A program made the position numbers and the translations under genes. A stretch of 64,000 nt of DNA. Origin: Promethearchaeota archaeon (GTDB lineage Archaea; Asgardarchaeota; Lokiarchaeia; Sigyniarchaeales; SOKP01). The notes beneath the pieces were generated by a model, which saw only the letters and a list, made by a program, of their open reading frames with translations, ran no database searches and was not told where the DNA came from. The stretch is taken from NCBI GenBank assembly GCA_019058445.1, contig JAHPZA010000006.1, positions 256,001 through 320,000 of the forward strand, in the 5' to 3' direction. Below are positions 1-64,000 of the stretch, one piece after another (within the stretch, counting starts at the first letter, position 1; each line of letters opens with the position of its first letter).

Positions 1-2
1 AT

Positions 3-425
3 AAAATTAAAATTGGGATCGTTGTTGGAGAATTCCATTATGACATTACAGAAAATATGTTAAATAAGGCTGTAGAACATGCCGAATTTTTGGGATGTGA
101 TGTTGTGGAAGTATTTAAGGTGCCAGGTAGTTTTGATATGCCTTTAGCAATAAAAAACTTATTAGCAAAGGATATCATTGAAGGTGTTGTTTGTTTGGGA
201 GCAGTAATTAAAGGAGACACTGATCATGATCAGATTGTTGCCCAACACGCAGCAAGAAAAATGGTAGACTTATCATTAGATTTTAATAAACCTGTCTCAT
301 TGGGAGTTTCAGGACCTGGAATGACTAGAGTTGAAGCAGTTGAGAGAATTGAGGATTTTGCACGCCGTTCTGTAGAAAGTGTGGTCAAAATGGTAAGGAG
401 AATACGAGATTCTAATAAAAGTTGA
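3..425 (+). CDS. ribH: 6,7-dimethyl-8-ribityllumazine synthase (5' end outside window)
   Basis: Frame is open from position 3 ([20 protein letters not shown]). Motifs [20 protein letters not shown] and [11 protein letters not shown] are typical of archaeal lumazine synthase. Confidence 0.95.
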
Positions 426-435
426 GGTTGTTTTA

Positions 436-1191
436 TTGATACAAATAACTTATATTCAAATTGACAATTTCGGACCATTTACAGAAGAAATGGGTAACTA
501 TAGAGAGCATAAAATTCAAATTCTTCTCTCAGAAATATATATTTTCTTACAAAAACAATTTAATCGCTATGGAAGTCTTGTATTTTCTGCCTCAAAAGAT
601 AATATGATGGCGGTTTCAAATGGAATATCCATAAAGCATCATCAAATTTTTATTAATAAATTAGAAAAAAAATTTCCTATCACAGTCAGTATGGGAATTG
701 GAATAGGAGATACCCCATTAAATGCTCAAATTGAAGCATCAAAAGCATTAATTGCTAAGGGAAGTGCACAGTCTTCAAGAAAAAAAGTACTCGCATATAA
801 TGGTCACAAATTGCCTGTAAAAAAGAGTGTTAAAGTTGCTCACATTGATATAAATTACTATACGAAATTAGCTACAGATGTAAATCCGTTCTATAAAAAT
901 TATATAGATTTGAATAGAGGTTATTTAACATTAATGGAAAATTTCCAAACTATAGGCATTCTTTGCTTTTTCAATGGAGGAGATAATTTTATTTGCATAT
1001 GTCCTCCATCAATGGAACCTGATGAATTAATACCAACAATAAACTTATTTGAATTTAAACATAAACCATGGAAATTGAAAGCAGGGATTGGAGTTGGAGA
1101 TACTATTTTAGAAGCAATATCTAAGGCAAATATTTGTTTAAAGGAAATACGAGAAAATCATAATACAAAACAAATTATGGTTCTAAATTGA
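436..1191 (+). CDS. gch3: GTP cyclohydrolase III (archaeal)
   Basis: N-terminal IQIDNFGPFT, internal DNMMAVSNG, HIDIN and GGDNF motifs. TTG start with GAGGT SD at 424-428. Sits in a riboflavin gene block. Confidence 0.88.
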   Translation: MIQITYIQIDNFGPFTEEMGNYREHKIQILLSEIYIFLQKQFNRYGSLVFSASKDNMMAVSNGISIKHHQIFINKLEKKFPITVSMGIGIGDTPLNAQIEASKALIAKGSAQSSRKKVLAYNGHKLPVKKSVKVAHIDINYYTKLATDVNPFYKNYIDLNRGYLTLMENFQTIGILCFFNGGDNFICICPPSMEPDELIPTINLFEFKHKPWKLKAGIGVGDTILEAISKANICLKEIRENHNTKQIMVLN

Positions 1192-1243
1192 GGTTTTTTG
1201 TGATTCAGACTTTTTTATTACTGCGCTAAATAGTGATTGTTAT

Positions 1244-1924
1244 ATGAATAATTTCGTTTTTATTCCAATCGGAAGTTATGAACAACATGGCCCTCACCTG
1301 CCTCCTGAAACAGATTATATAATTGCTAAAAAAATAGTAGAACATGTAGCTCCAACATTTAAAGGTAAGATAATTGAAGGGATTAGGATAGGCATCTCTC
1401 CAGAGCATAAAAAATTTAAAAATTCAAAATCAATTTCCAAGAAAAAATTTAAAACCCGAGTAAATAAACTTCTAAAAAATTTTAATGAAGATGCGAGGTT
1501 TTTTCTTATAAATGCTCATGGGGGAAATAATCATGTTTTACGTTCAATCCAAAAACTACATGAAGATAAAATTTTGGTTTTAAATACATTTTCAATAATT
1601 AAGAAAGAATTAATGAAAATAAGAACGTCAAGAATTGGGGGAATCTGTCATGCTGGAGAGTTCGAAACGTCAATTATGATGCTTTTATTTCCAAAAAGGG
1701 TAAAAATGAATAAATTAAAGAAAAGTGATGTAAAATATATCCCTAAACTTGATCCAAATTATAAGTTCGAGAAACCTGTAAAATGGAGAACTATAGATCT
1801 TAGTAAAAGTGGAATATTAGGCGATCCACTTCACGCTTCAAAAGAAAAAGGAGAAATATGGTTTAATATTTTAATTGAAAAAATAACATCTTTAATTGAA
1901 GAATTTATTTATCAATCAGTTTAA
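1244..1924 (+). CDS. arfB: Creatininase-family amidohydrolase, probably FAPy-monophosphate deformylase
   Basis: PIGSYEQHGPHLP, NAHGGN and HAGEFETS motifs. Position after gch3 fits the archaeal riboflavin pathway. Confidence 0.75.
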   Translation: MNNFVFIPIGSYEQHGPHLPPETDYIIAKKIVEHVAPTFKGKIIEGIRIGISPEHKKFKNSKSISKKKFKTRVNKLLKNFNEDARFFLINAHGGNNHVLRSIQKLHEDKILVLNTFSIIKKELMKIRTSRIGGICHAGEFETSIMMLLFPKRVKMNKLKKSDVKYIPKLDPNYKFEKPVKWRTIDLSKSGILGDPLHASKEKGEIWFNILIEKITSLIEEFIYQSV

Positions 1925-1963
1925 TATGATGAAATTATAAATATGAAAAAAAAATAAAATAAT

Positions 1964-3376
1964 TTAGAGGTTCATTTCAATAAGTTTTTTCTTTATTTCA
2001 ATCGCTCGTTCTTTAGATATATCATGAAATTTGATGAAGATAAGCGTACCAATTAACATAATTATTGCCGGGATTATTGAAATTTGAAGTAATAGACCAA
2101 ATTTAGCAAAATCGCTATTATCTGTACCTAATTGAGCATCATAACCTGTACTAGTAGCTATTATCGCAAAAACTAAGATTTGCCAAAAAATCGCTGTTGC
2201 AGAAAAAAATCGTAATATCCCTAGATAGGAACCTTCCTCACGAGTACCATGTTTTAAAGTTGCGTTATCAACACCTTCAGAAAAGATTGCATTAAGCAAA
2301 GCAGATGTACCAGAAACACCAATAGCCCAAAAGATATATACTAGGACTAATATGAAAAAATTGACAGCAAATATAAAACAAGCTGTACTTATCACAATTA
2401 AAATCAATGTATAATTGAAAGCTTTTCTCGATCCTATCTTTCTTGCTATTTTCATCCATATTGGTACTGACACAAAAGCCACTAAAAAGAATGTAAGGCC
2501 TGTAATAGCAGTCATTTGTATAGGTAGCCCTAAAGCATCTAATATATAGAAGGCAGTCCCAACAGTTACACAAGATACGGCTACTACATAGAGATCATAG
2601 GCTATAACTATTGCCATCCAATTTTTATCTGTTAAAGCTCTTTTTATAAGTACTTTTGGAGGTGAGGAACTTTTTCCTTCAGTATCTAAAGTGATTCGTA
2701 ACTCTTTCATTTCTTCAGGTTCACGAGCGCTTAAAAGATGCGGAATAGCAATGATTATCAGTATTATTATTGTAAATAAATTAGCATAGAAGAAAGCCAT
2801 TGGATTAGTGACTCCTCCAAACATTCCCAGTAAAACCGGACTAGTAATCGCAAACAATATCGCAACCATTCCATACAATATATAAGAATATGTGCCAAAT
2901 TTTACTCTTTGCTTTTGATCCCGTAATCTATCGACATTTAAGGCTGCAAAACTCAATTCATATAACGTTTGAAAGGCATCATAAATAATGATTATAATCA
3001 AAATCCATATTACAGCTAATAATGGATCTAATGTTACAGGAACATAGAGTAAAAGAAGACTTAATAAAGCTCCAAACAGTCCAATAACAATATAAGGAAA
3101 CCTTTTCCCATGCTTCGAGGTAAACTTAGAAGAACGATCCAGTAAATTACCAGTTAATGGATCATTTACTGCGTCCCAAATTACATATATTCCAAAAATA
3201 AGAAGAACATATAAAATTGGAATACCTATTGCTTTTAGAGCAAAAAGCTGTATATTATTTCTTATGCTCCAAAACGTATTTAAAATTGCAAGATTTAAAG
3301 CAAAAGCAATCATTTTTTTATTGCTAAAGGGTTCATATTTTGTTAACTCATCGTCTGATGACATAGTTTCCATCAC
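1964..3376 (-). CDS. MFS transporter, GPH/MelB-like sugar:cation symporter
   Basis: About 12 TM segments; WDAVNDP and HGTREEGSY motifs. Confidence 0.88.
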   Translation of the reverse strand: MMETMSSDDELTKYEPFSNKKMIAFALNLAILNTFWSIRNNIQLFALKAIGIPILYVLLIFGIYVIWDAVNDPLTGNLLDRSSKFTSKHGKRFPYIVIGLFGALLSLLLLYVPVTLDPLLAVIWILIIIIIYDAFQTLYELSFAALNVDRLRDQKQRVKFGTYSYILYGMVAILFAITSPVLLGMFGGVTNPMAFFYANLFTIIILIIIAIPHLLSAREPEEMKELRITLDTEGKSSSPPKVLIKRALTDKNWMAIVIAYDLYVVAVSCVTVGTAFYILDALGLPIQMTAITGLTFFLVAFVSVPIWMKIARKIGSRKAFNYTLILIVISTACFIFAVNFFILVLVYIFWAIGVSGTSALLNAIFSEGVDNATLKHGTREEGSYLGILRFFSATAIFWQILVFAIIATSTGYDAQLGTDNSDFAKFGLLLQISIIPAIIMLIGTLIFIKFHDISKERAIEIKKKLIEMNL

Positions 3377-3684
3377 TTTTTGACCTTTTTTAGTAAATTT
3401 ACTATTACATTAGATATCTTAAGTTACTCATGATAATTTATAAATACTTATTTTTTTCTGTTCATGTAATTGTTATTTACACAATTTCCAAAAAAAAATA
3501 ACTATGTTTATATATACAATCAAATAACAGATTGATTCTATAATAATCATGACGAATAAAAAAAAACCGTAATTAACGTTTCTTTAAACAATTTAGGTCT
3601 ATATTTAAAGGTTAATATCTGATTAGCTTTAAAAAATTTTATATATAGATTATTCGTGATTATTATGTCTTATAAAAATATATT

Positions 3685-3732
3685 TAAATAAACATCCATT
3701 TTTCTAATACCTTTAATTGCATCGAATTTAAT
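3685..3732 (-). repeat. Diverged copy of the polB1 3' end (encodes IKFDAIKGIRKMDVYL vs ISFDEIKGIKKMDAFF at 3823-3870)
   Basis: Manual alignment: 35/48 nt and 10/16 aa identical, four differences synonymous, same reading frame, 138 nt offset. Confidence 0.8.
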
Positions 3733-3819
3733 CCTTCTGATAACTGTTATCGAATAACTGAAACAAATGGTAAGCTTTATAGAAAAAAACTCATGGGATT
3801 TCTTAATTTTAATGGGGAC

Positions 3820-6747
3820 TTAGAAAAAAGCGTCCATTTTCTTAATCCCTTTTATTTCATCAAAAGAAATTCCGAGAGCATCAAGCACTTGCTCTAAGGC
3901 AGATTTAAGTAGTTCTTTATACTTCTTAGAATCAATATCTTGAAGTTTTGCGAGCTCGATTGCCTTTGCACCATTAGGACCTTTAGTCTTTACGAAACTA
4001 ATGGTTTCCCCTTTTTGATATTCTTTCCCTGTAGCGTTTTTTAATTCGATTGCCGCTCGGACATGTTGAGGAATGACTTTTGTATACCCCTTAAGATTCT
4101 TTTGCATAGCAATATTGATTGCATAATCTTCTAAACTAAATGCATCAGGTTTTCCTATCTTACTGAGATTTTCTTTTACAATTTCGATAATTTCACTCCG
4201 AGCTTTTGAAAATTCATTATCATTTGTTACATTTTTCAAGATCTCTAATAAACTGCCAAAGACTTTTTTAATGAACTCAGGTGTATTTTTCTTTTTTGCT
4301 ACTAAACCTTTTATATCAACATATTTAGTGTTCTTATAGATTCCTACATAGTTTTTCTTCCGTTCAGAAAGGGCTAAAAATTGGTAAGTTTTTTCTTCTT
4401 CTAAATCAAGATCAAGCTCCTCTTTACTCCATTTCGACAATTCATCCATTTGTTTATTTGTAGGGTTTAATAAAAAAACGCTGTCAGTATCGCCATAAAG
4501 AACTTGGACACCAATCTCTTCTGATTTTTTGATAGTTTGCTTGATTGAGTATTGACCTATTGAGGTTGTACTTTCAGCAACTGGTAAACAAAACAAGGGG
4601 AAATTCAAAGAACCGAAAACACCATATGAACCGTTAATAAACACTTTAAGAGCTTGCTGAATAGTATGATAGTAGCTTCGTTGTTTTTCAGTTAAATTCT
4701 TATCCCCTGATTTTGGCTTAAAATACTTTACTCTAATATCCCGGAAAAACCCAACTACATATGCAAAGATACCCATTTTATGGGTACAGGTATGGTATGG
4801 CGTTCCTTTTAGAAGGTTGTCTTCGCAATCAGTATGTGGACACAACACAGTTTCATAAGACAAGTTGTATTCCTTAATTATTGAGGGATACAAGCTTGCG
4901 AAATCCATCACGACTACATCATAATGAATCCCCGGAACAGGAGGAATAACATATGCTCCTTGAAAACCTTTTCCCTCTATTATTGACTTTTTATACCCTC
5001 CTTTTTTTACTTCAGAGATTTCTGATCGACGAGGAATAAGATTCCCTTTTCTGCGATGCTCAAAATAAAAGATATTTTGTATCCAGGTTGAAATTTGCCG
5101 ACGCACCATATCATGAATCGGCATTTTTGTAATCCTACATAATAAAATGATTAAATTCCAAACTAAGGAGTTATTGAACTTAGTTAATTCTAAAGTGAGT
5201 ATGGAATCCTTTAAATTGTACCAAGAAAGGATGTTATATTCCATATCATGGATTTCTTCTTCGTGCTGATACTTCTCTTTTCCTAATAATGCTGCGCTAA
5301 TGGCATTTAATGAACTGCTTTCATATGAACCACTAAAGGCATATCCGGAGATACTACGATTAAAGAAGAAATTAAATACATCAATATGAATCCCGTGTCT
5401 TAAATCACACTCAGCTTTAGACATAATTCCAAACCCTCGTTTTACATGAATGGGATTTAAATCTCGATCAATTTTTAGTTTTTCTGCCCTATGAAACATA
5501 TAGTTCAAATCAAAATTATCTCCATTAAAGGTAATAACTACAGGGTACTTCCACATCAACCGAAAGGTCTCAAGCAATAAGATTTTTTCAGATTTAAAGA
5601 ACAAAACCTGGGCATCTGAGGGAAAATTTTTATGAAGGTTTCCATATGAAAATCCTTCCCGTTCGAGCATATAGACTAATTTTAAACCGTCAGTGGCGAC
5701 AAAAGATATACTGATAATTTCTTGTTTCGCTTGACGTGGATCTGGGATTCTATAATCTTGGGCACCTAAATTAACTTCAATGTCCATAGCCATTCGTTTT
5801 ACATTTGGTATGGGGGTGAGAAATATATCTAAAAACTTTTCAGAAAACTCTTGAATCTCATTAGATTCCTCTTTAAATAAATCTCGTAGTTCTATGGCTA
5901 TTTTTTTAGATTCTTCATCTGTCTCTTCGAAATTTATTTGAGTAATACTACCATTTTTAATAGAATAGATTAATCCCGGTATTAATTGTCTATCAAATAT
6001 GTAATTTAAATGATATCTTATGTCTGCTTCCCATGCTTTAACATCATTTTCTCCTAAAATATTTCGAATATTTATGCCAGAACCTCCAATATTAGTAGGA
6101 GTTTTCCCATAAATTTTTGTCATGGGAATTTCTTTGTCACTTATAAGGTTAAAGCGTTTAATTTCCTCAAATCTAGTGAATCCATCATATTCGATTAATT
6201 TCAGGATTTTACTTAATTTATTATCATGATAAGTCATTTTTTTTAAATCAGTAATAGAATTCTTGCTTAAACAATAAGGTTCATGGTCAGTTGTATCGAT
6301 CCATATTTTTATTTCATCAGTATCCAAATCGTAAAACTTGCAAAAAGCTTTATTTTGTCCCCCATCATAATCCACGTCTAATAATAATCCCCTTTCTAAG
6401 TTTTCAATGATATTTCTCTTTTCAATTAAATATCTAATATATTTTGATGTGACTCCTTCTCTTTGTATTTTTTCTAGTTTAATATTACCTTGTTTTAAGC
6501 CAAATGGCTTGTCATTTCCTTCAAAGAATAGTTTTTGGGGTATTTTTGTGGTTTCCTTCAGTTTTTCCTTTTCGACTTTTTCTAGTGGTTTAGGTTTCGT
6601 TGGTTTAGTTGTTGCGGCTTTTTTTAATTTCGGTTTCTTCTCTGTTTTGGGTTTATCTTCTATTGGTTTCTCTTTTTTCGGTTTTGATTCATCAATATAT
6701 GAAAATAAAGATTTTTGCTTATCATCCACTTTTTTCTTCTTTGCCAT
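3820..6747 (-). CDS. polB1: Family B DNA polymerase, PolB1-type
   Basis: Exo I DIEV, Exo II FNGDNFD, polymerase motifs DFASLYPSII, QQALKVFINGSYG and YGDTDS. PolB1-like N-terminal domain. PIP-like QKSLFSY at the N-terminus and KKMDAFF at the C-terminus. Start placed at ATG 6747. Confidence 0.95.
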   Translation of the reverse strand: MAKKKKVDDKQKSLFSYIDESKPKKEKPIEDKPKTEKKPKLKKAATTKPTKPKPLEKVEKEKLKETTKIPQKLFFEGNDKPFGLKQGNIKLEKIQREGVTSKYIRYLIEKRNIIENLERGLLLDVDYDGGQNKAFCKFYDLDTDEIKIWIDTTDHEPYCLSKNSITDLKKMTYHDNKLSKILKLIEYDGFTRFEEIKRFNLISDKEIPMTKIYGKTPTNIGGSGINIRNILGENDVKAWEADIRYHLNYIFDRQLIPGLIYSIKNGSITQINFEETDEESKKIAIELRDLFKEESNEIQEFSEKFLDIFLTPIPNVKRMAMDIEVNLGAQDYRIPDPRQAKQEIISISFVATDGLKLVYMLEREGFSYGNLHKNFPSDAQVLFFKSEKILLLETFRLMWKYPVVITFNGDNFDLNYMFHRAEKLKIDRDLNPIHVKRGFGIMSKAECDLRHGIHIDVFNFFFNRSISGYAFSGSYESSSLNAISAALLGKEKYQHEEEIHDMEYNILSWYNLKDSILTLELTKFNNSLVWNLIILLCRITKMPIHDMVRRQISTWIQNIFYFEHRRKGNLIPRRSEISEVKKGGYKKSIIEGKGFQGAYVIPPVPGIHYDVVVMDFASLYPSIIKEYNLSYETVLCPHTDCEDNLLKGTPYHTCTHKMGIFAYVVGFFRDIRVKYFKPKSGDKNLTEKQRSYYHTIQQALKVFINGSYGVFGSLNFPLFCLPVAESTTSIGQYSIKQTIKKSEEIGVQVLYGDTDSVFLLNPTNKQMDELSKWSKEELDLDLEEEKTYQFLALSERKKNYVGIYKNTKYVDIKGLVAKKKNTPEFIKKVFGSLLEILKNVTNDNEFSKARSEIIEIVKENLSKIGKPDAFSLEDYAINIAMQKNLKGYTKVIPQHVRAAIELKNATGKEYQKGETISFVKTKGPNGAKAIELAKLQDIDSKKYKELLKSALEQVLDALGISFDEIKGIKKMDAFF

Positions 6748-6889
6748 TTTCACGACCAATAGGAAAATTTGAATTAACTTTATATATGTATAAATATTAT
6801 CAGATTGATTATAATAACATCTATTCAGAGTTTAATATTTTAAAATCTAAAAAAAGATAAAAAAAAATAGACTATTGTAAATTTGTTAT

Positions 6890-8263
6890 TTATTTTGTCC
6901 CCGTGGTCATTCTGATATCTCCTAAGAGCATATAAGGAGCGAAAATAGTATTACCACTAGTACTTAACCAGGTGTTAACTTGCTTTAAATTTTTTCCCAA
7001 TGCAAGTGTATTCTCAAGCATATGGAAATGATCAGAATTTATACGGAGTTCTCGAACAGGTTCCAAGATTTTTCCCTTGTCTTTTACCAAAAACATTCCA
7101 TCTTTAGGAAGAGATGACAATGCCCCTGGAGGAGCATAACTTTGATACCGAGTATACCACGTAGATGTTACCAATAATGTAGGTTTTTCGGAAATTTCCA
7201 TTAGTTCCTCTAAATTATAATCTCCCGTGGAAAACACGGTATTTGATGGTTTAGGCATGGTAATTCCAGCGTTTGCAGTAGAAGTTTCATCTTTTCGAGC
7301 AAGAGATGTATTAGTAAAATATTGTTTTATTACACCCTTATCAATTAATACCGTTTTTTGAGTAGGAACAAGCTCATCATCAAAAGGTGAAGTATCTAAA
7401 CCATATTCTACAGTCCCATCGTCCCAAGCAGAAATTTTCTCATCAGCAATCTTATCTCCCTCTTTCTTACCAACTAACCACGAAAGACCCATTTTTTTCA
7501 CATAAGCGTTTAGTCCAATTGCAGGTGTGGGTGCTTGTAACTCCGTAGATACTTTAGGATATATGATTAGATTATAAACGCCTGGCTTCCCTTTTTTTCC
7601 ACCGATTGCTTGTTTACATATTATTCCCGCTTCTTTTCCTGCTCCTACAGGGTCGAATTTTTTATCAATATGTGTAGAACATGATAATGCTTCTCCCGTT
7701 GCATACATATCCTTTGCAAATGCGCGTATTCTAAAATTTAAGTTAGTTCTTTTATAATTCCCTTCTAATCCTTTACTATTGAATAAATAAAATTGAGCAT
7801 CTCCAAAGAAGAAAGATCCTGCAACCCTATTAGCTCCTTGAGATATACAAGCATCTGTTGCTTCTTCTACCATATCAACTGCTTTCTCTCCTAAACCAAC
7901 AACTTTAGTATCAAAAATCTTATTTTGAATCTCATTATCATACTTAAATGGACCTTCTGGTAAACGTTTATAATTAGAATTTCTTTGAGCGACATCTAAT
8001 AGTTTTTCACTATCATTTAACGTCTTTTCAATAGCTCCGGGTCGTAAATCGCTAATCATCATCTCTATTGTTCTTCTTTTTTTAGATAAAAATAAATTTA
8101 ACCTAACATCATCCCAGTTTTTATTAATGTCTATTTTATTTTCAGAAAATCTAATTTGGCTTTCGTTCCTTATTATGCCTTTTATTGCCCAATCTGTACA
8201 AAACCGTTCTAAAGTCTTTTTTGCCCGTTCCATTACTTCATTTAACTTTTCTGCCTTATCCAT
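6890..8263 (-). CDS. tldE: TldE/PmbA family protein
   Basis: TldD/PmbA features (PFDDE, LIDKGV, STANAG), no HExxxH motif, directly downstream of tldD. Confidence 0.85.
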   Translation of the reverse strand: MDKAEKLNEVMERAKKTLERFCTDWAIKGIIRNESQIRFSENKIDINKNWDDVRLNLFLSKKRRTIEMMISDLRPGAIEKTLNDSEKLLDVAQRNSNYKRLPEGPFKYDNEIQNKIFDTKVVGLGEKAVDMVEEATDACISQGANRVAGSFFFGDAQFYLFNSKGLEGNYKRTNLNFRIRAFAKDMYATGEALSCSTHIDKKFDPVGAGKEAGIICKQAIGGKKGKPGVYNLIIYPKVSTELQAPTPAIGLNAYVKKMGLSWLVGKKEGDKIADEKISAWDDGTVEYGLDTSPFDDELVPTQKTVLIDKGVIKQYFTNTSLARKDETSTANAGITMPKPSNTVFSTGDYNLEELMEISEKPTLLVTSTWYTRYQSYAPPGALSSLPKDGMFLVKDKGKILEPVRELRINSDHFHMLENTLALGKNLKQVNTWLSTSGNTIFAPYMLLGDIRMTTGTK

Positions 8264-8272
8264 AGGATCACC

Positions 8273-9739
8273 TTACGCTAACCTCACATTTCTTAATCTT
8301 ACTGCGGGACCGCCAGTCCATACAGGACATCCTTGCCCAGGTTCAGACTTGCCGCAGAAAGCACCCTGCCATTCCATAGTTTCTTCCTTTCCTTGAGCAT
8401 CAATTGAACCGAACAAACCGGGAGTGGATATTTCGAGACCTGGTTTTAGAACGAAAATATTACTAATTTCCCCATTTTCAATCAGATAAGCTTCTTGACC
8501 GACATATTTTGACTGTAATCTTTTATCATCAATATTCCATTCCGTAAAAGACTTCATAAAAATCCCCAATTTAACATCTTCCACCATTTCTTCAAAAGAA
8601 AGATCACCAGGAGCAAAATAAGTATTGGCCATTCGAACTAATGGTTCTCGATCGTAGGCAACTGCTCTTGCCGCTGCGTTACTTTGAATATTAAACATTG
8701 CCGCAGTTTCTCTATTGTGTAGCATCTCATTAAAAATACCATCCTTTATTAATTCCCTTCTCCTTGCTTTCACACCCTCATCATCATACAAATAAAAGCC
8801 ATATGAACCCAGGATCGTAGGATCTTCAAATACATTTACACATTCATTTCCAATTTTATAACCAAGTTCATGTTCTTTTAAATAAGATTCACCTGCTTGG
8901 GCACCCTCTCTCCCTAAAATACGATCGGCTTCGTGTGGATGGCCACAATTTTCATGAGAAATAATTCCTGCTACGTCTGGTCCAAGAATAATGTCTATTT
9001 CACCTTCAGGAGATTTTTTAGACTTTAAGATAATATCTCCAAGCACCTTTACTTTATCTTCAACTTTTTGTTTGATATTCCAAGATGTAAATTCATCCCA
9101 TCCACCAGTCGTGCCATAGGTAGTGTATGATTGCTCATTCTTTCCTCCGGGCTGCACTCCAATTATCACTGGAATAAGGGCTATTCGGGGTACATGGCTG
9201 GAAATCTTTGAACCTTCACTCGTTATAAAATAAGTATCCCGTTGTTCTGTGATTAACACAAAAATATGAATAAAATTAACAGGATGCTTTTCAGAAAAGA
9301 TGCTTATTAAATCTTGTAAATATGTGATCTTCTCTTCTAAGGGCACCGCCATTGGATTTATCTTATATTTACTCTGCCATTTAACTTCATATGCTTTTTC
9401 TTCACTCATTTTAAGCGGGCTTTTTCTTTGAGCACCACTTCTTTTAGCAGTTTTATATGCATGATCTACACAATCACAAATAGTCTCTTTATTAAGAATG
9501 TTTGTGGCAACCATTCCCATTCCCCCATTTACTAAAAGACGAATATTTATTCCTGATTTTCTACTAAAAGCATCGGTAGTAAGTTCAATGGGTAAATTTC
9601 CCATATGCATTTTTCCATTAATAAAGATTAATATATCACTATTATTGTTTTCAAGCCTCACTTCTGCATAATCACATGTTCTTCCATTTTCTCTAGCATA
9701 TTCAAGGGCAAATTCAGCTAAATCTTTAAATTCTTCCAT
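8273..9739 (-). CDS. tldD: TldD family metalloprotease
   Basis: HENCGHPHEADR zinc motif, YDDEGV, RMANTY and C-terminal FCGK. Confidence 0.92.
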   Translation of the reverse strand: MEEFKDLAEFALEYARENGRTCDYAEVRLENNNSDILIFINGKMHMGNLPIELTTDAFSRKSGINIRLLVNGGMGMVATNILNKETICDCVDHAYKTAKRSGAQRKSPLKMSEEKAYEVKWQSKYKINPMAVPLEEKITYLQDLISIFSEKHPVNFIHIFVLITEQRDTYFITSEGSKISSHVPRIALIPVIIGVQPGGKNEQSYTTYGTTGGWDEFTSWNIKQKVEDKVKVLGDIILKSKKSPEGEIDIILGPDVAGIISHENCGHPHEADRILGREGAQAGESYLKEHELGYKIGNECVNVFEDPTILGSYGFYLYDDEGVKARRRELIKDGIFNEMLHNRETAAMFNIQSNAAARAVAYDREPLVRMANTYFAPGDLSFEEMVEDVKLGIFMKSFTEWNIDDKRLQSKYVGQEAYLIENGEISNIFVLKPGLEISTPGLFGSIDAQGKEETMEWQGAFCGKSEPGQGCPVWTGGPAVRLRNVRLA

Positions 9740-9867
9740 GATATTCTAACAATTATTGTTTATAATAAATAATATAAAATCAAATAATCAATAATTCTTA
9801 TACTTTACATTCTAGCAACTATTGAAGAATTAGCCAGAAAATTCATTAGAGGAGAGAGAGAAGCTAC

Positions 9868-10212
9868 TTATTTTTTATTATTCTGAATAATATCTTCAAG
9901 TTCTCTTAACAAGAGAGTTTTTTCTGCGATAAACCAATCCAATTGGCTTTTCGAGGGGCTTTCATAATAAATTATTTCAGCAACCTTTCTAATTTCATCT
10001 TCTTCAGGTTTTATCAGTTTACCATTGACGTCAGGTCGTATTAACACAACTAAATTATCTGTCTCAAGGGGTTTAATATCATATCCATTTATGATGTTGT
10101 TATTGAGGGTCACACATAACTCCGCAAGCCTCCAGATTGATTTTTCAATACTATCACTTTCTTTATAGATTTTAAACGCTAAAGCGGTAACATCTTCTTT
10201 ATCAAATGGCAT
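9868..10212 (-). CDS. Small hypothetical protein with two DUF2934-like helical repeats
   Basis: Internal repeat EDVTALAFKIY..SIWRLAE vs DEIRKVAEIIY..LDWFIAE. Confidence 0.7.
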   Translation of the reverse strand: MPFDKEDVTALAFKIYKESDSIEKSIWRLAELCVTLNNNIINGYDIKPLETDNLVVLIRPDVNGKLIKPEEDEIRKVAEIIYYESPSKSQLDWFIAEKTLLLRELEDIIQNNKK

Positions 10213-10380
10213 TTTTTTTTACGGTTTTCTATATAATAACAACTTATTAGTACTTGATTAAAAGGGAAGTAAATTTTCCTTTTAATTATTTCTATTGACA
10301 TTTTTAAGCTAATAAAACCACAAAATTAAATTATAATTCATTTTTATTTATATAGTAAAATATCATATAAATCTAGAATT

Positions 10381-10478
10381 GCCTCCGTGGCTCAGTGGTA
10401 GAACTACTTTTAAAAGTAAGTGCCAAGAGCAGCTGACTTGTAATCAGCCGGTCGTGGGTTCAAGTCCCACCGGGGGCT
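10381..10478 (+). tRNA. tRNA-Thr(UGU) with 26-nt non-canonical intron at position 22/23 (10402-10427)
   Basis: Acceptor GCCTCCG/CGGGGGC, anticodon arm GCTGA-CTTGTAA-TCAGC, T arm GTGGG-TTCAAGT-CCCAC, discriminator T, no encoded CCA. Removing 10402-10427 restores the D arm GCTC-AGTGGTA-GAGC. Confidence 0.95.
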
Positions 10479-10565
10479 TCACTCATTTTAATTTTATAAG
10501 CTTTTTCTAATTTTCAAATTTTTTTGTCAGAAGTCTTTATTAAGTAAGAGCACTGAATATATTTT

Positions 10566-11933
10566 ATGTCAACTTCAAATGGCAATAAAAAAAATTATAC
10601 AAAAATATTTACATTCTATTATCTTGTTGAAGGTTTTTCTCAAGGTATACCTTTTCTCGTTTTTCCCCCTTATTTGGCGCAGCTCCTTGGAAATCAATTT
10701 GATGTTGCTCAATGGCTAATAATTGCGGCTATTGCTTCTTTACCATGGGCAATTAAAATGATAATAGGCGTTGCGAATGATAAATGGGGTTCTAAGAAAT
10801 ATGGCAATCGCTTTCCCTGGATTATGGGCTTTGGTATTTTTGGTGCATTTTGGTGGTTTATATTAGCTATATATTTACCAACTGGGCCCTCTATTTATAT
10901 GTTTTTGGCAGTATATTATTTCATGATCGCAACAGGGACGGCGTTTTCCGACACGGCTCTAGATGGACTCATATTAGATGTCATTCCAAAAGAGACTTTG
11001 GGCAGAATTCAGGGATACACATGGATGTGCCTTCTATTAGGGATGGGAGCAGGCGGAATGCTCTTAGGATTGATCTTTTTAGCATTAAACATAGTCCCAT
11101 TATTATTTGTTCTTACAGGAGCTTTAATGATCTTTGCATGTTTTTTAACGAAACGAGTACAAGAGCCTCCTCTTGAAGAAGTTACAGAAAGGTATATAGG
11201 TCGTGAGCTTAAGTCAATATTCACTAAAAAGAAGAATTGGAAAGTCATGGGATTCACTTTTACCTGTTCAATGGCCGGAGCAGTTGTATTTACATTCTTT
11301 CTCTATGTTATTTTGATTGCATTAAAAATAATCGATGTAAAGTCTACTATACTATCAATAACATCCGGTAATGCAGTAGAATTTTTAGGGTGGACATCCG
11401 TTTTTTACTTCTTTAATGGTTTAGGAACATTTTTTGGGTCCTTCTTTGCGGGGAAAAATGCGGATAAACATCGAAAAAAATCGTGTGTGACATCATACTT
11501 AATATATATACCATTCTGTCTTCTAAGCATTGTACCGTTCTTACTTACGGGTGAATTTCTAATCGCCTTAATCTATGGATTGTTTGGTGTTGCCTTCTTT
11601 GGAGCAATTCAAGGAGCATTATTGATATCTACTGGCACAGTTAGAGCAGACATTGTAAAGAAAGATTATCCGAAATTGAAAAGTACATACTATGCCATAC
11701 TAATTGCCCTATGGAACCTAGGTCAAACAGTTGGGTCATTAGTAGGAGCATTACTCTTTTCGTATTTAGCGATAAATTTTCCAGGTTTTAGTTTCTATAT
11801 CTTGTATTTTATATTGTCTGTATATGGGGCAGGAGCATTGATTATTAGTTTTTTATTATTTAGAACTATCGATCCAAAGGACTATGAATTAGAACATATT
11901 ATAGGAGAAGAAAAAGAAGTCTACTTCGCGTAA
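10566..11933 (+). CDS. MFS transporter (AmpG/BT1-like)
   Basis: About 12 TM segments; YLVEGFSQG, LPWAIK and DTALDGL motifs. Confidence 0.85.
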   Translation: MSTSNGNKKNYTKIFTFYYLVEGFSQGIPFLVFPPYLAQLLGNQFDVAQWLIIAAIASLPWAIKMIIGVANDKWGSKKYGNRFPWIMGFGIFGAFWWFILAIYLPTGPSIYMFLAVYYFMIATGTAFSDTALDGLILDVIPKETLGRIQGYTWMCLLLGMGAGGMLLGLIFLALNIVPLLFVLTGALMIFACFLTKRVQEPPLEEVTERYIGRELKSIFTKKKNWKVMGFTFTCSMAGAVVFTFFLYVILIALKIIDVKSTILSITSGNAVEFLGWTSVFYFFNGLGTFFGSFFAGKNADKHRKKSCVTSYLIYIPFCLLSIVPFLLTGEFLIALIYGLFGVAFFGAIQGALLISTGTVRADIVKKDYPKLKSTYYAILIALWNLGQTVGSLVGALLFSYLAINFPGFSFYILYFILSVYGAGALIISFLLFRTIDPKDYELEHIIGEEKEVYFA

Positions 11934-11938
11934 TAATT

Positions 11939-11962
11939 GTTAATTTTTTTTTTATTTTTTTT
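11939..11962 (+). terminator. T-rich archaeal terminator
   Basis: Long T tracts immediately after the MFS stop codon. Confidence 0.5.
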
Positions 11963-12000
11963 AGAAAAGGATTAGTACTAAAATACTATCAAAATGCTAT

Positions 12001-12258
12001 TTATTCTATGAAAAAATATTCCTTTCCCTTAGAAATAACAGATTTAATTGTATTATTATGAACTAGTTCCTTTATAAGACTATATAGAAAGAATTTTCCA
12101 CCGAGTTTTAAACTAAATTTTTTCTCATTTTTTAAAAGAAATTCAATTTCATTATAATCTAAACCGTTTCCTTGATTTTCCTTGAGAATTTGGAGGATTA
12201 TTTCTTTAATCTGTTCTGTGTTATCATAATTCTTAATCTTTTTTAATGAAATTGGCAG
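12001..12258 (-). CDS. Unannotated 85-aa winged-helix-like protein with CTG start
   Basis: Manual translation: (M)PISLKKIKNYDNTEQIKEIILQILKENQGNGLDYNEIEFLLKNEKKFSLKLGGKFFLYSLIKELVHNNTIKSVISKGKEYFFIE*. SD-like AGGTGG lies 6 nt upstream of CTG, with an in-frame TAA two codons before CTG. Confidence 0.7.
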   Translation of the reverse strand: MPISLKKIKNYDNTEQIKEIILQILKENQGNGLDYNEIEFLLKNEKKFSLKLGGKFFLYSLIKELVHNNTIKSVISKGKEYFFIE

Positions 12259-12296
12259 TTTTTACCACCTAGAGATTAATCATTCGTTTAATATAA

Positions 12297-12950
12297 TTAA
12301 GAAATCTCAATATGTCCCCCTGTTACCATATAATGAACTTTTTCACCGATTTTACAGGCATGATCACCACATCTTTCTAAATACCGAGCAATCATAATTA
12401 TATGAGCACAAATCGTTATGTTAGCGGGATCTTCCATCATATAGGAAACGGATTCTCTAAATATGCTCCATCGCATTTGATCAATTTCATTATCTCTTTC
12501 TTCAAAGTCCTTTAATTTCGTAATTTCGGATGTATCAAAGGCCTCTATTGAATCTTCTATCAATGATTTAACATGTTCCCACATATGTGTAATGCTTAAC
12601 ATTTCTGAAAGTGGGGTCTTATCTGTTAATAATTTAACAATGGCAGCAATATCTTTACCATAGCGCCCTAACCGGTATAAGTATGTAATCATTTTTAAGA
12701 TTGTAGCAAGCCTTCGTAAGTCTATGGCCATAGGTTGGTATAATGCTATTAATTTTAAAGCTCGCTCCTCAATATGAGCATCAAATTCTCTAAGTTTGTG
12801 TTTATTATGATTCACTTCATTTGCAAGTTCTAAATCTCGTGTATTAAGTGATATAATTGAATCCTCTAACATTTTTAATGATAATTTGCCCATGTCCAAA
12901 ACATCTTGTTTTAGATTAATAATTTCCCTATGCAGCTCACTTTTAGACAT
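12297..12950 (-). CDS. phoU: Phosphate signalling protein PhoU
   Basis: YQPMAIDLR and YLERCGDHA motifs; last annotated gene of the pst operon. Confidence 0.95.
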   Translation of the reverse strand: MSKSELHREIINLKQDVLDMGKLSLKMLEDSIISLNTRDLELANEVNHNKHKLREFDAHIEERALKLIALYQPMAIDLRRLATILKMITYLYRLGRYGKDIAAIVKLLTDKTPLSEMLSITHMWEHVKSLIEDSIEAFDTSEITKLKDFEERDNEIDQMRWSIFRESVSYMMEDPANITICAHIIMIARYLERCGDHACKIGEKVHYMVTGGHIEIS

Positions 12951-12951
12951 A

Positions 12952-13788
12952 TTAACCGAACCTACCTGTAATATAATTTTCTGTTAATCTTTCTTGAGGA
13001 TTTTCAAAGATTTGCTCAGTTTCTCCAAATTCAATTAATTCACCTAAATACATGAATGCGGTATAATCACTAATTCTTGCTGCTTGTTGCATATTATGAG
13101 TAACTATAATTACTGTGTATTTTTCCTTTAAGTCATTTATTAACTCTTCAATTTTTGCTGTAGCAATAGGATCAAGAGAGGATGTAGGTTCATCCATCAG
13201 AATTACTTCAGGTTCAATTGCTAAAGTCCTAGCAATACACAATCGTTGTTGTTGCCCTCCTGATAAACCTAAAGCGGAATCTTTTAATCTATCCTTAACT
13301 TCATCCCAGAGCACAGCCATTTCTAAGCTGTTTTTTAAAATAGTCTCTAATTTTTTTTTATCTCGCATTCGATGTATTTTAGGGCCATAAAGGATATTAT
13401 CATATATTGACATTGGAAAGGGATTAGGTTTTTGAAAAATCATACCTATATATTTTCTAATTTTCATCGCACTGATTCTATTACCATAAATATTTCTCCC
13501 CCTAAATTCAACAGTACCTTCGGTTTTGCAGCCTTCTATCACATCATTCATCCGATTAAAAGATCTGATAAGAGTAGACTTGCCACAACCAGAGGGTCCA
13601 ATAATAGCTGTAACTTTATTTTTTTTAACAATCATGTTGATATCTTTTAAGGCATGATTATCATCATACCAAAGATTCAAATTTTTGCATTCAATTATTA
13701 TATCATTTCCAGCTTTAATTTTCTCTATATCCGCATTTTGACTTTCACTAATTTCTTTAACTAACTTCGTTTTAACTTTTAAATTCAT
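12952..13788 (-). CDS. pstB: Phosphate ABC transporter ATP-binding protein
   Basis: [36 protein letters not shown] and YITGRFG. Confidence 0.97.
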
Positions 13789-13793
13789 ACAAT

Positions 13794-15914
13794 TCACCAA
13801 TTCTTTTTTTTCTGATAACTATTTCTAACGTATATAGCAAATGAATACATAATCATTACTAATACTAATAACACAAGAGCAGTACCTGCTGCTTGAGTAT
13901 CTGAATCTGGGATAGAAGTTGCTAATACAAATAAATGGTAAGTGAGTGCCATAACAGGTTGAATTACATATCGTGGTAAACTTTTTTGTTTAAATACTGC
14001 CGCAGTAAATAGTATGGGTGCTGTTTCTCCCGATGCTCTACCCATTCCAAGAATCATTCCAGTTGTTATACCGGGCATGGCGGCTGGTAAAACTACTTTA
14101 CTAATACTTTGCCATTTTGTCGATCCTAATGCGAGACTTCCTTCTCTAAATGATTGAGGTATACTTTTTACGGATTCTTCTGTTGTCCTAATAATTGTGG
14201 GAAGAATCATTAAAGCTAATGTTAATTGTCCAGCAATCATAGAGATCCCAAAATCTAAATATAATACAAAAAATGCTAACCCAAATAAACCAAATACTAT
14301 CGATGGAGTTCCATTTAAATTGTCAATTCCAGTACGAATAATCTTCGTTATAGGCCCCTCTTTGGCATATTCAGATAAATAAATTCCAGCCGCTACTCCT
14401 ATCGGAACAGCATAGATAATCGCACCTACTGTAAGCCAAAGTGTGCCAACAATCATAGGAAAGATTCCTCCTGCTCTACCAGAATCCTCCGAATCTTCAG
14501 TTAAGAATTCCCATGTGATTGCAGGAAGCCCATTTGAAACAATATAATAGATTATAATACTTAATGATAATACTGAAATAAATGCAGCAATTGAAATAAT
14601 GCTAAATACAACCCTCTGCTGATTAATAGGATTTAAAATTTTAAGAATAAAAATAAATCCCGCTAATGCGAGGCACATCAATATCGCAGTTTCCCAATCA
14701 AACCAGGTTGAAAAAACCCAAGCAAGTAATGTAAATAACATATAAAAATAAATTAGAAATTTGTATTCCTCCAATTTAAAGGGTGAAATAATCCTTAAGA
14801 CAAGAATTATTCCTATAAGGATTAATGAAATTATTACGGCGTTAATTATATCAAAAATATTTGTCAATAGCCATCCAAATAAAATAGATAATATAAGATA
14901 GGTGATAGTTTTTTTATTCTCCTTAATGATTTCAGGAATAAGAATTTGATTTCTTGATTTTGATTTAAGTTCCCCCCTTAATTTTTTATTAAATCGAGAA
15001 ATAATAAAATTGGCAGTTAGATTGATAATAAAGGTTATAAGAAATAAGACTATAGCCAATGCAAATAATGCTCGATAATGAAGGCTATTTGCCGGGACTT
15101 CTCCCATCTCAATACCAATAGTTCCTGTTATCGTCCTTAAAGGGGAAAAAATATCAGTAATGGGATCTGGGAAAACATTATTATTTCCTGTAACCATTAA
15201 AACAGCCATAGTTTCTCCTATTGCTCTGCCTAAACCTAAGATTACTGCAGCAGTGATTCCAGAAATAGCCCCTGGTAATATTACTTTACTAATTGTCTGC
15301 CATCTAGTTGCTCCCATAGCAAGAGATGCTTCACGATAGTGCATAGGGACCGAACTTATTGCATCCTCTGCAACAGTTACTATTGTTGGTAAGGCCATTA
15401 TAGCCAAAATTATAGAGCCAGAAAGCCAAGTCGCGCCTGAAGGAGCACCCAGTACCTCCTTTATGTATTTATTTAAGATTATAAGTCCAAAAAATCCAAA
15501 TACAACTGATGGCACCCCTGATAGCAATTCTACTGAGGCTTTTAAAAATTTACTAATTTTAGGAGGCGCGATTTCGGCAATAAATATCGCAGTCAAAATC
15601 CCTAAAGGTACCGCAATTACCATCGCCCCAAAGGCGACTAATAACGTGCCTGCTATTATATTATAAGCGCCAAATTGAGGTTCCTCCTCATCTGTGGGAA
15701 GCCAATGATCATCAAATAAAAATTCTTCAAGAGGAACTTTCCTAAAAAAATTTCCTGCATTCTGAAATAATAAGAAGATAATAAAAAAGACCACAATAGT
15801 AGCGAGGGAAGCACACATTAGTAAAATAAGATGAACCAATTTATCTGTATCAAAAGCACCTTCTATTTCAAATTCAGTAGTATCTTGCTCATAAATTTCG
15901 GTTGTTGAAGCCAT
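13794..15914 (-). CDS. Fused phosphate ABC permease PstC-PstA
   Basis: N-terminal half is PstC ([21 protein letters not shown]). C-terminal half is PstA ([22 protein letters not shown]). The halves are joined in one 706-aa frame by a hydrophobic linker. Confidence 0.92.
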
Positions 15915-16075
15915 TTAATCCAAACCTTAATTATTAATCAGAAAATAATTTTTTATCATGAAAAATTTAATAAGCGATTTGATAAATCGATTTTTCATTT
16001 ATATTTGAGAAAAAATTATAATTGCATATATTTTATTTCTACATAGAGTATGTAAAAATATATAATCTCTATAAT

Positions 16076-16083
16076 CTATATAG
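16076..16083. promoter_or_regulatory. CTATATAG palindrome, candidate phosphate-regulon box upstream of pstCA
   Basis: Same 8-mer at 17217 and 17684; variant CTACATAG at 16039. Confidence 0.45.
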
Positions 16084-16134
16084 TTTCATGTCTTAATATG
16101 GATTATAAATCTAATTATTATTATAAATCCAAAA

Positions 16135-16163
16135 TAGAAAAAAACAAAAAAATAAAAAAAAAA
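16135..16163 (-). terminator. T-rich terminator downstream of pstS
   Basis: Long A runs on the + strand are U tracts on the pstS transcript. Confidence 0.5.
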
Positions 16164-16199
16164 TTTAATTAAAATTCATTATTTATTGCTAAAATACAC

Positions 16200-17108
16200 T
16201 TATAATGTAACAAAACCTTCATCTTCAACTATAGCTTGGCCATCGGATCGAATCCAGTCAATAAATTCTTTATAATCGTCATTAAGAGGAGCTTTATAAA
16301 TCATATATAACTTTCGTGAAATTAAATAATCTCCACTTTTAACGTTCGCAACTGTAGCTTGATAAAAGTTATCTACATTCCAGAGATCAATAGTATCAAC
16401 TGCGGAATCTACGTATCCTAATCCAACATACCCGATTGCATCCTCATCTCCCGCAACAGCAAGATGGACAGCTCCATTTGAAGGTAGTTCATCCTTTGAT
16501 ATTCCTTGATAAGCAGCATCATCCTCTAATCCTGTAATTTCCTCAAAACTTGCTCGAGTTCCAGAATTACTGTCTCTTCCAACAAGGTGAATTGGATCAT
16601 CTGGACCCCCAGTACATCCCGGGACATCATCCCAAGTATCATAAGTTCCATTCCAGACCTTTAAAACATCTTCTAATGTCCATTGGGGAATTAATTTTGG
16701 ATCCCCTTCAAAATGTTCATTTCCCGCACTCATTATAAGCGCAATACCATCATTGGCTATAGCTATTTGTCTTATGCTAGGTTCAAGAGCTTTTTCTGAA
16801 TCTTTAAGAGGTCTGGAAGCAATTCCAAGATGGCTTATATCATTAATTACATTAGATATTCCTACACTAGATCCCCCCGCCGACACCGCAAAATTATATT
16901 CCGTATTGTCGTCTTCGAATTCTGCTGCACATCTTACTACAATTGGAAAACACGTTGTAGAACCACTGATGAAGATGTTAATATCTTTCTTTTCATCCTC
17001 TTCTTCAAGGATTTCTTCACCGTAAAAAACACCAACTGCAGTCCATGTAATGAAAGCAGCTGCGAGAATCCCGATAATCGCTATAGTTATTATAGCTTTT
17101 TTTTCCAT
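16200..17108 (-). CDS. pstS: Phosphate ABC substrate-binding protein with N-terminal membrane anchor
   Basis: SGSTTCFP, GGSSVGI, RDSNSGTRASF, AIGYVG and YLISRKLY motifs. Confidence 0.93.
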   Translation of the reverse strand: MEKKAIITIAIIGILAAAFITWTAVGVFYGEEILEEEDEKKDINIFISGSTTCFPIVVRCAAEFEDDNTEYNFAVSAGGSSVGISNVINDISHLGIASRPLKDSEKALEPSIRQIAIANDGIALIMSAGNEHFEGDPKLIPQWTLEDVLKVWNGTYDTWDDVPGCTGGPDDPIHLVGRDSNSGTRASFEEITGLEDDAAYQGISKDELPSNGAVHLAVAGDEDAIGYVGLGYVDSAVDTIDLWNVDNFYQATVANVKSGDYLISRKLYMIYKAPLNDDYKEFIDWIRSDGQAIVEDEGFVTL

Positions 17109-17168
17109 TTCTTTTTTAACACCAAATTTAGGTTGTTTGATGTAGTAATCTTCAGATTAAAAGAAATT

Positions 17169-17224
17169 TCGATATAGTTTATATCGAGTTATTGAGAGAG
17201 TATAGGGATATATACTCTATATAG
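17169..17224. promoter_or_regulatory. Inverted repeats and CTATATAG box upstream of pstS
   Basis: TCGATATA-gtt-TATATCGA (17169-17187), AGAGTATA-gggata-TATACTCT (17197-17218) and CTATATAG (17217-17224). Confidence 0.5.
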
Positions 17225-17673
17225 TCGGTAACTCGTGCCCTATTACAATTTGGAGCGGTCTATTAGCAGATTAATAAAAACAAGGAAGATTGATATTCAA
17301 TCTATATAAATCTTTCGAATTAAAATTTAAGATAAATCAGAACTAAGTGGATATTCATATGGAAAGATCTATAACATTCTATCATATATTATATATGCTA
17401 TAAGGAAAAATAAACAATTTCTTTTTAATATATATTCTACATATAGAAAACTCTTTAGCTTTGAACATTATCTCATTCATAAATTGAATTGAGAATTTGT
17501 AAAAAAGTTTGTTTTAAGGCCCTGGATGAGTAGAGAATATCAAAATAATCTTTCATATGGTTTTTATATGTTTTATATATAGTGATTTATAAAATTGAGT
17601 ATATTTTTGATTATAATTTTAGGTAAAAAATTTATAATAAGGTTTTAATAGCCAAGATAGTTATTTTTATTGA

Positions 17674-17709
17674 CTATATATTCCTATATAGATCTAATAA
17701 AATATATAG
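17674..17709. promoter_or_regulatory. Phased CTATATA repeats upstream of the phosphate regulator gene
   Basis: CTATATA at 17674 and 17684, CTAATAA at 17694, ATATATAG at 17702, at roughly 10-bp spacing. Confidence 0.45.
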
Positions 17710-17806
17710 CTAAAATATATAATATATAATCATCCCATCTAATTAAAGAACTATATAATAGAATCAGTTATTCTACAAAAAAGCTAATTTTTTGAGGAGA
17801 TTTAAA

Positions 17807-18847
17807 GTGTTTCATATCGAAACAAGAAAAGTACAAAAAACGGGAGGTTCATCTTATATTGTGAGTCTTCCGATAGATTGGATTAAATCACATAATATTC
17901 ATGAAGTTTTTGAGAAAAATGGGTATACATTAGGAATAATTTCCCAACCAGATGGAAATTTATTAGTTACTCCAAATCCAAATTCAGAAGAAATTCTAAA
18001 AGCAAAGGAAATAATCGTTGATGAAATCGAAGATTACAACTTTTTGTTCCGTATTTTAATTGGAGCATATATCATGGGATATTCAAGGATAATCATAAAA
18101 TCCAGTAAAAAATTCGAACCGTTTGTACGGGATTGTGTGAATAATTTTACTCAAGTAGCGATTGGTCCTGAGATTATAGAAGAATCGAGTCAAATCATAG
18201 TTATTAAAGATTTGCTTAATCCGAAAGAGATGCCTTTTGAAAAGACAATAAGAAGAATGTATATACTTGCGGAATCAATGCACGAAGACGCTATTGAAGC
18301 GTTAAAGTCAAGAAATAAGGAATTAGCAGAAGAAATTATAAAAAGAGATGACGAAATCGACAGATTGCATTGGTTAATTGGTCGACAGTCTCATATCGTA
18401 TTAAAAGACATTATTTTATGTCAGAAAATGGGTGTAACTTTACAAGATGCTAATCAATTTCAATTTTTCAGCAAATACTTAGAACGTATTGGAGACCATG
18501 CGGTAAAAATTGCTAGGAATGTATCGGAAATAATTGAAGACGATATTAATGAGACTCTTATTACTGAAATTTTAAATGCTAGTGAATTATCCTTAAATTT
18601 ACTTAATAAGAGTTTAGATGCTTGGTTGCAAAAAGATTTACAATTAGCAAATGATAATATTGATTTAGTAAAAGATTTAGTAAAAATGTGTGAGACTATT
18701 CCGTCAAAAACTGAAAATCATAACATGGATTCTTCCATAGCAATTAGCTATATTGTTGAAAGTATTAGAAGAACAGGCGAATATGCTGCTGATATCTCAG
18801 AAATTATCATTAATAGTTTAATAGAGAAATTAGAAAAGTTTTCATAA
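17807..18847 (+). CDS. Archaeal phosphate uptake regulator (AbrB N-terminal domain plus two PhoU domains)
   Basis: ETRKVQKTGGSSYIVSLP AbrB motif, RDDEIDRLH and YLERIGDHA. Divergent from pstS. GTG 17807 preferred because GAGGAG lies at 17794-17799. Confidence 0.92.
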   Translation: MFHIETRKVQKTGGSSYIVSLPIDWIKSHNIHEVFEKNGYTLGIISQPDGNLLVTPNPNSEEILKAKEIIVDEIEDYNFLFRILIGAYIMGYSRIIIKSSKKFEPFVRDCVNNFTQVAIGPEIIEESSQIIVIKDLLNPKEMPFEKTIRRMYILAESMHEDAIEALKSRNKELAEEIIKRDDEIDRLHWLIGRQSHIVLKDIILCQKMGVTLQDANQFQFFSKYLERIGDHAVKIARNVSEIIEDDINETLITEILNASELSLNLLNKSLDAWLQKDLQLANDNIDLVKDLVKMCETIPSKTENHNMDSSIAISYIVESIRRTGEYAADISEIIINSLIEKLEKFS

Positions 18848-19119
18848 CTCTCTCTAAAGAAATTGGATATTTCAATACAGAATACTTAATCTTATTTAAA
18901 TTAAGTAAAAATATTGAATTTTTTAACGAAAATTAATAATATCAAAGCTTTATTAATGAATGTGGTTGTTTGATTCATTTTTCTTTTTAAAATGGAAAAT
19001 ATATAAAATATATATACTATATAAGAAACTCCTTAAAGATGAGTCAATCTAATTTTAAATAACAGCTATATGAAAAATCAATTTAATTTCACATTTGTTA
19101 AGCATACGATTTTGATAAT

Positions 19120-20175
19120 ATGAATATATATAAAAATAAAAATAGTGGAAAATTACTTCTTACAATAGTTATTTTAACCTTGGTAATCTTTACAATTAGC
19201 CAAACCAATACTAATCCTGAGAACTATATTCAAGAAGAATGTTATAAACAAACTAACGATTTAAAAAACCCTAAGCCATCTGATTCTTGGGATGAAGGAG
19301 AGGTAAATTTTATCCATATAAAAAATGATAATTGGTCAGCAATAGATTTCGATTGGATTCAAAATAAGACGGGAACATGGGATGATCCACATATCATTGA
19401 GAATATTACAATTAATGCTGGAAAATACGGAATAGGTATTTTGATTGAAGACTCTAGTGAATATTTTATACTTAATAATTGTACAATTTATAACTCTAGT
19501 AGGGGGCAATTTAACACCGCGGGGATTTATTTAAAAAATACTAGTAATGGAACAATAATTGATAACAATTTATCCTATAATAATGGCTCGGGGTTAATAA
19601 TGGATAATTCTATTAATATTACGATATCAGATAATTACATAACAAATAACGATGAAGATGGAATATATATCATCGGTCAAAGCAAAAATAATACTTTTCA
19701 TGACAATGATATTATGAACAACACAATTAAGGGATTAGATTTCAATGAAACGACAAGGTGGAATCTTATCTATAAAAACAATTTTACGAATAATGGAATA
19801 AACGCTATGGATAATGGTACTAGCAATCATTGGGATAATGGACAGATTGGAAATTACTGGGATGACTATCCTAAATGCGATGCAAACAGGGATAATATTG
19901 GAGAATGGCCTTATGATATCCCAGGTGAGGCAGACGCTCAAGATGAGTATCCAATTTGTTATAAAACCTGTGTATCTGCACCAAGAGAAGCGAAAGATGA
20001 AATAAAAGATGAGGATGAAGAAATAATTGCTGCCGCTAACGAATTCGTAGAATCTTTATTAGATAATATTGGGCTATATGCGACTTGGTCAATTTTTATA
20101 GAAATAATCACTGGGGTGGTAATAATCGTAAACAAGAAAAGAAAAAGTAAAATATCAGAAGAGAAATTTTGGTAA
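19120..20175 (+). CDS. Secreted or membrane-anchored parallel beta-helix (NosD/CASH-like) surface protein
   Basis: N-terminal hydrophobic segment, GTWDDPHIIEN, Asn-rich PbH1 repeats, GNYWDDY motif and C-terminal TM with basic tail. Confidence 0.85.
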   Translation: MNIYKNKNSGKLLLTIVILTLVIFTISQTNTNPENYIQEECYKQTNDLKNPKPSDSWDEGEVNFIHIKNDNWSAIDFDWIQNKTGTWDDPHIIENITINAGKYGIGILIEDSSEYFILNNCTIYNSSRGQFNTAGIYLKNTSNGTIIDNNLSYNNGSGLIMDNSINITISDNYITNNDEDGIYIIGQSKNNTFHDNDIMNNTIKGLDFNETTRWNLIYKNNFTNNGINAMDNGTSNHWDNGQIGNYWDDYPKCDANRDNIGEWPYDIPGEADAQDEYPICYKTCVSAPREAKDEIKDEDEEIIAAANEFVESLLDNIGLYATWSIFIEIITGVVIIVNKKRKSKISEEKFW

Positions 20176-20279
20176 AATATAATTATTCTTTTTTATTCTA
20201 AGTTTTTTTATTTTTTAAGATTTTAATTTTGATATTAGCCGTTTATGTTGACACTATTTCAAATTTAATGACAATTGAA

Positions 20280-21383
20280 CTATTTCTTAAGACTTCTAAT
20301 ATATTGATAAATTAATTCAGCAGTCACTTCTATACCACTTAAAGTACTAATTTCAGGTACATTGTGGCTAAATTTAACAGGTATTCCAACGAGAGCAGAA
20401 GGAATTCCTAACCATTTTTGTGTTTTTCCAGCATCAGAACCATACATTTCAAAAACCCCATTTTGATAGAAAATCTTATTTTTTTCTGCTACATTTGTTA
20501 GATCTTTACAAAAATCATAATCATAGATTCCTTTTCCAAGGCTATCTTGCCACACTATTACCGGTCCAGCATTAAGTTTAATATCTGAACTCACACTTTT
20601 AGGATCGGATACTATACCGATATCAATCCCAATTACTCGATCAATAGGATTATTTTTAACGAAAAACAATGCTCCTTCGGTTCCAATTTCTTCCCTTGTC
20701 GTGGCAACAATATAGACATCATAGGGAACTCTAATAATTCCAAATTCATCAACTAAGTTTTTTACAAGTTTATCAATTAGCACAAGATTGCAAGTAAGAG
20801 CTGCTAAATTATCCATGGAATATCCGGCAAGTATATCATTGTTAATTTCTGGATTTAACAATTCAAATTCTCCAGAGAATACAATTGGTGCTCCAATATG
20901 AATCTTATAATCATTAATTACTTCTTCTCTATTGGTTGCCCCTATAAATATTTCCAATTCTAGGGGATCAATTAATTCTTTCCCTCTTAATTTAGGAGGA
21001 GTTGAATGTGTTGACCTACCCGCAATAACTCCATTTATCCATACTCCGTCCTTATTTAAAATCTGGATTGTTTGTGAAACAAGCCATCGTCCCTCATACC
21101 CTCCTCGTTTTGAAAATTCTAAGGATCCATTTTTTTTTATTCTTCTCACAGTTCCTCCAATTTCATCAATATGAGATAGGATGGCAATTGCTTTTTTCCC
21201 TGTAGTCCCTTTAAACCTAACATAATAATTCCCTAGAGTATCAATTTTTACGGGAATTTGTTTATCCTTTAGAAGTTTTTCAACTTGATTTTTAAAAATT
21301 TCTCCACGAGCTTTTTCTAATCCCGAGGGAGCTCTTTCTGAGGCCAGATTTTTGATAATATTTAAGATTTCTTTTTTATTCAA
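20280..21383 (-). CDS. M42 family metallo-aminopeptidase (TET-like)
   Basis: SHIDEIG, SMDN, TREEIG, IDIG and late His ligand motifs. Confidence 0.88.
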   Translation of the reverse strand: MNKKEILNIIKNLASERAPSGLEKARGEIFKNQVEKLLKDKQIPVKIDTLGNYYVRFKGTTGKKAIAILSHIDEIGGTVRRIKKNGSLEFSKRGGYEGRWLVSQTIQILNKDGVWINGVIAGRSTHSTPPKLRGKELIDPLELEIFIGATNREEVINDYKIHIGAPIVFSGEFELLNPEINNDILAGYSMDNLAALTCNLVLIDKLVKNLVDEFGIIRVPYDVYIVATTREEIGTEGALFFVKNNPIDRVIGIDIGIVSDPKSVSSDIKLNAGPVIVWQDSLGKGIYDYDFCKDLTNVAEKNKIFYQNGVFEMYGSDAGKTQKWLGIPSALVGIPVKFSHNVPEISTLSGIEVTAELIYQYIRSLKK

Positions 21384-21565
21384 TGATGTTTCCCATTTTT
21401 CTTATATCTATTAAGGTGATTTTGTGAAAATTTATATTTATAATTTAACAGATTATAGATAGACTAAAAAATTTTGAGAATCTAATGTCTAGATGAACAT
21501 GATTAAATTCATAAAAGCCATAGATTTTCCAATGATATATTTTGAAGTAAAACGATAGTATATAA

Positions 21566-22006
21566 ATGATTAAAATGGAAGTTGGTCTTTTAAAAGAATT
21601 GCTTAACGTGGAGGATTCTTTAGAAATTGTAGTTAGATTTAATGATATTAATACTATGGGGACAGTTCATTTTAAAGAATTCTTGGATTATTTTGAAGAT
21701 GGATTTGTAAGTTTTATGAATAATATCCAAGATCCACTGGCAGTTAAGAATGCTCTTAAAAGTGGAATTGTATTCCCTGTAAAAAAACTTGATATAGAAT
21801 ATGAATCATCTGCTGAATTTGGAGATCACATAATTGTAAAAACGCGCATAAAAAGTATTGAGGACGATTCAATTTCATTTCTCCATGATATATATCGTGA
21901 ATCTGATAATGTTTTATTAGCGAAAGTTGTATGCGTTAGACTTGTTATGGAAGTAGATTCTAAAAAATTAGTGAATGTAAAGCAATTCTTTAGTGAATTT
22001 GTTTAA
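21566..22006 (+). CDS. Hot-dog fold acyl-CoA thioesterase (YbgC/FadM-like)
   Basis: VRFNDINTMGTVHFKEFLDYFE motif, 146 aa. Confidence 0.8.
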   Translation: MIKMEVGLLKELLNVEDSLEIVVRFNDINTMGTVHFKEFLDYFEDGFVSFMNNIQDPLAVKNALKSGIVFPVKKLDIEYESSAEFGDHIIVKTRIKSIEDDSISFLHDIYRESDNVLLAKVVCVRLVMEVDSKKLVNVKQFFSEFV

Positions 22007-22056
22007 AATATTTCAATAAGCTAAAATATTGTAACAAAAATAAGTTACTTTAGGAA

Positions 22057-22713
22057 TTAATTATCAGGAGCCATTGGAATAATTCTATTAATTAACTGTC
22101 TTCCACATTCAGTAAAACTTCGATAAATATTTCTTCGAAATTTATAGAGAGCACATGTTTCATAAATTATAGGATTATAATTATGTAAATCATGGCCAAG
22201 TTCAAACCAAAGTTGTTCCTCTTTAAGAATTTGCAGAAATTCTGCTTCTCCAATAACATCTGTGAGATCTTGTTTATTTAACATAATGATTAAGGGTATA
22301 TCTTTTATTAGTTTACCTTTTGCGACGTTTTTTAATTCTTTTAATGATTCAATATTATCTTCAAATAATTTAGTTTGGGAATCAACAACAAATATAACTC
22401 CATCCGTTCCAAGAAATACTTTTTCTCTTAAAGCAGAAAAGCTGCTTTGCCCAGCCACAGTCCAAATATGATAAAAGACTTGTTTCTGTTTTTTAGATTG
22501 AAACACCCCCCTATCAAAATATAAAGTGTGTCCGCTTGCTCTCTCAATTTTTGTGAGTGTGCCCACTGGAAGAACATCTTTATTTTGTTCTTGTGTTAAT
22601 TGATATAGCGTATCAACTATGGTAGTCTTTCCCGAACCAGACATCCCCCAATAAAGAATTTTTATGTATATTTTATTGTCTTCCGTAATTTGAACCAAAT
22701 TATATCTCACCAA
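22057..22713 (-). CDS. Small GTPase, MglA/Arf-like
   Basis: G1 GMSGSGKTT, G2 HTLYFD, G3 TVAGQ, DGVIFVVDS, G4 NKQD and G5 TCA. Confidence 0.9.
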   Translation of the reverse strand: MVRYNLVQITEDNKIYIKILYWGMSGSGKTTIVDTLYQLTQEQNKDVLPVGTLTKIERASGHTLYFDRGVFQSKKQKQVFYHIWTVAGQSSFSALREKVFLGTDGVIFVVDSQTKLFEDNIESLKELKNVAKGKLIKDIPLIIMLNKQDLTDVIGEAEFLQILKEEQLWFELGHDLHNYNPIIYETCALYKFRRNIYRSFTECGRQLINRIIPMAPDN

Positions 22714-22954
22714 GCTGAGGATAAAAATTTCGAGAGACCATTAACTTTTACATAATAAAAGACTATTCGGTTTTACACTCCTCATATCTGATTATGCAAT
22801 AATAATCCATCTTAGATATATTTAATATTGCTCTCTGATATTTATAACTTATTCTTTAAGAAATAAGATATTTCGTATTTAATTTCACCTTATAATTTGT
22901 GAGCAATTTTATCAGATACCACGGTAATTTTAAATTAAATAAAAAGAAATAGAT

Positions 22955-24061
22955 TTAATTTGTCGTGATTTTTGGTGGCGGCACATATACCTCTCTTGTT
23001 CCGGTTCTCTTCAAATTAATTGCGTTCTCAGGACAATGATGAGCACAAACACCACAGCCAATACATTTATTTTCATTAATAAAGGCAATCGTATCTTTTA
23101 AATCTATGGCTTCCATTGGACATCTTTCAACACATGTTCCACAACCTATACATTCTGAATCATTCACTTTTGCTAAATAACTGGTATAACAGTGATATGG
23201 TGAGATCCCTCTATAATACATTTGAAAAATACCACAACAACATTTACAACAATTGCATATTGCTTCTTCTTCTAATTCAGGTTTTAAATGCACATGAAAT
23301 GCTTTATGAACAAGCCCCTCATCCTCAGATAACTTTAAGACCTTTTTTGCGTCATCCTTGCTGATAGGTTTTCCAAAATTATGTTCAATTACAAATTGTG
23401 CGCTTTTACCAAATAATAAACAATTTGTTCTTTCTTGAGTTACTTTACATGGATCGTCTAACAGGTCTTTTTCATGGCGACAATAGCAATGTGTATAAGC
23501 AATATCATCATATTTATCAATTATTTTTGAAACCTCTTCATAAGGAATAATCTTTTCTGCCGGAAGTTCTTCTATCTCACCTTCAACGGGAACAATTCGA
23601 TTTACTGGAGGGAAGTTCTTAAATCCCTTAACAACTGTTTCATAACTTCTTTGGGTAGCCTCACTCATTCCTCTAAATAATTTATCGAATGTTTCTGCTA
23701 ATTTTTTCTGTTTTTCTCCCGTCTCTCCCCTCATTAATGTATATTCGAACATTCCTGGAAAAGGACCAAGCAGTCTATATACTTTTATGCCAGTTCTTCT
23801 ACTGGTCGTACCTACCACAATTCCATCCTGCATCAATCCGTATAACATCTTATGGAGGGAATCATCATCTAGATCGATTTTATCTTTAATTTGATCTATG
23901 CTTAAGCTCGGTTTTCTATTATAGACTTTAGATACAAATTGAGCTTGTTCTTCTGTCATTATAGTTTGTAGTAATTCAATAAGAGTCTCATTAATGGGCA
24001 TTGGCATTTGACCAGCTTTAGCTACCGTTCTTGCCGCTTTATACCATAATTGTTCAGACAT
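22955..24061 (-). CDS. Iron-sulfur protein (N-terminal helical/wHTH region, Cys-rich core, C-terminal 2x[4Fe-4S] ferredoxin)
   Basis: CYCRHEK, ICNCCKCCCG, CIGCGTCVERCP and CIGCGVCAHHCP. Confidence 0.88.
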   Translation of the reverse strand: MSEQLWYKAARTVAKAGQMPMPINETLIELLQTIMTEEQAQFVSKVYNRKPSLSIDQIKDKIDLDDDSLHKMLYGLMQDGIVVGTTSRRTGIKVYRLLGPFPGMFEYTLMRGETGEKQKKLAETFDKLFRGMSEATQRSYETVVKGFKNFPPVNRIVPVEGEIEELPAEKIIPYEEVSKIIDKYDDIAYTHCYCRHEKDLLDDPCKVTQERTNCLLFGKSAQFVIEHNFGKPISKDDAKKVLKLSEDEGLVHKAFHVHLKPELEEEAICNCCKCCCGIFQMYYRGISPYHCYTSYLAKVNDSECIGCGTCVERCPMEAIDLKDTIAFINENKCIGCGVCAHHCPENAINLKRTGTREVYVPPPKITTN

Positions 24062-24265
24062 CTTTTTTTCCTATTTTTTTGATAACATCTAAATTAAAAC
24101 TACATAGGATAAGAGATTCATAATTTAATTATCTTATGTAAAAATTTCATAAGAAACTAGGGATAATTAAACTGATAAGCCAAACATAAAATAAGTATAA
24201 AAATACTGAAATTTAATATTAAAAAAAGAAATTATCTTTTAACCAAAAAATCAAATTAAAGGTTA

Positions 24266-25672
24266 ATGATGAAAGAGAGTAATAACGTCTATACTTCACA
24301 TTCCAAAAAGAATATGGCTTCTTATGGTTTTGCTAAAGCTCTCAGCCAATTTATTAGTATAGGGTTTACTGCATTTGGTTTTTATTATTATGAAAGTGAA
24401 ATTGGATTAAATGTTTGGCTTGTAGGCTTAGGATATATAATCTATGCTATATATAACGCGATTAATGATCCTTTAGTTGGGTACTTAACGAATAAACCCT
24501 TTAAATTTACCAAAAAATGGGGAAGAAGATTTCCATGGATCATGCTTGGAGGAACTCTATGGGTAATCAGTTATATTCTAATTTTCACACCGCCGAACGT
24601 CAACCCCGAATCAGAATCTGGAGCATTGATTCTATTTGCGTGGCTTGTATTTGCTGCTTGTCTTTTTGATACGTTTGCTTCAATTTTTTTCGTAAACTTC
24701 TCATCTCTGTTCCCAGATAAGTTTAGATCAATTGAGGAACGGAGAACTGCGAATGCCGTAGCTACGCCAATCGGACTTGTTGGGACCACTCTTGCCGTGA
24801 TTTTACCACCCTTTTTTATTACTTTCGGTGATCTACGATCATATATTATTCAAGCGGGAGTAATGGTTACTTTTGGCCTTATTATTTTGGCTCTTTCAAT
24901 TCCCGGTTGTCGTGAAGATCAAGAGACTATTGATCGATACCTTGCTACACATATCGATAAAACAGAAAGAGAATCTTTCTTTGGAACCATGAAATCAGCA
25001 TTAAAGCAAAAAAGTTTTGTCGTATTTATTATTACCTATACATTATATCAAAGTTTAGTCATTTGTATTCAGACATCAGTTCCTTATGTTGTACGTTTCA
25101 TTTTGGAAATGCCAGCAAGCGCTATAATATTGGTTTCAATGGGATTTCTATTAGGAAGCGTTCTTTCGATTCCTTTGTGGAATAAATTGGCTCAAAAAAC
25201 AAATAATAATCGGAAAACATTTTTGATTGCATGTATTTTTATGGCAATTTCTGCGGCACCTTTAATATTCACTAAAAGTTATATAGGGATTATTATTGGG
25301 ATGACATTGGTGGGTGTTGGTATTGGAGGTACATGGATCATGTTAGCTCCAGTATTAGCCGATGTGATTGATGAATCAGTCGTAAGAACTGGAAAACGGG
25401 AAGAAGGTATTTACAATGGATTTCAACAATTTTTTGGTCGTATAGCGATTCTTATCCAAGCAATAACTTTCGTGGTAGTACATACCCTCACAGGATTCAA
25501 AGAAGGCGCATCAACTCAAACCCCCGAAGCAATATTTGGGATCCACATCCATTTTGCTTTAATGCCTATGATTTTTATGCTCATAGGATGCATAATCTTC
25601 TGGAAATGGTATGACCTCACCCCTGATAAAGTAAAAATCAATCAGGACAAAGTTAAAGAACTTGGACTTTAA
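24266..25672 (+). CDS. MFS transporter, GPH/MelB-like
   Basis: NAINDP, WGRRFPW and TGKREEGIY motifs; tandem paralog of the next gene. Confidence 0.9.
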   Translation: MMKESNNVYTSHSKKNMASYGFAKALSQFISIGFTAFGFYYYESEIGLNVWLVGLGYIIYAIYNAINDPLVGYLTNKPFKFTKKWGRRFPWIMLGGTLWVISYILIFTPPNVNPESESGALILFAWLVFAACLFDTFASIFFVNFSSLFPDKFRSIEERRTANAVATPIGLVGTTLAVILPPFFITFGDLRSYIIQAGVMVTFGLIILALSIPGCREDQETIDRYLATHIDKTERESFFGTMKSALKQKSFVVFIITYTLYQSLVICIQTSVPYVVRFILEMPASAIILVSMGFLLGSVLSIPLWNKLAQKTNNNRKTFLIACIFMAISAAPLIFTKSYIGIIIGMTLVGVGIGGTWIMLAPVLADVIDESVVRTGKREEGIYNGFQQFFGRIAILIQAITFVVVHTLTGFKEGASTQTPEAIFGIHIHFALMPMIFMLIGCIIFWKWYDLTPDKVKINQDKVKELGL

Positions 25673-25800
25673 ATTTTTCTCACATCTATTTTAATAATTT
25701 TTCATGAAACAAAAAAAATTTAGATTAACTATAAAAATACCGATATCTAATATTTAAAAAACAAATTCAATTTTTTAAAAAAATATTTTAGGTAATTAAT

Positions 25801-27192
25801 ATGGAAAATATTGTACATTCAAAAAGAAGTATGGCATCCTATGGATGTGCTAAAGCTTTGAATGAATTTTTCAATATGGCATTTATGGCTTTTGGTTTCT
25901 TTTTTTACGAGACAGAAATAGGTTTAAATGTCTGGTATGTTGGACTTGGTTTTATCGTCTTTGCTATATGGAATGCTATTAACGACCCTCTTGTAGGATA
26001 TTTAACTGATCGTCCGTTCAAATTTACAAGGAAATGGGGTAGAAGATTTCCTTGGATAATGTTGGGAGGATCTTGTTGGATTCTTAGTTATATTCTCATC
26101 TTCATTCCACCTAATGTCAATCCACAATCAGGAGCTTGGATCATTTTTTTATGGCTCGTTTCTGCCACTTGTATTTACGATTTATTTGCTTCAATATTTT
26201 TTGTGAATTTTGCCGCTCTTTTCCCCGATAAATTCCGATCAGTAGAAGAACGACGAAAAGTTAACGCGATCGCTACTCCAATAGGGATTTTGGGTATTGT
26301 GACTGGAGGAATTGTACCACCACTTTTTATTGAATTTGGAAATACCACTTCGTATATTATCCAAGCGGGTATGATGATTATTATTGCTCTTGTCATTTTA
26401 GCGCTCTCTATTCCTGGTTGCCGCGATGATAAAGAAATAGTGGAACGTTACCTTACAACATTTGAAACAAGGAAAGTAGAAGAAGAGTCATTTTTTAAGT
26501 CCTTGAGAGTTGCCATGAAGCAAAAGTCGTTTGTATACTTTATCCTTGCATATCTTTGTTATCAAACTTGTACAACGCTCATGCAAACATCTGTTTCATA
26601 TGTTATACGATTTATTTTAAAATTGCCGGCAAGTGCTATGATTTTAATAATGTTAGCACTTCTTGTTGGAGCAGTGATTTCAATTCCTTTCTGGATAAAG
26701 TTTGCCAATAAAACAAATGACAATAGAAAAATAATAATGACCGCTGGATCATTGATGGTGATAGCTACAGCTCCGTTAATATTCCTAGAGAATTATATTG
26801 CCGTTGTTATCGCAATGTTTATTTGGGGTTTATGTTTCGGGGGTTATTGGGTAATGTTAGCACCGGTTTTAGCCGATGTAATTGATGAGTCCGTAGTAAG
26901 AACAGGTAAGCGTGAAGAAGGTGTATATAATGGATTTCAGCAATTCTTTGGTCGCCTTTCTTTTCTCTTTTCTGCTCTATCCATTGCGATTGTTCATACA
27001 CTCACAGGATTTAAGGAAGGAGCAGGACCAGAAGCTCAACCCCCTCTAGCAATAATAGGAATTCACATACATTTTGGATTAATCCCAATGATTTTTATGC
27101 TTGTGTCTGTTATCTTATTATGGAAAGGGTACGACCTAGTTCCTGAAAAAGTAAAAGCCCATCAAGAAAAAATCAAGGAAATGGGTCTTTAA
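25801..27192 (+). CDS. MFS transporter, GPH/MelB-like
   Basis: NAINDP, WGRRFPW and TGKREEGVY motifs; long identical stretches with the upstream paralog. Confidence 0.9.
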   Translation: MENIVHSKRSMASYGCAKALNEFFNMAFMAFGFFFYETEIGLNVWYVGLGFIVFAIWNAINDPLVGYLTDRPFKFTRKWGRRFPWIMLGGSCWILSYILIFIPPNVNPQSGAWIIFLWLVSATCIYDLFASIFFVNFAALFPDKFRSVEERRKVNAIATPIGILGIVTGGIVPPLFIEFGNTTSYIIQAGMMIIIALVILALSIPGCRDDKEIVERYLTTFETRKVEEESFFKSLRVAMKQKSFVYFILAYLCYQTCTTLMQTSVSYVIRFILKLPASAMILIMLALLVGAVISIPFWIKFANKTNDNRKIIMTAGSLMVIATAPLIFLENYIAVVIAMFIWGLCFGGYWVMLAPVLADVIDESVVRTGKREEGVYNGFQQFFGRLSFLFSALSIAIVHTLTGFKEGAGPEAQPPLAIIGIHIHFGLIPMIFMLVSVILLWKGYDLVPEKVKAHQEKIKEMGL

Positions 27193-27483
27193 ATAAAATC
27201 ATAATATCTAAATCTTTTTTTTTCTCTTTTTAAATATATTAATCCCAATTCTACCAATCTAAAAAGCCATTGGTTTCTTCTCCATAATATTGTAAGTCTG
27301 TAGTAATGAATTAAAAACCCTCTCCAAATCAATAATAGATATAGTGTTTCATCAATATGATCTTATTTTATTTGTAAAAAACAAGATTTTAATATAAAAA
27401 GGATTATATTCTTTATATTATTCTAAATAAATAATATAGAACAAGGGGTTACTAATATATTTAACAAGTGAGGTTAAAAAATA

Positions 27484-28359
27484 TTGACCACCATTAAATT
27501 AACTTGCCCTTCCTGCAAAAAAAAAGGAATTATTGAAATCTCTGATGAATCTATAAAAAATGTGTCTCGTGGACTTCTTGCCATTAATGTTACACCAGAT
27601 ATAATCTGTGAACATACTTTTATTGCGTATGTGGATAAAAATCTAGCTGTTAGAGATTATTTTATTGCAGATTTTCAGATAGAAATACCAGAACTAGATG
27701 AAATTAAATTAAAAGAAGCAAAAGAAATAATCGAGAAGGATAAATTAAATTTAGACGCAATCAAGCTTAATTTATCTGCGAATTTAATAACTCATGTTCT
27801 TAAATCAATTTTTTATAATAAAAAAATAGCTATAATCTCAGATTTATCCTATTTAAACGAGCACATCATCAATTTCTTCAGACAATTAATCGAAGGTTCG
27901 TTTGATGCATATATCTCAGTAATATCAGTGGATGAGTATAAAAGTAACAAAAAGAATTATAAGGAACATATAGTCCTCAAAGGTAAAGATATTATAAGAG
28001 ATGATGAGAAAATCATAAATCCTAAAAGATTAAAAGTTGAAAAACAAATGGTCAGTCATTTCTTCATGCAGTTAGATCCAATAAACAGCTTTTTTGAACT
28101 CAAAAACGAAATTCGCAAAACGTTTCGATTGTCGCAATCTATAGTTAATTTTACCAGTCAATTTAAAAAAGACGTAACAATTGATTCTGAGTTAGTCATT
28201 GATCATTTAGAAAAGGAATTCAATTTTAAAATAGATAATAATTACTTAGAATTCTTATTAGGAATTGTTGATGTTAATTTCGGGGTTAAAAACATAAAAG
28301 CCGTAGGGTTAAAAGATTATTTGAAATTTTCTACCACCACTTTTAGACCAAAATTATAA
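27484..28359 (+). CDS. Hypothetical protein with N-terminal zinc ribbon
   Basis: CPSC...CEH motif; TTG start with GAGGT SD. Confidence 0.75.
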   Translation: MTTIKLTCPSCKKKGIIEISDESIKNVSRGLLAINVTPDIICEHTFIAYVDKNLAVRDYFIADFQIEIPELDEIKLKEAKEIIEKDKLNLDAIKLNLSANLITHVLKSIFYNKKIAIISDLSYLNEHIINFFRQLIEGSFDAYISVISVDEYKSNKKNYKEHIVLKGKDIIRDDEKIINPKRLKVEKQMVSHFFMQLDPINSFFELKNEIRKTFRLSQSIVNFTSQFKKDVTIDSELVIDHLEKEFNFKIDNNYLEFLLGIVDVNFGVKNIKAVGLKDYLKFSTTTFRPKL

Positions 28360-28374
28360 GTTCCAAAAGAGACA

Positions 28375-29952
28375 TTAATATTGACAATCTCTCCTAACAT
28401 AACTCTCTGTAAATCTAAGATTTTTTCTCATTAGCTTTAAAAGTAGCTCTATTTTTATGTTAGTGACTGTACCATCATCCCATAGATTATTCATTTCATC
28501 AGGGTCGTCATTGAGGTTGAATAACTCGCCATGCTCACGAAAAACTGTTATCCTCCAGTTATCAGTAATTAATGTCCTTGTTTTTTCATTAATATACTCA
28601 TCATCCATTTCAACCAGGATATTCTCATTAATTTTCTCATTTGGATTTTGCAAAAGTGGAACCATACTTCTTCCTTGCATAAATTCTGGTATAGATAATC
28701 CCGCCAGGTCTAAGATGGTTTCTGGAATATCAATTGAACTTACTAGTGATGAACACACTTTTTTCTTTAGACCCTTAGGGATCTTCATTATAAAAGGGAT
28801 ATTAATTAAACCTCGGTATAAAAACGGTCCTTTAAAAAAGAATTTATGCTCACCCCCTAAATCCCCGTGATCTGTAGCATAGATGATCACGGTATTCTTA
28901 GCTAAACCTGTTTTTTCTAATACATCTAAAATTTCTCCAATCGCATCATCAATCATTTTTTCCATTCCATATGAAGCAGCAATAACTCGCTTAGCATCCA
29001 ATTCTGTTAAATCTTTCGCTTTAGGAAATAGAAGTCGTACCGTTCCTTCAGTATTTAACAATTTAAAATAATGTTCTTTATTTAATGATGTACTATTTTC
29101 ATGATTATCATTAAATGAAGTAGGAAGGATAATATCCTCTGGCTTAAACATGTCAAAATATTCTTTCGGTGGACTAAAGGGATGATGTGGGTCGGGAAAT
29201 GAGCAAAACATGAAAAAATTATCCTTAGAATATGTTCCATCTTGAAATTTATGCAAATATTCAATGACGTGCTCCTTCACAAAAGTCGTAGAATAAAGGT
29301 CTTTAGGGATATCATGGTTCCATACTTGTAGCTTTTTAAATGAGCCCTCTTCTTTCGGGGTCATTAACTTAGCGTATTTTCTTAGAATATCTCGATCCGT
29401 GTCTTCAGGTTCAATTCTCAATCTTAGCTGTAAATTCTCATCCAGATTTACTTTTGATACCACCCAGTTGAGAAAGTCTGGGTGTCCACACAAAATTCCA
29501 TGTCCTGATACCAGCTTAACTTCTTCAAGTCCAAAGTAAGGAGTATGATTCGTTAATTTTTTATAATATTTTGGCAGAGCAAATTCTTGACTTTCAAGAT
29601 CACCATTAAATTGTTTATTTGTTGCTCCAAAATAGTTTAAATGAATTTTTCCAAAATTGGCTGTATGATATCCATTTTCTCTTAAGATATCTACAAATGT
29701 CCTTGTCCCTTGGGGAAGATTTCTACCATTAGTCGTAACTCCATGAACTGAGGGATATTGACCAGTAAAAATAGTACTTCTATTTGGCATACAGATAGGA
29801 TTATTACAGTAAAAATTGGTAAATTTAATCCCTTCATTTGCGATTTTATCAATATTAGCTGTCTTCAAAACCAAATTATCATTATAACAACTTAAATGAT
29901 CCTTACGTTGTTGATCAGTAAAAATAAATAAAAAATTCATTTTTTCGGTCAT
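28375..29952 (-). CDS. Formylglycine-dependent sulfatase (S1 family)
   Basis: FTDQQR, CMPNR (CxPxR), GKIH, FPDPHHP and DHGD. No signal peptide. Confidence 0.92.
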   Translation of the reverse strand: MTEKMNFLFIFTDQQRKDHLSCYNDNLVLKTANIDKIANEGIKFTNFYCNNPICMPNRSTIFTGQYPSVHGVTTNGRNLPQGTRTFVDILRENGYHTANFGKIHLNYFGATNKQFNGDLESQEFALPKYYKKLTNHTPYFGLEEVKLVSGHGILCGHPDFLNWVVSKVNLDENLQLRLRIEPEDTDRDILRKYAKLMTPKEEGSFKKLQVWNHDIPKDLYSTTFVKEHVIEYLHKFQDGTYSKDNFFMFCSFPDPHHPFSPPKEYFDMFKPEDIILPTSFNDNHENSTSLNKEHYFKLLNTEGTVRLLFPKAKDLTELDAKRVIAASYGMEKMIDDAIGEILDVLEKTGLAKNTVIIYATDHGDLGGEHKFFFKGPFLYRGLINIPFIMKIPKGLKKKVCSSLVSSIDIPETILDLAGLSIPEFMQGRSMVPLLQNPNEKINENILVEMDDEYINEKTRTLITDNWRITVFREHGELFNLNDDPDEMNNLWDDGTVTNIKIELLLKLMRKNLRFTESYVRRDCQY

Positions 29953-30077
29953 TTTTAGGCTTCCATTTTTTGGATTAAACTCAAGATGTAATTTATCTAG
30001 TTGTTTATGTTAAAACAAGGAAAATTATAAACTTTTGAATTGGATTAATAAATTATTTAATAGATTAAATTAAGGAA

Positions 30078-30968
30078 TTAAAAATTGTCATTATTTTTTG
30101 ATTTTAATCTGATAAGATCACTATGATATCTCTTCATTTCTTCAATATTTCCTTTTCCAATAATAAAAACACTAATGATGGGTAAATCGTCTTTCTTATA
30201 ATAAATTCCCATCGAATAATCCCTAAATCTAAGTATAATTGATTCCGTCTCAATATTAGCTGCTGATTGATAGGATTTAAGTGCACCTGCTAAAGAAATA
30301 ATTAAACCAGAATCGAATGTTAAATTTCCCGCTTCATTCTTAATTGGATTGTGTAGATAACTGTCAGTATTATAATTTCCTATTTCTTCTAATTTATATC
30401 CGTCTTCGCTCTTCACCTCTTTTTCTATTGATAATAATGAAATTGGAATATAATTTGAAGAATGAACTTGAGAAGTTGTTAGATTGCCTAATTCATTCAT
30501 TATTCTATCAGGAGTATACCCTCTTTCTTGAAGTTTTTTTTCAAAATAAGTGGTTGACTTGCTTTTAAAAATAGGATCTATCCTGTTTTCTATGATTTCA
30601 GGAATTATATCCCGTGTAGCGCCAAGTAAGGCTCCTATTGAACTTTTATTAATAGGGGTTTTCCCATAGGGGGTTTGGATGAATAACCTAATTTTATTTT
30701 TTAGTTCTAAGTCTTTACTAATAACTTCTATGACTTCAACTTGTATATTATTAACGAGATCAAAACCGTAGAAGTCAGCTGATCTTCCAATTTTTTTTCT
30801 TGTTTCCTCGGCAAGTATATCAATTGTATGTAAAAAACTTGACATTATGATATAGCTATCATCATCAGATTCATACGGTAAATTAAATAATGGTACTCCA
30901 TTCAAAGTAATATAAACCGCGATTTTTTCATTCAAATTTCTTTTCTCTACAACAGCTTCTTTACTCAT
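30078..30968 (-). CDS. Hypothetical protein, possibly tandem longin-like domains
   Basis: NGVPLF...DSYIIMSSFLHTIDILAEE and a second DSGLIISLAGALKSY unit followed by beta strands. Start placed at ATG 30968. Confidence 0.6.
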   Translation of the reverse strand: MSKEAVVEKRNLNEKIAVYITLNGVPLFNLPYESDDDSYIIMSSFLHTIDILAEETRKKIGRSADFYGFDLVNNIQVEVIEVISKDLELKNKIRLFIQTPYGKTPINKSSIGALLGATRDIIPEIIENRIDPIFKSKSTTYFEKKLQERGYTPDRIMNELGNLTTSQVHSSNYIPISLLSIEKEVKSEDGYKLEEIGNYNTDSYLHNPIKNEAGNLTFDSGLIISLAGALKSYQSAANIETESIILRFRDYSMGIYYKKDDLPIISVFIIGKGNIEEMKRYHSDLIRLKSKNNDNF

Positions 30969-31203
30969 AGTTTGGTTTTTGCTTAATTTAAGTTTATCTT
31001 TTACAAAATACACATTATACCAAATATTGCCTAATAGTTCATTAAATATTAATTCTCCTTAATTATCAAAGATAATTATTAAAGATTATAACAAAAAATT
31101 AACTATATAAATATAACTTATTTATTTTATAAAATCTATATTTGTTTGCCTCTCTTAGGTCAAATACTTCTCTCCAATAATTAATGTACTGATCTTTGGT
31201 AGC

Positions 31204-32589
31204 TCAAGACTTTACAAATTTAGGATTTGGTTTTGGGATCTTAGCTTCGACACTATCCCTCCAGTCCTTAAGCAATCTTTTGAGTTTTGATGTTATTTCG
31301 GGTAATTCATTAGCAATATTATTATTTTCACTAATATCATTTCTCAGATTATACAATTCAACTCTGCCGTCTTCAAAAAATTCAATTAACTTATAATCAC
31401 CAGCCCTTACTGACGATCCAGGGGTTCCTCCCTGATTTCCATAATGAGGAAAATGCCAAAAAATTGCTTCGCGATCCAATCCATTGTTAGATCTTAATAG
31501 AGGCATTAAACTTACTCCGTCTGTATGTTGCTTGGGCATTAGATCCAGACCTGCCATCTCTAATATTGTTGGATAGAAATCTGGACTTGTAATGGGATAA
31601 GTACACACACTGTTAGGTTTGATAATTCCTGGCCATTTAATAATCAAGGGCTCTCGAGTTCCTCCTTCATACATCCATCCTTTACCTTCGCTTAGAGGAG
31701 AATTACAGGTTGGCGATCCTTCAGCTGTTGCTAAACCTCCATTATCTGAAGTGAATATTATTACTGTATCATTAGTTTTATCTAATTCTTCGAGTGCTTT
31801 AATTAATCGCCCGATATTCTCGTCAAGTTTTTCAATCATACCCGCATAAACGGGATTCGACTGAATTAGTCGACGCTTAATACGATACTTATTTTTATGT
31901 TCGCATGGGAAGTAAGGGCCCTCTTCAAATGTCTTTATATTATCTAGTCCAAGATCCTTAATCTTTTGTTTATATTTCTGTTTGTAGCTCCTTGGAACTT
32001 GGATGGGAATATGAACCGCATAATAAGAAAGATAGAGGAAAAAAGGTGAATCTCCATTAGTTTTAATAAGCTTAATGGCCTCATCAGTGAGTCTATCGGT
32101 AAGATACTCACCTTTAGGGCCGTCTTTTAGTCTGGGATTTCCATAGGGACTAAAATAGCCTCTCAATGGCAATCCCCAGTCACAACCTGCAATATTCACA
32201 TCAAAACCATGATGCTCCGGCCAATAAGGCTCATTTCCAAGATGCCACTTACCGACATGATATGTATGATAGCCTGCTTTTTTAAGAACGCGAGCTATGG
32301 TTTTTTCTTCTAAGGGAAGATGATCAATATAAGGTGCAGATAATAGTTTTCCTTTCGAGTGGTCTCCAATAAAGGTGGTAATTCCTAATGAAGCGGGATA
32401 TTTGCCAGTTAAAATACTTGCCCTTGTAGGTGAACATACGGGACAAGCAGCATATGCATCAGTAAAACGCATCCCCTCTTTAACCATCGCATCTAAGTGA
32501 GGGGTTTCATAGAATTCACTTCCATAACAACCTAAGTCTTTCCATCCCATATCATCGATCAGTATAAATATAATGTTCGGTTTTGACAT
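31204..32589 (-). CDS. Formylglycine-dependent sulfatase (S1 family, arylsulfatase-like)
   Basis: KPNIIFILIDDMG, CSPTRAS, GKWHLG, SDNGG and KGWMYEGG. Confidence 0.95.
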   Translation of the reverse strand: MSKPNIIFILIDDMGWKDLGCYGSEFYETPHLDAMVKEGMRFTDAYAACPVCSPTRASILTGKYPASLGITTFIGDHSKGKLLSAPYIDHLPLEEKTIARVLKKAGYHTYHVGKWHLGNEPYWPEHHGFDVNIAGCDWGLPLRGYFSPYGNPRLKDGPKGEYLTDRLTDEAIKLIKTNGDSPFFLYLSYYAVHIPIQVPRSYKQKYKQKIKDLGLDNIKTFEEGPYFPCEHKNKYRIKRRLIQSNPVYAGMIEKLDENIGRLIKALEELDKTNDTVIIFTSDNGGLATAEGSPTCNSPLSEGKGWMYEGGTREPLIIKWPGIIKPNSVCTYPITSPDFYPTILEMAGLDLMPKQHTDGVSLMPLLRSNNGLDREAIFWHFPHYGNQGGTPGSSVRAGDYKLIEFFEDGRVELYNLRNDISENNNIANELPEITSKLKRLLKDWRDSVEAKIPKPNPKFVKS

Positions 32590-32666
32590 CTTAATCTACT
32601 TTCCCTTATGTATTTCAATTTTATATGAAATAACTATCAAAAATAAAGAAACTGATAGTATTAGTT

Positions 32667-34103
32667 TCAAAGTCCTAACTCCATCAATTTTTCTCTATTC
32701 AATTTTGCTTCTTCTTTTGTAATGGTATACATTGTAGCAAACACGATTACACCTAGTAAAACAAACACAAATGGAATAAGAGAAATAATAAGCTTTAATC
32801 CGAACTTGGCAAGTTCCGTTTGATTAGCACCTCTGGCTGGAACATATCCGGTAATAGTCCATACCATTGCAAATATAAGTGTTTGAAAAAACCATGAAAA
32901 TGCAGAAAATACTCGCATCACTCCCATATAACTTGCTTCTTCACGTTTTCCGGTTTTTACCACAGCATTATCAATAGTCTCCGCTTGAACGAGACTATAC
33001 ACGACTCCCCAATTTGCGCTATAACCTATGCCCACCAGAGCTATAACAATTATAAATCCAATATAATCTGTTACAAAGAAGAGTAGTAGGTATGGTATAG
33101 CAGAGGCAATCAAACCCGCAAGATAAGTTTTTTTAATGCTCCAAAGCTTCTTTGGTAGATATACCCAAAGAGGAATCGTAATGATTGCGATTAATAAAAC
33201 GGCCAGCATGGGAAGAATTGTAGCCTCTATCCCCAATCCAAGATAATGAAGTACAAAAAAATTTATCCCCGCTAAAATACAAGCTCCCGCAATTGCCCAA
33301 CAGAGAAAAGCAAATAAATATGACATCCAATTTCTATCCTTAAATATTCGAACAAGCACTTCCCTTACAGAAACCGAAACATTTTCTTCTTTCTCTAATT
33401 TTAATCGTGTTTCTTTCATTTCCTCCGTTTCCCGAACCCCCCAATGCAAGGGTATTATAAGAATATAATTTAGAATAGCTACAAATATGACTGCTCCTAA
33501 ATATGCATTTGGATTGGTTGCGCCCCCTAAATTTGCTATAATTAACGGAATTGAAATCGATGCTATTATTTGACAAATAAGCACGATAAACATACCGATT
33601 CCCGCAACATTAGCCCTTTGCTCTAAATCTCGAAATAAATCGGGAAATAGAGATACATGGCTTATTTCCCGAACCGTCAAGAAAGTTTCGTAAATGCACA
33701 TCATAATTATCAACCAGATGGCAGCATATACTGCCATCTCGGCACTTAAACTTGCATCAAAGACAGGTACAAAACATAATATTAAGATACCTGGAGAAAA
33801 AATTGCTCCTATCATTATCCATGGATATCTTTTTCCATATTTAGCTGTAAATCTCCTAGACCTATCCGTAAGATACCCCAATATTGGATCATTTATCCCA
33901 TCTACGATAGAATACACAAGATAAATAATTGGAATTAAAAAAATGGGGATTAGTAGGACAGATACGGCAAAAAACTGGAGATATCCCCACATAACAAACA
34001 GCATGATGCTCATAAATGCAGATATTTGATAATATACTTGTCTTTTAATGCTGTGCTTCTTCTTGGAATTTACCTGATTAGAATTTTCTTGATTCATTTT
34101 CAT
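32667..34103 (-). CDS. MFS transporter, GPH/MelB-like
   Basis: DGINDP, YGKRYPW and TGKREEASY motifs. Confidence 0.9.
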   Translation of the reverse strand: MKMNQENSNQVNSKKKHSIKRQVYYQISAFMSIMLFVMWGYLQFFAVSVLLIPIFLIPIIYLVYSIVDGINDPILGYLTDRSRRFTAKYGKRYPWIMIGAIFSPGILILCFVPVFDASLSAEMAVYAAIWLIIMMCIYETFLTVREISHVSLFPDLFRDLEQRANVAGIGMFIVLICQIIASISIPLIIANLGGATNPNAYLGAVIFVAILNYILIIPLHWGVRETEEMKETRLKLEKEENVSVSVREVLVRIFKDRNWMSYLFAFLCWAIAGACILAGINFFVLHYLGLGIEATILPMLAVLLIAIITIPLWVYLPKKLWSIKKTYLAGLIASAIPYLLLFFVTDYIGFIIVIALVGIGYSANWGVVYSLVQAETIDNAVVKTGKREEASYMGVMRVFSAFSWFFQTLIFAMVWTITGYVPARGANQTELAKFGLKLIISLIPFVFVLLGVIVFATMYTITKEEAKLNREKLMELGL

Positions 34104-34260
34104 TGGCCGTAATTTTATTTTTACAATAATTTATATCATGAAAGCATAAATATATTTTTTTAAAATTAGGAGTAAAACTTTACACAAAATAAGACAAATT
34201 TTATTAAATTTTCAATATTAACTTACATAGATGAAATTCATTAAATTATAGGATCCCAAA

Positions 34261-34947
34261 ATGAATAAACAGAAGACCAAATCCAGAGCTCGCTCGCCTC
34301 AAAAGAAACAAGAACAATTTGATAAAATTTTAGAAGTGGGCAGAGATATGTTTGTAAAATACGGAACCCACGGATTTAGTACCCGAATATTAGCAGAAAA
34401 GCTAGGAATGACACAGCCCAATCTTTATAATTATGTTTCAAGTAAGCGAGAGCTATGGATTGCCATAAGAACTAAATACTACAACGAATTTTATAAGGGT
34501 ATTCGAAAAATTATCGGAGAACATAAAGGCACAATTGTTGAGCTTCTTTATAAATTTGCAGAATATTACCTTGAATTCGCAGCTGCAGACTATAAAAGAT
34601 TTCAAATTATGTTCGTACTTGCAGCACCTCCATCCAAAAAAACTGGACCTTTAGAAAAGGAATATAATCCCTTCCTAACAACAAGATTTGTTTTAGATTA
34701 TGTTAAAAAAGCAATTGAAGCTAATGAACTAATCCCTGATGGCTCAATTGAGTTATTTTATGCTATTTATTCATTAATTTACGGAGCGGCAAAAGTTGAA
34801 GCAGATTTGAAATTACGTGATAAAATTACAGAACCTATGACTGGAGAATTTTATTCTCTCTCAGCCATAGAATTTCGTAAATTCATTATTAAAGAACTTC
34901 GGGATCGTATTGAGAGAAATCGTATCAATAAAAATTCATTGAAATAA
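34261..34947 (+). CDS. TetR/AcrR family transcriptional regulator (copy 1)
   Basis: GFSTRILAEKLGMTQPNLYNYVSSKREL HTH. Confidence 0.92.
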   Translation: MNKQKTKSRARSPQKKQEQFDKILEVGRDMFVKYGTHGFSTRILAEKLGMTQPNLYNYVSSKRELWIAIRTKYYNEFYKGIRKIIGEHKGTIVELLYKFAEYYLEFAAADYKRFQIMFVLAAPPSKKTGPLEKEYNPFLTTRFVLDYVKKAIEANELIPDGSIELFYAIYSLIYGAAKVEADLKLRDKITEPMTGEFYSLSAIEFRKFIIKELRDRIERNRINKNSLK

Positions 34948-35198
34948 TTTAGACACTGTAAAATCCAAAAAAAGGTTATTTTTTAGAACCATAATCTAAT
35001 CTTCGGATTTTTTAATATAATTTTTAGTTTCAAACCTTTTCTTTTATCACTATTTCAATAGCATATACCAAAACTAATCTTAAAGTCACAGATTAAGTTA
35101 AATTTTATCTTTTGAGTTTTACAATAATCTTCAATAGTTTTATTAATTCTTGGATGTTTATTCATATATGGAAGATTGATATCTCAGATGAATATAAG

Positions 35199-35876
35199 AT
35201 GAATGCTAAAAAAAAGAAGACTAGGGCTCGTTCACCGGAAAAGAAAGCAGAACAATTTGACAGAATTTTAGAGGCGGGTAAGGATATGTTCGTTAAATTT
35301 GGTTCACATGGATTTAGTACACGAGCTTTAGCCCAGAAATTAGGTATGACGCAACCAAATCTCTATAATTATGTGAAGAGTAAAAGGGAATTATGGATTG
35401 CAATTAGAATTAAATATTATAAAGAATATTCAGAAGGGCTCAAAAAATTAATTAATGAACATCAAGGGTCATATACTGAACTCTTTTTTAAATTTGCAGA
35501 ATATTTTCTTGAATTTGCGAGTGCTGATTATAAAAGATTTCAGTTAATGTACTTAATTTCTGCTCCACCCTCTAAAAAAGTTGGACCTTTAGAAAAAGAG
35601 TATAAACCATTTCAATTAACCAAAATGTTTTTAGATATAGCAAAAAAAGCTGTAGAAGCTGGAGAAGTAAATAGGAATACTGCGACTGAGCTTTTCTATA
35701 GCATGTATGCGCATCTCTTTGGAGCGGCCAAAGTTGAAGCTGATCTGAAATTACGGAATAAAATTACAGAACCTATTATAGGAGATTTTTATACATTGAC
35801 TGCTAAGAAATATCGAATGTATGTATTAACAGAAATTCGAAATCGTTTAGAAAGAAATGTTTTGAAAAGCCAATAA
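35199..35876 (+). CDS. TetR/AcrR family transcriptional regulator (copy 2)
   Basis: Same HTH. Start moved to ATG 35199 by alignment with the paralogs. Confidence 0.92.
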   Translation: MNAKKKKTRARSPEKKAEQFDRILEAGKDMFVKFGSHGFSTRALAQKLGMTQPNLYNYVKSKRELWIAIRIKYYKEYSEGLKKLINEHQGSYTELFFKFAEYFLEFASADYKRFQLMYLISAPPSKKVGPLEKEYKPFQLTKMFLDIAKKAVEAGEVNRNTATELFYSMYAHLFGAAKVEADLKLRNKITEPIIGDFYTLTAKKYRMYVLTEIRNRLERNVLKSQ

Positions 35877-35945
35877 ATTAATTTGTTGGCAAAATTAAGG
35901 ATCTTTAACTTAAACTTATCATCGATAATTATAATTATTATTTAA

Positions 35946-36014
35946 CAATAATTTTATTAATTCTTTGATGTATATTCATCTAAAAGAAAATTTTATATCT
36001 CAGATGAAGATATT
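35946..36014 (+). promoter_or_regulatory. Duplicated upstream region of TetR copies 2 and 3 with TTCATCT...AGATGAA inverted repeat
   Basis: Colinear with 35132-35198 (caata.ttttattaattctt.gatgt.tattcat...atatctcagatgaa). Confidence 0.65.
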
Positions 36015-36683
36015 TTGAATATTCAAAAAAAAAAGACCAGAGCTCGAAGTCCAGAAAAAAAAGCGGAACAATTTGATAAAATTTTAGAAGAAGGGAAGAA
36101 ATTGTTCATTCAATACGGAACGCAAGGATTTAGTACTCGAATATTAGCCCAGAGATTAGGTATGACACAGCCAAATCTTTATAATTACGTAACAAGCAAA
36201 AGAGAATTATGGATCGCAATAAAAAGTAAATATTATGATGATTATTTTAAGGGATTTCAAAATATACTTGATGAACATACGGGCTCTTATCTTGACTTAT
36301 TTTATAAGCTTGTAGAATATTTAATTGAATTTTTGAACGCTGATTATGAGAGATTTCAGATAATGTTCATACTCTCTGCTCCACCATCTAAAAGAAAAGG
36401 ACTCTTAGAAAAATCATATAAACCATTTCCAATATTAAAATTTGCATTAGAATTAGTGGAAAAAGCAGCTAAAAATAATGAAATAAATAGAGAAATGGCA
36501 ATGGAATTATTTTATAGCATATATAGTTATATATTAGGAGTCACAAAAGTTAGATATGATCTAAGTGTGAGCAGTAAAATTTCAGAATCCTTGGAAGGTT
36601 TTTCCTCGATGCCTTATAAAAAATATCGAGAATTAATATTAAAGGAAATTAAGGATCGCATAGAGAGAAGTCGCAAAAAATGA
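36015..36683 (+). CDS. TetR/AcrR family transcriptional regulator (copy 3)
   Basis: Same HTH; TTG start. Confidence 0.92.
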   Translation: MNIQKKKTRARSPEKKAEQFDKILEEGKKLFIQYGTQGFSTRILAQRLGMTQPNLYNYVTSKRELWIAIKSKYYDDYFKGFQNILDEHTGSYLDLFYKLVEYLIEFLNADYERFQIMFILSAPPSKRKGLLEKSYKPFPILKFALELVEKAAKNNEINREMAMELFYSIYSYILGVTKVRYDLSVSSKISESLEGFSSMPYKKYRELILKEIKDRIERSRKK

Positions 36684-37092
36684 AGCAATTTATTCTTGTA
36701 TTATGAAAGCCCTCAAATAAAACTTTAATTTAGGCTATTAATATTTTAACCAAATTTTTTATAGGATGGAATCCCATATTAGCGCTTTTGAGGTCTAATC
36801 TTATAAAAACTAATTGGAAAGATGATGAAATACCAAGATAACTACAGATTTTCCTTTAGATAATAATTTATCAAAGTTTTATGAACTAAAATACCTAATA
36901 TCATTAAGCTCGTCTTGAATATTAAGTTTACACAGTAGACTTTAAAGTCTGTTATTTGAATTTCATTTTACAACTTCGAATGGTTTTAAAGCTATACACA
37001 ACTCTTTCTAGCAAATAATCAATGATAATTCGGATAACCCTTTTAAAAAAACGAATTTTCACAGAATTAACAAAAATTTGATGGTTTAGAAA

Positions 37093-37842
37093 ATGACACT
37101 ACTTAACGACTTAATCATTGTATTGTTAACATATGTTTACGTTGTCTTGACAATTATAATTCCTGTGCAATTGAAAAAGAGAGATAAAATTTCGAAATTT
37201 ACAGCTCGCAAAACTGTCCATTTATTAGCTGGTCTCGCCATATTAGTTACACCCCTTTTTACTTATCCTGCTTTCGCTCTATTGATAGCGGGGCCTCTTA
37301 CTATTCTGGTGTTTTTTAGTTCAAAAGAATCTAAAGTTGAATTACTAAAAGATCTTTATGACTCTATTGGAGAAGAAGAGGAAGAAAAGTTGAAGCGGAA
37401 ATTTCTTCAAGGCCCCTTTAACTATTGTCTATCAATAACTATTCTTGTTGCGATTTTCATCTTCCTTGCCCCTAATCAATTGTATTTTGCGATGGCGGGT
37501 ATACTTATTATGATAATTGCTGATACTATGGCGTCAGTTGTAGGAAAGCGTTGGGGTAAAATTACAATTAAGCTCCCTTGGACGGGGAAAAGAACTCTAT
37601 TAGGTTCTACAACTATGTTTAGCTTTTCTTTCATATTATCCTTCGGTTCATATTGGTATTTTGGGCTTTTTAATCCGCTAACACAGATTCCATTAACTTG
37701 GGATATAATTCTCTTATATTCGTTTATTACAGCACTATTAGCAACTATTATTGAAATATTAAGCCCCTCAACTTGGGATGATATGACTGTCCCTATCGGG
37801 ACAACCATAATTATATATCTATTGACTTTTATCTATTTATGA
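37093..37842 (+). CDS. CTP-dependent polyprenol kinase (phytol/farnesol/dolichol kinase family)
   Basis: RKTVH, ADTMASVVGKRWG, KRTLLGS and WDDMTVP motifs; polytopic membrane protein. Confidence 0.85.
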   Translation: MTLLNDLIIVLLTYVYVVLTIIIPVQLKKRDKISKFTARKTVHLLAGLAILVTPLFTYPAFALLIAGPLTILVFFSSKESKVELLKDLYDSIGEEEEEKLKRKFLQGPFNYCLSITILVAIFIFLAPNQLYFAMAGILIMIIADTMASVVGKRWGKITIKLPWTGKRTLLGSTTMFSFSFILSFGSYWYFGLFNPLTQIPLTWDIILLYSFITALLATIIEILSPSTWDDMTVPIGTTIIIYLLTFIYL

Positions 37843-37886
37843 AATTTTATTTTTTTTTTATATTTTTTTACTAAATAGCTGAGAAT

Positions 37887-39266
37887 ATGGAAAATCTTAA
37901 AAAATCTTTTGATGTAATTGTTGTTGGAGCCGGTACTGGAGGTACTACAGCCGCACGTTTTGCTGCTAAAAAAGGTTTGGATGTATGTCTTATAGACAGA
38001 AAAGAGAAGAGCCATATAGGTGATAAAATTTGCGGTGACGCTGTCGGGGCTGAAATTTTTGATATATTAAAGATAAATCCTCCGCAAGGTGAAGAATTAT
38101 CTTGTCATATTAAAGGGGCAAAATTATATCCTCCAAATATGAAAAAATGTTTGACCTTAATAGATCCAAAACAGGCGGGATATATTGTAAATCGGTTGGA
38201 ATTTGGACAGAGGTTACTTAATGAAGCCCTTGATGCGGGTGTTGCACAGTTCTTAGATAATACTATGGTATTGGATTTAATATATAAAGAAAAGTTCGTC
38301 TCAGGTTTAAAAGTACGTTTAAGTAATGGTGAAAAATTTGATTTAAATGCTAAACTTGTTATAGACGGAAGCGGTTTTAACACGCCATTGAGAAAGAAAG
38401 CGAAAAATCCTTTAATTGAGAACGAGATTTCAAAAACTGATGCCATATTATGTTATCGAGAAATAGTAAGATTTCCGAAAGGAGATCAGGAAGTTATGGA
38501 TCCTGAATATATTTCAATTATTTTGGATAAGGAAAAAGCTCCTGGGGGTTATATTTGGTATTTCCCTAAAAATGAAACCTCACTAAATATTGGATTAGGA
38601 GTGTTTATGGATTATGGGGGAAAAGTAAAAGAGTTTTATCAAAATAATGTATTTAAAGAATTTATAAAAACACCCAATTATGAAATACTCTCTTCTGGAG
38701 GAGGAGTAGCTCCTATAAGAAGACCATTATGGTCGTGTGCTGACAATGGTTTTATGTTAATTGGAGATGCTGCATGTCATGTAAATCCACTTCATGGAGG
38801 AGGAATCGATCCCTCAATGAGAGCTGGATTTTATGCTGCCAATACTGCTGTTCAAGCTATTGAACAAGCAGATTTTTCTTTACAGAAGCTATGGGATTTT
38901 AATTATGAAATTATGACAAGTATTGGAGCAGAGTTCGCAGCTCTTGATTTATTAAGACGTGTTCTTCAAAGACTATCAAATGATTCATTAAATTTTGGTT
39001 TAGAAAAAGATTTGTTATCTAGTGAAGAAATTCTGCAAGTATCCTCTACAGGAAGCTTAGATTTATCCTTATTGAGCATGGCTACTAAAGCAATTAAAGG
39101 TATTGCAAATCCAAAACTAATGCTTGATTTAAATTACTTACGAATAAAGATGAATGAAATTATTAAGCATTATAAGAATTTTCCACGGTATAATGAAGAT
39201 TTTGAAGTGTGGAAGAATAAAACTATTGATATATATGAAAAAGTAGAGAAAATGTCTTACGGTTAA
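37887..39266 (+). CDS. Geranylgeranyl reductase family protein (DGGGPL reductase-like)
   Basis: GAGTGG FAD motif, KICGD, PGGYIWYFPK and GDAACHVNPLHGGGI. Confidence 0.9.
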   Translation: MENLKKSFDVIVVGAGTGGTTAARFAAKKGLDVCLIDRKEKSHIGDKICGDAVGAEIFDILKINPPQGEELSCHIKGAKLYPPNMKKCLTLIDPKQAGYIVNRLEFGQRLLNEALDAGVAQFLDNTMVLDLIYKEKFVSGLKVRLSNGEKFDLNAKLVIDGSGFNTPLRKKAKNPLIENEISKTDAILCYREIVRFPKGDQEVMDPEYISIILDKEKAPGGYIWYFPKNETSLNIGLGVFMDYGGKVKEFYQNNVFKEFIKTPNYEILSSGGGVAPIRRPLWSCADNGFMLIGDAACHVNPLHGGGIDPSMRAGFYAANTAVQAIEQADFSLQKLWDFNYEIMTSIGAEFAALDLLRRVLQRLSNDSLNFGLEKDLLSSEEILQVSSTGSLDLSLLSMATKAIKGIANPKLMLDLNYLRIKMNEIIKHYKNFPRYNEDFEVWKNKTIDIYEKVEKMSYG

Positions 39267-39293
39267 ATTAACAAACTAATAAAGGAGATTTAT

Positions 39294-40118
39294 ATGGTTG
39301 ATATAATCTTAAATAACGAGAAGAAGCATGCTACATACGAGTATATTATTAACAAACTCAATCGCGAAGGAGCCTTGCATTTTTCATTAATTGATCCAGA
39401 CCCATTTCGACAAAGTCCTAGTAAAGCTGCAAAAATGGGAAAACTAGCTGAACAGGCAGGAACAGATGCAATACTAGTAGGAGGGAGTACAGCCTTTGAT
39501 CAAGTGTATGTGGATAAAACAATAGAATTAATTAAAAAAGATGTCCAAGTACCTATAATTATCTTTCCTGGAGGGTTTGCGAACGTATCTAAGAGAGCCG
39601 ATGCTATTCTGTTCATGTCAGTTCTAAATTCTAACAATCATTACTTTTTCATAGGATATCAGGCACTTGGTTCTTATTTAGTTAAAATGGCGGGCATTGA
39701 ACATATTCCAATGGGATACCTCATAATTGAACCGGGAGCTTCAGCTGGATGGATTTCTGATGCAAAACTTCTTCCACGAAATAAACCTAAACTAACTGCC
39801 GCATACTCGTTAGCAGCGGAAATGTTTGGATTTAAACTCATATATTTAGAAGCAGGTTCTGGTGGAAATAGTATTCCTCCAGAAATCATCAAATTATGCT
39901 CGCAAGTTCTAAGTATACCTATTATTGCGGGAGGAGGAGTTCAAACGAAAGAGGATGCTGCTGCTTTCGTGGAGGCAGGTGCCGATATAATTGTAATGGG
40001 CACATTTTTAGAAAATAATCTCATGAAAGATAAGGGAGCATCATTGAAAGTAATTATTGATGCAATTAAAGATACCGCAAAAAATTCTAATAATAGAAGA
40101 ACCTTCCAAAAAATATAG
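39294..40118 (+). CDS. Geranylgeranylglyceryl phosphate (GGGP) synthase, group II
   Basis: LIDPD, ILVGGST, ADAILFMSVLNS, YLEAGSG and GGG motifs. Confidence 0.95.
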   Translation: MVDIILNNEKKHATYEYIINKLNREGALHFSLIDPDPFRQSPSKAAKMGKLAEQAGTDAILVGGSTAFDQVYVDKTIELIKKDVQVPIIIFPGGFANVSKRADAILFMSVLNSNNHYFFIGYQALGSYLVKMAGIEHIPMGYLIIEPGASAGWISDAKLLPRNKPKLTAAYSLAAEMFGFKLIYLEAGSGGNSIPPEIIKLCSQVLSIPIIAGGGVQTKEDAAAFVEAGADIIVMGTFLENNLMKDKGASLKVIIDAIKDTAKNSNNRRTFQKI

Positions 40119-40146
40119 AGCTAAAATAAAATTGCTAGGATTTTTA

Positions 40147-41274
40147 TTACTCGCCACAGTAATTATTTCCTACATAATTTTCTAATCCCTCTAAAATGCT
40201 TCTTGTACCCTCTTTCTTGTAAACATCCATTAAATCATTACGAGTTGCAGTTACCCCTCTTCTAGCAGATAAATATCCCATTAAAACCGTAGCAATAGCT
40301 TCTTTTGCTTGTTCTGGTGTAAATTCTGGATCCTTATCTTTAATTATGCAATCCACAAAATACTCATCTTCTATTCTTGAAGAAATATCATAATATTTTG
40401 GAAATGGACTATGCTCAATCTCAGGTTCATGCCATTTATTTTTGTTTTCGCCCATCTCTTTGCTGCTAGAGAAAATTTTCACAGGATTTTCCCATGAATG
40501 ATCCTCCAAAATGGTACCTTTTGTACCATATACTTCAATTTGGTTTGTAGGGGTAGTTCTTACGACAAAACTTACCACAACATTTGCAACGGCACCTTTA
40601 CTAAACTTTAAGAACATCATGGCATTATCTTCAGCCTTTTCTTGTAAGGTTGTGCATTGTTTTGTTATCCAACTATATGCTGCTTCTACTTTATCATTTA
40701 ATATCCAATTCATTGTTGCAAATTTATGTGCACCCATATCCATCAAAGAGCCACCTCCCGCCTTTATTGGATGTCCTTTCCAAAATCCTTCTCGCATTAA
40801 TCCTGGAATCTCATTTACGCCTTCATATGAACGGATTAAAACCACATTTCCGATTAACCCTTTCTGAATTGCCTCCATTATATATTTATGAGCAGGCAAG
40901 AACCGATGATTTTCAGCAATCATAAATTTAACTCCCGCTTTTCGGGTAGCCTTTATCATTTGGTCACATCCTTCAAGTGTAGTTGCCATTGGTTTTTCAC
41001 AAAGAACATGTTTTCCGGCTTCAGCAGCTGCAATTACCATCTCTTCATGGAGAAAATGGGGAACCATAATTAAAACGGCGTCTATATCACTGTTCAGAAA
41101 TTTATCCAAATTTGAAAAATAATCCATTTTATAATTTTTGGCCGCTCTTTTTCCTGCCTTTTCATTAATATCGTAACAAGAAACAAACTTTATTTTTTTT
41201 ATATTTCTGGTTCCCGCACTGTGAAAGGCCCATGCTCCACCTAATCCTATGATTCCAAATTTGACAATATCCAT
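40147..41274 (-). CDS. Gfo/Idh/MocA family NAD(P)-dependent sugar oxidoreductase
   Basis: GIIGLGG, KHVLCEKP and GGGSLMDMGAH. Confidence 0.92.
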   Translation of the reverse strand: MDIVKFGIIGLGGAWAFHSAGTRNIKKIKFVSCYDINEKAGKRAAKNYKMDYFSNLDKFLNSDIDAVLIMVPHFLHEEMVIAAAEAGKHVLCEKPMATTLEGCDQMIKATRKAGVKFMIAENHRFLPAHKYIMEAIQKGLIGNVVLIRSYEGVNEIPGLMREGFWKGHPIKAGGGSLMDMGAHKFATMNWILNDKVEAAYSWITKQCTTLQEKAEDNAMMFLKFSKGAVANVVVSFVVRTTPTNQIEVYGTKGTILEDHSWENPVKIFSSSKEMGENKNKWHEPEIEHSPFPKYYDISSRIEDEYFVDCIIKDKDPEFTPEQAKEAIATVLMGYLSARRGVTATRNDLMDVYKKEGTRSILEGLENYVGNNYCGE

Positions 41275-41417
41275 AATAATGAAATTGAACTAATAAATAA
41301 ATAAATTATCAAGCCTCTATTTAAAGTTTGATCACTCTATATAAGTAAAATAATTAAGTTAATACTCTTTACAAAAATTAAATTTCTTTAATATCAAGAT
41401 AATTTTGATGATTAAAC

Positions 41418-42551
41418 ATGGCAGACCCGATTGGTTATAATAAAGATAAAGCAAATGAAATTTTAAATAAATATGATATTGATTTATTAATTGCTTCTAC
41501 ACCTGTGAATGTTTTTTATTTGACAGGATTACCGGTATTACATGTTGCTCCAAATCCAATTTTATATGTCTTACAGAATCAATATCCTTTTTTAGGTTTG
41601 GTGCGCAGAGATGGGGAAGAAAGTGCATTAATATGGTCATTATATGATAGTGTTGAAGAGTTTTCATGGATAGATCCAAGTGAAGTTTATCGAGTAGGGT
41701 CACTTAATGCTTCCAAGAAAATTCTAGCAAGAAAGATAAATGAATGGAATTTATCTAACAAGACCATTGGAATTGAGTCATTCATGCCTTTTTACCAATA
41801 TGAAGCATTGAAGAAAGAATTTCCTAATGCAAAAATTGTTAATGGAGATCGTGCTTTTATTGATATGCGGATGGTTAAAACCGAGGAGGAAGTGCGACGG
41901 ATAAAAAAATCTACGGAAATTGCGGATAAAGCAATTCAGGCGTGCATAGATGCTACAGAATTAAATGTGCTTGATACAGAATTATTGCAAATCGCTCGTA
42001 GAACTATAGTCGATGAAGGAGCCGAAGGGTGGGATCATCTTACGCAGAATATTGGGCCGTCTGATCCTGAAGCACCAGGTACAGGAATTCCAGTAACTCC
42101 TAATGATATTGTTAGATTTGATTTTGGAGCTGTATGGCAAGGATATGTATCTGACATTAGTAGAGGTGTTGTTGTCGGTGAAATCCCTAAAAAAGCTAAA
42201 GAAGCGATGGATGTTATGATACAATTGCAGGAATTTTGTGTTGAAAACATAGAAGTTGGCAAGAATTCTAATGAATTATATAAAGAAGCTCAAGCGTATT
42301 TAAAATCAATTTCTAAAAGAGGTTTCTACTTAATTACAGGGCATAGTATTGGATTAGAATGTGAAGAAGCACATCTTTTTAGCGCTATAGAATCATATGA
42401 TGTGCCTTTTGAAGAAAATATGGTCCTTGATATAGAAGTTTGGTTAAGCGTGAGAGGGCAGGGATTAGTTGGTATTGAAGATTGTTATAGAGTTAAATCC
42501 AAAGGTTGTGAACGATTGTCTAGCTTAGATAAGGAAATTGTTCTTAAATAG
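41418..42551 (+). CDS. M24 (Xaa-Pro peptidase/creatinase fold) hydrolase, atypical
   Basis: MVKTEEE, DFGAVWQGYVSDISR, GHSIGLECEE and IEDCY. Confidence 0.85.
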   Translation: MADPIGYNKDKANEILNKYDIDLLIASTPVNVFYLTGLPVLHVAPNPILYVLQNQYPFLGLVRRDGEESALIWSLYDSVEEFSWIDPSEVYRVGSLNASKKILARKINEWNLSNKTIGIESFMPFYQYEALKKEFPNAKIVNGDRAFIDMRMVKTEEEVRRIKKSTEIADKAIQACIDATELNVLDTELLQIARRTIVDEGAEGWDHLTQNIGPSDPEAPGTGIPVTPNDIVRFDFGAVWQGYVSDISRGVVVGEIPKKAKEAMDVMIQLQEFCVENIEVGKNSNELYKEAQAYLKSISKRGFYLITGHSIGLECEEAHLFSAIESYDVPFEENMVLDIEVWLSVRGQGLVGIEDCYRVKSKGCERLSSLDKEIVLK

Positions 42552-42562
42552 GGCTATAAATT

Positions 42563-43339
42563 ATGAGAGTTAAAGATAAGATTGTGGTATTAACGGGAGC
42601 AGCTTCCGGGATTGGTAGGGCAACTGCACTTCTATTTGCCCAAGAAGGGGCAATTCAAGTACTTTCGGATATTGACGAAGATGAATTAAAAAAAACATAT
42701 GATTTAATTGAAGAGGGAAAAGATAGAACTATCTTTATGAAAGTTGATGTGAGAAAGCCCGAAGAAGTTAGAAATATGATAGAAACTACCATTGAAAAAT
42801 ATGGAAGAATTGATGTTCTCATTGTGAATGCAGGCGTTGTCAGGGTTGGTTCCGTAGAAAATTTCCCAGATGATGATTATGATTTATTGATAGATGTAAA
42901 TATTAAGGGAACACATTATACTTGCAAATATGCGGTTCCCTATTTTAAAATACAAAAATTTGGTTCAATTATAACATTAGCTTCTGTTGCTGCTCACATC
43001 GGACAAGTAGCTCATGCGAATTATTGCTCTACAAAAGCTGCAGTTTTAGGATATACTAGAGCATTAGCATTAGATTTAGCGCCTTACAATGTTCGAGTGA
43101 ATAGTGTCTCTCCAGGGGCTACAGATACTCCTATGCTCCAAAGTGACGTCGCAAAACAGGCAAAGGACAGAGGGGTTTCTTATGAAGAAGTTAGAAAGGA
43201 ATTTGAACAAGAAGGCGTGTTAGGTCGATGGGCTAAGCCTGAGGAAATTGCTACAGGCATTTTATTTCTAGCCACTGAAGAATCGTCATACATGACTGGA
43301 GCGGATTTACGCTTAGATGGTGGATGGACAACCCAATAA
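42563..43339 (+). CDS. Short-chain dehydrogenase/reductase
   Basis: TGAASGIG, NAG, YCSTK and DGG. Confidence 0.93.
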   Translation: MRVKDKIVVLTGAASGIGRATALLFAQEGAIQVLSDIDEDELKKTYDLIEEGKDRTIFMKVDVRKPEEVRNMIETTIEKYGRIDVLIVNAGVVRVGSVENFPDDDYDLLIDVNIKGTHYTCKYAVPYFKIQKFGSIITLASVAAHIGQVAHANYCSTKAAVLGYTRALALDLAPYNVRVNSVSPGATDTPMLQSDVAKQAKDRGVSYEEVRKEFEQEGVLGRWAKPEEIATGILFLATEESSYMTGADLRLDGGWTTQ

Positions 43340-43427
43340 ACTGAATATTTTTTATAATTTTCTTTTTAAATTATTCTAAATGAATTGAAGTAAATTCTAT
43401 GAGAAGAAATAATTTTCTAAATGTAAA

Positions 43428-44009
43428 ATGACAGTAATCGACATGCATATTCACCTAAAATATCGATCCTCTTGTTCCAATCTTTCAATGTATGATTTAT
43501 ACTGTAATTTATCCGTTTCTTTTAACGCGGTGTGCATTACAGACCATTGGAAATTAGCACCTTTGAAATATAATCCATACCAAGATCTAAAAATCTTTTA
43601 TGGTGCTGAGATTTCTTGCAAATTAGGTGATATTTTGGCGTATGGAATAAAATATATTCTTCCCAAAAAGAAAAACTACGATGCTGAAAATGTAATAGAA
43701 TTTATCCATAAACAAGGTGGCATAGCAGTGTGCGCTCATCCCTATACAAATAGACATGAAGGTTTTGGTGATTATGTGTATGAATATGAATTCGAAGGCA
43801 TTGAAATCAATGGATCATTGGATGAAAAATATCATCGTTTAGCTGAAAAAGCTGCAAATTCAATGGACATTCCAACATTAGGAGGCAGTGATGCTCACTC
43901 AATACGACAATTAAATACATTTGGAACGAAATTCGAAAAACCAATAAACTCAATAAAGGATATTGTTGACGCAGTTAAAAACAAGGAATGTAAGGCTATA
44001 AAAATTTAA
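43428..44009 (+). CDS. PHP-domain metal-dependent phosphoesterase
   Basis: DMHIH, ITDH, AHP and GSDAH. Confidence 0.88.
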   Translation: MTVIDMHIHLKYRSSCSNLSMYDLYCNLSVSFNAVCITDHWKLAPLKYNPYQDLKIFYGAEISCKLGDILAYGIKYILPKKKNYDAENVIEFIHKQGGIAVCAHPYTNRHEGFGDYVYEYEFEGIEINGSLDEKYHRLAEKAANSMDIPTLGGSDAHSIRQLNTFGTKFEKPINSIKDIVDAVKNKECKAIKI

Positions 44010-44037
44010 AACGCTATTGGTTAAAGAGAGCTATAAT

Positions 44038-45564
44038 TTATCCGTGAGCAATAGGCTCGGGATAGCGATTTTGAATTTTTATAATCTCATGAATTAATTT
44101 ATTTACCAATTTAAATCTTAATTCTTGTGATCCTTTTTCATGCCATAAGTTATTAAGTTCATGAGGATCATTTTTTAAATCATATAATTCTCCTGTATCT
44201 TCTCGACCTTGATAAATTGTAATTCTATAATCCTCAGTTACCATTGTTCTAACTCGCATTGGTGTTTGATAAGTTCCTTTCTTCATCTTAAAATCCTCAT
44301 CTTCTTCAATAATGCATTGATCTCTCACTTTATACTTAGGATCTTTTAGTATCGGAGTCAAATCATGACCCTGCATACCTAAAGGATGAAATTTACAATC
44401 GATCTCAAGCAAATTTAAAATTGTTGAGGGGATATCAATAGAACTTGCTAGGGAATTTGTAATAGAATTGGGTTCAGTAATATTTGGTACATTCCAAATC
44501 AACGGAACATTAATAATTCCACGATAATGAACCATTCCTTTAAAAATAATTCCATGATCTCCGCAGATCTCTCCATGATCGCTTGTAAAAATCACCATAG
44601 TGTTTTTATCTAGACCGAAAGAAGAGAGGGCGGCTAATATCTGGCCAACGCTAAAATCAATCAGGGAAATTGTCCCATATGTATACGCTAGAAACTTTCT
44701 TATCTCCTCTTCGCTCGTTTTCCGAATGTAAGCTGAATTGTCATATGCGTTCTCTAGATATTCTCCTATAATTGTATGATTATCTAACGTATCATTAAAG
44801 CTTGGAGAAAGATTCAAATCCTCAGGATTATACATCTCCCTATACTTTCCCGGAGGGCATACGGGATGGTGGGGATCGGGAAATGAACAATGCAAAAAGA
44901 AGGGTTTATTTTCGTAACATCCTTCTGAAAATCTCTTGAAAAAAGCAATAGTTTTTTCAGTTATATATGAACTTTGATATAATTCTACAGGGAACTGTGT
45001 GTCATAATATGATTTTTGAAAAAGCTTGTGTATTCTTTTTTTTATCGAATCAACTAATTTGGGACTTCTTTCTTCTAACCAATCAAGATAGTGCCCTGTA
45101 ACGGCATCACCATGCCCTACAACTAAATCTACCTCATCCAACCCATAATAAGGTGTGGGAATGATAGGACGTTTATCCTTAGGCTGAAAAGTCCAACCAA
45201 GCATCGGTTCCACAGAGTTACATTTTCGGTCAAAAAGAGGTGTAAAGCAATTTAAATGAATCTTTCCAATGGAGCTTGTATGATATCCACATTCTCTTAA
45301 TGTTTGCGAAAAAGTAGGGATTTTTGTATTCAGATTTATGCCATTGCATCTAACTCCATGAATACTTGGATATGTCCCCGTAAAAATAGTTGATCGATTC
45401 GGCATACAAATCGGATTGGTACAATAGGCATTTGTAAATTTTATCCCATCACTGGCTAAAGAATCAATATTTGGTGTTTTTATATCAACGTTTCCATAGC
45501 AAGCCAAATGGTCAGCTCTGAGCTGGTCGCATATTATAAATAGAACATTCATTTTCTCATTCAT
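44038..45564 (-). CDS. Formylglycine-dependent sulfatase (paralog of 28375-29952)
   Basis: CDQLR, CMPNRSTIFTG, FPDPHHP and SDHGE. Confidence 0.92.
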   Translation of the reverse strand: MNEKMNVLFIICDQLRADHLACYGNVDIKTPNIDSLASDGIKFTNAYCTNPICMPNRSTIFTGTYPSIHGVRCNGINLNTKIPTFSQTLRECGYHTSSIGKIHLNCFTPLFDRKCNSVEPMLGWTFQPKDKRPIIPTPYYGLDEVDLVVGHGDAVTGHYLDWLEERSPKLVDSIKKRIHKLFQKSYYDTQFPVELYQSSYITEKTIAFFKRFSEGCYENKPFFLHCSFPDPHHPVCPPGKYREMYNPEDLNLSPSFNDTLDNHTIIGEYLENAYDNSAYIRKTSEEEIRKFLAYTYGTISLIDFSVGQILAALSSFGLDKNTMVIFTSDHGEICGDHGIIFKGMVHYRGIINVPLIWNVPNITEPNSITNSLASSIDIPSTILNLLEIDCKFHPLGMQGHDLTPILKDPKYKVRDQCIIEEDEDFKMKKGTYQTPMRVRTMVTEDYRITIYQGREDTGELYDLKNDPHELNNLWHEKGSQELRFKLVNKLIHEIIKIQNRYPEPIAHG

Positions 45565-45602
45565 TATAAATCAAAAAACATATTGTAAATTTCCTAATTT
45601 AA

Positions 45603-46352
45603 TTACATTGTCATGCCTCCATCAACTAGGAGACTCACACCTGTACAAAATTCATTTGTAGTAAGAAACAAAACACCTTCTGCGATTTCTTCGGGTGTTC
45701 CAAGACGACCCAATCTTTGACGTGCTATATACTGATTTCTCACTTCTTCATAATTTCCTCCTCTCTCTCTGATTCTCTGTTCTAAAGATGGTGAGTCAGT
45801 AGTTCCTGGACAAATTGCATTCACGCGAATTTTATCATCAATATAATCAGCTGCCATTGCTCTGGTCATTGATAATACGGCTCCTTTCGAAGCAGTATAT
45901 GCTGCTCTGTTAGGGACTCCTTTAAAAGCAACGGATGATGCATTATTGACAATTACTCCTTGTGTCTTTTTAAGATAAGGAATGGCATATTTGGAAACAA
46001 GATATATCCCTCGAACATTGACAGCCATTGTTCTGTCCCAATCTTCTGTAGAAATTGTATCGACAGCACCCCCTAAAACAATACCAGCATTATTAAATAA
46101 AATATCGATTTTTCCATAAGTTTCTACTGTTTTTTCTATAATTAATTTTGCTTGTTCTTCTATTGACACATCTGCTTGGATAAAGAAAGCCTCTCCTTTT
46201 GAATTGTTAATCTTCTCGACAACTCTCAAAGCAGATTTGGACACAGAATTACAGCAAACTTTTGCACCTTCTTTAGAAAATAAAATGGCTGTGGCTTCTC
46301 CTATTCCTGCTCCTGCTCCGGTTATAATCGCTACTTTTTCCTGAAGTTTCAT
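45603..46352 (-). CDS. Short-chain dehydrogenase/reductase, resembling keto-deoxy sugar acid dehydrogenases
   Basis: TGAGAGIG, NNAG, NRAAYTASK and ICPGTTDSPSL. Confidence 0.9.
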   Translation of the reverse strand: MKLQEKVAIITGAGAGIGEATAILFSKEGAKVCCNSVSKSALRVVEKINNSKGEAFFIQADVSIEEQAKLIIEKTVETYGKIDILFNNAGIVLGGAVDTISTEDWDRTMAVNVRGIYLVSKYAIPYLKKTQGVIVNNASSVAFKGVPNRAAYTASKGAVLSMTRAMAADYIDDKIRVNAICPGTTDSPSLEQRIRERGGNYEEVRNQYIARQRLGRLGTPEEIAEGVLFLTTNEFCTGVSLLVDGGMTM

Positions 46353-46401
46353 AACCATAATAAAAAAAAATTATTTGATTATACTTCTAATTAACCACGC
46401 T

Positions 46402-47766
46402 TTAAGATTTTTTCAATTCCTGTAATCTTTTTTCATGGAGAATTTTTAATTCATCATTCATTTCACGGAATTTTGTATAATTTATTGGAAACAAGCTAAA
46501 AACTACTAATGCAAGTATACCAACAATGAATGGTATCAATGAAACCAATAATGTTAAACCAAGTAACGCTGTAGGGGTTTGAGATTCGCTTCCTGCTTGA
46601 AATCCAAAAAGGAATTGCACAATTATTAGAGCTAAGCCTGAAAGAGCTATTGATAATCTCGCAATTAAAGATAATATTCCATTATAGGTAGCCTCTCTTC
46701 TTTTTCCTGTTTGCAATTCATCATAATCTATTGCTGCACTAAAGGGTACCTCAGTCATTAAAACCCCCCCTATCCCGAATCCGGGAATTAAAGTAACAAT
46801 TACCAATGTGAAAAAATCCCCTATAAACACCACAGGCAAGATTCCAACAGCCATAATTCCTATCGCAAATAATAATGCATATTTAGGCCCCTTTTTAGCA
46901 TATACCCACCTCCAAAAGGGAATACCGATAAGAGCCCCTAATGCTATTCCAAGTGCTGCAAATCCTATTAAAGCCTCATCCATTTTAAGAACAAATTTAG
47001 CATATAAAGGAAGGGCAATTAAAGTTATAGCAAAGCAACTATCAATTAAAGTATATGTCAAAGCCATTATTACAAATGATTTATTCTTGAAAGTTTCTTT
47101 GAACGCAGCAATAACCGGAAGTGGTTCGTCAATTTGATATTCTTTTCTTTCTTTGGTTCCTAGAAGTGAAAGATACATTGTTATAGATACCACTATTCCA
47201 AAAGTCAGCCCGGTTAATGGCCATCCAATTGCGGAAGCTACAAGTGGAGGAAAAATAATGCCAATTAATGAGGAAGTAAAAGCTATTGTATCTTTTATTG
47301 CCACTACTGTTGCGCGTTCTTTCTCATCCTCATACATTTCAGTGTATAATGCTGACCAAGCCGTCATTGCTAAGGTAAATCCCGTATCAAACAGAAAAAG
47401 CATAAAAAGGGCATGAAAAAATATTAGGATCTCACTGGTCCAAGGAACCCACCATAACAAAATGAAACCCACCCCGAGAGGGATTGTTCCAAGTATAATA
47501 TAAGGTACACGGCGTCCCCATTTCGTGATTTTTTTATCCATGTAATATCCAAATAAGGGATCATTAACCGCATTCCATAGCCCATACAATACAAACACTA
47601 ACCCTACTAGCTCAAGCGATAATCCTACTTTTACCGCGTAGAAAAAAACAAAAAAAGTACCCACCATATTATAGGGAAGGGCAGAAGTTACACCTCCTAA
47701 AGAATATAGTAAATAACCTTGGCGTGAATGTACTCTCTCGTTATCACTAATATTATCTTCACTCAT
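46402..47766 (-). CDS. MFS transporter, GPH/MelB-like
   Basis: WNAVNDP, WGRRVPY and TGKRREATY. Confidence 0.9.
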   Translation of the reverse strand: MSEDNISDNERVHSRQGYLLYSLGGVTSALPYNMVGTFFVFFYAVKVGLSLELVGLVFVLYGLWNAVNDPLFGYYMDKKITKWGRRVPYIILGTIPLGVGFILLWWVPWTSEILIFFHALFMLFLFDTGFTLAMTAWSALYTEMYEDEKERATVVAIKDTIAFTSSLIGIIFPPLVASAIGWPLTGLTFGIVVSITMYLSLLGTKERKEYQIDEPLPVIAAFKETFKNKSFVIMALTYTLIDSCFAITLIALPLYAKFVLKMDEALIGFAALGIALGALIGIPFWRWVYAKKGPKYALLFAIGIMAVGILPVVFIGDFFTLVIVTLIPGFGIGGVLMTEVPFSAAIDYDELQTGKRREATYNGILSLIARLSIALSGLALIIVQFLFGFQAGSESQTPTALLGLTLLVSLIPFIVGILALVVFSLFPINYTKFREMNDELKILHEKRLQELKKS

Positions 47767-47864
47767 AATAATTATCTATCTCTCAATTTTAGTTTAAATA
47801 AATATTGATCAATTTCATATAAAATACTTCATACATAGTATGGAGAAAAAGTGAATGAAATTAT

Positions 47865-49031
47865 TCATGGTTTAAAATTTTGAATTATTTCAGCAATCAT
47901 TTCCACCTTACAAATGTCGCCATTCGGGGGAAGTTCATCTGATACTCCGAGAATCAGATTAGGAGAGAATATTTCCAAAACTTTTTGAGTATATTCTCTA
48001 AGATATTCATTTGAATATTCAGGTAAAAATAAAATTGATGGAATGCCATCTAATAAAACCTTATCTCCAATCGAATCTTTTAATTCTTCTAATGTTACAT
48101 CTCCTTGAGGTTTGGGAGTTAATGCCTCAAGCCCATCAAATGGTAAATCTGCTAAAAGAGGTAATAAATCCTTCAATGAACCATCCATGTGGATGTGGCA
48201 ATATTTGCCTGCCTGATGAAGTTGTTTTACCCTTCGTTCAAAATAAGGCATGAGATACTTCTTAAATTGAGGAGGAGGCGATAAATCGGCATCAATGTTT
48301 TCCCCAAAATTAATGACTTTTAGGGGAGATTCCGCAATGCTATCGTACATTTGATCATCCCATTCTTCTAAGAAAGATATGAATTTTTCCATCTCATTTG
48401 GATGGCGCTTAAGGAAAATTACGGTACGAACAAATCCCATGGTAATTTTAACTAATCTCTGATATGGTGATGAAAATAGATAAGTACTCACCACTCCTAA
48501 ATCCCCTATTTGCTTTTCTGCTCTTATAAAGTTCTCTTGAAGAAATCTGAATTCAGTATTTTCTAAAATGTATTGCATGATTTTCATATCTCCTACGGAT
48601 TTTACGGGAAATTCAGTATAATGCCCTCCAAGTCCACCGCCCACAGCTATCGCTTCAGTTAAATTGCCTAAAGGAGTTTTATATTTTGTAATCGTTTCAT
48701 CCTTTTTATTACCTCTTTGAGTAGTAATTTCTATTTTTGCTTCTGGATTAATTCTAGTATCGATAAGAGGAAGATATAAGGTCTCTTCCGAATATCTAGG
48801 ACTTGCTCCAAGCATTTTGTATATGTCTAATTGGCTTTTTTTTAAAAAACGTTCAGGAATTTTGTCTTTTAATTGTTTAATATGTTTTCCTTTCTTAAAG
48901 AGCCTATTTCCTAAATACCAATAGTAGATCCGTGGGCTAAAAACAATTCTATCTATTTTCTTTTTTGCGAAAGTATTCAGGATCCCTTCCTTATTTGAAA
49001 GTTTTGAACTCATTGTTAGATTTAACATCAA
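47865..49031 (-). CDS. URO-D/MtaA-CmuA fold protein of unknown function
   Basis: YKTPLGNL, FPVKS, LSPPQFKKYLMPY and HIHMDG; typical C-terminal barrel. Confidence 0.8.
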   Translation of the reverse strand: MMLNLTMSSKLSNKEGILNTFAKKKIDRIVFSPRIYYWYLGNRLFKKGKHIKQLKDKIPERFLKKSQLDIYKMLGASPRYSEETLYLPLIDTRINPEAKIEITTQRGNKKDETITKYKTPLGNLTEAIAVGGGLGGHYTEFPVKSVGDMKIMQYILENTEFRFLQENFIRAEKQIGDLGVVSTYLFSSPYQRLVKITMGFVRTVIFLKRHPNEMEKFISFLEEWDDQMYDSIAESPLKVINFGENIDADLSPPPQFKKYLMPYFERRVKQLHQAGKYCHIHMDGSLKDLLPLLADLPFDGLEALTPKPQGDVTLEELKDSIGDKVLLDGIPSILFLPEYSNEYLREYTQKVLEIFSPNLILGVSDELPPNGDICKVEMIAEIIQNFKP

Positions 49032-49063
49032 TACTAATTGAAAATTAAAAGAGTAATTAACTT

Positions 49064-50566
49064 TTAAAGTTTAGAAGCTAAATTTAGAACCTTTAGACCT
49101 AGAAGTTTTGCACCGATGATAAAATCTTCTTTCCAATCTCCTATAAAGCTCACTCTATGCCAGCCAAATGATTCCCAGTCATAATTATTTAAAATCTTCC
49201 CAACATTACTTTCTACAAGCATTTTTGAGACACATCCTCCTTTATCTGGAACATTATCAATTATTTTTCCAGTTCTTATCTCTATTTTATTTTCAAAAAC
49301 ACTAATTTTTATGGTAGTAACTTGTTCACCAATTGGAAATTTCACACAAGGAGAAGCACCTAAATATGCAGTTTCTCCGTGATACAAAATTTCATAATCA
49401 GCAATTGGACCATCAATTCCATATAATTTACTTGGTGCGACGCAATGCATATAAGTAATTTGATCATTGACAGAATCAAACGTATGATTTGAAACATATC
49501 CTGGTCTGCCTGTTATAAATAGACCAAATAGAAAACTAATAGCAGAATCCATATCAGATTCACAAATACCATAATATCCCTCGCTACTCAGTTCGAAAAA
49601 AGCCATGCAGGGATAGGCAGGTAATTTACCAGTTAAAAGAAAAGTGCCACAATCTGGAGCAAATATCCTGCAATTTTTATCATTTAAAATATTTTTAAAT
49701 GCGATATACAACTTTGCTGAATTTAATATAGTTTTTTCTGTGGGTTCAACTTTTTTAGCATTTTTATTCCATTTATCCGCAACGATTTTTGCTTCTTCCT
49801 CGTTCACCTTTTGATAATATTCCACAATCTCATCGGGATTTCCTCTTATCATCCCTACGTCAAAAATGTTTTTCAAATTCTCTTTGTATTTCTTCTCATC
49901 TTTTCTCCATTGATGAGCTTGATCAAATCCTTCTGTATCTGTAAAAAATTCAAAGCTGGTATCTCCGCTCATTTTCCCTATTTGCTCAATAAATTCTGGA
50001 CTTTCTTTTCTAAGTTTTTTTCTTTCAGGATTAAATAATCCAAGAATTATTTCCCAATCCATCTTAATTTTATCACTGGCATATACTAACACATTAGTAC
50101 CCCTAAGTCGTAAGAGATTAGATAAGATTTCAACGGGTTTGTCAAAATCCTCAATGTTTTTGGAAGATATGGGATAAACATGATATTTCTTGTCTTTTAT
50201 ACTTACGTAAATTTTTGTAAATGTATGGTCTCCAGCATAAATGAGGTTTGCTAATATAGCAGGTTTTCCTAATTCAATGAACTCAATTCCTGCCTTGATA
50301 ATTCCGGGATACCCATAATGTCCTATCGTAAAAATTACTATGCCATCGGCTTTTAATATATTATCATTGATTTTTTTAATTAACTCATTGTCATAGACAC
50401 AAACTAGTTCGTTATTCGTAAAATTAATTTTAGGAAACTTCTCTTTTAAATGATGAAGGATGGTTTGGATCAATTTTTCATTATCATAACCTATATAGGG
50501 CCAACCAGCTTCCCATTGGGGTTTTCCAATAAATACAATATGGAGATTTATAATATCATTTTTCAT
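49064..50566 (-). CDS. L-fucose/L-arabinose isomerase-like protein
   Basis: PC.AF..L...G....CESDM, MHC and C-terminal WHRVSFIGD motifs of the FucI/AraA superfamily. Confidence 0.75.
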   Translation of the reverse strand: MKNDIINLHIVFIGKPQWEAGWPYIGYDNEKLIQTILHHLKEKFPKINFTNNELVCVYDNELIKKINDNILKADGIVIFTIGHYGYPGIIKAGIEFIELGKPAILANLIYAGDHTFTKIYVSIKDKKYHVYPISSKNIEDFDKPVEILSNLLRLRGTNVLVYASDKIKMDWEIILGLFNPERKKLRKESPEFIEQIGKMSGDTSFEFFTDTEGFDQAHQWRKDEKKYKENLKNIFDVGMIRGNPDEIVEYYQKVNEEEAKIVADKWNKNAKKVEPTEKTILNSAKLYIAFKNILNDKNCRIFAPDCGTFLLTGKLPAYPCMAFFELSSEGYYGICESDMDSAISFLFGLFITGRPGYVSNHTFDSVNDQITYMHCVAPSKLYGIDGPIADYEILYHGETAYLGASPCVKFPIGEQVTTIKISVFENKIEIRTGKIIDNVPDKGGCVSKMLVESNVGKILNNYDWESFGWHRVSFIGDWKEDFIIGAKLLGLKVLNLASKL

Positions 50567-50647
50567 ATATAAGGATTAATCAAATAATTTAAAAAATTAA
50601 TTAAATAAGTTTATGATTGGTTTATTCAAAATTATAAAATCGCTAAA

Positions 50648-51442
50648 TTAGATTCTAATGATCTTTCGCGCATCAGAGGGATCCGCTATTTCTCTCCCCA
50701 CATATTTGCTAATGCTCATATACTTTTCAACAATTTCAGCGTTATTTTTTGCAGGCACTCCGGTCTCGATAAATGGAAAATCTTCAGTTCCAACACGGAT
50801 ATTACCACCTCGAGATAAAGCAAGCACGGCTATCTTAATTTGCTCTTCACCCATAGTACTTACTGAATATAGGCAATTTTTGGGCATATTCCTGATTCTG
50901 TGCATATATTCTTCGAAGGTAGGAGGGGACCATGTTCCTCCAGGCCAATTAAAGAAAAGAGTTAAATATTGAGGACCCTCAACCAATTCTTTATTAATTA
51001 GTTGCTGTAAATTCCAATAAGAACCTGTATGCCACACTTCCCACTCTGGTTTTATATTATATTCCTTACATTTTTTACAATATTCTTCCAATTCTTCAAG
51101 AGGATGTAGGATATCTACATTAACTTGCGCAAAGTGTTCGGCATGGTGATTTAATATTATAGACATCATATCCGGTTTAGCTTCGAAATCACCATTTCTC
51201 ATTGGGATAGATTCGCTTGACATACCTGCCTGTATAATAACATCACAACGTTCTCGGATTCTTTTAACTACCTCGACCTCTTCCCCTCGCGGAAGATGAA
51301 CATGTGCTATGGCTGCTCCTGCCTCATAGCACTTAACTACATCTTCAACCAATTGGTCTGTAGTTTGAGGCCAATTTTTTACATCAGGATATATCCAAGA
51401 ATTTGCTGTCGTTGCAGTTATTATTAATTTTTCATTTGCCAT
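50648..51442 (-). CDS. Beta-keto acid cleavage enzyme (BKACE/Kce, DUF849) family, divergent
   Basis: KLIITA, AGAAIAHVH, KPEWE, GGNIRVGTED and GREIA.P.DAR. Confidence 0.88.
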   Translation of the reverse strand: MANEKLIITATTANSWIYPDVKNWPQTTDQLVEDVVKCYEAGAAIAHVHLPRGEEVEVVKRIRERCDVIIQAGMSSESIPMRNGDFEAKPDMMSIILNHHAEHFAQVNVDILHPLEELEEYCKKCKEYNIKPEWEVWHTGSYWNLQQLINKELVEGPQYLTLFFNWPGGTWSPPTFEEYMHRIRNMPKNCLYSVSTMGEEQIKIAVLALSRGGNIRVGTEDFPFIETGVPAKNNAEIVEKYMSISKYVGREIADPSDARKIIRI

Positions 51443-51498
51443 TGTTTTCACACTCCTTAAATTTTTTTATATTAATATAAGATGTTAATATTTTTAAA

Positions 51499-52536
51499 TT
51501 ATCGAGAGACTCGTCCGGAAGTATCACCTTCCATTAATTTGTTAACTTCCTCTAAGCTAACTAAATTAAAATCGCCCAAGATGGTATGTTTTAAGCATGA
51601 TGCTGCTAAGGCAAATCTTAGAGCATAATAGGGATCTTCTTTTTTTGTTATCAGACCATAGATCAAACCCCCCATAAAGGAGTCACCGCCTCCCACTCTA
51701 TCTACGATATGAGTGATATCATATTGGGGGCCTATAAACATTTCCCTACCATCATAAAGAACTCCCGACCATGTATTATGACTTGCTGAGATAGAACCCC
51801 TTAGTGTAATGGCTATAAATTTGAGATTTGGATATCCCCGTTTCATTTCCTCTACTACATATTTGTATTTGGAAGCGTCAATTTTACCGGAAGATACATC
51901 AATATCAGGGGCTCTAATTCCTAAAACCTTATCTGCATCTTCTTCATTCCCGATTGCTACATCACAATATTTTACTAATTCAGGCATAACTTCGGAGGGT
52001 TCTTTTCCATATTTCCATAATTTACTTCTATAATTTAAATCACACGATATTATAATTCCTTTATTTTTAGCAATTTTCACCGCATCGAGACAAATATTTG
52101 CAAGATTCTGAGAAATTGCTGGAGTAATTCCTGTCCAATGAAACCATGTTACTCCATCAAAGATTTTATCCCATTCGAACATCTCAGGTGTAGCTGTTGC
52201 TATAGCAGAATGTGCTCTATCATAAATTACCTTGCTGGGGCGTGTTGAAGCTCCGATTTCAAGGAAATATATTCCTTGTCGCTCACCACCTCTTATAATT
52301 TTATTTGTATTTACTCCAAATTGTCGTAAGTATTGAATACAAGCCTCTCCAACTTCATTTTTCGGTAATCTTGTAACATAATCAACGGTTATTCCAAAAT
52401 TCGCTAATGATACAGCTACATTTGCTTCACCACCGCCATATATTACGTCAAACGTTCGAGCTTGTATTATTCGTTTAAAATTCGGAGGTGATAATCTTAA
52501 CATAATCTCTCCAAATGTTAACACTCTGGAATTCAA
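51499..52536 (-). CDS. kdgK: PfkB family sugar kinase, 2-keto-3-deoxygluconate kinase-like
   Basis: FGEIMLRLSP, GGGEANVA, DLNYRSKLW and DRVGGGDSF. TTG start with GGAGG SD. Confidence 0.85.
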   Translation of the reverse strand: MNSRVLTFGEIMLRLSPPNFKRIIQARTFDVIYGGGEANVAVSLANFGITVDYVTRLPKNEVGEACIQYLRQFGVNTNKIIRGGERQGIYFLEIGASTRPSKVIYDRAHSAIATATPEMFEWDKIFDGVTWFHWTGITPAISQNLANICLDAVKIAKNKGIIISCDLNYRSKLWKYGKEPSEVMPELVKYCDVAIGNEEDADKVLGIRAPDIDVSSGKIDASKYKYVVEEMKRGYPNLKFIAITLRGSISASHNTWSGVLYDGREMFIGPQYDITHIVDRVGGGDSFMGGLIYGLITKKEDPYYALRFALAASCLKHTILGDFNLVSLEEVNKLMEGDTSGRVSR

Positions 52537-52665
52537 ATTTCAATCCTCCAAAAAAATTATTTTAAAAATTATGCTTTATTGAAATTAAATAATTTTATTA
52601 AGATTTATGTTAATTATTAACTAATTTTATAAAGTTAATTTAGAATAAAAATCTGTGATTTAAGT

Positions 52666-54063
52666 ATGAATGCAAGAAATCAAGAGGAATATTCCAATAA
52701 GAAAGCTATTGGGTATAGCTTTGGGCAAGTTGCGGACGTCACAGCATATCAAAGTTTTGTCTTTTTAACCTTTACTTTTTATTTTACCATTGTAGGACTT
52801 CCTGTACTCTATATATCAATAGGCTTTATGATTTGGTCAGTATGGAACGCATTAAATGACCCTCTATTAGGCTATTTATCAGATAGAACTCATACGAAAT
52901 GGGGACGGCGCTATCCTTACATAATGGTGGGTATTATCCCTTTAGCTATTGTTATGTTTTTCGTATTTAGTCCTCCTAAAGTTTTCGGTGTAACTGATCT
53001 TGCCGTAAATTTAATCTTTTTTATCCTCATTATCATCATATTTGAGCTATTTTATACTATGTTCAGCTTAAATTTGACTTCTATGTTTCCAGAAGCTTTT
53101 ATAACCTTAGAAGAAAGAACAAAAGCTAATAATATAAGACAGACCTTTACGATTATAGCTTTATTATTCGCATTTCTCTTACCTGGTTTTATTATTCCAG
53201 ATTATAGTGATCCTAAGTATATTAGCGAATATTCTATTTTTGGAGTAACATTAACTATAATTGTTCTCATAACTGGTCTTATATTTTTAAAATTCGGCCC
53301 GAAAGAAAAACCTGAATTTCAAGAAGACTATAAAAACGCATTTAGTTTAGGAAAATCCATTAAAACATGCGTGAGAAGTAAGGCATTTAAACGCTATATT
53401 CCAACAGAAATCGCCGTATGGTTTGTATTTGGAATGGTTCCAACAATTCTTCCTTTATATGCAAAATTTGTTTTGGGGATAAATGACTCCTTATTAATTT
53501 CTCTAATGATAGGACTTACATTTATTTCAGCCGCAGTTTTTATAAATTTATTATGGAAACCAGTAGTACAAAAGGTAGGGCCTAGGAAAGCTTGGTTGTT
53601 GTCGATCATAATCTGGATTGTAACATTTATTCCGCTGATTTTTATAACTAATATAATTACTGGGTATATTATTTTCATAATTCTAGGAATGGGATTTGGA
53701 GGTACTTTATATATAATTGATATTGTTGTTGCAGATATCATAGATGAAGATGAGTTAATAACAGGTATGCGCAGGGAAGCGGGATATTATGGCGTAAATG
53801 CTCTTTTTCTTCGATTTACCACAATTTTAGTTTTTCTTGCTATAAGTCTTGTGTTTACTAATGTCGGATGGGAAATTTATGAACCGGAAAAAGTAACTCC
53901 GCAAGTCATCTTAGGATTAAGAATCTTAATGGCTGTTTTTCCTATAATTGCCTTATTAATTGGTTTTTTATCTATGTACAAATATCCCTTAGATGGAGAA
54001 AGGCTTAAAAATGTAAAGGAACGGTTAGAAGTACTTCACGCTGAGAAAAAATCAAAATTATAA
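52666..54063 (+). CDS. MFS transporter, GPH/MelB-like
   Basis: WNALNDP, WGRRYPY and TGMRREAGY. Confidence 0.9.
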   Translation: MNARNQEEYSNKKAIGYSFGQVADVTAYQSFVFLTFTFYFTIVGLPVLYISIGFMIWSVWNALNDPLLGYLSDRTHTKWGRRYPYIMVGIIPLAIVMFFVFSPPKVFGVTDLAVNLIFFILIIIIFELFYTMFSLNLTSMFPEAFITLEERTKANNIRQTFTIIALLFAFLLPGFIIPDYSDPKYISEYSIFGVTLTIIVLITGLIFLKFGPKEKPEFQEDYKNAFSLGKSIKTCVRSKAFKRYIPTEIAVWFVFGMVPTILPLYAKFVLGINDSLLISLMIGLTFISAAVFINLLWKPVVQKVGPRKAWLLSIIIWIVTFIPLIFITNIITGYIIFIILGMGFGGTLYIIDIVVADIIDEDELITGMRREAGYYGVNALFLRFTTILVFLAISLVFTNVGWEIYEPEKVTPQVILGLRILMAVFPIIALLIGFLSMYKYPLDGERLKNVKERLEVLHAEKKSKL

Positions 54064-54185
54064 TTGTTCTCTTTTTTTTATTTTTTTCCTTAATTTCTTT
54101 CGTTTTCAATATTATTTATTATCCTTTTTTGGAATCCCTTCAAATCGAAATAATTAAAAAATAATGAAGGTTCATAATATTACTG

Positions 54186-55088
54186 ATGTCAACTAAAAAC
54201 ATTTCTGAAAAGAGAGGTTTGATTTCAGCCAGCATTAATATTATAAGACCCATCAATTGCATAATGGGCTCTCTCACTATTATTATTGGACTGCTTAATA
54301 CGAGAACAGGGGTACCATTTAATATTTTACTTTTAAACATTTTTCTGGGAGTGTTAACCTATTTTTTTGTAGCAGCAAGTGGGATGATAATTAATGATAT
54401 ATATGATCTAGAAATTGATAAAATAAATAGACCTAATCGCCCTCTCCCCCGAGGTGAGTTAAGTTTATCTCAGGCTAAAATCTTATTTATTCTGACATTT
54501 GGAATCGGTATTTTATTATCAATATTTCATTGGCTATTATTTGCCCTAAGTGGTTTAAATGTAATATTAGTTATCTTTTTTGGCTTAATTGGATGGTTAT
54601 ATGCCGCATGGGGAAAAAAATCAGGTTTTTATGGAAATTTGATGGTAGCCGTATCATTTTCTATCGGGCTTATTTATGGAGCTGTGTTAAATAGCATTAT
54701 AATTCCAGTATACATTTATTATTTCTTTCTTACGTCATTTTTTCTCTTACTTTCCAGAGAAATTGTTAAAGGTTGCGAAGATATCGAGGGAGATAAGGAA
54801 GAAGGAGTAAGAACATTAGCAATTAAACTTGGAATTAAGAGAGCTACTATTTTTTCTATAGTTTTTGAAATCATGGCAATAATATTCTTTATACTACCCT
54901 TATTCACGGATATTATAAATCCTATGCTATTTTTGATTTCGATGATTTTCGGGTTGGCTGATGTAGCTGCAGCAGTATTTTTATCGTTACGTAAAAACTT
55001 AGAGAAAAAGGATTTTAAGAAAATTAGTCTCTTATTAAAAGTTGGAGCGTTGCTTGGCTTGGTTGCATTTATATTTGCGAGTATATAG
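54186..55088 (+). CDS. UbiA family prenyltransferase, DGGGP synthase
   Basis: IRPINC, NDIYDLEIDKINRPNRPLPRG and REIVKGCEDIEGD. Confidence 0.92.
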   Translation: MSTKNISEKRGLISASINIIRPINCIMGSLTIIIGLLNTRTGVPFNILLLNIFLGVLTYFFVAASGMIINDIYDLEIDKINRPNRPLPRGELSLSQAKILFILTFGIGILLSIFHWLLFALSGLNVILVIFFGLIGWLYAAWGKKSGFYGNLMVAVSFSIGLIYGAVLNSIIIPVYIYYFFLTSFFLLLSREIVKGCEDIEGDKEEGVRTLAIKLGIKRATIFSIVFEIMAIIFFILPLFTDIINPMLFLISMIFGLADVAAAVFLSLRKNLEKKDFKKISLLLKVGALLGLVAFIFASI

Positions 55089-55221
55089 CAATGCATACCC
55101 CATTGATAAATAAAACAAGCCAGATCTTCCTTAATTTACATTATTGTGGATAATGTTATTAAATTTAGAAAAGAAATTATACTTATTAATAAAATTTAAA
55201 TTTATAAATTTGGTGCGATCT

Positions 55222-56109
55222 ATGGAGCAAAAAAAAAGGCTAAATACTGTTATGATAGTGTTTATTATTTTATATATTATATTAGGTATTTTCGCATTAG
55301 TTCGAATTTTAGGAATGGAAAGAATTCCTGGTGTAGTACCTATTTCGGGGCTTCCTGAAGTTTACCATATGATAGTATTTTTCTTAATATTACCACTAAT
55401 CCTTTCTATCGCTGCAGTTTTAATATTTCCTAGATATATCCCTTCACTCCTCTTAAAAAGTAAAAAACTTGTTTATAAAGGCTATAAAGATGCATATATC
55501 GATATTGATTTTGATCCATTCAATGCAAAAAAGTTTTTTATACGTGCTGTATATGTGTTTCTCTTAGCATTGGGTCTTCTTGCCATAATCATACCTCTAA
55601 TGTCGGAGGAAGTGGCAAGGGCTTTTATTAATACAGGGGCCGTTGAGACATATATCAATGAAGGACTAGATCTTAGATTCGTCGGTATTGTTTTATTTGG
55701 AATAACTTTTGTAATTGTATTTCCGATTGTAATAGGATTATGGTCAGTTGGTTGGTCTCTTCAAGATGCTGGACTGGTTCACTATACTGGCTTGGAAGGT
55801 CAAAAAGAAAGGTGGGATAAGTTATTTGAGATAGAGCCTATTCACTCGAAATATAATAATTATCTTAAGGGTTATGCGGGAATTTCTTCTATTGTTTTTT
55901 TAATCTCACTTGTGGTGTATATTTCTGGATTTGAGGGAAGAACTGAAGATGCTATTATAGTAATTTTAACTCCAGCAATGTTAATAATTATGATGGTTCC
56001 ATCCTATATTGTATATGGGCTTTCTCAGCAAAAGTTTGAATATTTAAGAAAGGGACTTCCTAAAGCTAAAAAAATTGCTGAAGCAGAATTAATTGTAAAA
56101 CAAAATTAA
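55222..56109 (+). CDS. Hypothetical polytopic membrane protein
   Basis: About 6 hydrophobic segments. Start moved to ATG 55222, which has a GGTG SD. Confidence 0.75.
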   Translation: MEQKKRLNTVMIVFIILYIILGIFALVRILGMERIPGVVPISGLPEVYHMIVFFLILPLILSIAAVLIFPRYIPSLLLKSKKLVYKGYKDAYIDIDFDPFNAKKFFIRAVYVFLLALGLLAIIIPLMSEEVARAFINTGAVETYINEGLDLRFVGIVLFGITFVIVFPIVIGLWSVGWSLQDAGLVHYTGLEGQKERWDKLFEIEPIHSKYNNYLKGYAGISSIVFLISLVVYISGFEGRTEDAIIVILTPAMLIIMMVPSYIVYGLSQQKFEYLRKGLPKAKKIAEAELIVKQN

Positions 56110-57527
56110 CCATTTTTCCTTTTTTTTCCTATTTCTAAAATTTTATGAAAATCCTTTTTTTCTATAGCTTTTATAAGTTGTTTTTTGATTGCTCTCTCCA
56201 TATTCATAATGGGAAATGTCTCAATGAGACTTCGTACTTGAGTTAATCCTAAATATTTTCTAGTATATTCTGCTTTTGAATATTTATACGTGGTTAAAAA
56301 CTCGCTATCTAACTCATTTCTAAAGTACTCTAAAACAAAATTAAAATAATTTTTTAATAAGATTTGATCTTCAATGGAGATTTGAGGTTCTAAAAATATT
56401 TGTATAGGATGCGTGCGGTAAGTATTAGATGAAACGTAAATCCCTACTATATTGAAATCATCAGAGATAATACCTAACCCAACTCTTCCTTCGGCTGAAC
56501 CTTTATCTACGGTTTGAACATAGAGTATATTTGACTCAATTTTCTGCTTCAGATTATCATTTACGTATAATACTTTCTTTTTGTATTCATTATTCACATA
56601 TTCATTTGAATCTATTACTGATATCTGATTCTTACCTTTATTTTTGATTACTTCATCATTTAATAGATAATATTTTACCGATAAGGGATTTTTTGATTTA
56701 TTCGTCTCAAGAAATTCCAAGAACTCAGAACCGGCTCGATACTTATATTTTGGTTTTAAAACGTAGTGCTTATTTATAATATCTCTTTTATTCTTTATTT
56801 TTAACCCCTTAAACTTAAGAGTCTCATGTTTGGGCATACATTTTCTTTTAAAAAACCCTATACAAATGTTTGTTCCTGTAAACTCAAACATTTTGGTCTC
56901 AAATATTAGCATTTTAAGAATTTTATAACACTTTAAGAAGTCTAAACGAAATTTATTTGAAACTGAGGCTCCGAATAAAAAATTGGAGGGAATAATATAT
57001 ATTAAGTTCTTGAGATCATTTCTTAAATCATTCATCATGGCAATTTGGTATAAATCTTGATACCCATCATTTTGAGCTTCGAAATATCTTAAATACTTTT
57101 GAGTCTCTTCATGTTTGCGAATATATCCTAAATATAGATATGGAGGGTTAGTTATGTGGTATATCGGAAAAGCCTTGTTCAATAAGATTTTTGGAAAGTT
57201 ATCTAAATTATCCCTATAATTAATATTGTTTTGAGCGATTTTAGAGGGTATACCATAGTTTTTAGCATTAATTACACACTTCTGAACCATTTCTGGTTGT
57301 ACATCGAATAAATAAATACGATCTTTAAAAAAATCTATTCTTTTTTCGTTTGGTATGAATTCGAGAATAGGGAGTATTAGATTTCCTTCCCCCGCATAAA
57401 GATCAACCCAAAGAAACTCATATAATTTATCTTTAATCTCGGGAAATATATATTTCTGAAATACATCAATTGAAGTAATGTGAGCTCCAAATGTACGTCT
57501 AAAACTTCTTTTTTCAGGATCGCTTAT
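56106..57527 (-). CDS. Solitary N6-adenine DNA methyltransferase (gamma-like motif order)
   Basis: Motif I DLYAGEGNL precedes motif IV TNPPY; YIIPSNF and FEFTGTNI. Start uncertain (ATA 57527 or TTG 57560). Confidence 0.82.
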   Translation of the reverse strand: MSDPEKRSFRRTFGAHITSIDVFQKYIFPEIKDKLYEFLWVDLYAGEGNLILPILEFIPNEKRIDFFKDRIYLFDVQPEMVQKCVINAKNYGIPSKIAQNNINYRDNLDNFPKILLNKAFPIYHITNPPYLYLGYIRKHEETQKYLRYFEAQNDGYQDLYQIAMMNDLRNDLKNLIYIIPSNFLFGASVSNKFRLDFLKCYKILKMLIFETKMFEFTGTNICIGFFKRKCMPKHETLKFKGLKIKNKRDIINKHYVLKPKYKYRAGSEFLEFLETNKSKNPLSVKYYLLNDEVIKNKGKNQISVIDSNEYVNNEYKKKVLYVNDNLKQKIESNILYVQTVDKGSAEGRVGLGIISDDFNIVGIYVSSNTYRTHPIQIFLEPQISIEDQILLKNYFNFVLEYFRNELDSEFLTTYKYSKAEYTRKYLGLTQVRSLIETFPIMNMERAIKKQLIKAIEKKDFHKILEIGKKRKNG

Positions 57528-57657
57528 AGTATTTACCTCTTTCCAATTCTGCGTTCTCAAAAAATGAAATAATTTCTTACTTGAATTATAATAGATTTTA
57601 ATAATTAAGAATTCATATATTAAAGAGCTAATTTTCGGAAAAAAGAAGGAATTATAA

Positions 57658-58596
57658 TTATCGTTTACGGAGATATGATATTCTTTTAAGCTTTTCTGGA
57701 ATCTCTGCGAAGAAATTTTTATCAAGGGCATTAATTAGTGATCGATATTCCTCTAAATTCAAACCTTCAAATGGAAAAGCATAATCTCCAACTTCAATCG
57801 GTTCAGCATTAAACCAAACATCGTATCCATCATCAAATTCTTCAATCTCAAAAGATCTAAGCTCTTTTTGATCGAGCATAACAATCTCTCCATTTCTTTC
57901 TATTTTAATCGCATACTTTGGAATATCCACAAAATCAAAATAGTTATTAAAGATGGAATGAGAAATAACCTTCTTATTGGTGATGGTATATGAGTTTTTA
58001 TATTCTTTTATCTCCAATTCGCTAGCTTCTAGGTTTTTCTTTAATCTCTTTTTATATTTCTTATTTTTGAGTAATAATTTTAGCCAATTTTCCTTGAGAG
58101 AGAATAATGAACTTTTGCTCCAAATTATTTGTTCATCCACATCCAGTAAAGCTTTAATTTCTTCCAGTTTTGAATTAGAGTCTATTTTGGTTGTTAATAT
58201 CTTCGTTATCCTTGTCTCCTCTTTTTCAATATTTCTAAGGTATCGTTTATCTTCTAATTCCTCTTTGACGGTCATCGAGGAAAGTCCGAAAACATTCAGA
58301 AATTCTTCTAATTCTTCACCTTGATCTATGGTCACTGTTTTACAGCGTTTAAATCCCGCTTTCATTATATTTCCTTGAATTTCTGTGGCAATCCTAGCAC
58401 CTAAAAATCGTTTTCTTACTGGAGATCGTGCCCCTTTCCAAAAATAAATTCTATTAATGTCTTGGGCTATAATAATATAAGCATTTTCAGCATGTAAAAA
58501 ATCCCCTAAATCTTCTCTTTTTATCTCTAATTCTGTACAATCACCAGTTTCTTTAACATCAAAAACCATAAAGTCTTTGAATTCAATATCCTTCAT
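57658..58596 (-). CDS. Gelsolin-domain protein with a C-terminal extra (PH-like?) domain
   Basis: AYIII...RIYFWKGARS.VRKRFLGARIA...TIDQGEELEEFLNVF matches the gelsolin domain pattern. Confidence 0.8.
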   Translation of the reverse strand: MKDIEFKDFMVFDVKETGDCTELEIKREDLGDFLHAENAYIIIAQDINRIYFWKGARSPVRKRFLGARIATEIQGNIMKAGFKRCKTVTIDQGEELEEFLNVFGLSSMTVKEELEDKRYLRNIEKEETRITKILTTKIDSNSKLEEIKALLDVDEQIIWSKSSLFSLKENWLKLLLKNKKYKKRLKKNLEASELEIKEYKNSYTITNKKVISHSIFNNYFDFVDIPKYAIKIERNGEIVMLDQKELRSFEIEEFDDGYDVWFNAEPIEVGDYAFPFEGLNLEEYRSLINALDKNFFAEIPEKLKRISYLRKR

Positions 58597-58749
58597 TTTA
58601 ATCAATATCAGAGGTTTATGAATCCTCTAAATGAAAATAAATTAAATACATAAAAATGTTTTTAAATCGAAAGGTTAAGGTTGTAAACAATAAAATTCTT
58701 ATGAATAAAGGCATTACTTTCTTTAATAGGCTTACTTCAGACAGTTACA

Positions 58750-59574
58750 ATGAAATTAAATAAAACTTTGGAACAAAAATTACAACATCTCATTTCTGTT
58801 TTAAGAAATAAAAAAGTGGTTGTTGCCTTTTCGGGTGGCGTAGATAGCTCTTTGCTTGCCTTTCTTTCTAATAAATATGGAAAGGAGGCACTTCTTGTGA
58901 CTGAGCGTTCAATCCTTTATTTAGATGAAGATATTGAGGAAGCAGCTCATTTTGCTAAGAAATACCAGATCCCCCATATTTTTATTGATCTGGACCCTTT
59001 AGATGATGATAATTTTACGGAAAATCCTGCTAACCGCTGCTATATATGTAAAAAAGGATTATATTCTGAAATTATAAAGATTAAGGAAGAAAAAAATTTC
59101 GATCTAATTTTAGATGGCTCCAATTTAGACGATCTAACAGACTATCGTCCAGGTATGCAGGCTTTAAAAGAATTAAATATTTTAACTCCTTATATTGAAT
59201 TCAAAATTAATAAGGAAGAGATAAGGGAATTATCTAAATATTTTGAATTAAGCGTTCACTCTAAGCCTTCAATGGCCTGTTTTGCTTCACGAATTCCCTA
59301 TAATCAAGCGATTAATGAAAAAAAATTAATAATGATAAGAGAAGCTGAGAGATTTTTAAGAAATAGTTTTAATTTGAACCAATTAAGAGTAAGAATTCAC
59401 AATAATAATTTAGCACGAATCGAACTCGAAAAAGAAGATTTCTCTAAAGTATTGAAGAAAAGGAATTTAAACCTTATTACTAACAAATTTAAGGATCTCG
59501 GTTTCACTTATATAACTATAGACATCGAGGGTTTTCGTAGTGGCTCAATGAATTTACCAATTACTAAAAAATAG
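58750..59574 (+). CDS. larE: ATP-dependent sulfur transferase LarE family
   Basis: SGGVDS PP-loop, RCYICK, DYRPG, CFASRIPY and GFRSGSMN. Confidence 0.92.
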   Translation: MKLNKTLEQKLQHLISVLRNKKVVVAFSGGVDSSLLAFLSNKYGKEALLVTERSILYLDEDIEEAAHFAKKYQIPHIFIDLDPLDDDNFTENPANRCYICKKGLYSEIIKIKEEKNFDLILDGSNLDDLTDYRPGMQALKELNILTPYIEFKINKEEIRELSKYFELSVHSKPSMACFASRIPYNQAINEKKLIMIREAERFLRNSFNLNQLRVRIHNNNLARIELEKEDFSKVLKKRNLNLITNKFKDLGFTYITIDIEGFRSGSMNLPITKK

Positions 59575-59685
59575 GAGCTATTAAAATAGTAACTTAATTC
59601 AGTTCTAATGTAGAACCACTCAATCAAAAGAATTATTAATTATAAATGCAAATATTAATTATAAATAATAACTGAGGGTTATTTT

Positions 59686-60408
59686 TTGGCAGTTCCATTT
59701 TGGCGGTTTATTCTTGTTTACGTGATATATGCTTTCATCTGTGCCATTTTGATATTTATAAGCTACAATATATTAAAAAGGGATATTAGAGATCGATTAA
59801 ATCAATTTCTAGCCTCTTTTTTCTTATTCATAGTTTTTTCCTTAATCAATAATTTTATTTACGCTTCGATTTCCAATCCATCTTTACAACATGTTGCCAC
59901 ATTTTTACATATACTATCTGTTTATTTTATAACAGTAGCCGGAGGATTTTTGCTTTTATTTATTATTTTACTTTATAATCCTGAAGGTAAATTTTCTTCC
60001 TCCACATATCAAATCTTATTTCTCATTATTTATAGTATTATTGGCATTGGATCCTTTTTTATCCCTAATGGCGCAAAAGTTTCTATCTCACAGGATGGAA
60101 CTCAATTATATCCCGTGTGGAATTTATTCTTTTTTCTTTACTTTTTAGCTATTATGATTCCCAACATTATTGTATCTTTAATATATTCTATTAAAATTTA
60201 TAAAAAATTCCAAATCGAAGCATTAGCTAAAAGGATGAAATTCTTCCTTATAGGACTTTGTTGTGTTTATTATATGGGCCTCGGTGTTGGATTAACTAAT
60301 TATTTAAATATAGATTTAGTGAGAAATATCTTCACACTTACTCAAGCAATTCCGATAATTGGTGTATTATTAATATATTATAGCGTAGGGACTAGTTTAA
60401 GGAAGTAG
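59686..60408 (+). CDS. Stand-alone 7TM membrane protein (HisKA-7TM sensor-like), copy 1
   Basis: Seven hydrophobic helices and a beta-hairpin loop (DGTQLYPVWN) between TM4 and TM5. Confidence 0.75.
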   Translation: MAVPFWRFILVYVIYAFICAILIFISYNILKRDIRDRLNQFLASFFLFIVFSLINNFIYASISNPSLQHVATFLHILSVYFITVAGGFLLLFIILLYNPEGKFSSSTYQILFLIIYSIIGIGSFFIPNGAKVSISQDGTQLYPVWNLFFFLYFLAIMIPNIIVSLIYSIKIYKKFQIEALAKRMKFFLIGLCCVYYMGLGVGLTNYLNIDLVRNIFTLTQAIPIIGVLLIYYSVGTSLRK

Positions 60409-60509
60409 GATAAATAAATTAGCAGTAATAACATATGAATTTGCTTGAGTAAAAAGATTTAATAATTATTACATAATTTATTTAAATATTACTTAGAGAG
60501 GGTGTGTAA

Positions 60510-61259
60510 ATGGCAATAGACCCATGGCGATTCTATTTAATTTATATAATATTTGGATTTGTTTGCATATTCTTTTGTTTTATCAGTTATAAGGTTCTTA
60601 AACGAGATCCTAAAGATAAAATAAATCAATATTTTTCATTGTTTTTTATAACTGGATCAATTGGATTAAGTATTAATCTATTATATTCCAGCTTTTCAGA
60701 TCCCTCACTACAGCTTCTTGCTTCCTTTTTAAATATATTAACATGGTATTTTCTCTGTCTTAGTACTGGATTTTTATTATTATCCATCTTCTTATTGTAT
60801 CAACCTCAAAAAATAGTCAAAACCTTAAATCAGATAATTTTCATTTTAGCTTATAATGGAATCTTAAGCGTTTTATTTTTAATACCAGCTGGTGTAGAAG
60901 TGAAGATACTCCCAGATGGAACCCAGTTATACGCTGTATGGAATTTTTCATTTTTTATTTATATTCTGATAATTTTGTTAATTTCTTTTTCAATTAATTT
61001 TAGGTATTCCATTAAAATCTATAAACATTTAACAATTGAAGATTTGGCAAGAAAAATGAAATCTTTTATAATAGGAATGTCTATTTTTTATTACATTGCA
61101 ATAGGGGCATGCTTTACAAATTATCTCAATTTTCTAATATTGAGACAAATATATGCTATGTCATCCACTGTTATAATAATTGGGGTACTTCTAATTTATT
61201 ATGGAATGGGAACTGGAATTAAACGATCCTATAATTATCTTTCAAAAGAGTCCTACTAA
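60510..61259 (+). CDS. Stand-alone 7TM membrane protein, copy 2
   Basis: Tandem paralog sharing LKRD, NQ, PSLQ, DGTQLY.VWN, YSIKIYK and LLIYY. Confidence 0.75.
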   Translation: MAIDPWRFYLIYIIFGFVCIFFCFISYKVLKRDPKDKINQYFSLFFITGSIGLSINLLYSSFSDPSLQLLASFLNILTWYFLCLSTGFLLLSIFLLYQPQKIVKTLNQIIFILAYNGILSVLFLIPAGVEVKILPDGTQLYAVWNFSFFIYILIILLISFSINFRYSIKIYKHLTIEDLARKMKSFIIGMSIFYYIAIGACFTNYLNFLILRQIYAMSSTVIIIGVLLIYYGMGTGIKRSYNYLSKESY

Positions 61260-61299
61260 AAATATTTCATACAAAATATCTTCCATAAATGCTAAATCC

Positions 61300-62700
61300 T
61301 TAATCCATCGGATTTTTTACATAGTCAATAATCTTTTTTCTTTTCCTCAGTGCCTCTAATGCTGATTGCTCAATATTCTTCTCCATTTCACTGATATATT
61401 CGGGAGAATCTTCGCCTATTGTTTGTTTGATTTTTGTATAAGCTGATTCTCTAAATCGTGGAAGTATATCTTTTTTTTCTTTATCTTTAAAAATCATTGA
61501 AATTTGTTTTGAATCATCTACAAATCCAATCTCACTGCCTTTAACATTGATCTTTTGAAGATCAGTTATTATTTTTTCAGTAATATCCTCTGAACAATAA
61601 ATTAAAAGTGCATCCAGAGAAACACCTAAATAATCAACACCTACTTTCTCTAATAAATTTAAAACATTTGGATTCACTAATTCTCGAATATTTTCTTCGT
61701 AAATAACTACCCCACAGCCCGCTTCATAATTGATCTCATATAAATCTCCTCTTAAGCCCCCATTTGTAACATCACACATAGCTCTTATCTCGTCAATATA
61801 ATTACTGCTTAAGATTACTTCACATGCTTCTAAAAATTTAATATTTAACGTTTCTCTTACCACTTCATGGTTCCCCGAGTAAATTGCAGTAGTTGCGATT
61901 GTTCCTCCTCCAGCACCCTCAGTCATCAGAATTTTATCTCCTACTTTAATATTTTTTCTGGCTAATAATCGCTCACTTGCAAGACCAACAGCACTAATCC
62001 CGCCTACAAATCGATTTCCAATCACCATGTCTCCTCCGATTCTTAAAGTCGATCCTGCTGTTATTGGTACATTGGTTAGTTCTGAAATTGCTGAAACACC
62101 GGCCATAAAATCAAATAATTTTCCTACATCAGCATCATCACCTAAATGAGCATCAACCATAATTGAAATAGGCTTCGATCCCTTAACATATAAATCTCTA
62201 AGCGCGGCTCTTGTAACATGAAATCCACAAATGAAAGGAAAATCACTCAGGCGTGAGTGTATCCCTTCCATTTTTGATACAATGATCAGATTTTCTTTAT
62301 CGAAATTCTGATTTTTAAAGGGGGTAACGTCGAGAAGTTGGATCGCTCCTGCGTCATCTAAAGATTTAGGAGATAAATACGCCTTTTTTTCTGTCTCTGA
62401 TAGCTCGGCTATAAGTTTATGGACAAAAAAATCTCCTGCACCTCGACATCCGACACCTTGTTTCCCAACCGTGACATTTGCTCTGTTAAAATCTAAAAGA
62501 CCCTTTACAAACGAATCGGTAACTCTCTTAATATCACTTTTTATGCACTCGTCTAATATCGCTCGAGCATAAGTTCTCGCTGTATTCTCATCAATATTAT
62601 CTTTAAAATCAAGATACTCTTGGATTAATCTTTTTACAATCTTTTCTTTAGAATACCCCTTTTTAATCAATCTCCTTGTTAAACCTTCTAAATCACTCAA
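61300..62700 (-). CDS. AIR synthase-related (PurM/HypE/SelD superfamily) archaeal protein
   Basis: GVGCRGAGDFFVH, LDDAG, GIHSRLSDFPF and DVTNGGLRGD. Confidence 0.88.
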   Translation of the reverse strand: MSDLEGLTRRLIKKGYSKEKIVKRLIQEYLDFKDNIDENTARTYARAILDECIKSDIKRVTDSFVKGLLDFNRANVTVGKQGVGCRGAGDFFVHKLIAELSETEKKAYLSPKSLDDAGAIQLLDVTPFKNQNFDKENLIIVSKMEGIHSRLSDFPFICGFHVTRAALRDLYVKGSKPISIMVDAHLGDDADVGKLFDFMAGVSAISELTNVPITAGSTLRIGGDMVIGNRFVGGISAVGLASERLLARKNIKVGDKILMTEGAGGGTIATTAIYSGNHEVVRETLNIKFLEACEVILSSNYIDEIRAMCDVTNGGLRGDLYEINYEAGCGVVIYEENIRELVNPNVLNLLEKVGVDYLGVSLDALLIYCSEDITEKIITDLQKINVKGSEIGFVDDSKQISMIFKDKEKKDILPRFRESAYTKIKQTIGEDSPEYISEMEKNIEQSALEALRKRKKIIDYVKNPMD

Positions 62701-62931
62701 AATAGCAACACTCTATTTACTCTTTAGTTCTAAAATTTCCACAAAATCTAAGTTATTAATAGTTATAGCTTTAATTAAAAGAAAAATTCTTTGATTACAC
62801 TCTAAAAAATGAAAAGAGTTAAATAAAATAGGTTTTATTTCCCTCTCTAAACTTCCAATTTTTCTTAAATTATAGCTTATTTTAAGTTGTCTCTTAATTT
62901 ATGGTTAATATCTGAGCTTAAAATCCTACAT

Positions 62932-63291
62932 TTATAGCACAGCTTTTTCGATATTATCAAACAGTCTCTCGAGACTAAAGGGCTTATCTTTAAAGCTCAC
63001 TGCGCCATTTGAAAGAGCTTCTTCTTTAACAGTGTTATCAGCACTCATGAAAATAATTTTTGTTTCATTATCAAGCTCTAAAATTTCTTTCGCTGCTTCA
63101 ATTCCACTCTTTAATGGCATGCGATGGTCCATTAACACGACATCAGGTTTTTCAGAAAAATTCTTGAACATGTTAACTGCATCTAATCCATTTTCGGCGG
63201 ATGCTATGACTTTATAACCATTTAAATTCAAGGCTTTTTGATATAAGAAACTTAAAGAACGATCATCCTCTACAATAAAAACGCTTATAAT
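62932..63291 (-). CDS. Single-domain response regulator (CheY-like) with probable ATT/ATA start
   Basis: Frame extends upstream of the ORF-track TTG as IISVFIVEDDRSLSFLYQKALNLNGY, supplying the beta1 EDD acidic pocket. Also VVLMD, MP, SA and KP motifs. Confidence 0.88.
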   Translation of the reverse strand: MISVFIVEDDRSLSFLYQKALNLNGYKVIASAENGLDAVNMFKNFSEKPDVVLMDHRMPLKSGIEAAKEILELDNETKIIFMSADNTVKEEALSNGAVSFKDKPFSLERLFDNIEKAVL

Positions 63292-63381
63292 GTTCTCACA
63301 CCCCCATAACTGATTTACATTTTATAGATAATATAGATCTAGCCTCAAGATTTATATTCTTTCAATTGAAGTTTTTCAAAA

Positions 63382-63398
63382 GAGTTATAATATAACTC
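63382..63398. promoter_or_regulatory. Perfect palindrome GAGTTATA-A-TATAACTC, candidate operator
   Basis: 8-bp arms in the divergent region between the response regulator and the ZIP transporter. Confidence 0.45.
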
Positions 63399-63441
63399 AT
63401 CTCTGATATTAAAATATTAAAAAACTTTCTTATTTAATAAT

Positions 63442-63573
63442 TTGCACGGATCTATCATTTTTTCTACAAAAGTGGACAAGTTAGATTTTAATGGAGTACT
63501 TAAACAAGAATTTGTTGAAAGCAATCCAAGTATTAAATATCAATCTAAAATGGATGATTATTTAGAAAATTGA
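63442..63573 (+). other. Short ORF or gene remnant ending in a PIP box (QSKMDDYL)
   Basis: Manual translation from TTG 63442: LHGSIIFSTKVDKLDFNGVLKQEFVESNPSIKYQSKMDDYLEN*. Confidence 0.45.
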
Positions 63574-63733
63574 AATTTATACAGATTTCTTAGAAATTAT
63601 TTAAAGAGATAATAAATTTCGTAATTTAAGAATTACACTAAAAATATTTAAAAAAAATACTAATTTTCAATAGATAAAAAAATTAATTAATTTTGACACT
63701 CCAAACAAATTCAAGGGATCCCCGGTTATATTG

Positions 63734-64000
63734 ATGGATGTTTTTATTATTGGTCTTTTATTAGCTTTGTTTGCTGGATTATCAACGACATTGGGGTGCA
63801 TTGTTTCGTTTTTCATTAAAGAACCAAGTCCGAGATTTATCTCTTTTATTATGGGTTTCTCAGCAGGAGTAATGGTTCTTATTTCCTTTGTAGAACTTCT
63901 GCAAGAGGGCATAAGATCTAATGGATTTATGATGGGGCTGATATTTTTCTTCGTAGGGTTATTAATTATGCTTGTAATTGATGTTACAGTCACACATGAA
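63734..64000 (+). CDS. zupT: ZIP family zinc transporter (3' end outside window)
   Basis: MDVFIIGLLLALFAGLSTTLG...MGFSAGVMVLISFVELL is the ZupT N-terminal signature. Confidence 0.88.
   Translation, partial: MDVFIIGLLLALFAGLSTTLGCIVSFFIKEPSPRFISFIMGFSAGVMVLISFVELLQEGIRSNGFMMGLIFFFVGLLIMLVIDVTVTHE

Follow-up and report, generated by a model that had tools for sequence, protein, structure and literature searches.

In the yeasts Torulaspora and Lachancea, the 3′ end of FBA1 is replaced by WHO elements, which are related to the HO endonuclease and have been proposed as the source from which this mating-type enzyme evolved (Coughlan et al. 2020, PMC7282813). The archaeal polB element described here shares with them an intein-derived endonuclease lacking exteins and the C-terminal splicing motif, a gene position just downstream of a highly conserved housekeeping gene, an apparent mode of invasion in which the 3′ end of the host gene is replaced and earlier 3′ fragments, along with endonuclease pseudogenes, are moved downstream and degenerate, discordant trees for the 5′ and 3′ parts of the target gene with elevated divergence of the 3′ part, and a sporadic distribution. 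It differs in that its target is polB rather than FBA1, that the endonuclease gene (HEG) is convergent with the target, that there is one element per locus and no cluster, and that no convincing zinc-finger fusion is present. A Cys-rich N-terminal extension occurs in the long forms only (L037, P0009), with a sub-threshold match to Zn_ribbon_9 (E 0.008). Because the nearest relatives of the HEG are archaeal polB inteins, we do not file it in the WHO/HO protein family, and the likeness is one of how the elements work only. By sequence, the polB element apparently arose independently of WHO from a polB motif-B intein, as its nearest structure is PI-PkoII and its nearest relatives are polB inteins.

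The polB-b mini/maxi-inteins with a LAGLIDADG endonuclease (e.g., PI-PkoII of Thermococcus kodakarensis polB) share Hint and LAGLIDADG homology and the host gene family with the HEG, but the HEG is a separate gene on the opposite strand, outside the polB frame. We propose that, in place of splicing, the provision of a substitute gene end is what allows it to persist. In the mitochondria of the fungus Endoconidiophora resinifera, cob and atp6 have a partial C-terminal copy downstream of the intact gene, with degenerate LAGLIDADG and GIY-YIG open reading frames in between (PMC6279837). Such fungal mitochondrial cases share the layout of the locus studied here, but they reside in organelle genomes, and their HEGs, which do not derive from inteins, often form in-frame fusions with the host gene. 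Paquin and co-workers are said to have described, in 1994, a C-terminal duplication of Allomyces atp6 next to a HEG. At icd, e14 and phage 21 restore the 3′ end of the target gene and leave the native end stranded. Elements of this type have in common with the polB element an incoming, synonymously diverged gene end and a native end stranded as a pseudogene; however, they are integrase-driven with a fixed att core, whereas the polB cassettes show variable conversion tracts. An element family of the kind described below appears to be undescribed in archaea.

Two polB tails and the sequence between them

The window, by which we mean the whole stretch of 64,000 nucleotides analyzed, has a G+C content of 32% and comes from a metagenome-assembled Promethearchaeota genome of 10 contigs (its features are collected in Table 1). 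The polB open reading frame opens with TTG at 6759, although the true start is probably an ATG a few codons inside, and its C-terminus reads ...GISFDEIKGIKKMDAFF, followed by a TAA stop codon (3822-3820). The order GCH_III, creatininase, MFS, polB is also found in G002, a genome of the same genus, and positions 3451..3300 of the window (the first 76 nt of the MFS open reading frame plus 75 nt upstream) match G002 at 70%. The first-pass annotation had suggested an island edge at this point, which was not borne out, as the gene order on either side is the same as in relatives.

Table 1. Coordinates of features at the polB locus, as positions within the window
Feature	Position	Strand	Basis or remark
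MFS_2 transporter gene, conserved neighbor downstream of polB	1964..3376	-	Pfam; anchors the chromosomal context of the scar
49-codon post-stop open frame	3673..3819	-	Translation; ended by TAA at 3672-3670
Copy 2, decayed displaced N-type polB tail IKFDAIKGIRKMDVYL	3685..3732	-	35/48 nt to copy 1
Relic of free-standing intein-derived LAGLIDADG endonuclease gene (HEG)	3730..3819	+	E 8.3e-6, genome search
T7 tract in the spacer between copy 1 and copy 2	3783..3789	-	Sequence read directly
polB, family B DNA polymerase	3820..6759	-	Pfam DNA_pol_B 2.5e-45, DNA_pol_B_exo1 7e-24; ORF list
Copy 1, functional C-terminal tail ISFDEIKGIKKMDAFF	3823..3870	-	16/16 against degenerate consensus of 53 tails
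Codons G710 and S711, polymerase motif B (KVFINGSYG)	4627..4632	-	polB-b intein insertion site, from L053 junctions

A second tail in frame past the polB stop codon had been reported in the first-pass annotation, and re-reading confirmed both its coordinates and the two sequences. An independent small open reading frame over this second tail was considered and rejected, as no in-frame ATG, GTG or TTG lies ahead of the Met within it. Copy 1, at the end of polB, represents the ancestral form of the tail ("N-type"), which ends in a PIP-like ...MDAFF. The tail consensus was built on 53 tails taken from other genomes and from metagenomes; the metagenomes were scanned with N-type tails, which places HEG-free polB genes with F-type tails outside the sample. 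Copy 2 agrees with copy 1 in 35/48 nt and 10/16 amino acids at an offset of 138 nt, which is in frame, and the similarity is confined to these 48 nt.

Copy 2 has decayed. It scores 11/16 against the tail consensus, where functional tails score 13-16, and near-invariant residues have been replaced (E to A, A to V, F to L, S/T to K). At three sites, it carries a nucleotide absent from every other tail, two of them being second codon positions (S/T to K, E to A) and one a third position (F to L). The codon that corresponds to the stop now reads AAT, and because four more codons come after it before the frame ends, copy 2 is no longer C-terminal. A PIP-box tail would carry ..EIKGIKKMDAFF at the very C-terminus under purifying selection, which is not what is seen in copy 2. 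The earlier view that the two copies differ mostly by synonymous or conservative changes, and that copy 2 had diverged as coding sequence, is right in part. Synonymous differences (ATA, GGG, GAC, AAG) do exist, but they sit on the copy 1 side or are allelic when set against the 53 tails, whereas the changes of copy 2 itself are mostly non-synonymous, fall at near-invariant sites and include the loss of the stop codon. Judged from these character states, copy 2 is an independent allele that has decayed.

The sequence between the two tails is homologous to an endonuclease gene. The relic spans 88-90 nt, or 30 codons (NPSDNCYRITETNGKLYRKKLMGFLNFNGD), corresponding to approximately residues 409-438 of the HEG, and lies antisense to polB, beginning 2 nt past the polB stop codon and adjoining copy 2. 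By blastn, it is 76-79% identical to the HEG genes of G002 and G003 (L013 7698..7624, L014 6555..6468). At the amino acid level, its identity is 61-77% with eight intact free-standing HEGs, compared to 39-56% with true inteins. Relics of other cargo (CxxCxxCC gene, 347-aa ORF, PIN toxin, antitoxin) were not found in positions 3300-3900, and what the window holds is a relic of the element only, not an intact copy.

Intact elements and their endonuclease in sister genomes

At the same site, sister Promethearchaeia carry intact elements, in which polB has a replaced 3′ end. Past it come an intact HEG in convergent orientation, cargo, and a polB 3′ fragment that has been displaced and encodes the ancestral tail. 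The two genomes of the same genus as the window, G002 and G003, show polB, a HEG (477-479 aa), a CxxCxxCC gene and a displaced polB fragment, downstream of which G002 has MFS, creatininase and GCH_III as in the window; G003 is without the MFS gene. The displaced fragments of these two genomes encode ...GISFDEIKGIKKMDAFF or ...GILFDEIKGIKKMDAFF and are 88% identical in nucleotides to the functional polB end of the window, and copy 2 matches the G003 fragment, as well as the family consensus, at 40/48 positions. The same layout is present in L037, L073 (Lokiarchaeum GC14_75) and L077/L078. Displaced fragments measure 182 nt in G002, 144 nt in G003, 282 nt in L037, ~141 nt in L073 and ~297 nt in L077/L078, compared to 48 nt in the window. 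This arrangement, with the HEG relic between the copies and the intact element at the same site in sisters, supports the first-pass suggestion that copy 2 is the stranded 3′ end of a displaced polB allele, i.e., a recombination or integration scar.

The HEG is the sole constant component of the cassettes read and always adjoins polB, lying convergent and 2-114 nt past the polB stop codon at every locus read. A search of 5.8 billion proteins yielded 10 free-standing members, which are named "hypothetical protein" wherever the source gives a name, and in 10/11 family members the gene is convergent just past the polB 3′ end. No viral carrier of the HEG was found in viral contigs searched with two peptide patterns. 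One locus, L067, carries two tails that differ by 1 aa in 38 and by 24/115 nt, surrounding a PIN_2 toxin-antitoxin pair without a HEG. These tails are therefore alleles from different lineages brought together, in a fresh event of the same kind.

The endonuclease has two LAGLIDADG motifs with conserved acidic residues (Pfam LAGLIDADG_3, 28.7 bits against a cutoff of 22.5), and ..YLGWYxAEGS.. and ..YxKGDG.. are invariant in five HEG sequences. Its PDB match is PI-PkoII (2cw7, E 4e-9), and it shares 42-47% amino acid identity with in-frame inteins of relatives. One true in-frame homologue resides within polB motif B in L053, where the junctions read NA followed by C at the upstream end and HN followed by C at the downstream end. 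In contrast to what defines an intein (in-frame position, Cys/Ser1, block-B His, terminal Asn and +1 nucleophile), five free-standing HEGs have their own ATG start and Gly instead of Cys1, and the C-termini end in ..VHDSI, ..SEISNC, ..YNNLP, ..VHDIES or ..VQDS in place of HN plus Cys/Ser. The block-B His is mostly lost from the free-standing HEGs, while both LAGLIDADG acidic residues are kept. Lacking Cys1, the terminal Asn and the +1 nucleophile, the HEG cannot be removed by protein splicing. On these residues, it shares homology with inteins without being one itself, and is a splicing-dead derivative of a polB motif-B intein. The intact genes are under purifying selection, with dN/dS values of 0.24-0.32.

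The polB mosaic and a candidate target site

The 3′ end of polB travels with the HEG, and trees of the polB body and the 3′ end disagree strongly. In the body tree, three HEG-bearing alleles each pair with a HEG-free sister with starred support (G002 with the window, which has the relic only; L037 with L042; L073 with L045), and five changes are needed for the HEG label. In the 3′-end tree, the HEG-bearing alleles fall in two clades (100/99; 100/100 plus 84/89). AU tests, in which the tested clades were named after the first tree had been seen, rejected the 3′-end HEG-bearing clades in the body (p 1e-4 and 2e-38) and rejected the pairing of G002 and the window in the 3′ end (p 0.003).

Polymerase motif B, the polB-b intein site, is a candidate target of the HEG, which would place the target at or near the old intein site. 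Codon 710 is non-Gly in 5/5 HEG-bearing alleles and Gly in the window, G008, L038, L042, L045 and L061, the HEG-free alleles nearest to the HEG-bearing ones in the body tree; in a codon table of 31 alleles, the Gly710 of the window is thus the form seen in HEG-free alleles. Apart from this Gly versus non-Gly pattern, no clean HEG-specific DNA signature was found at motif B. Identity between L073 and L045 falls from 96% to 71% at aa ~685, which is 20-25 codons upstream of G710/S711. Two observations count against the explanation proposed below. No single breakpoint common to the pairs of HEG-bearing and HEG-free alleles was found, the breaks lying at aa ~685, ~519 and ~854, and the displaced fragments (about 115-300 nt) are far shorter than the distance of ~0.8 kb from motif B to the stop codon.

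Origin and decay of the second tail

Copy 2 is very probably a non-functional remnant of an older polB 3′ end, displaced by a HEG element that inserted behind polB and has since decayed. The first-pass annotation had also raised the possibility that copy 2 serves as an alternative tail for PCNA binding, gained when the TAA is read through or when a deletion or recombination joins the copies. In keeping with this, copy 2 is in frame and retains a PIP-like core, KMDxYL, and the frame stays open after the stop for 49 codons, the longest among 54 tails (at most 40, 36 and 31 elsewhere); to be in frame and stop-free has a chance of roughly a few percent. However, the first part of this frame mirrors the HEG relic frame codon for codon on the opposite strand, with codon low coordinates of 1 mod 3 in both. 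The frame is largely open because the relic lies codon-aligned antisense to the polB frame without a TTA, CTA or TCA codon, so that the openness would be incidental and is largely explained by the relic. The linker to the supposed tail is antisense HEG debris, and copy 2 itself has lost conserved residues. The linker also contains the T7 tract ahead of copy 2, which we take to be a likely archaeal transcription stop signal (oligo-T termination); no hairpin-type terminator was found. An Rfam search of the region gave no match at E up to 1, and RNA structure there is not significant (fold z = -0.77). A check of the open frame in relatives, which the annotation had proposed, found neither an in-frame extension nor an in-frame second tail among the 54 tails, and in L038, the closest relative by 3′ end, a stop codon follows after 2 codons. 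Taken together, we regard a functional second tail as highly improbable.

A different origin, in which the duplication is the att-site footprint of an integrase-driven element and the HEG is mere cargo, is improbable, if less so than a functional tail. Integrases acting at gene ends also yield a replaced 3′ end with the native end displaced, and the L067 duplication around a toxin-antitoxin pair without a HEG could be read in this way, but no integrase or recombinase was found in the cassettes read, in which only the HEG is constant. Moreover, the replaced tract reaches hundreds of nt to >1 kb upstream, and the variable breakpoints fit gene conversion rather than a fixed att core. The presence of two direct copies on one strand, at a distance of 138 nt, might suggest a local tandem duplication of the polB end through slippage or unequal recombination, followed by drift. 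This carries next to no weight, since the intervening sequence is foreign, the synonymous states of copy 2 match other tails and not copy 1, and copy 2 is as near to the tails of other species (mean 34.6/48 and maximum 40 against 53 other tails) as it is to copy 1. We give just as little credence to a coincidental similarity in AT-rich DNA or an error of assembly, which the base composition of the window and its origin in a metagenome-assembled genome would favor. The first-pass annotation had asked how often shuffled AT-rich sequence gives equal similarity; of 20,000 48-mers drawn at random from the window and each compared with the 423 nt downstream of it, none reached 35/48, and the highest null score, 34/48, occurred twice. 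For copy 1, the next best match within the 423 nt downstream is 23/48. A six-frame scan of the 64 kb against the tail consensus returned only copy 1 (16/16), copy 2 (11/16) and one 9/16 match at scores of at least 9, and the same architecture recurs in independent assemblies.

For the displacement of copy 2 by a HEG element, we infer homing by cleavage as the mechanism, together with the target site and the order of deletions. If the yeast WHO elements are a guide, polB alleles without the HEG are probably cut by the endonuclease, and the best candidate for the cut is the former intein site of motif B or its vicinity. The break would be repaired from a HEG-bearing allele, such that the donor polB 3′ end and the HEG are copied and the previous polB 3′ end is left as a fragment farther downstream. 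In the window, the element would then have decayed through two deletions, or through one deletion plus an illegitimate recombination that restored an ancestral-type tail to polB, and the end state would be the 30 HEG codons together with 16 codons from the end of the displaced tail. The window combines an N-type tail with Gly710, whereas all intact HEGs examined occur with a divergent F-type tail and a codon 710 other than Gly. The window therefore requires either that an N-type 3′ end was restored in an additional step, or that there was a HEG lineage with linkage to an N-type end. At the left junction, the N-type tail directly abuts an internal HEG position. Two options remain for this junction. 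Either an element with an N-type end suffered a deletion, or a HEG-free allele later supplied the 3′ end and was joined illegitimately, possibly at a TC(A)CCC microhomology.

These findings settle that the second tail is a pseudogene scar and not a hidden coding feature, and annotation of a readthrough extension is unwarranted. Following up the scar revealed a small family of endonuclease genes in Asgard archaea that derive from an intein, do not splice and always lie behind polB, with the same genomic signatures as those that define the yeast WHO elements. We lean towards the view that Promethearchaeia harbor an active element of the WHO type, a type described to date from a few yeast genera only, in which a polB motif-B intein escaped its frame, lost splicing and became free-standing. 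Such an element would spread by replacing the last several hundred bases of the replicative polymerase gene polB, including the PCNA-binding tail, and would leave polB mosaic across species, and the window would hold a burnt-out copy within a cycle of invasion and decay. If homing is true, these proteins would be candidate long-target LAGLIDADG enzymes with a defined natural target. Homing would also explain why the polB 3′ end and its PCNA-binding tail are mosaic and fall in distinct classes, which matters for polB phylogenies, and would mean that the route from an intein to a free-standing homing element arose independently in archaea.

A second polB tail behind an endonuclease remnant

The window's polB ends in ...GISFDEIKGIKKMDAFF, and the first-pass annotation had claimed that its frame stays open past the stop codon and holds a second copy of the tail. 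Both observations held: translation gives 49 open codons in the polB frame past the TAA, and IKFDAIKGIRKMDVYL lies in that frame 138 nt past the real tail, matching it at 35/48 nt and 10/16 aa. The resemblance between the functional tail (copy 1) and the second tail (copy 2) is limited to these 48 nt. Chance similarity is excluded, as the runner-up 48-mer match to copy 1 within 423 nt downstream reached 23/48, none of 20,000 random window 48-mers, each compared with its own downstream sequence, attained 35/48, and a six-frame tail-consensus scan of all 64 kb returned copy 1 (16/16), copy 2 (11/16) and only one hit at 9/16.

The spacer (3816-3729) has 76-79% nucleotide identity, in antisense, to an internal part of a free-standing LAGLIDADG endonuclease gene (HEG) of G002 and G003, two genomes of the same genus, and HEG residues 409-438 mapped here in a protein search of the genome to which the window belongs (E 8.3e-6). 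Over its 30 codons this relic has 61-77% identity to eight intact free-standing endonucleases, against only 39-56% to true inteins. The order in the window along polB is therefore polB including tail and stop codon, a 2-nt gap, 30 HEG codons, and the final 16 codons of a different polB tail.

Searching relatives at the DNA level revealed two polB 3' ends on a single contig in both G002 and G003. The order along the polB strand in G002 is polB, an opposite-strand 477-aa gene (Pfam LAGLIDADG_3, with a weak Intein_splicing match), a CxxCxxCC-domain gene, a 182-nt polB fragment, an MFS transporter, creatininase, and GTP cyclohydrolase III; on checking synteny downstream of polB, the last three genes flank the polB region in both the window and G002. 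G003 has the same cassette and right-hand junction save a 39-nt deletion. The displaced fragments encode ...GISFDEIKGIKKMDAFF in G002 and ...GILFDEIKGIKKMDAFF in G003 and share 88% DNA identity with the window's functional polB end; the functional tails of G002 and G003 are very unlike them. Displaced fragments of the N-type, the ancestral tail class, measure 141-297 nt and lie past the HEG in G002, G003, L037, L073, and L077/78. With intact cassettes and displaced fragments in relatives and a relic between the window's copies, the earlier suggestion of a stranded polB 3' end is supported and its cause identified as the HEG element.

Features of the window and of related loci
Feature	Sequence	Position	Strand	Remarks
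polB, family B polymerase	window	3820..6759	minus	Pfam DNA_pol_B and exonuclease domains
polB stop (TAA)	window	3822-3820	minus	
Copy 1	window	3823..3870	minus	functional tail
Copy 2	window	3732-3685	minus	second tail
HEG relic	window	3730-3819	plus	
T7 tract	window	3789-3783		upstream of copy 2 along polB
Codons 710/711	window	4627-4632		codon 710 encodes the residue before the intein insertion point
In-frame intein homologous to HEG	L053	3060-4322		polB motif B; junctions NA/C...HN/C; window there KVFING/SYG
In-frame intein homologous to HEG	L032 (G011:C11)	6543-8931		polB motif B
Displaced fragment directly after creatininase	L014 (G003)	3383-4240		MFS transporter gene absent
Cargo, CxxCxxCC-domain protein	L013 (G002)	5261-6067		likewise in G003
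Cargo, 347-aa ORF	L073 (Lokiarchaeum GC14_75)	3778-4821		Pfam none
Cargo, 359-aa ORF	L036	4669-5748		Pfam none; hydrophobic-looking by eye
N-terminal extension of HEG	L037	5281-6000		
Two N-type polB tails	L067 1-1300 (metagenome contig Ga0180433_10047665)	135-182; 1175-1222		
polB 3' end at contig end	L031 (G018:C84)	6551-6808		
polB 3' end at contig end	L005 (G018:C161)	1-480		
N-type tail fragment	L075	841-1020		short metagenome contig
N-type tail fragment	L074	110-256		short metagenome contig

Cargo beside the HEG varies by locus. L067 is the same 3'-end replacement with a toxin-antitoxin pair as cargo and without a HEG: a VapC-like PIN_2 gene, with a small ORF upstream, lies on the opposite strand between two tails that differ by 1 aa in 38, yet at 24/115 nt, the picture of a fresh event. 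Genome G018 has two different polB 3' ends, one with a slightly decayed tail (GITFDEIGGIRKMDSFF); this could be another displaced fragment or reflect strain mixing. The fragments in L075 (decayed to 63% aa, GITFDKIRGIRKMNVFF) and L074, with no polB before them, are probably further displaced fragments; a DUF2804 gene follows the latter, as in the HEG locus L079.

Decay of copy 2 and the open frame

Copy 2 matches 53 tails from other genomes at a mean of 34.6/48; the maximum is 40/48, shared by the G003 fragment and the consensus. As it is as close to those tails as to copy 1 (35/48), the comparison indicates an independent allele and not a recent duplicate of copy 1. The first-pass annotation took the differences as a sign of divergence under coding. 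Synonymous differences do exist (ATA/ATT, GGG/GGT, GAC/GAT, AAG/AAA), but these are either allelic or attributable to copy 1, and the changes proper to copy 2 are mostly replacements at conserved sites (S/T to K, E to A, K to R, A to V, F to Y, F to L). In addition, its stop has been lost (TAA to AAT), and by its sequence copy 2 is dead.

The other proposed reading, an alternative clamp-binding tail reached by readthrough, draws on the open frame itself, which at 49 codons is the longest among 54 tails (elsewhere 40, 36, and 31). This frame runs antisense to that of the relic in exact codon register, so a stop can occur in it only where the relic has TTA, CTA, or TCA; the relic's three Leu codons and one Ser codon happen to be CTT, CTC, CTT, and TCT. 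We roughly estimate the chance of a tail both in frame and stop-free at a few percent. An in-frame second tail was found in no relative among the 54 tails, and L038, the nearest relative by polB 3' end, has a stop after 2 codons and no relic. No Rfam family or significant RNA structure was present. With a decayed copy and an open frame derived from an antisense relic, readthrough is very unlikely.

Origin of the endonuclease

A protein search placed the nearest relatives of the HEG inside very long open frames; in L053 the homologue is a genuine in-frame intein of polB motif B, at the classical polB-b site. Besides its motif B intein, the polB of G011 apparently has another of ~387 aa, located at the DTD motif (window aa 757). 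The free-standing HEGs have their own ATG, Gly in place of Cys1, a mostly lost block-B His, and an end without HN plus nucleophile, and retain both LAGLIDADG acidic residues. Their sole PDB sequence match is PI-PkoII, a polB intein endonuclease (E 4e-9). Pairwise dN/dS among five HEGs is 0.24-0.32, and they are therefore maintained proteins. The family has 11 members among 5.8 billion proteins, 10 of them free-standing, and 'hypothetical protein' is the only name that any source gives. At every readable locus the HEG is convergent with polB, 2-114 nt past its stop; in 154 species genomes from the order, the free-standing form occurs in five and the in-frame intein likewise in five. Two HEGs, that of L037 and protein P0009, are extended at the N-terminus by ~240 aa that contain CxxC...CxxC motifs, with a sub-threshold match to Zn_ribbon_9 (E 0.008).

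Linkage of the polB 3' end to the endonuclease

The N-type tail, GI[ST][FY][DE]EI[KR]GIKKMDAFF, is nearly invariant as protein, with free synonymous sites, in >45 HEG-free polB genes. Every HEG-linked tail differs from it, in two classes, F1 (G003, L036, L037, L077, L079, L080) and F2 (G002, L073). In the ML tree of polB codons 450-800, G002 groups with the window, which has only the relic (100/98), and L037 and L073 group with the HEG-free L042 (100/97) and L045 (100/100), so that the HEG label requires five changes. In the tree of codons 830-960, HEG+ alleles form two clades, G002 with L073 (100/99) and L036 with L037 (100/100), the latter joined by G003 (84/89). AU tests, on groups named only after an initial FastTree run, rejected the HEG+ clades in the polB body (p 1e-4 and 2e-38) and G002 with the window in the 3' end (p 0.003). 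These phylogenies indicate that polB 3' end and endonuclease move together.

The cleanest pair, L073 and L045, is 96% identical up to about codon 685-690 and 71% identical beyond it, a break 20-25 codons upstream of intein site 710/711; in other pairs the break is at codon ~519 or ~854. Among 31 polB alleles, codon 710 is Ser or Ala in 5/5 HEG+ alleles and Gly in the window, G008, L038, L042, L045, and L061, the HEG-free alleles nearest to them in the body tree. Breakpoint and codon 710 pattern are hints, not proof, that the HEG kept the intein's target. Ala or Ser also occurs in one HEG-free clade and in L065; these could be alleles that are resistant or that served as hosts in the past. Even where no HEG is present, polB of this group seems to recombine often: polB of L016 (G006) and L017 (G009), from HEG-free species of the genus, is mosaic, about 93-98% identical over the first third, about 80-91% over the central part, and about 95% over the final 450 nt.

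With an N-type functional end and Gly710, the window departs from every intact HEG-linked allele. Its element lineage may have been linked to an N-type end, with two subsequent deletions that took away the 3' end of the HEG together with most of the remainder; alternatively, a HEG-free allele would later have replaced the polB end through illegitimate joining within the HEG, where a TC(A)CCC microhomology may exist, and a single deletion would have come afterwards. We infer HEG cleavage, target, and mobility.

The layout and evolutionary signatures match those of yeast WHO elements, intein-like endonucleases without exteins or motif G downstream of FBA1, whose homing replaces the FBA1 3' end each time; old 3' fragments and WHO pseudogenes shift downstream and decay, and FBA1 5' and 3' trees are discordant (Coughlan et al. 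2020, PMC7282813). The element in archaea departs from these in host and target (polB), in an apparently independent origin from a polB intein, in the absence of a clear zinc finger, in being convergent with its target, and in its single element per locus; the Cys-rich extension of L037 and P0009 recalls the WHO/HO zinc-finger fusion, but at the opposite protein end. By this analogy it would work like a WHO element, and we do not file it as a family member. A further analogue comes from fungal mitochondria, where degenerate HEGs separate cob and atp6 from duplicates of their C-terminal parts (PMC6279837). Although no more than a relic survives in the window, it points to a WHO-like homing element, apparently undescribed, on the polB gene of Asgard archaea.
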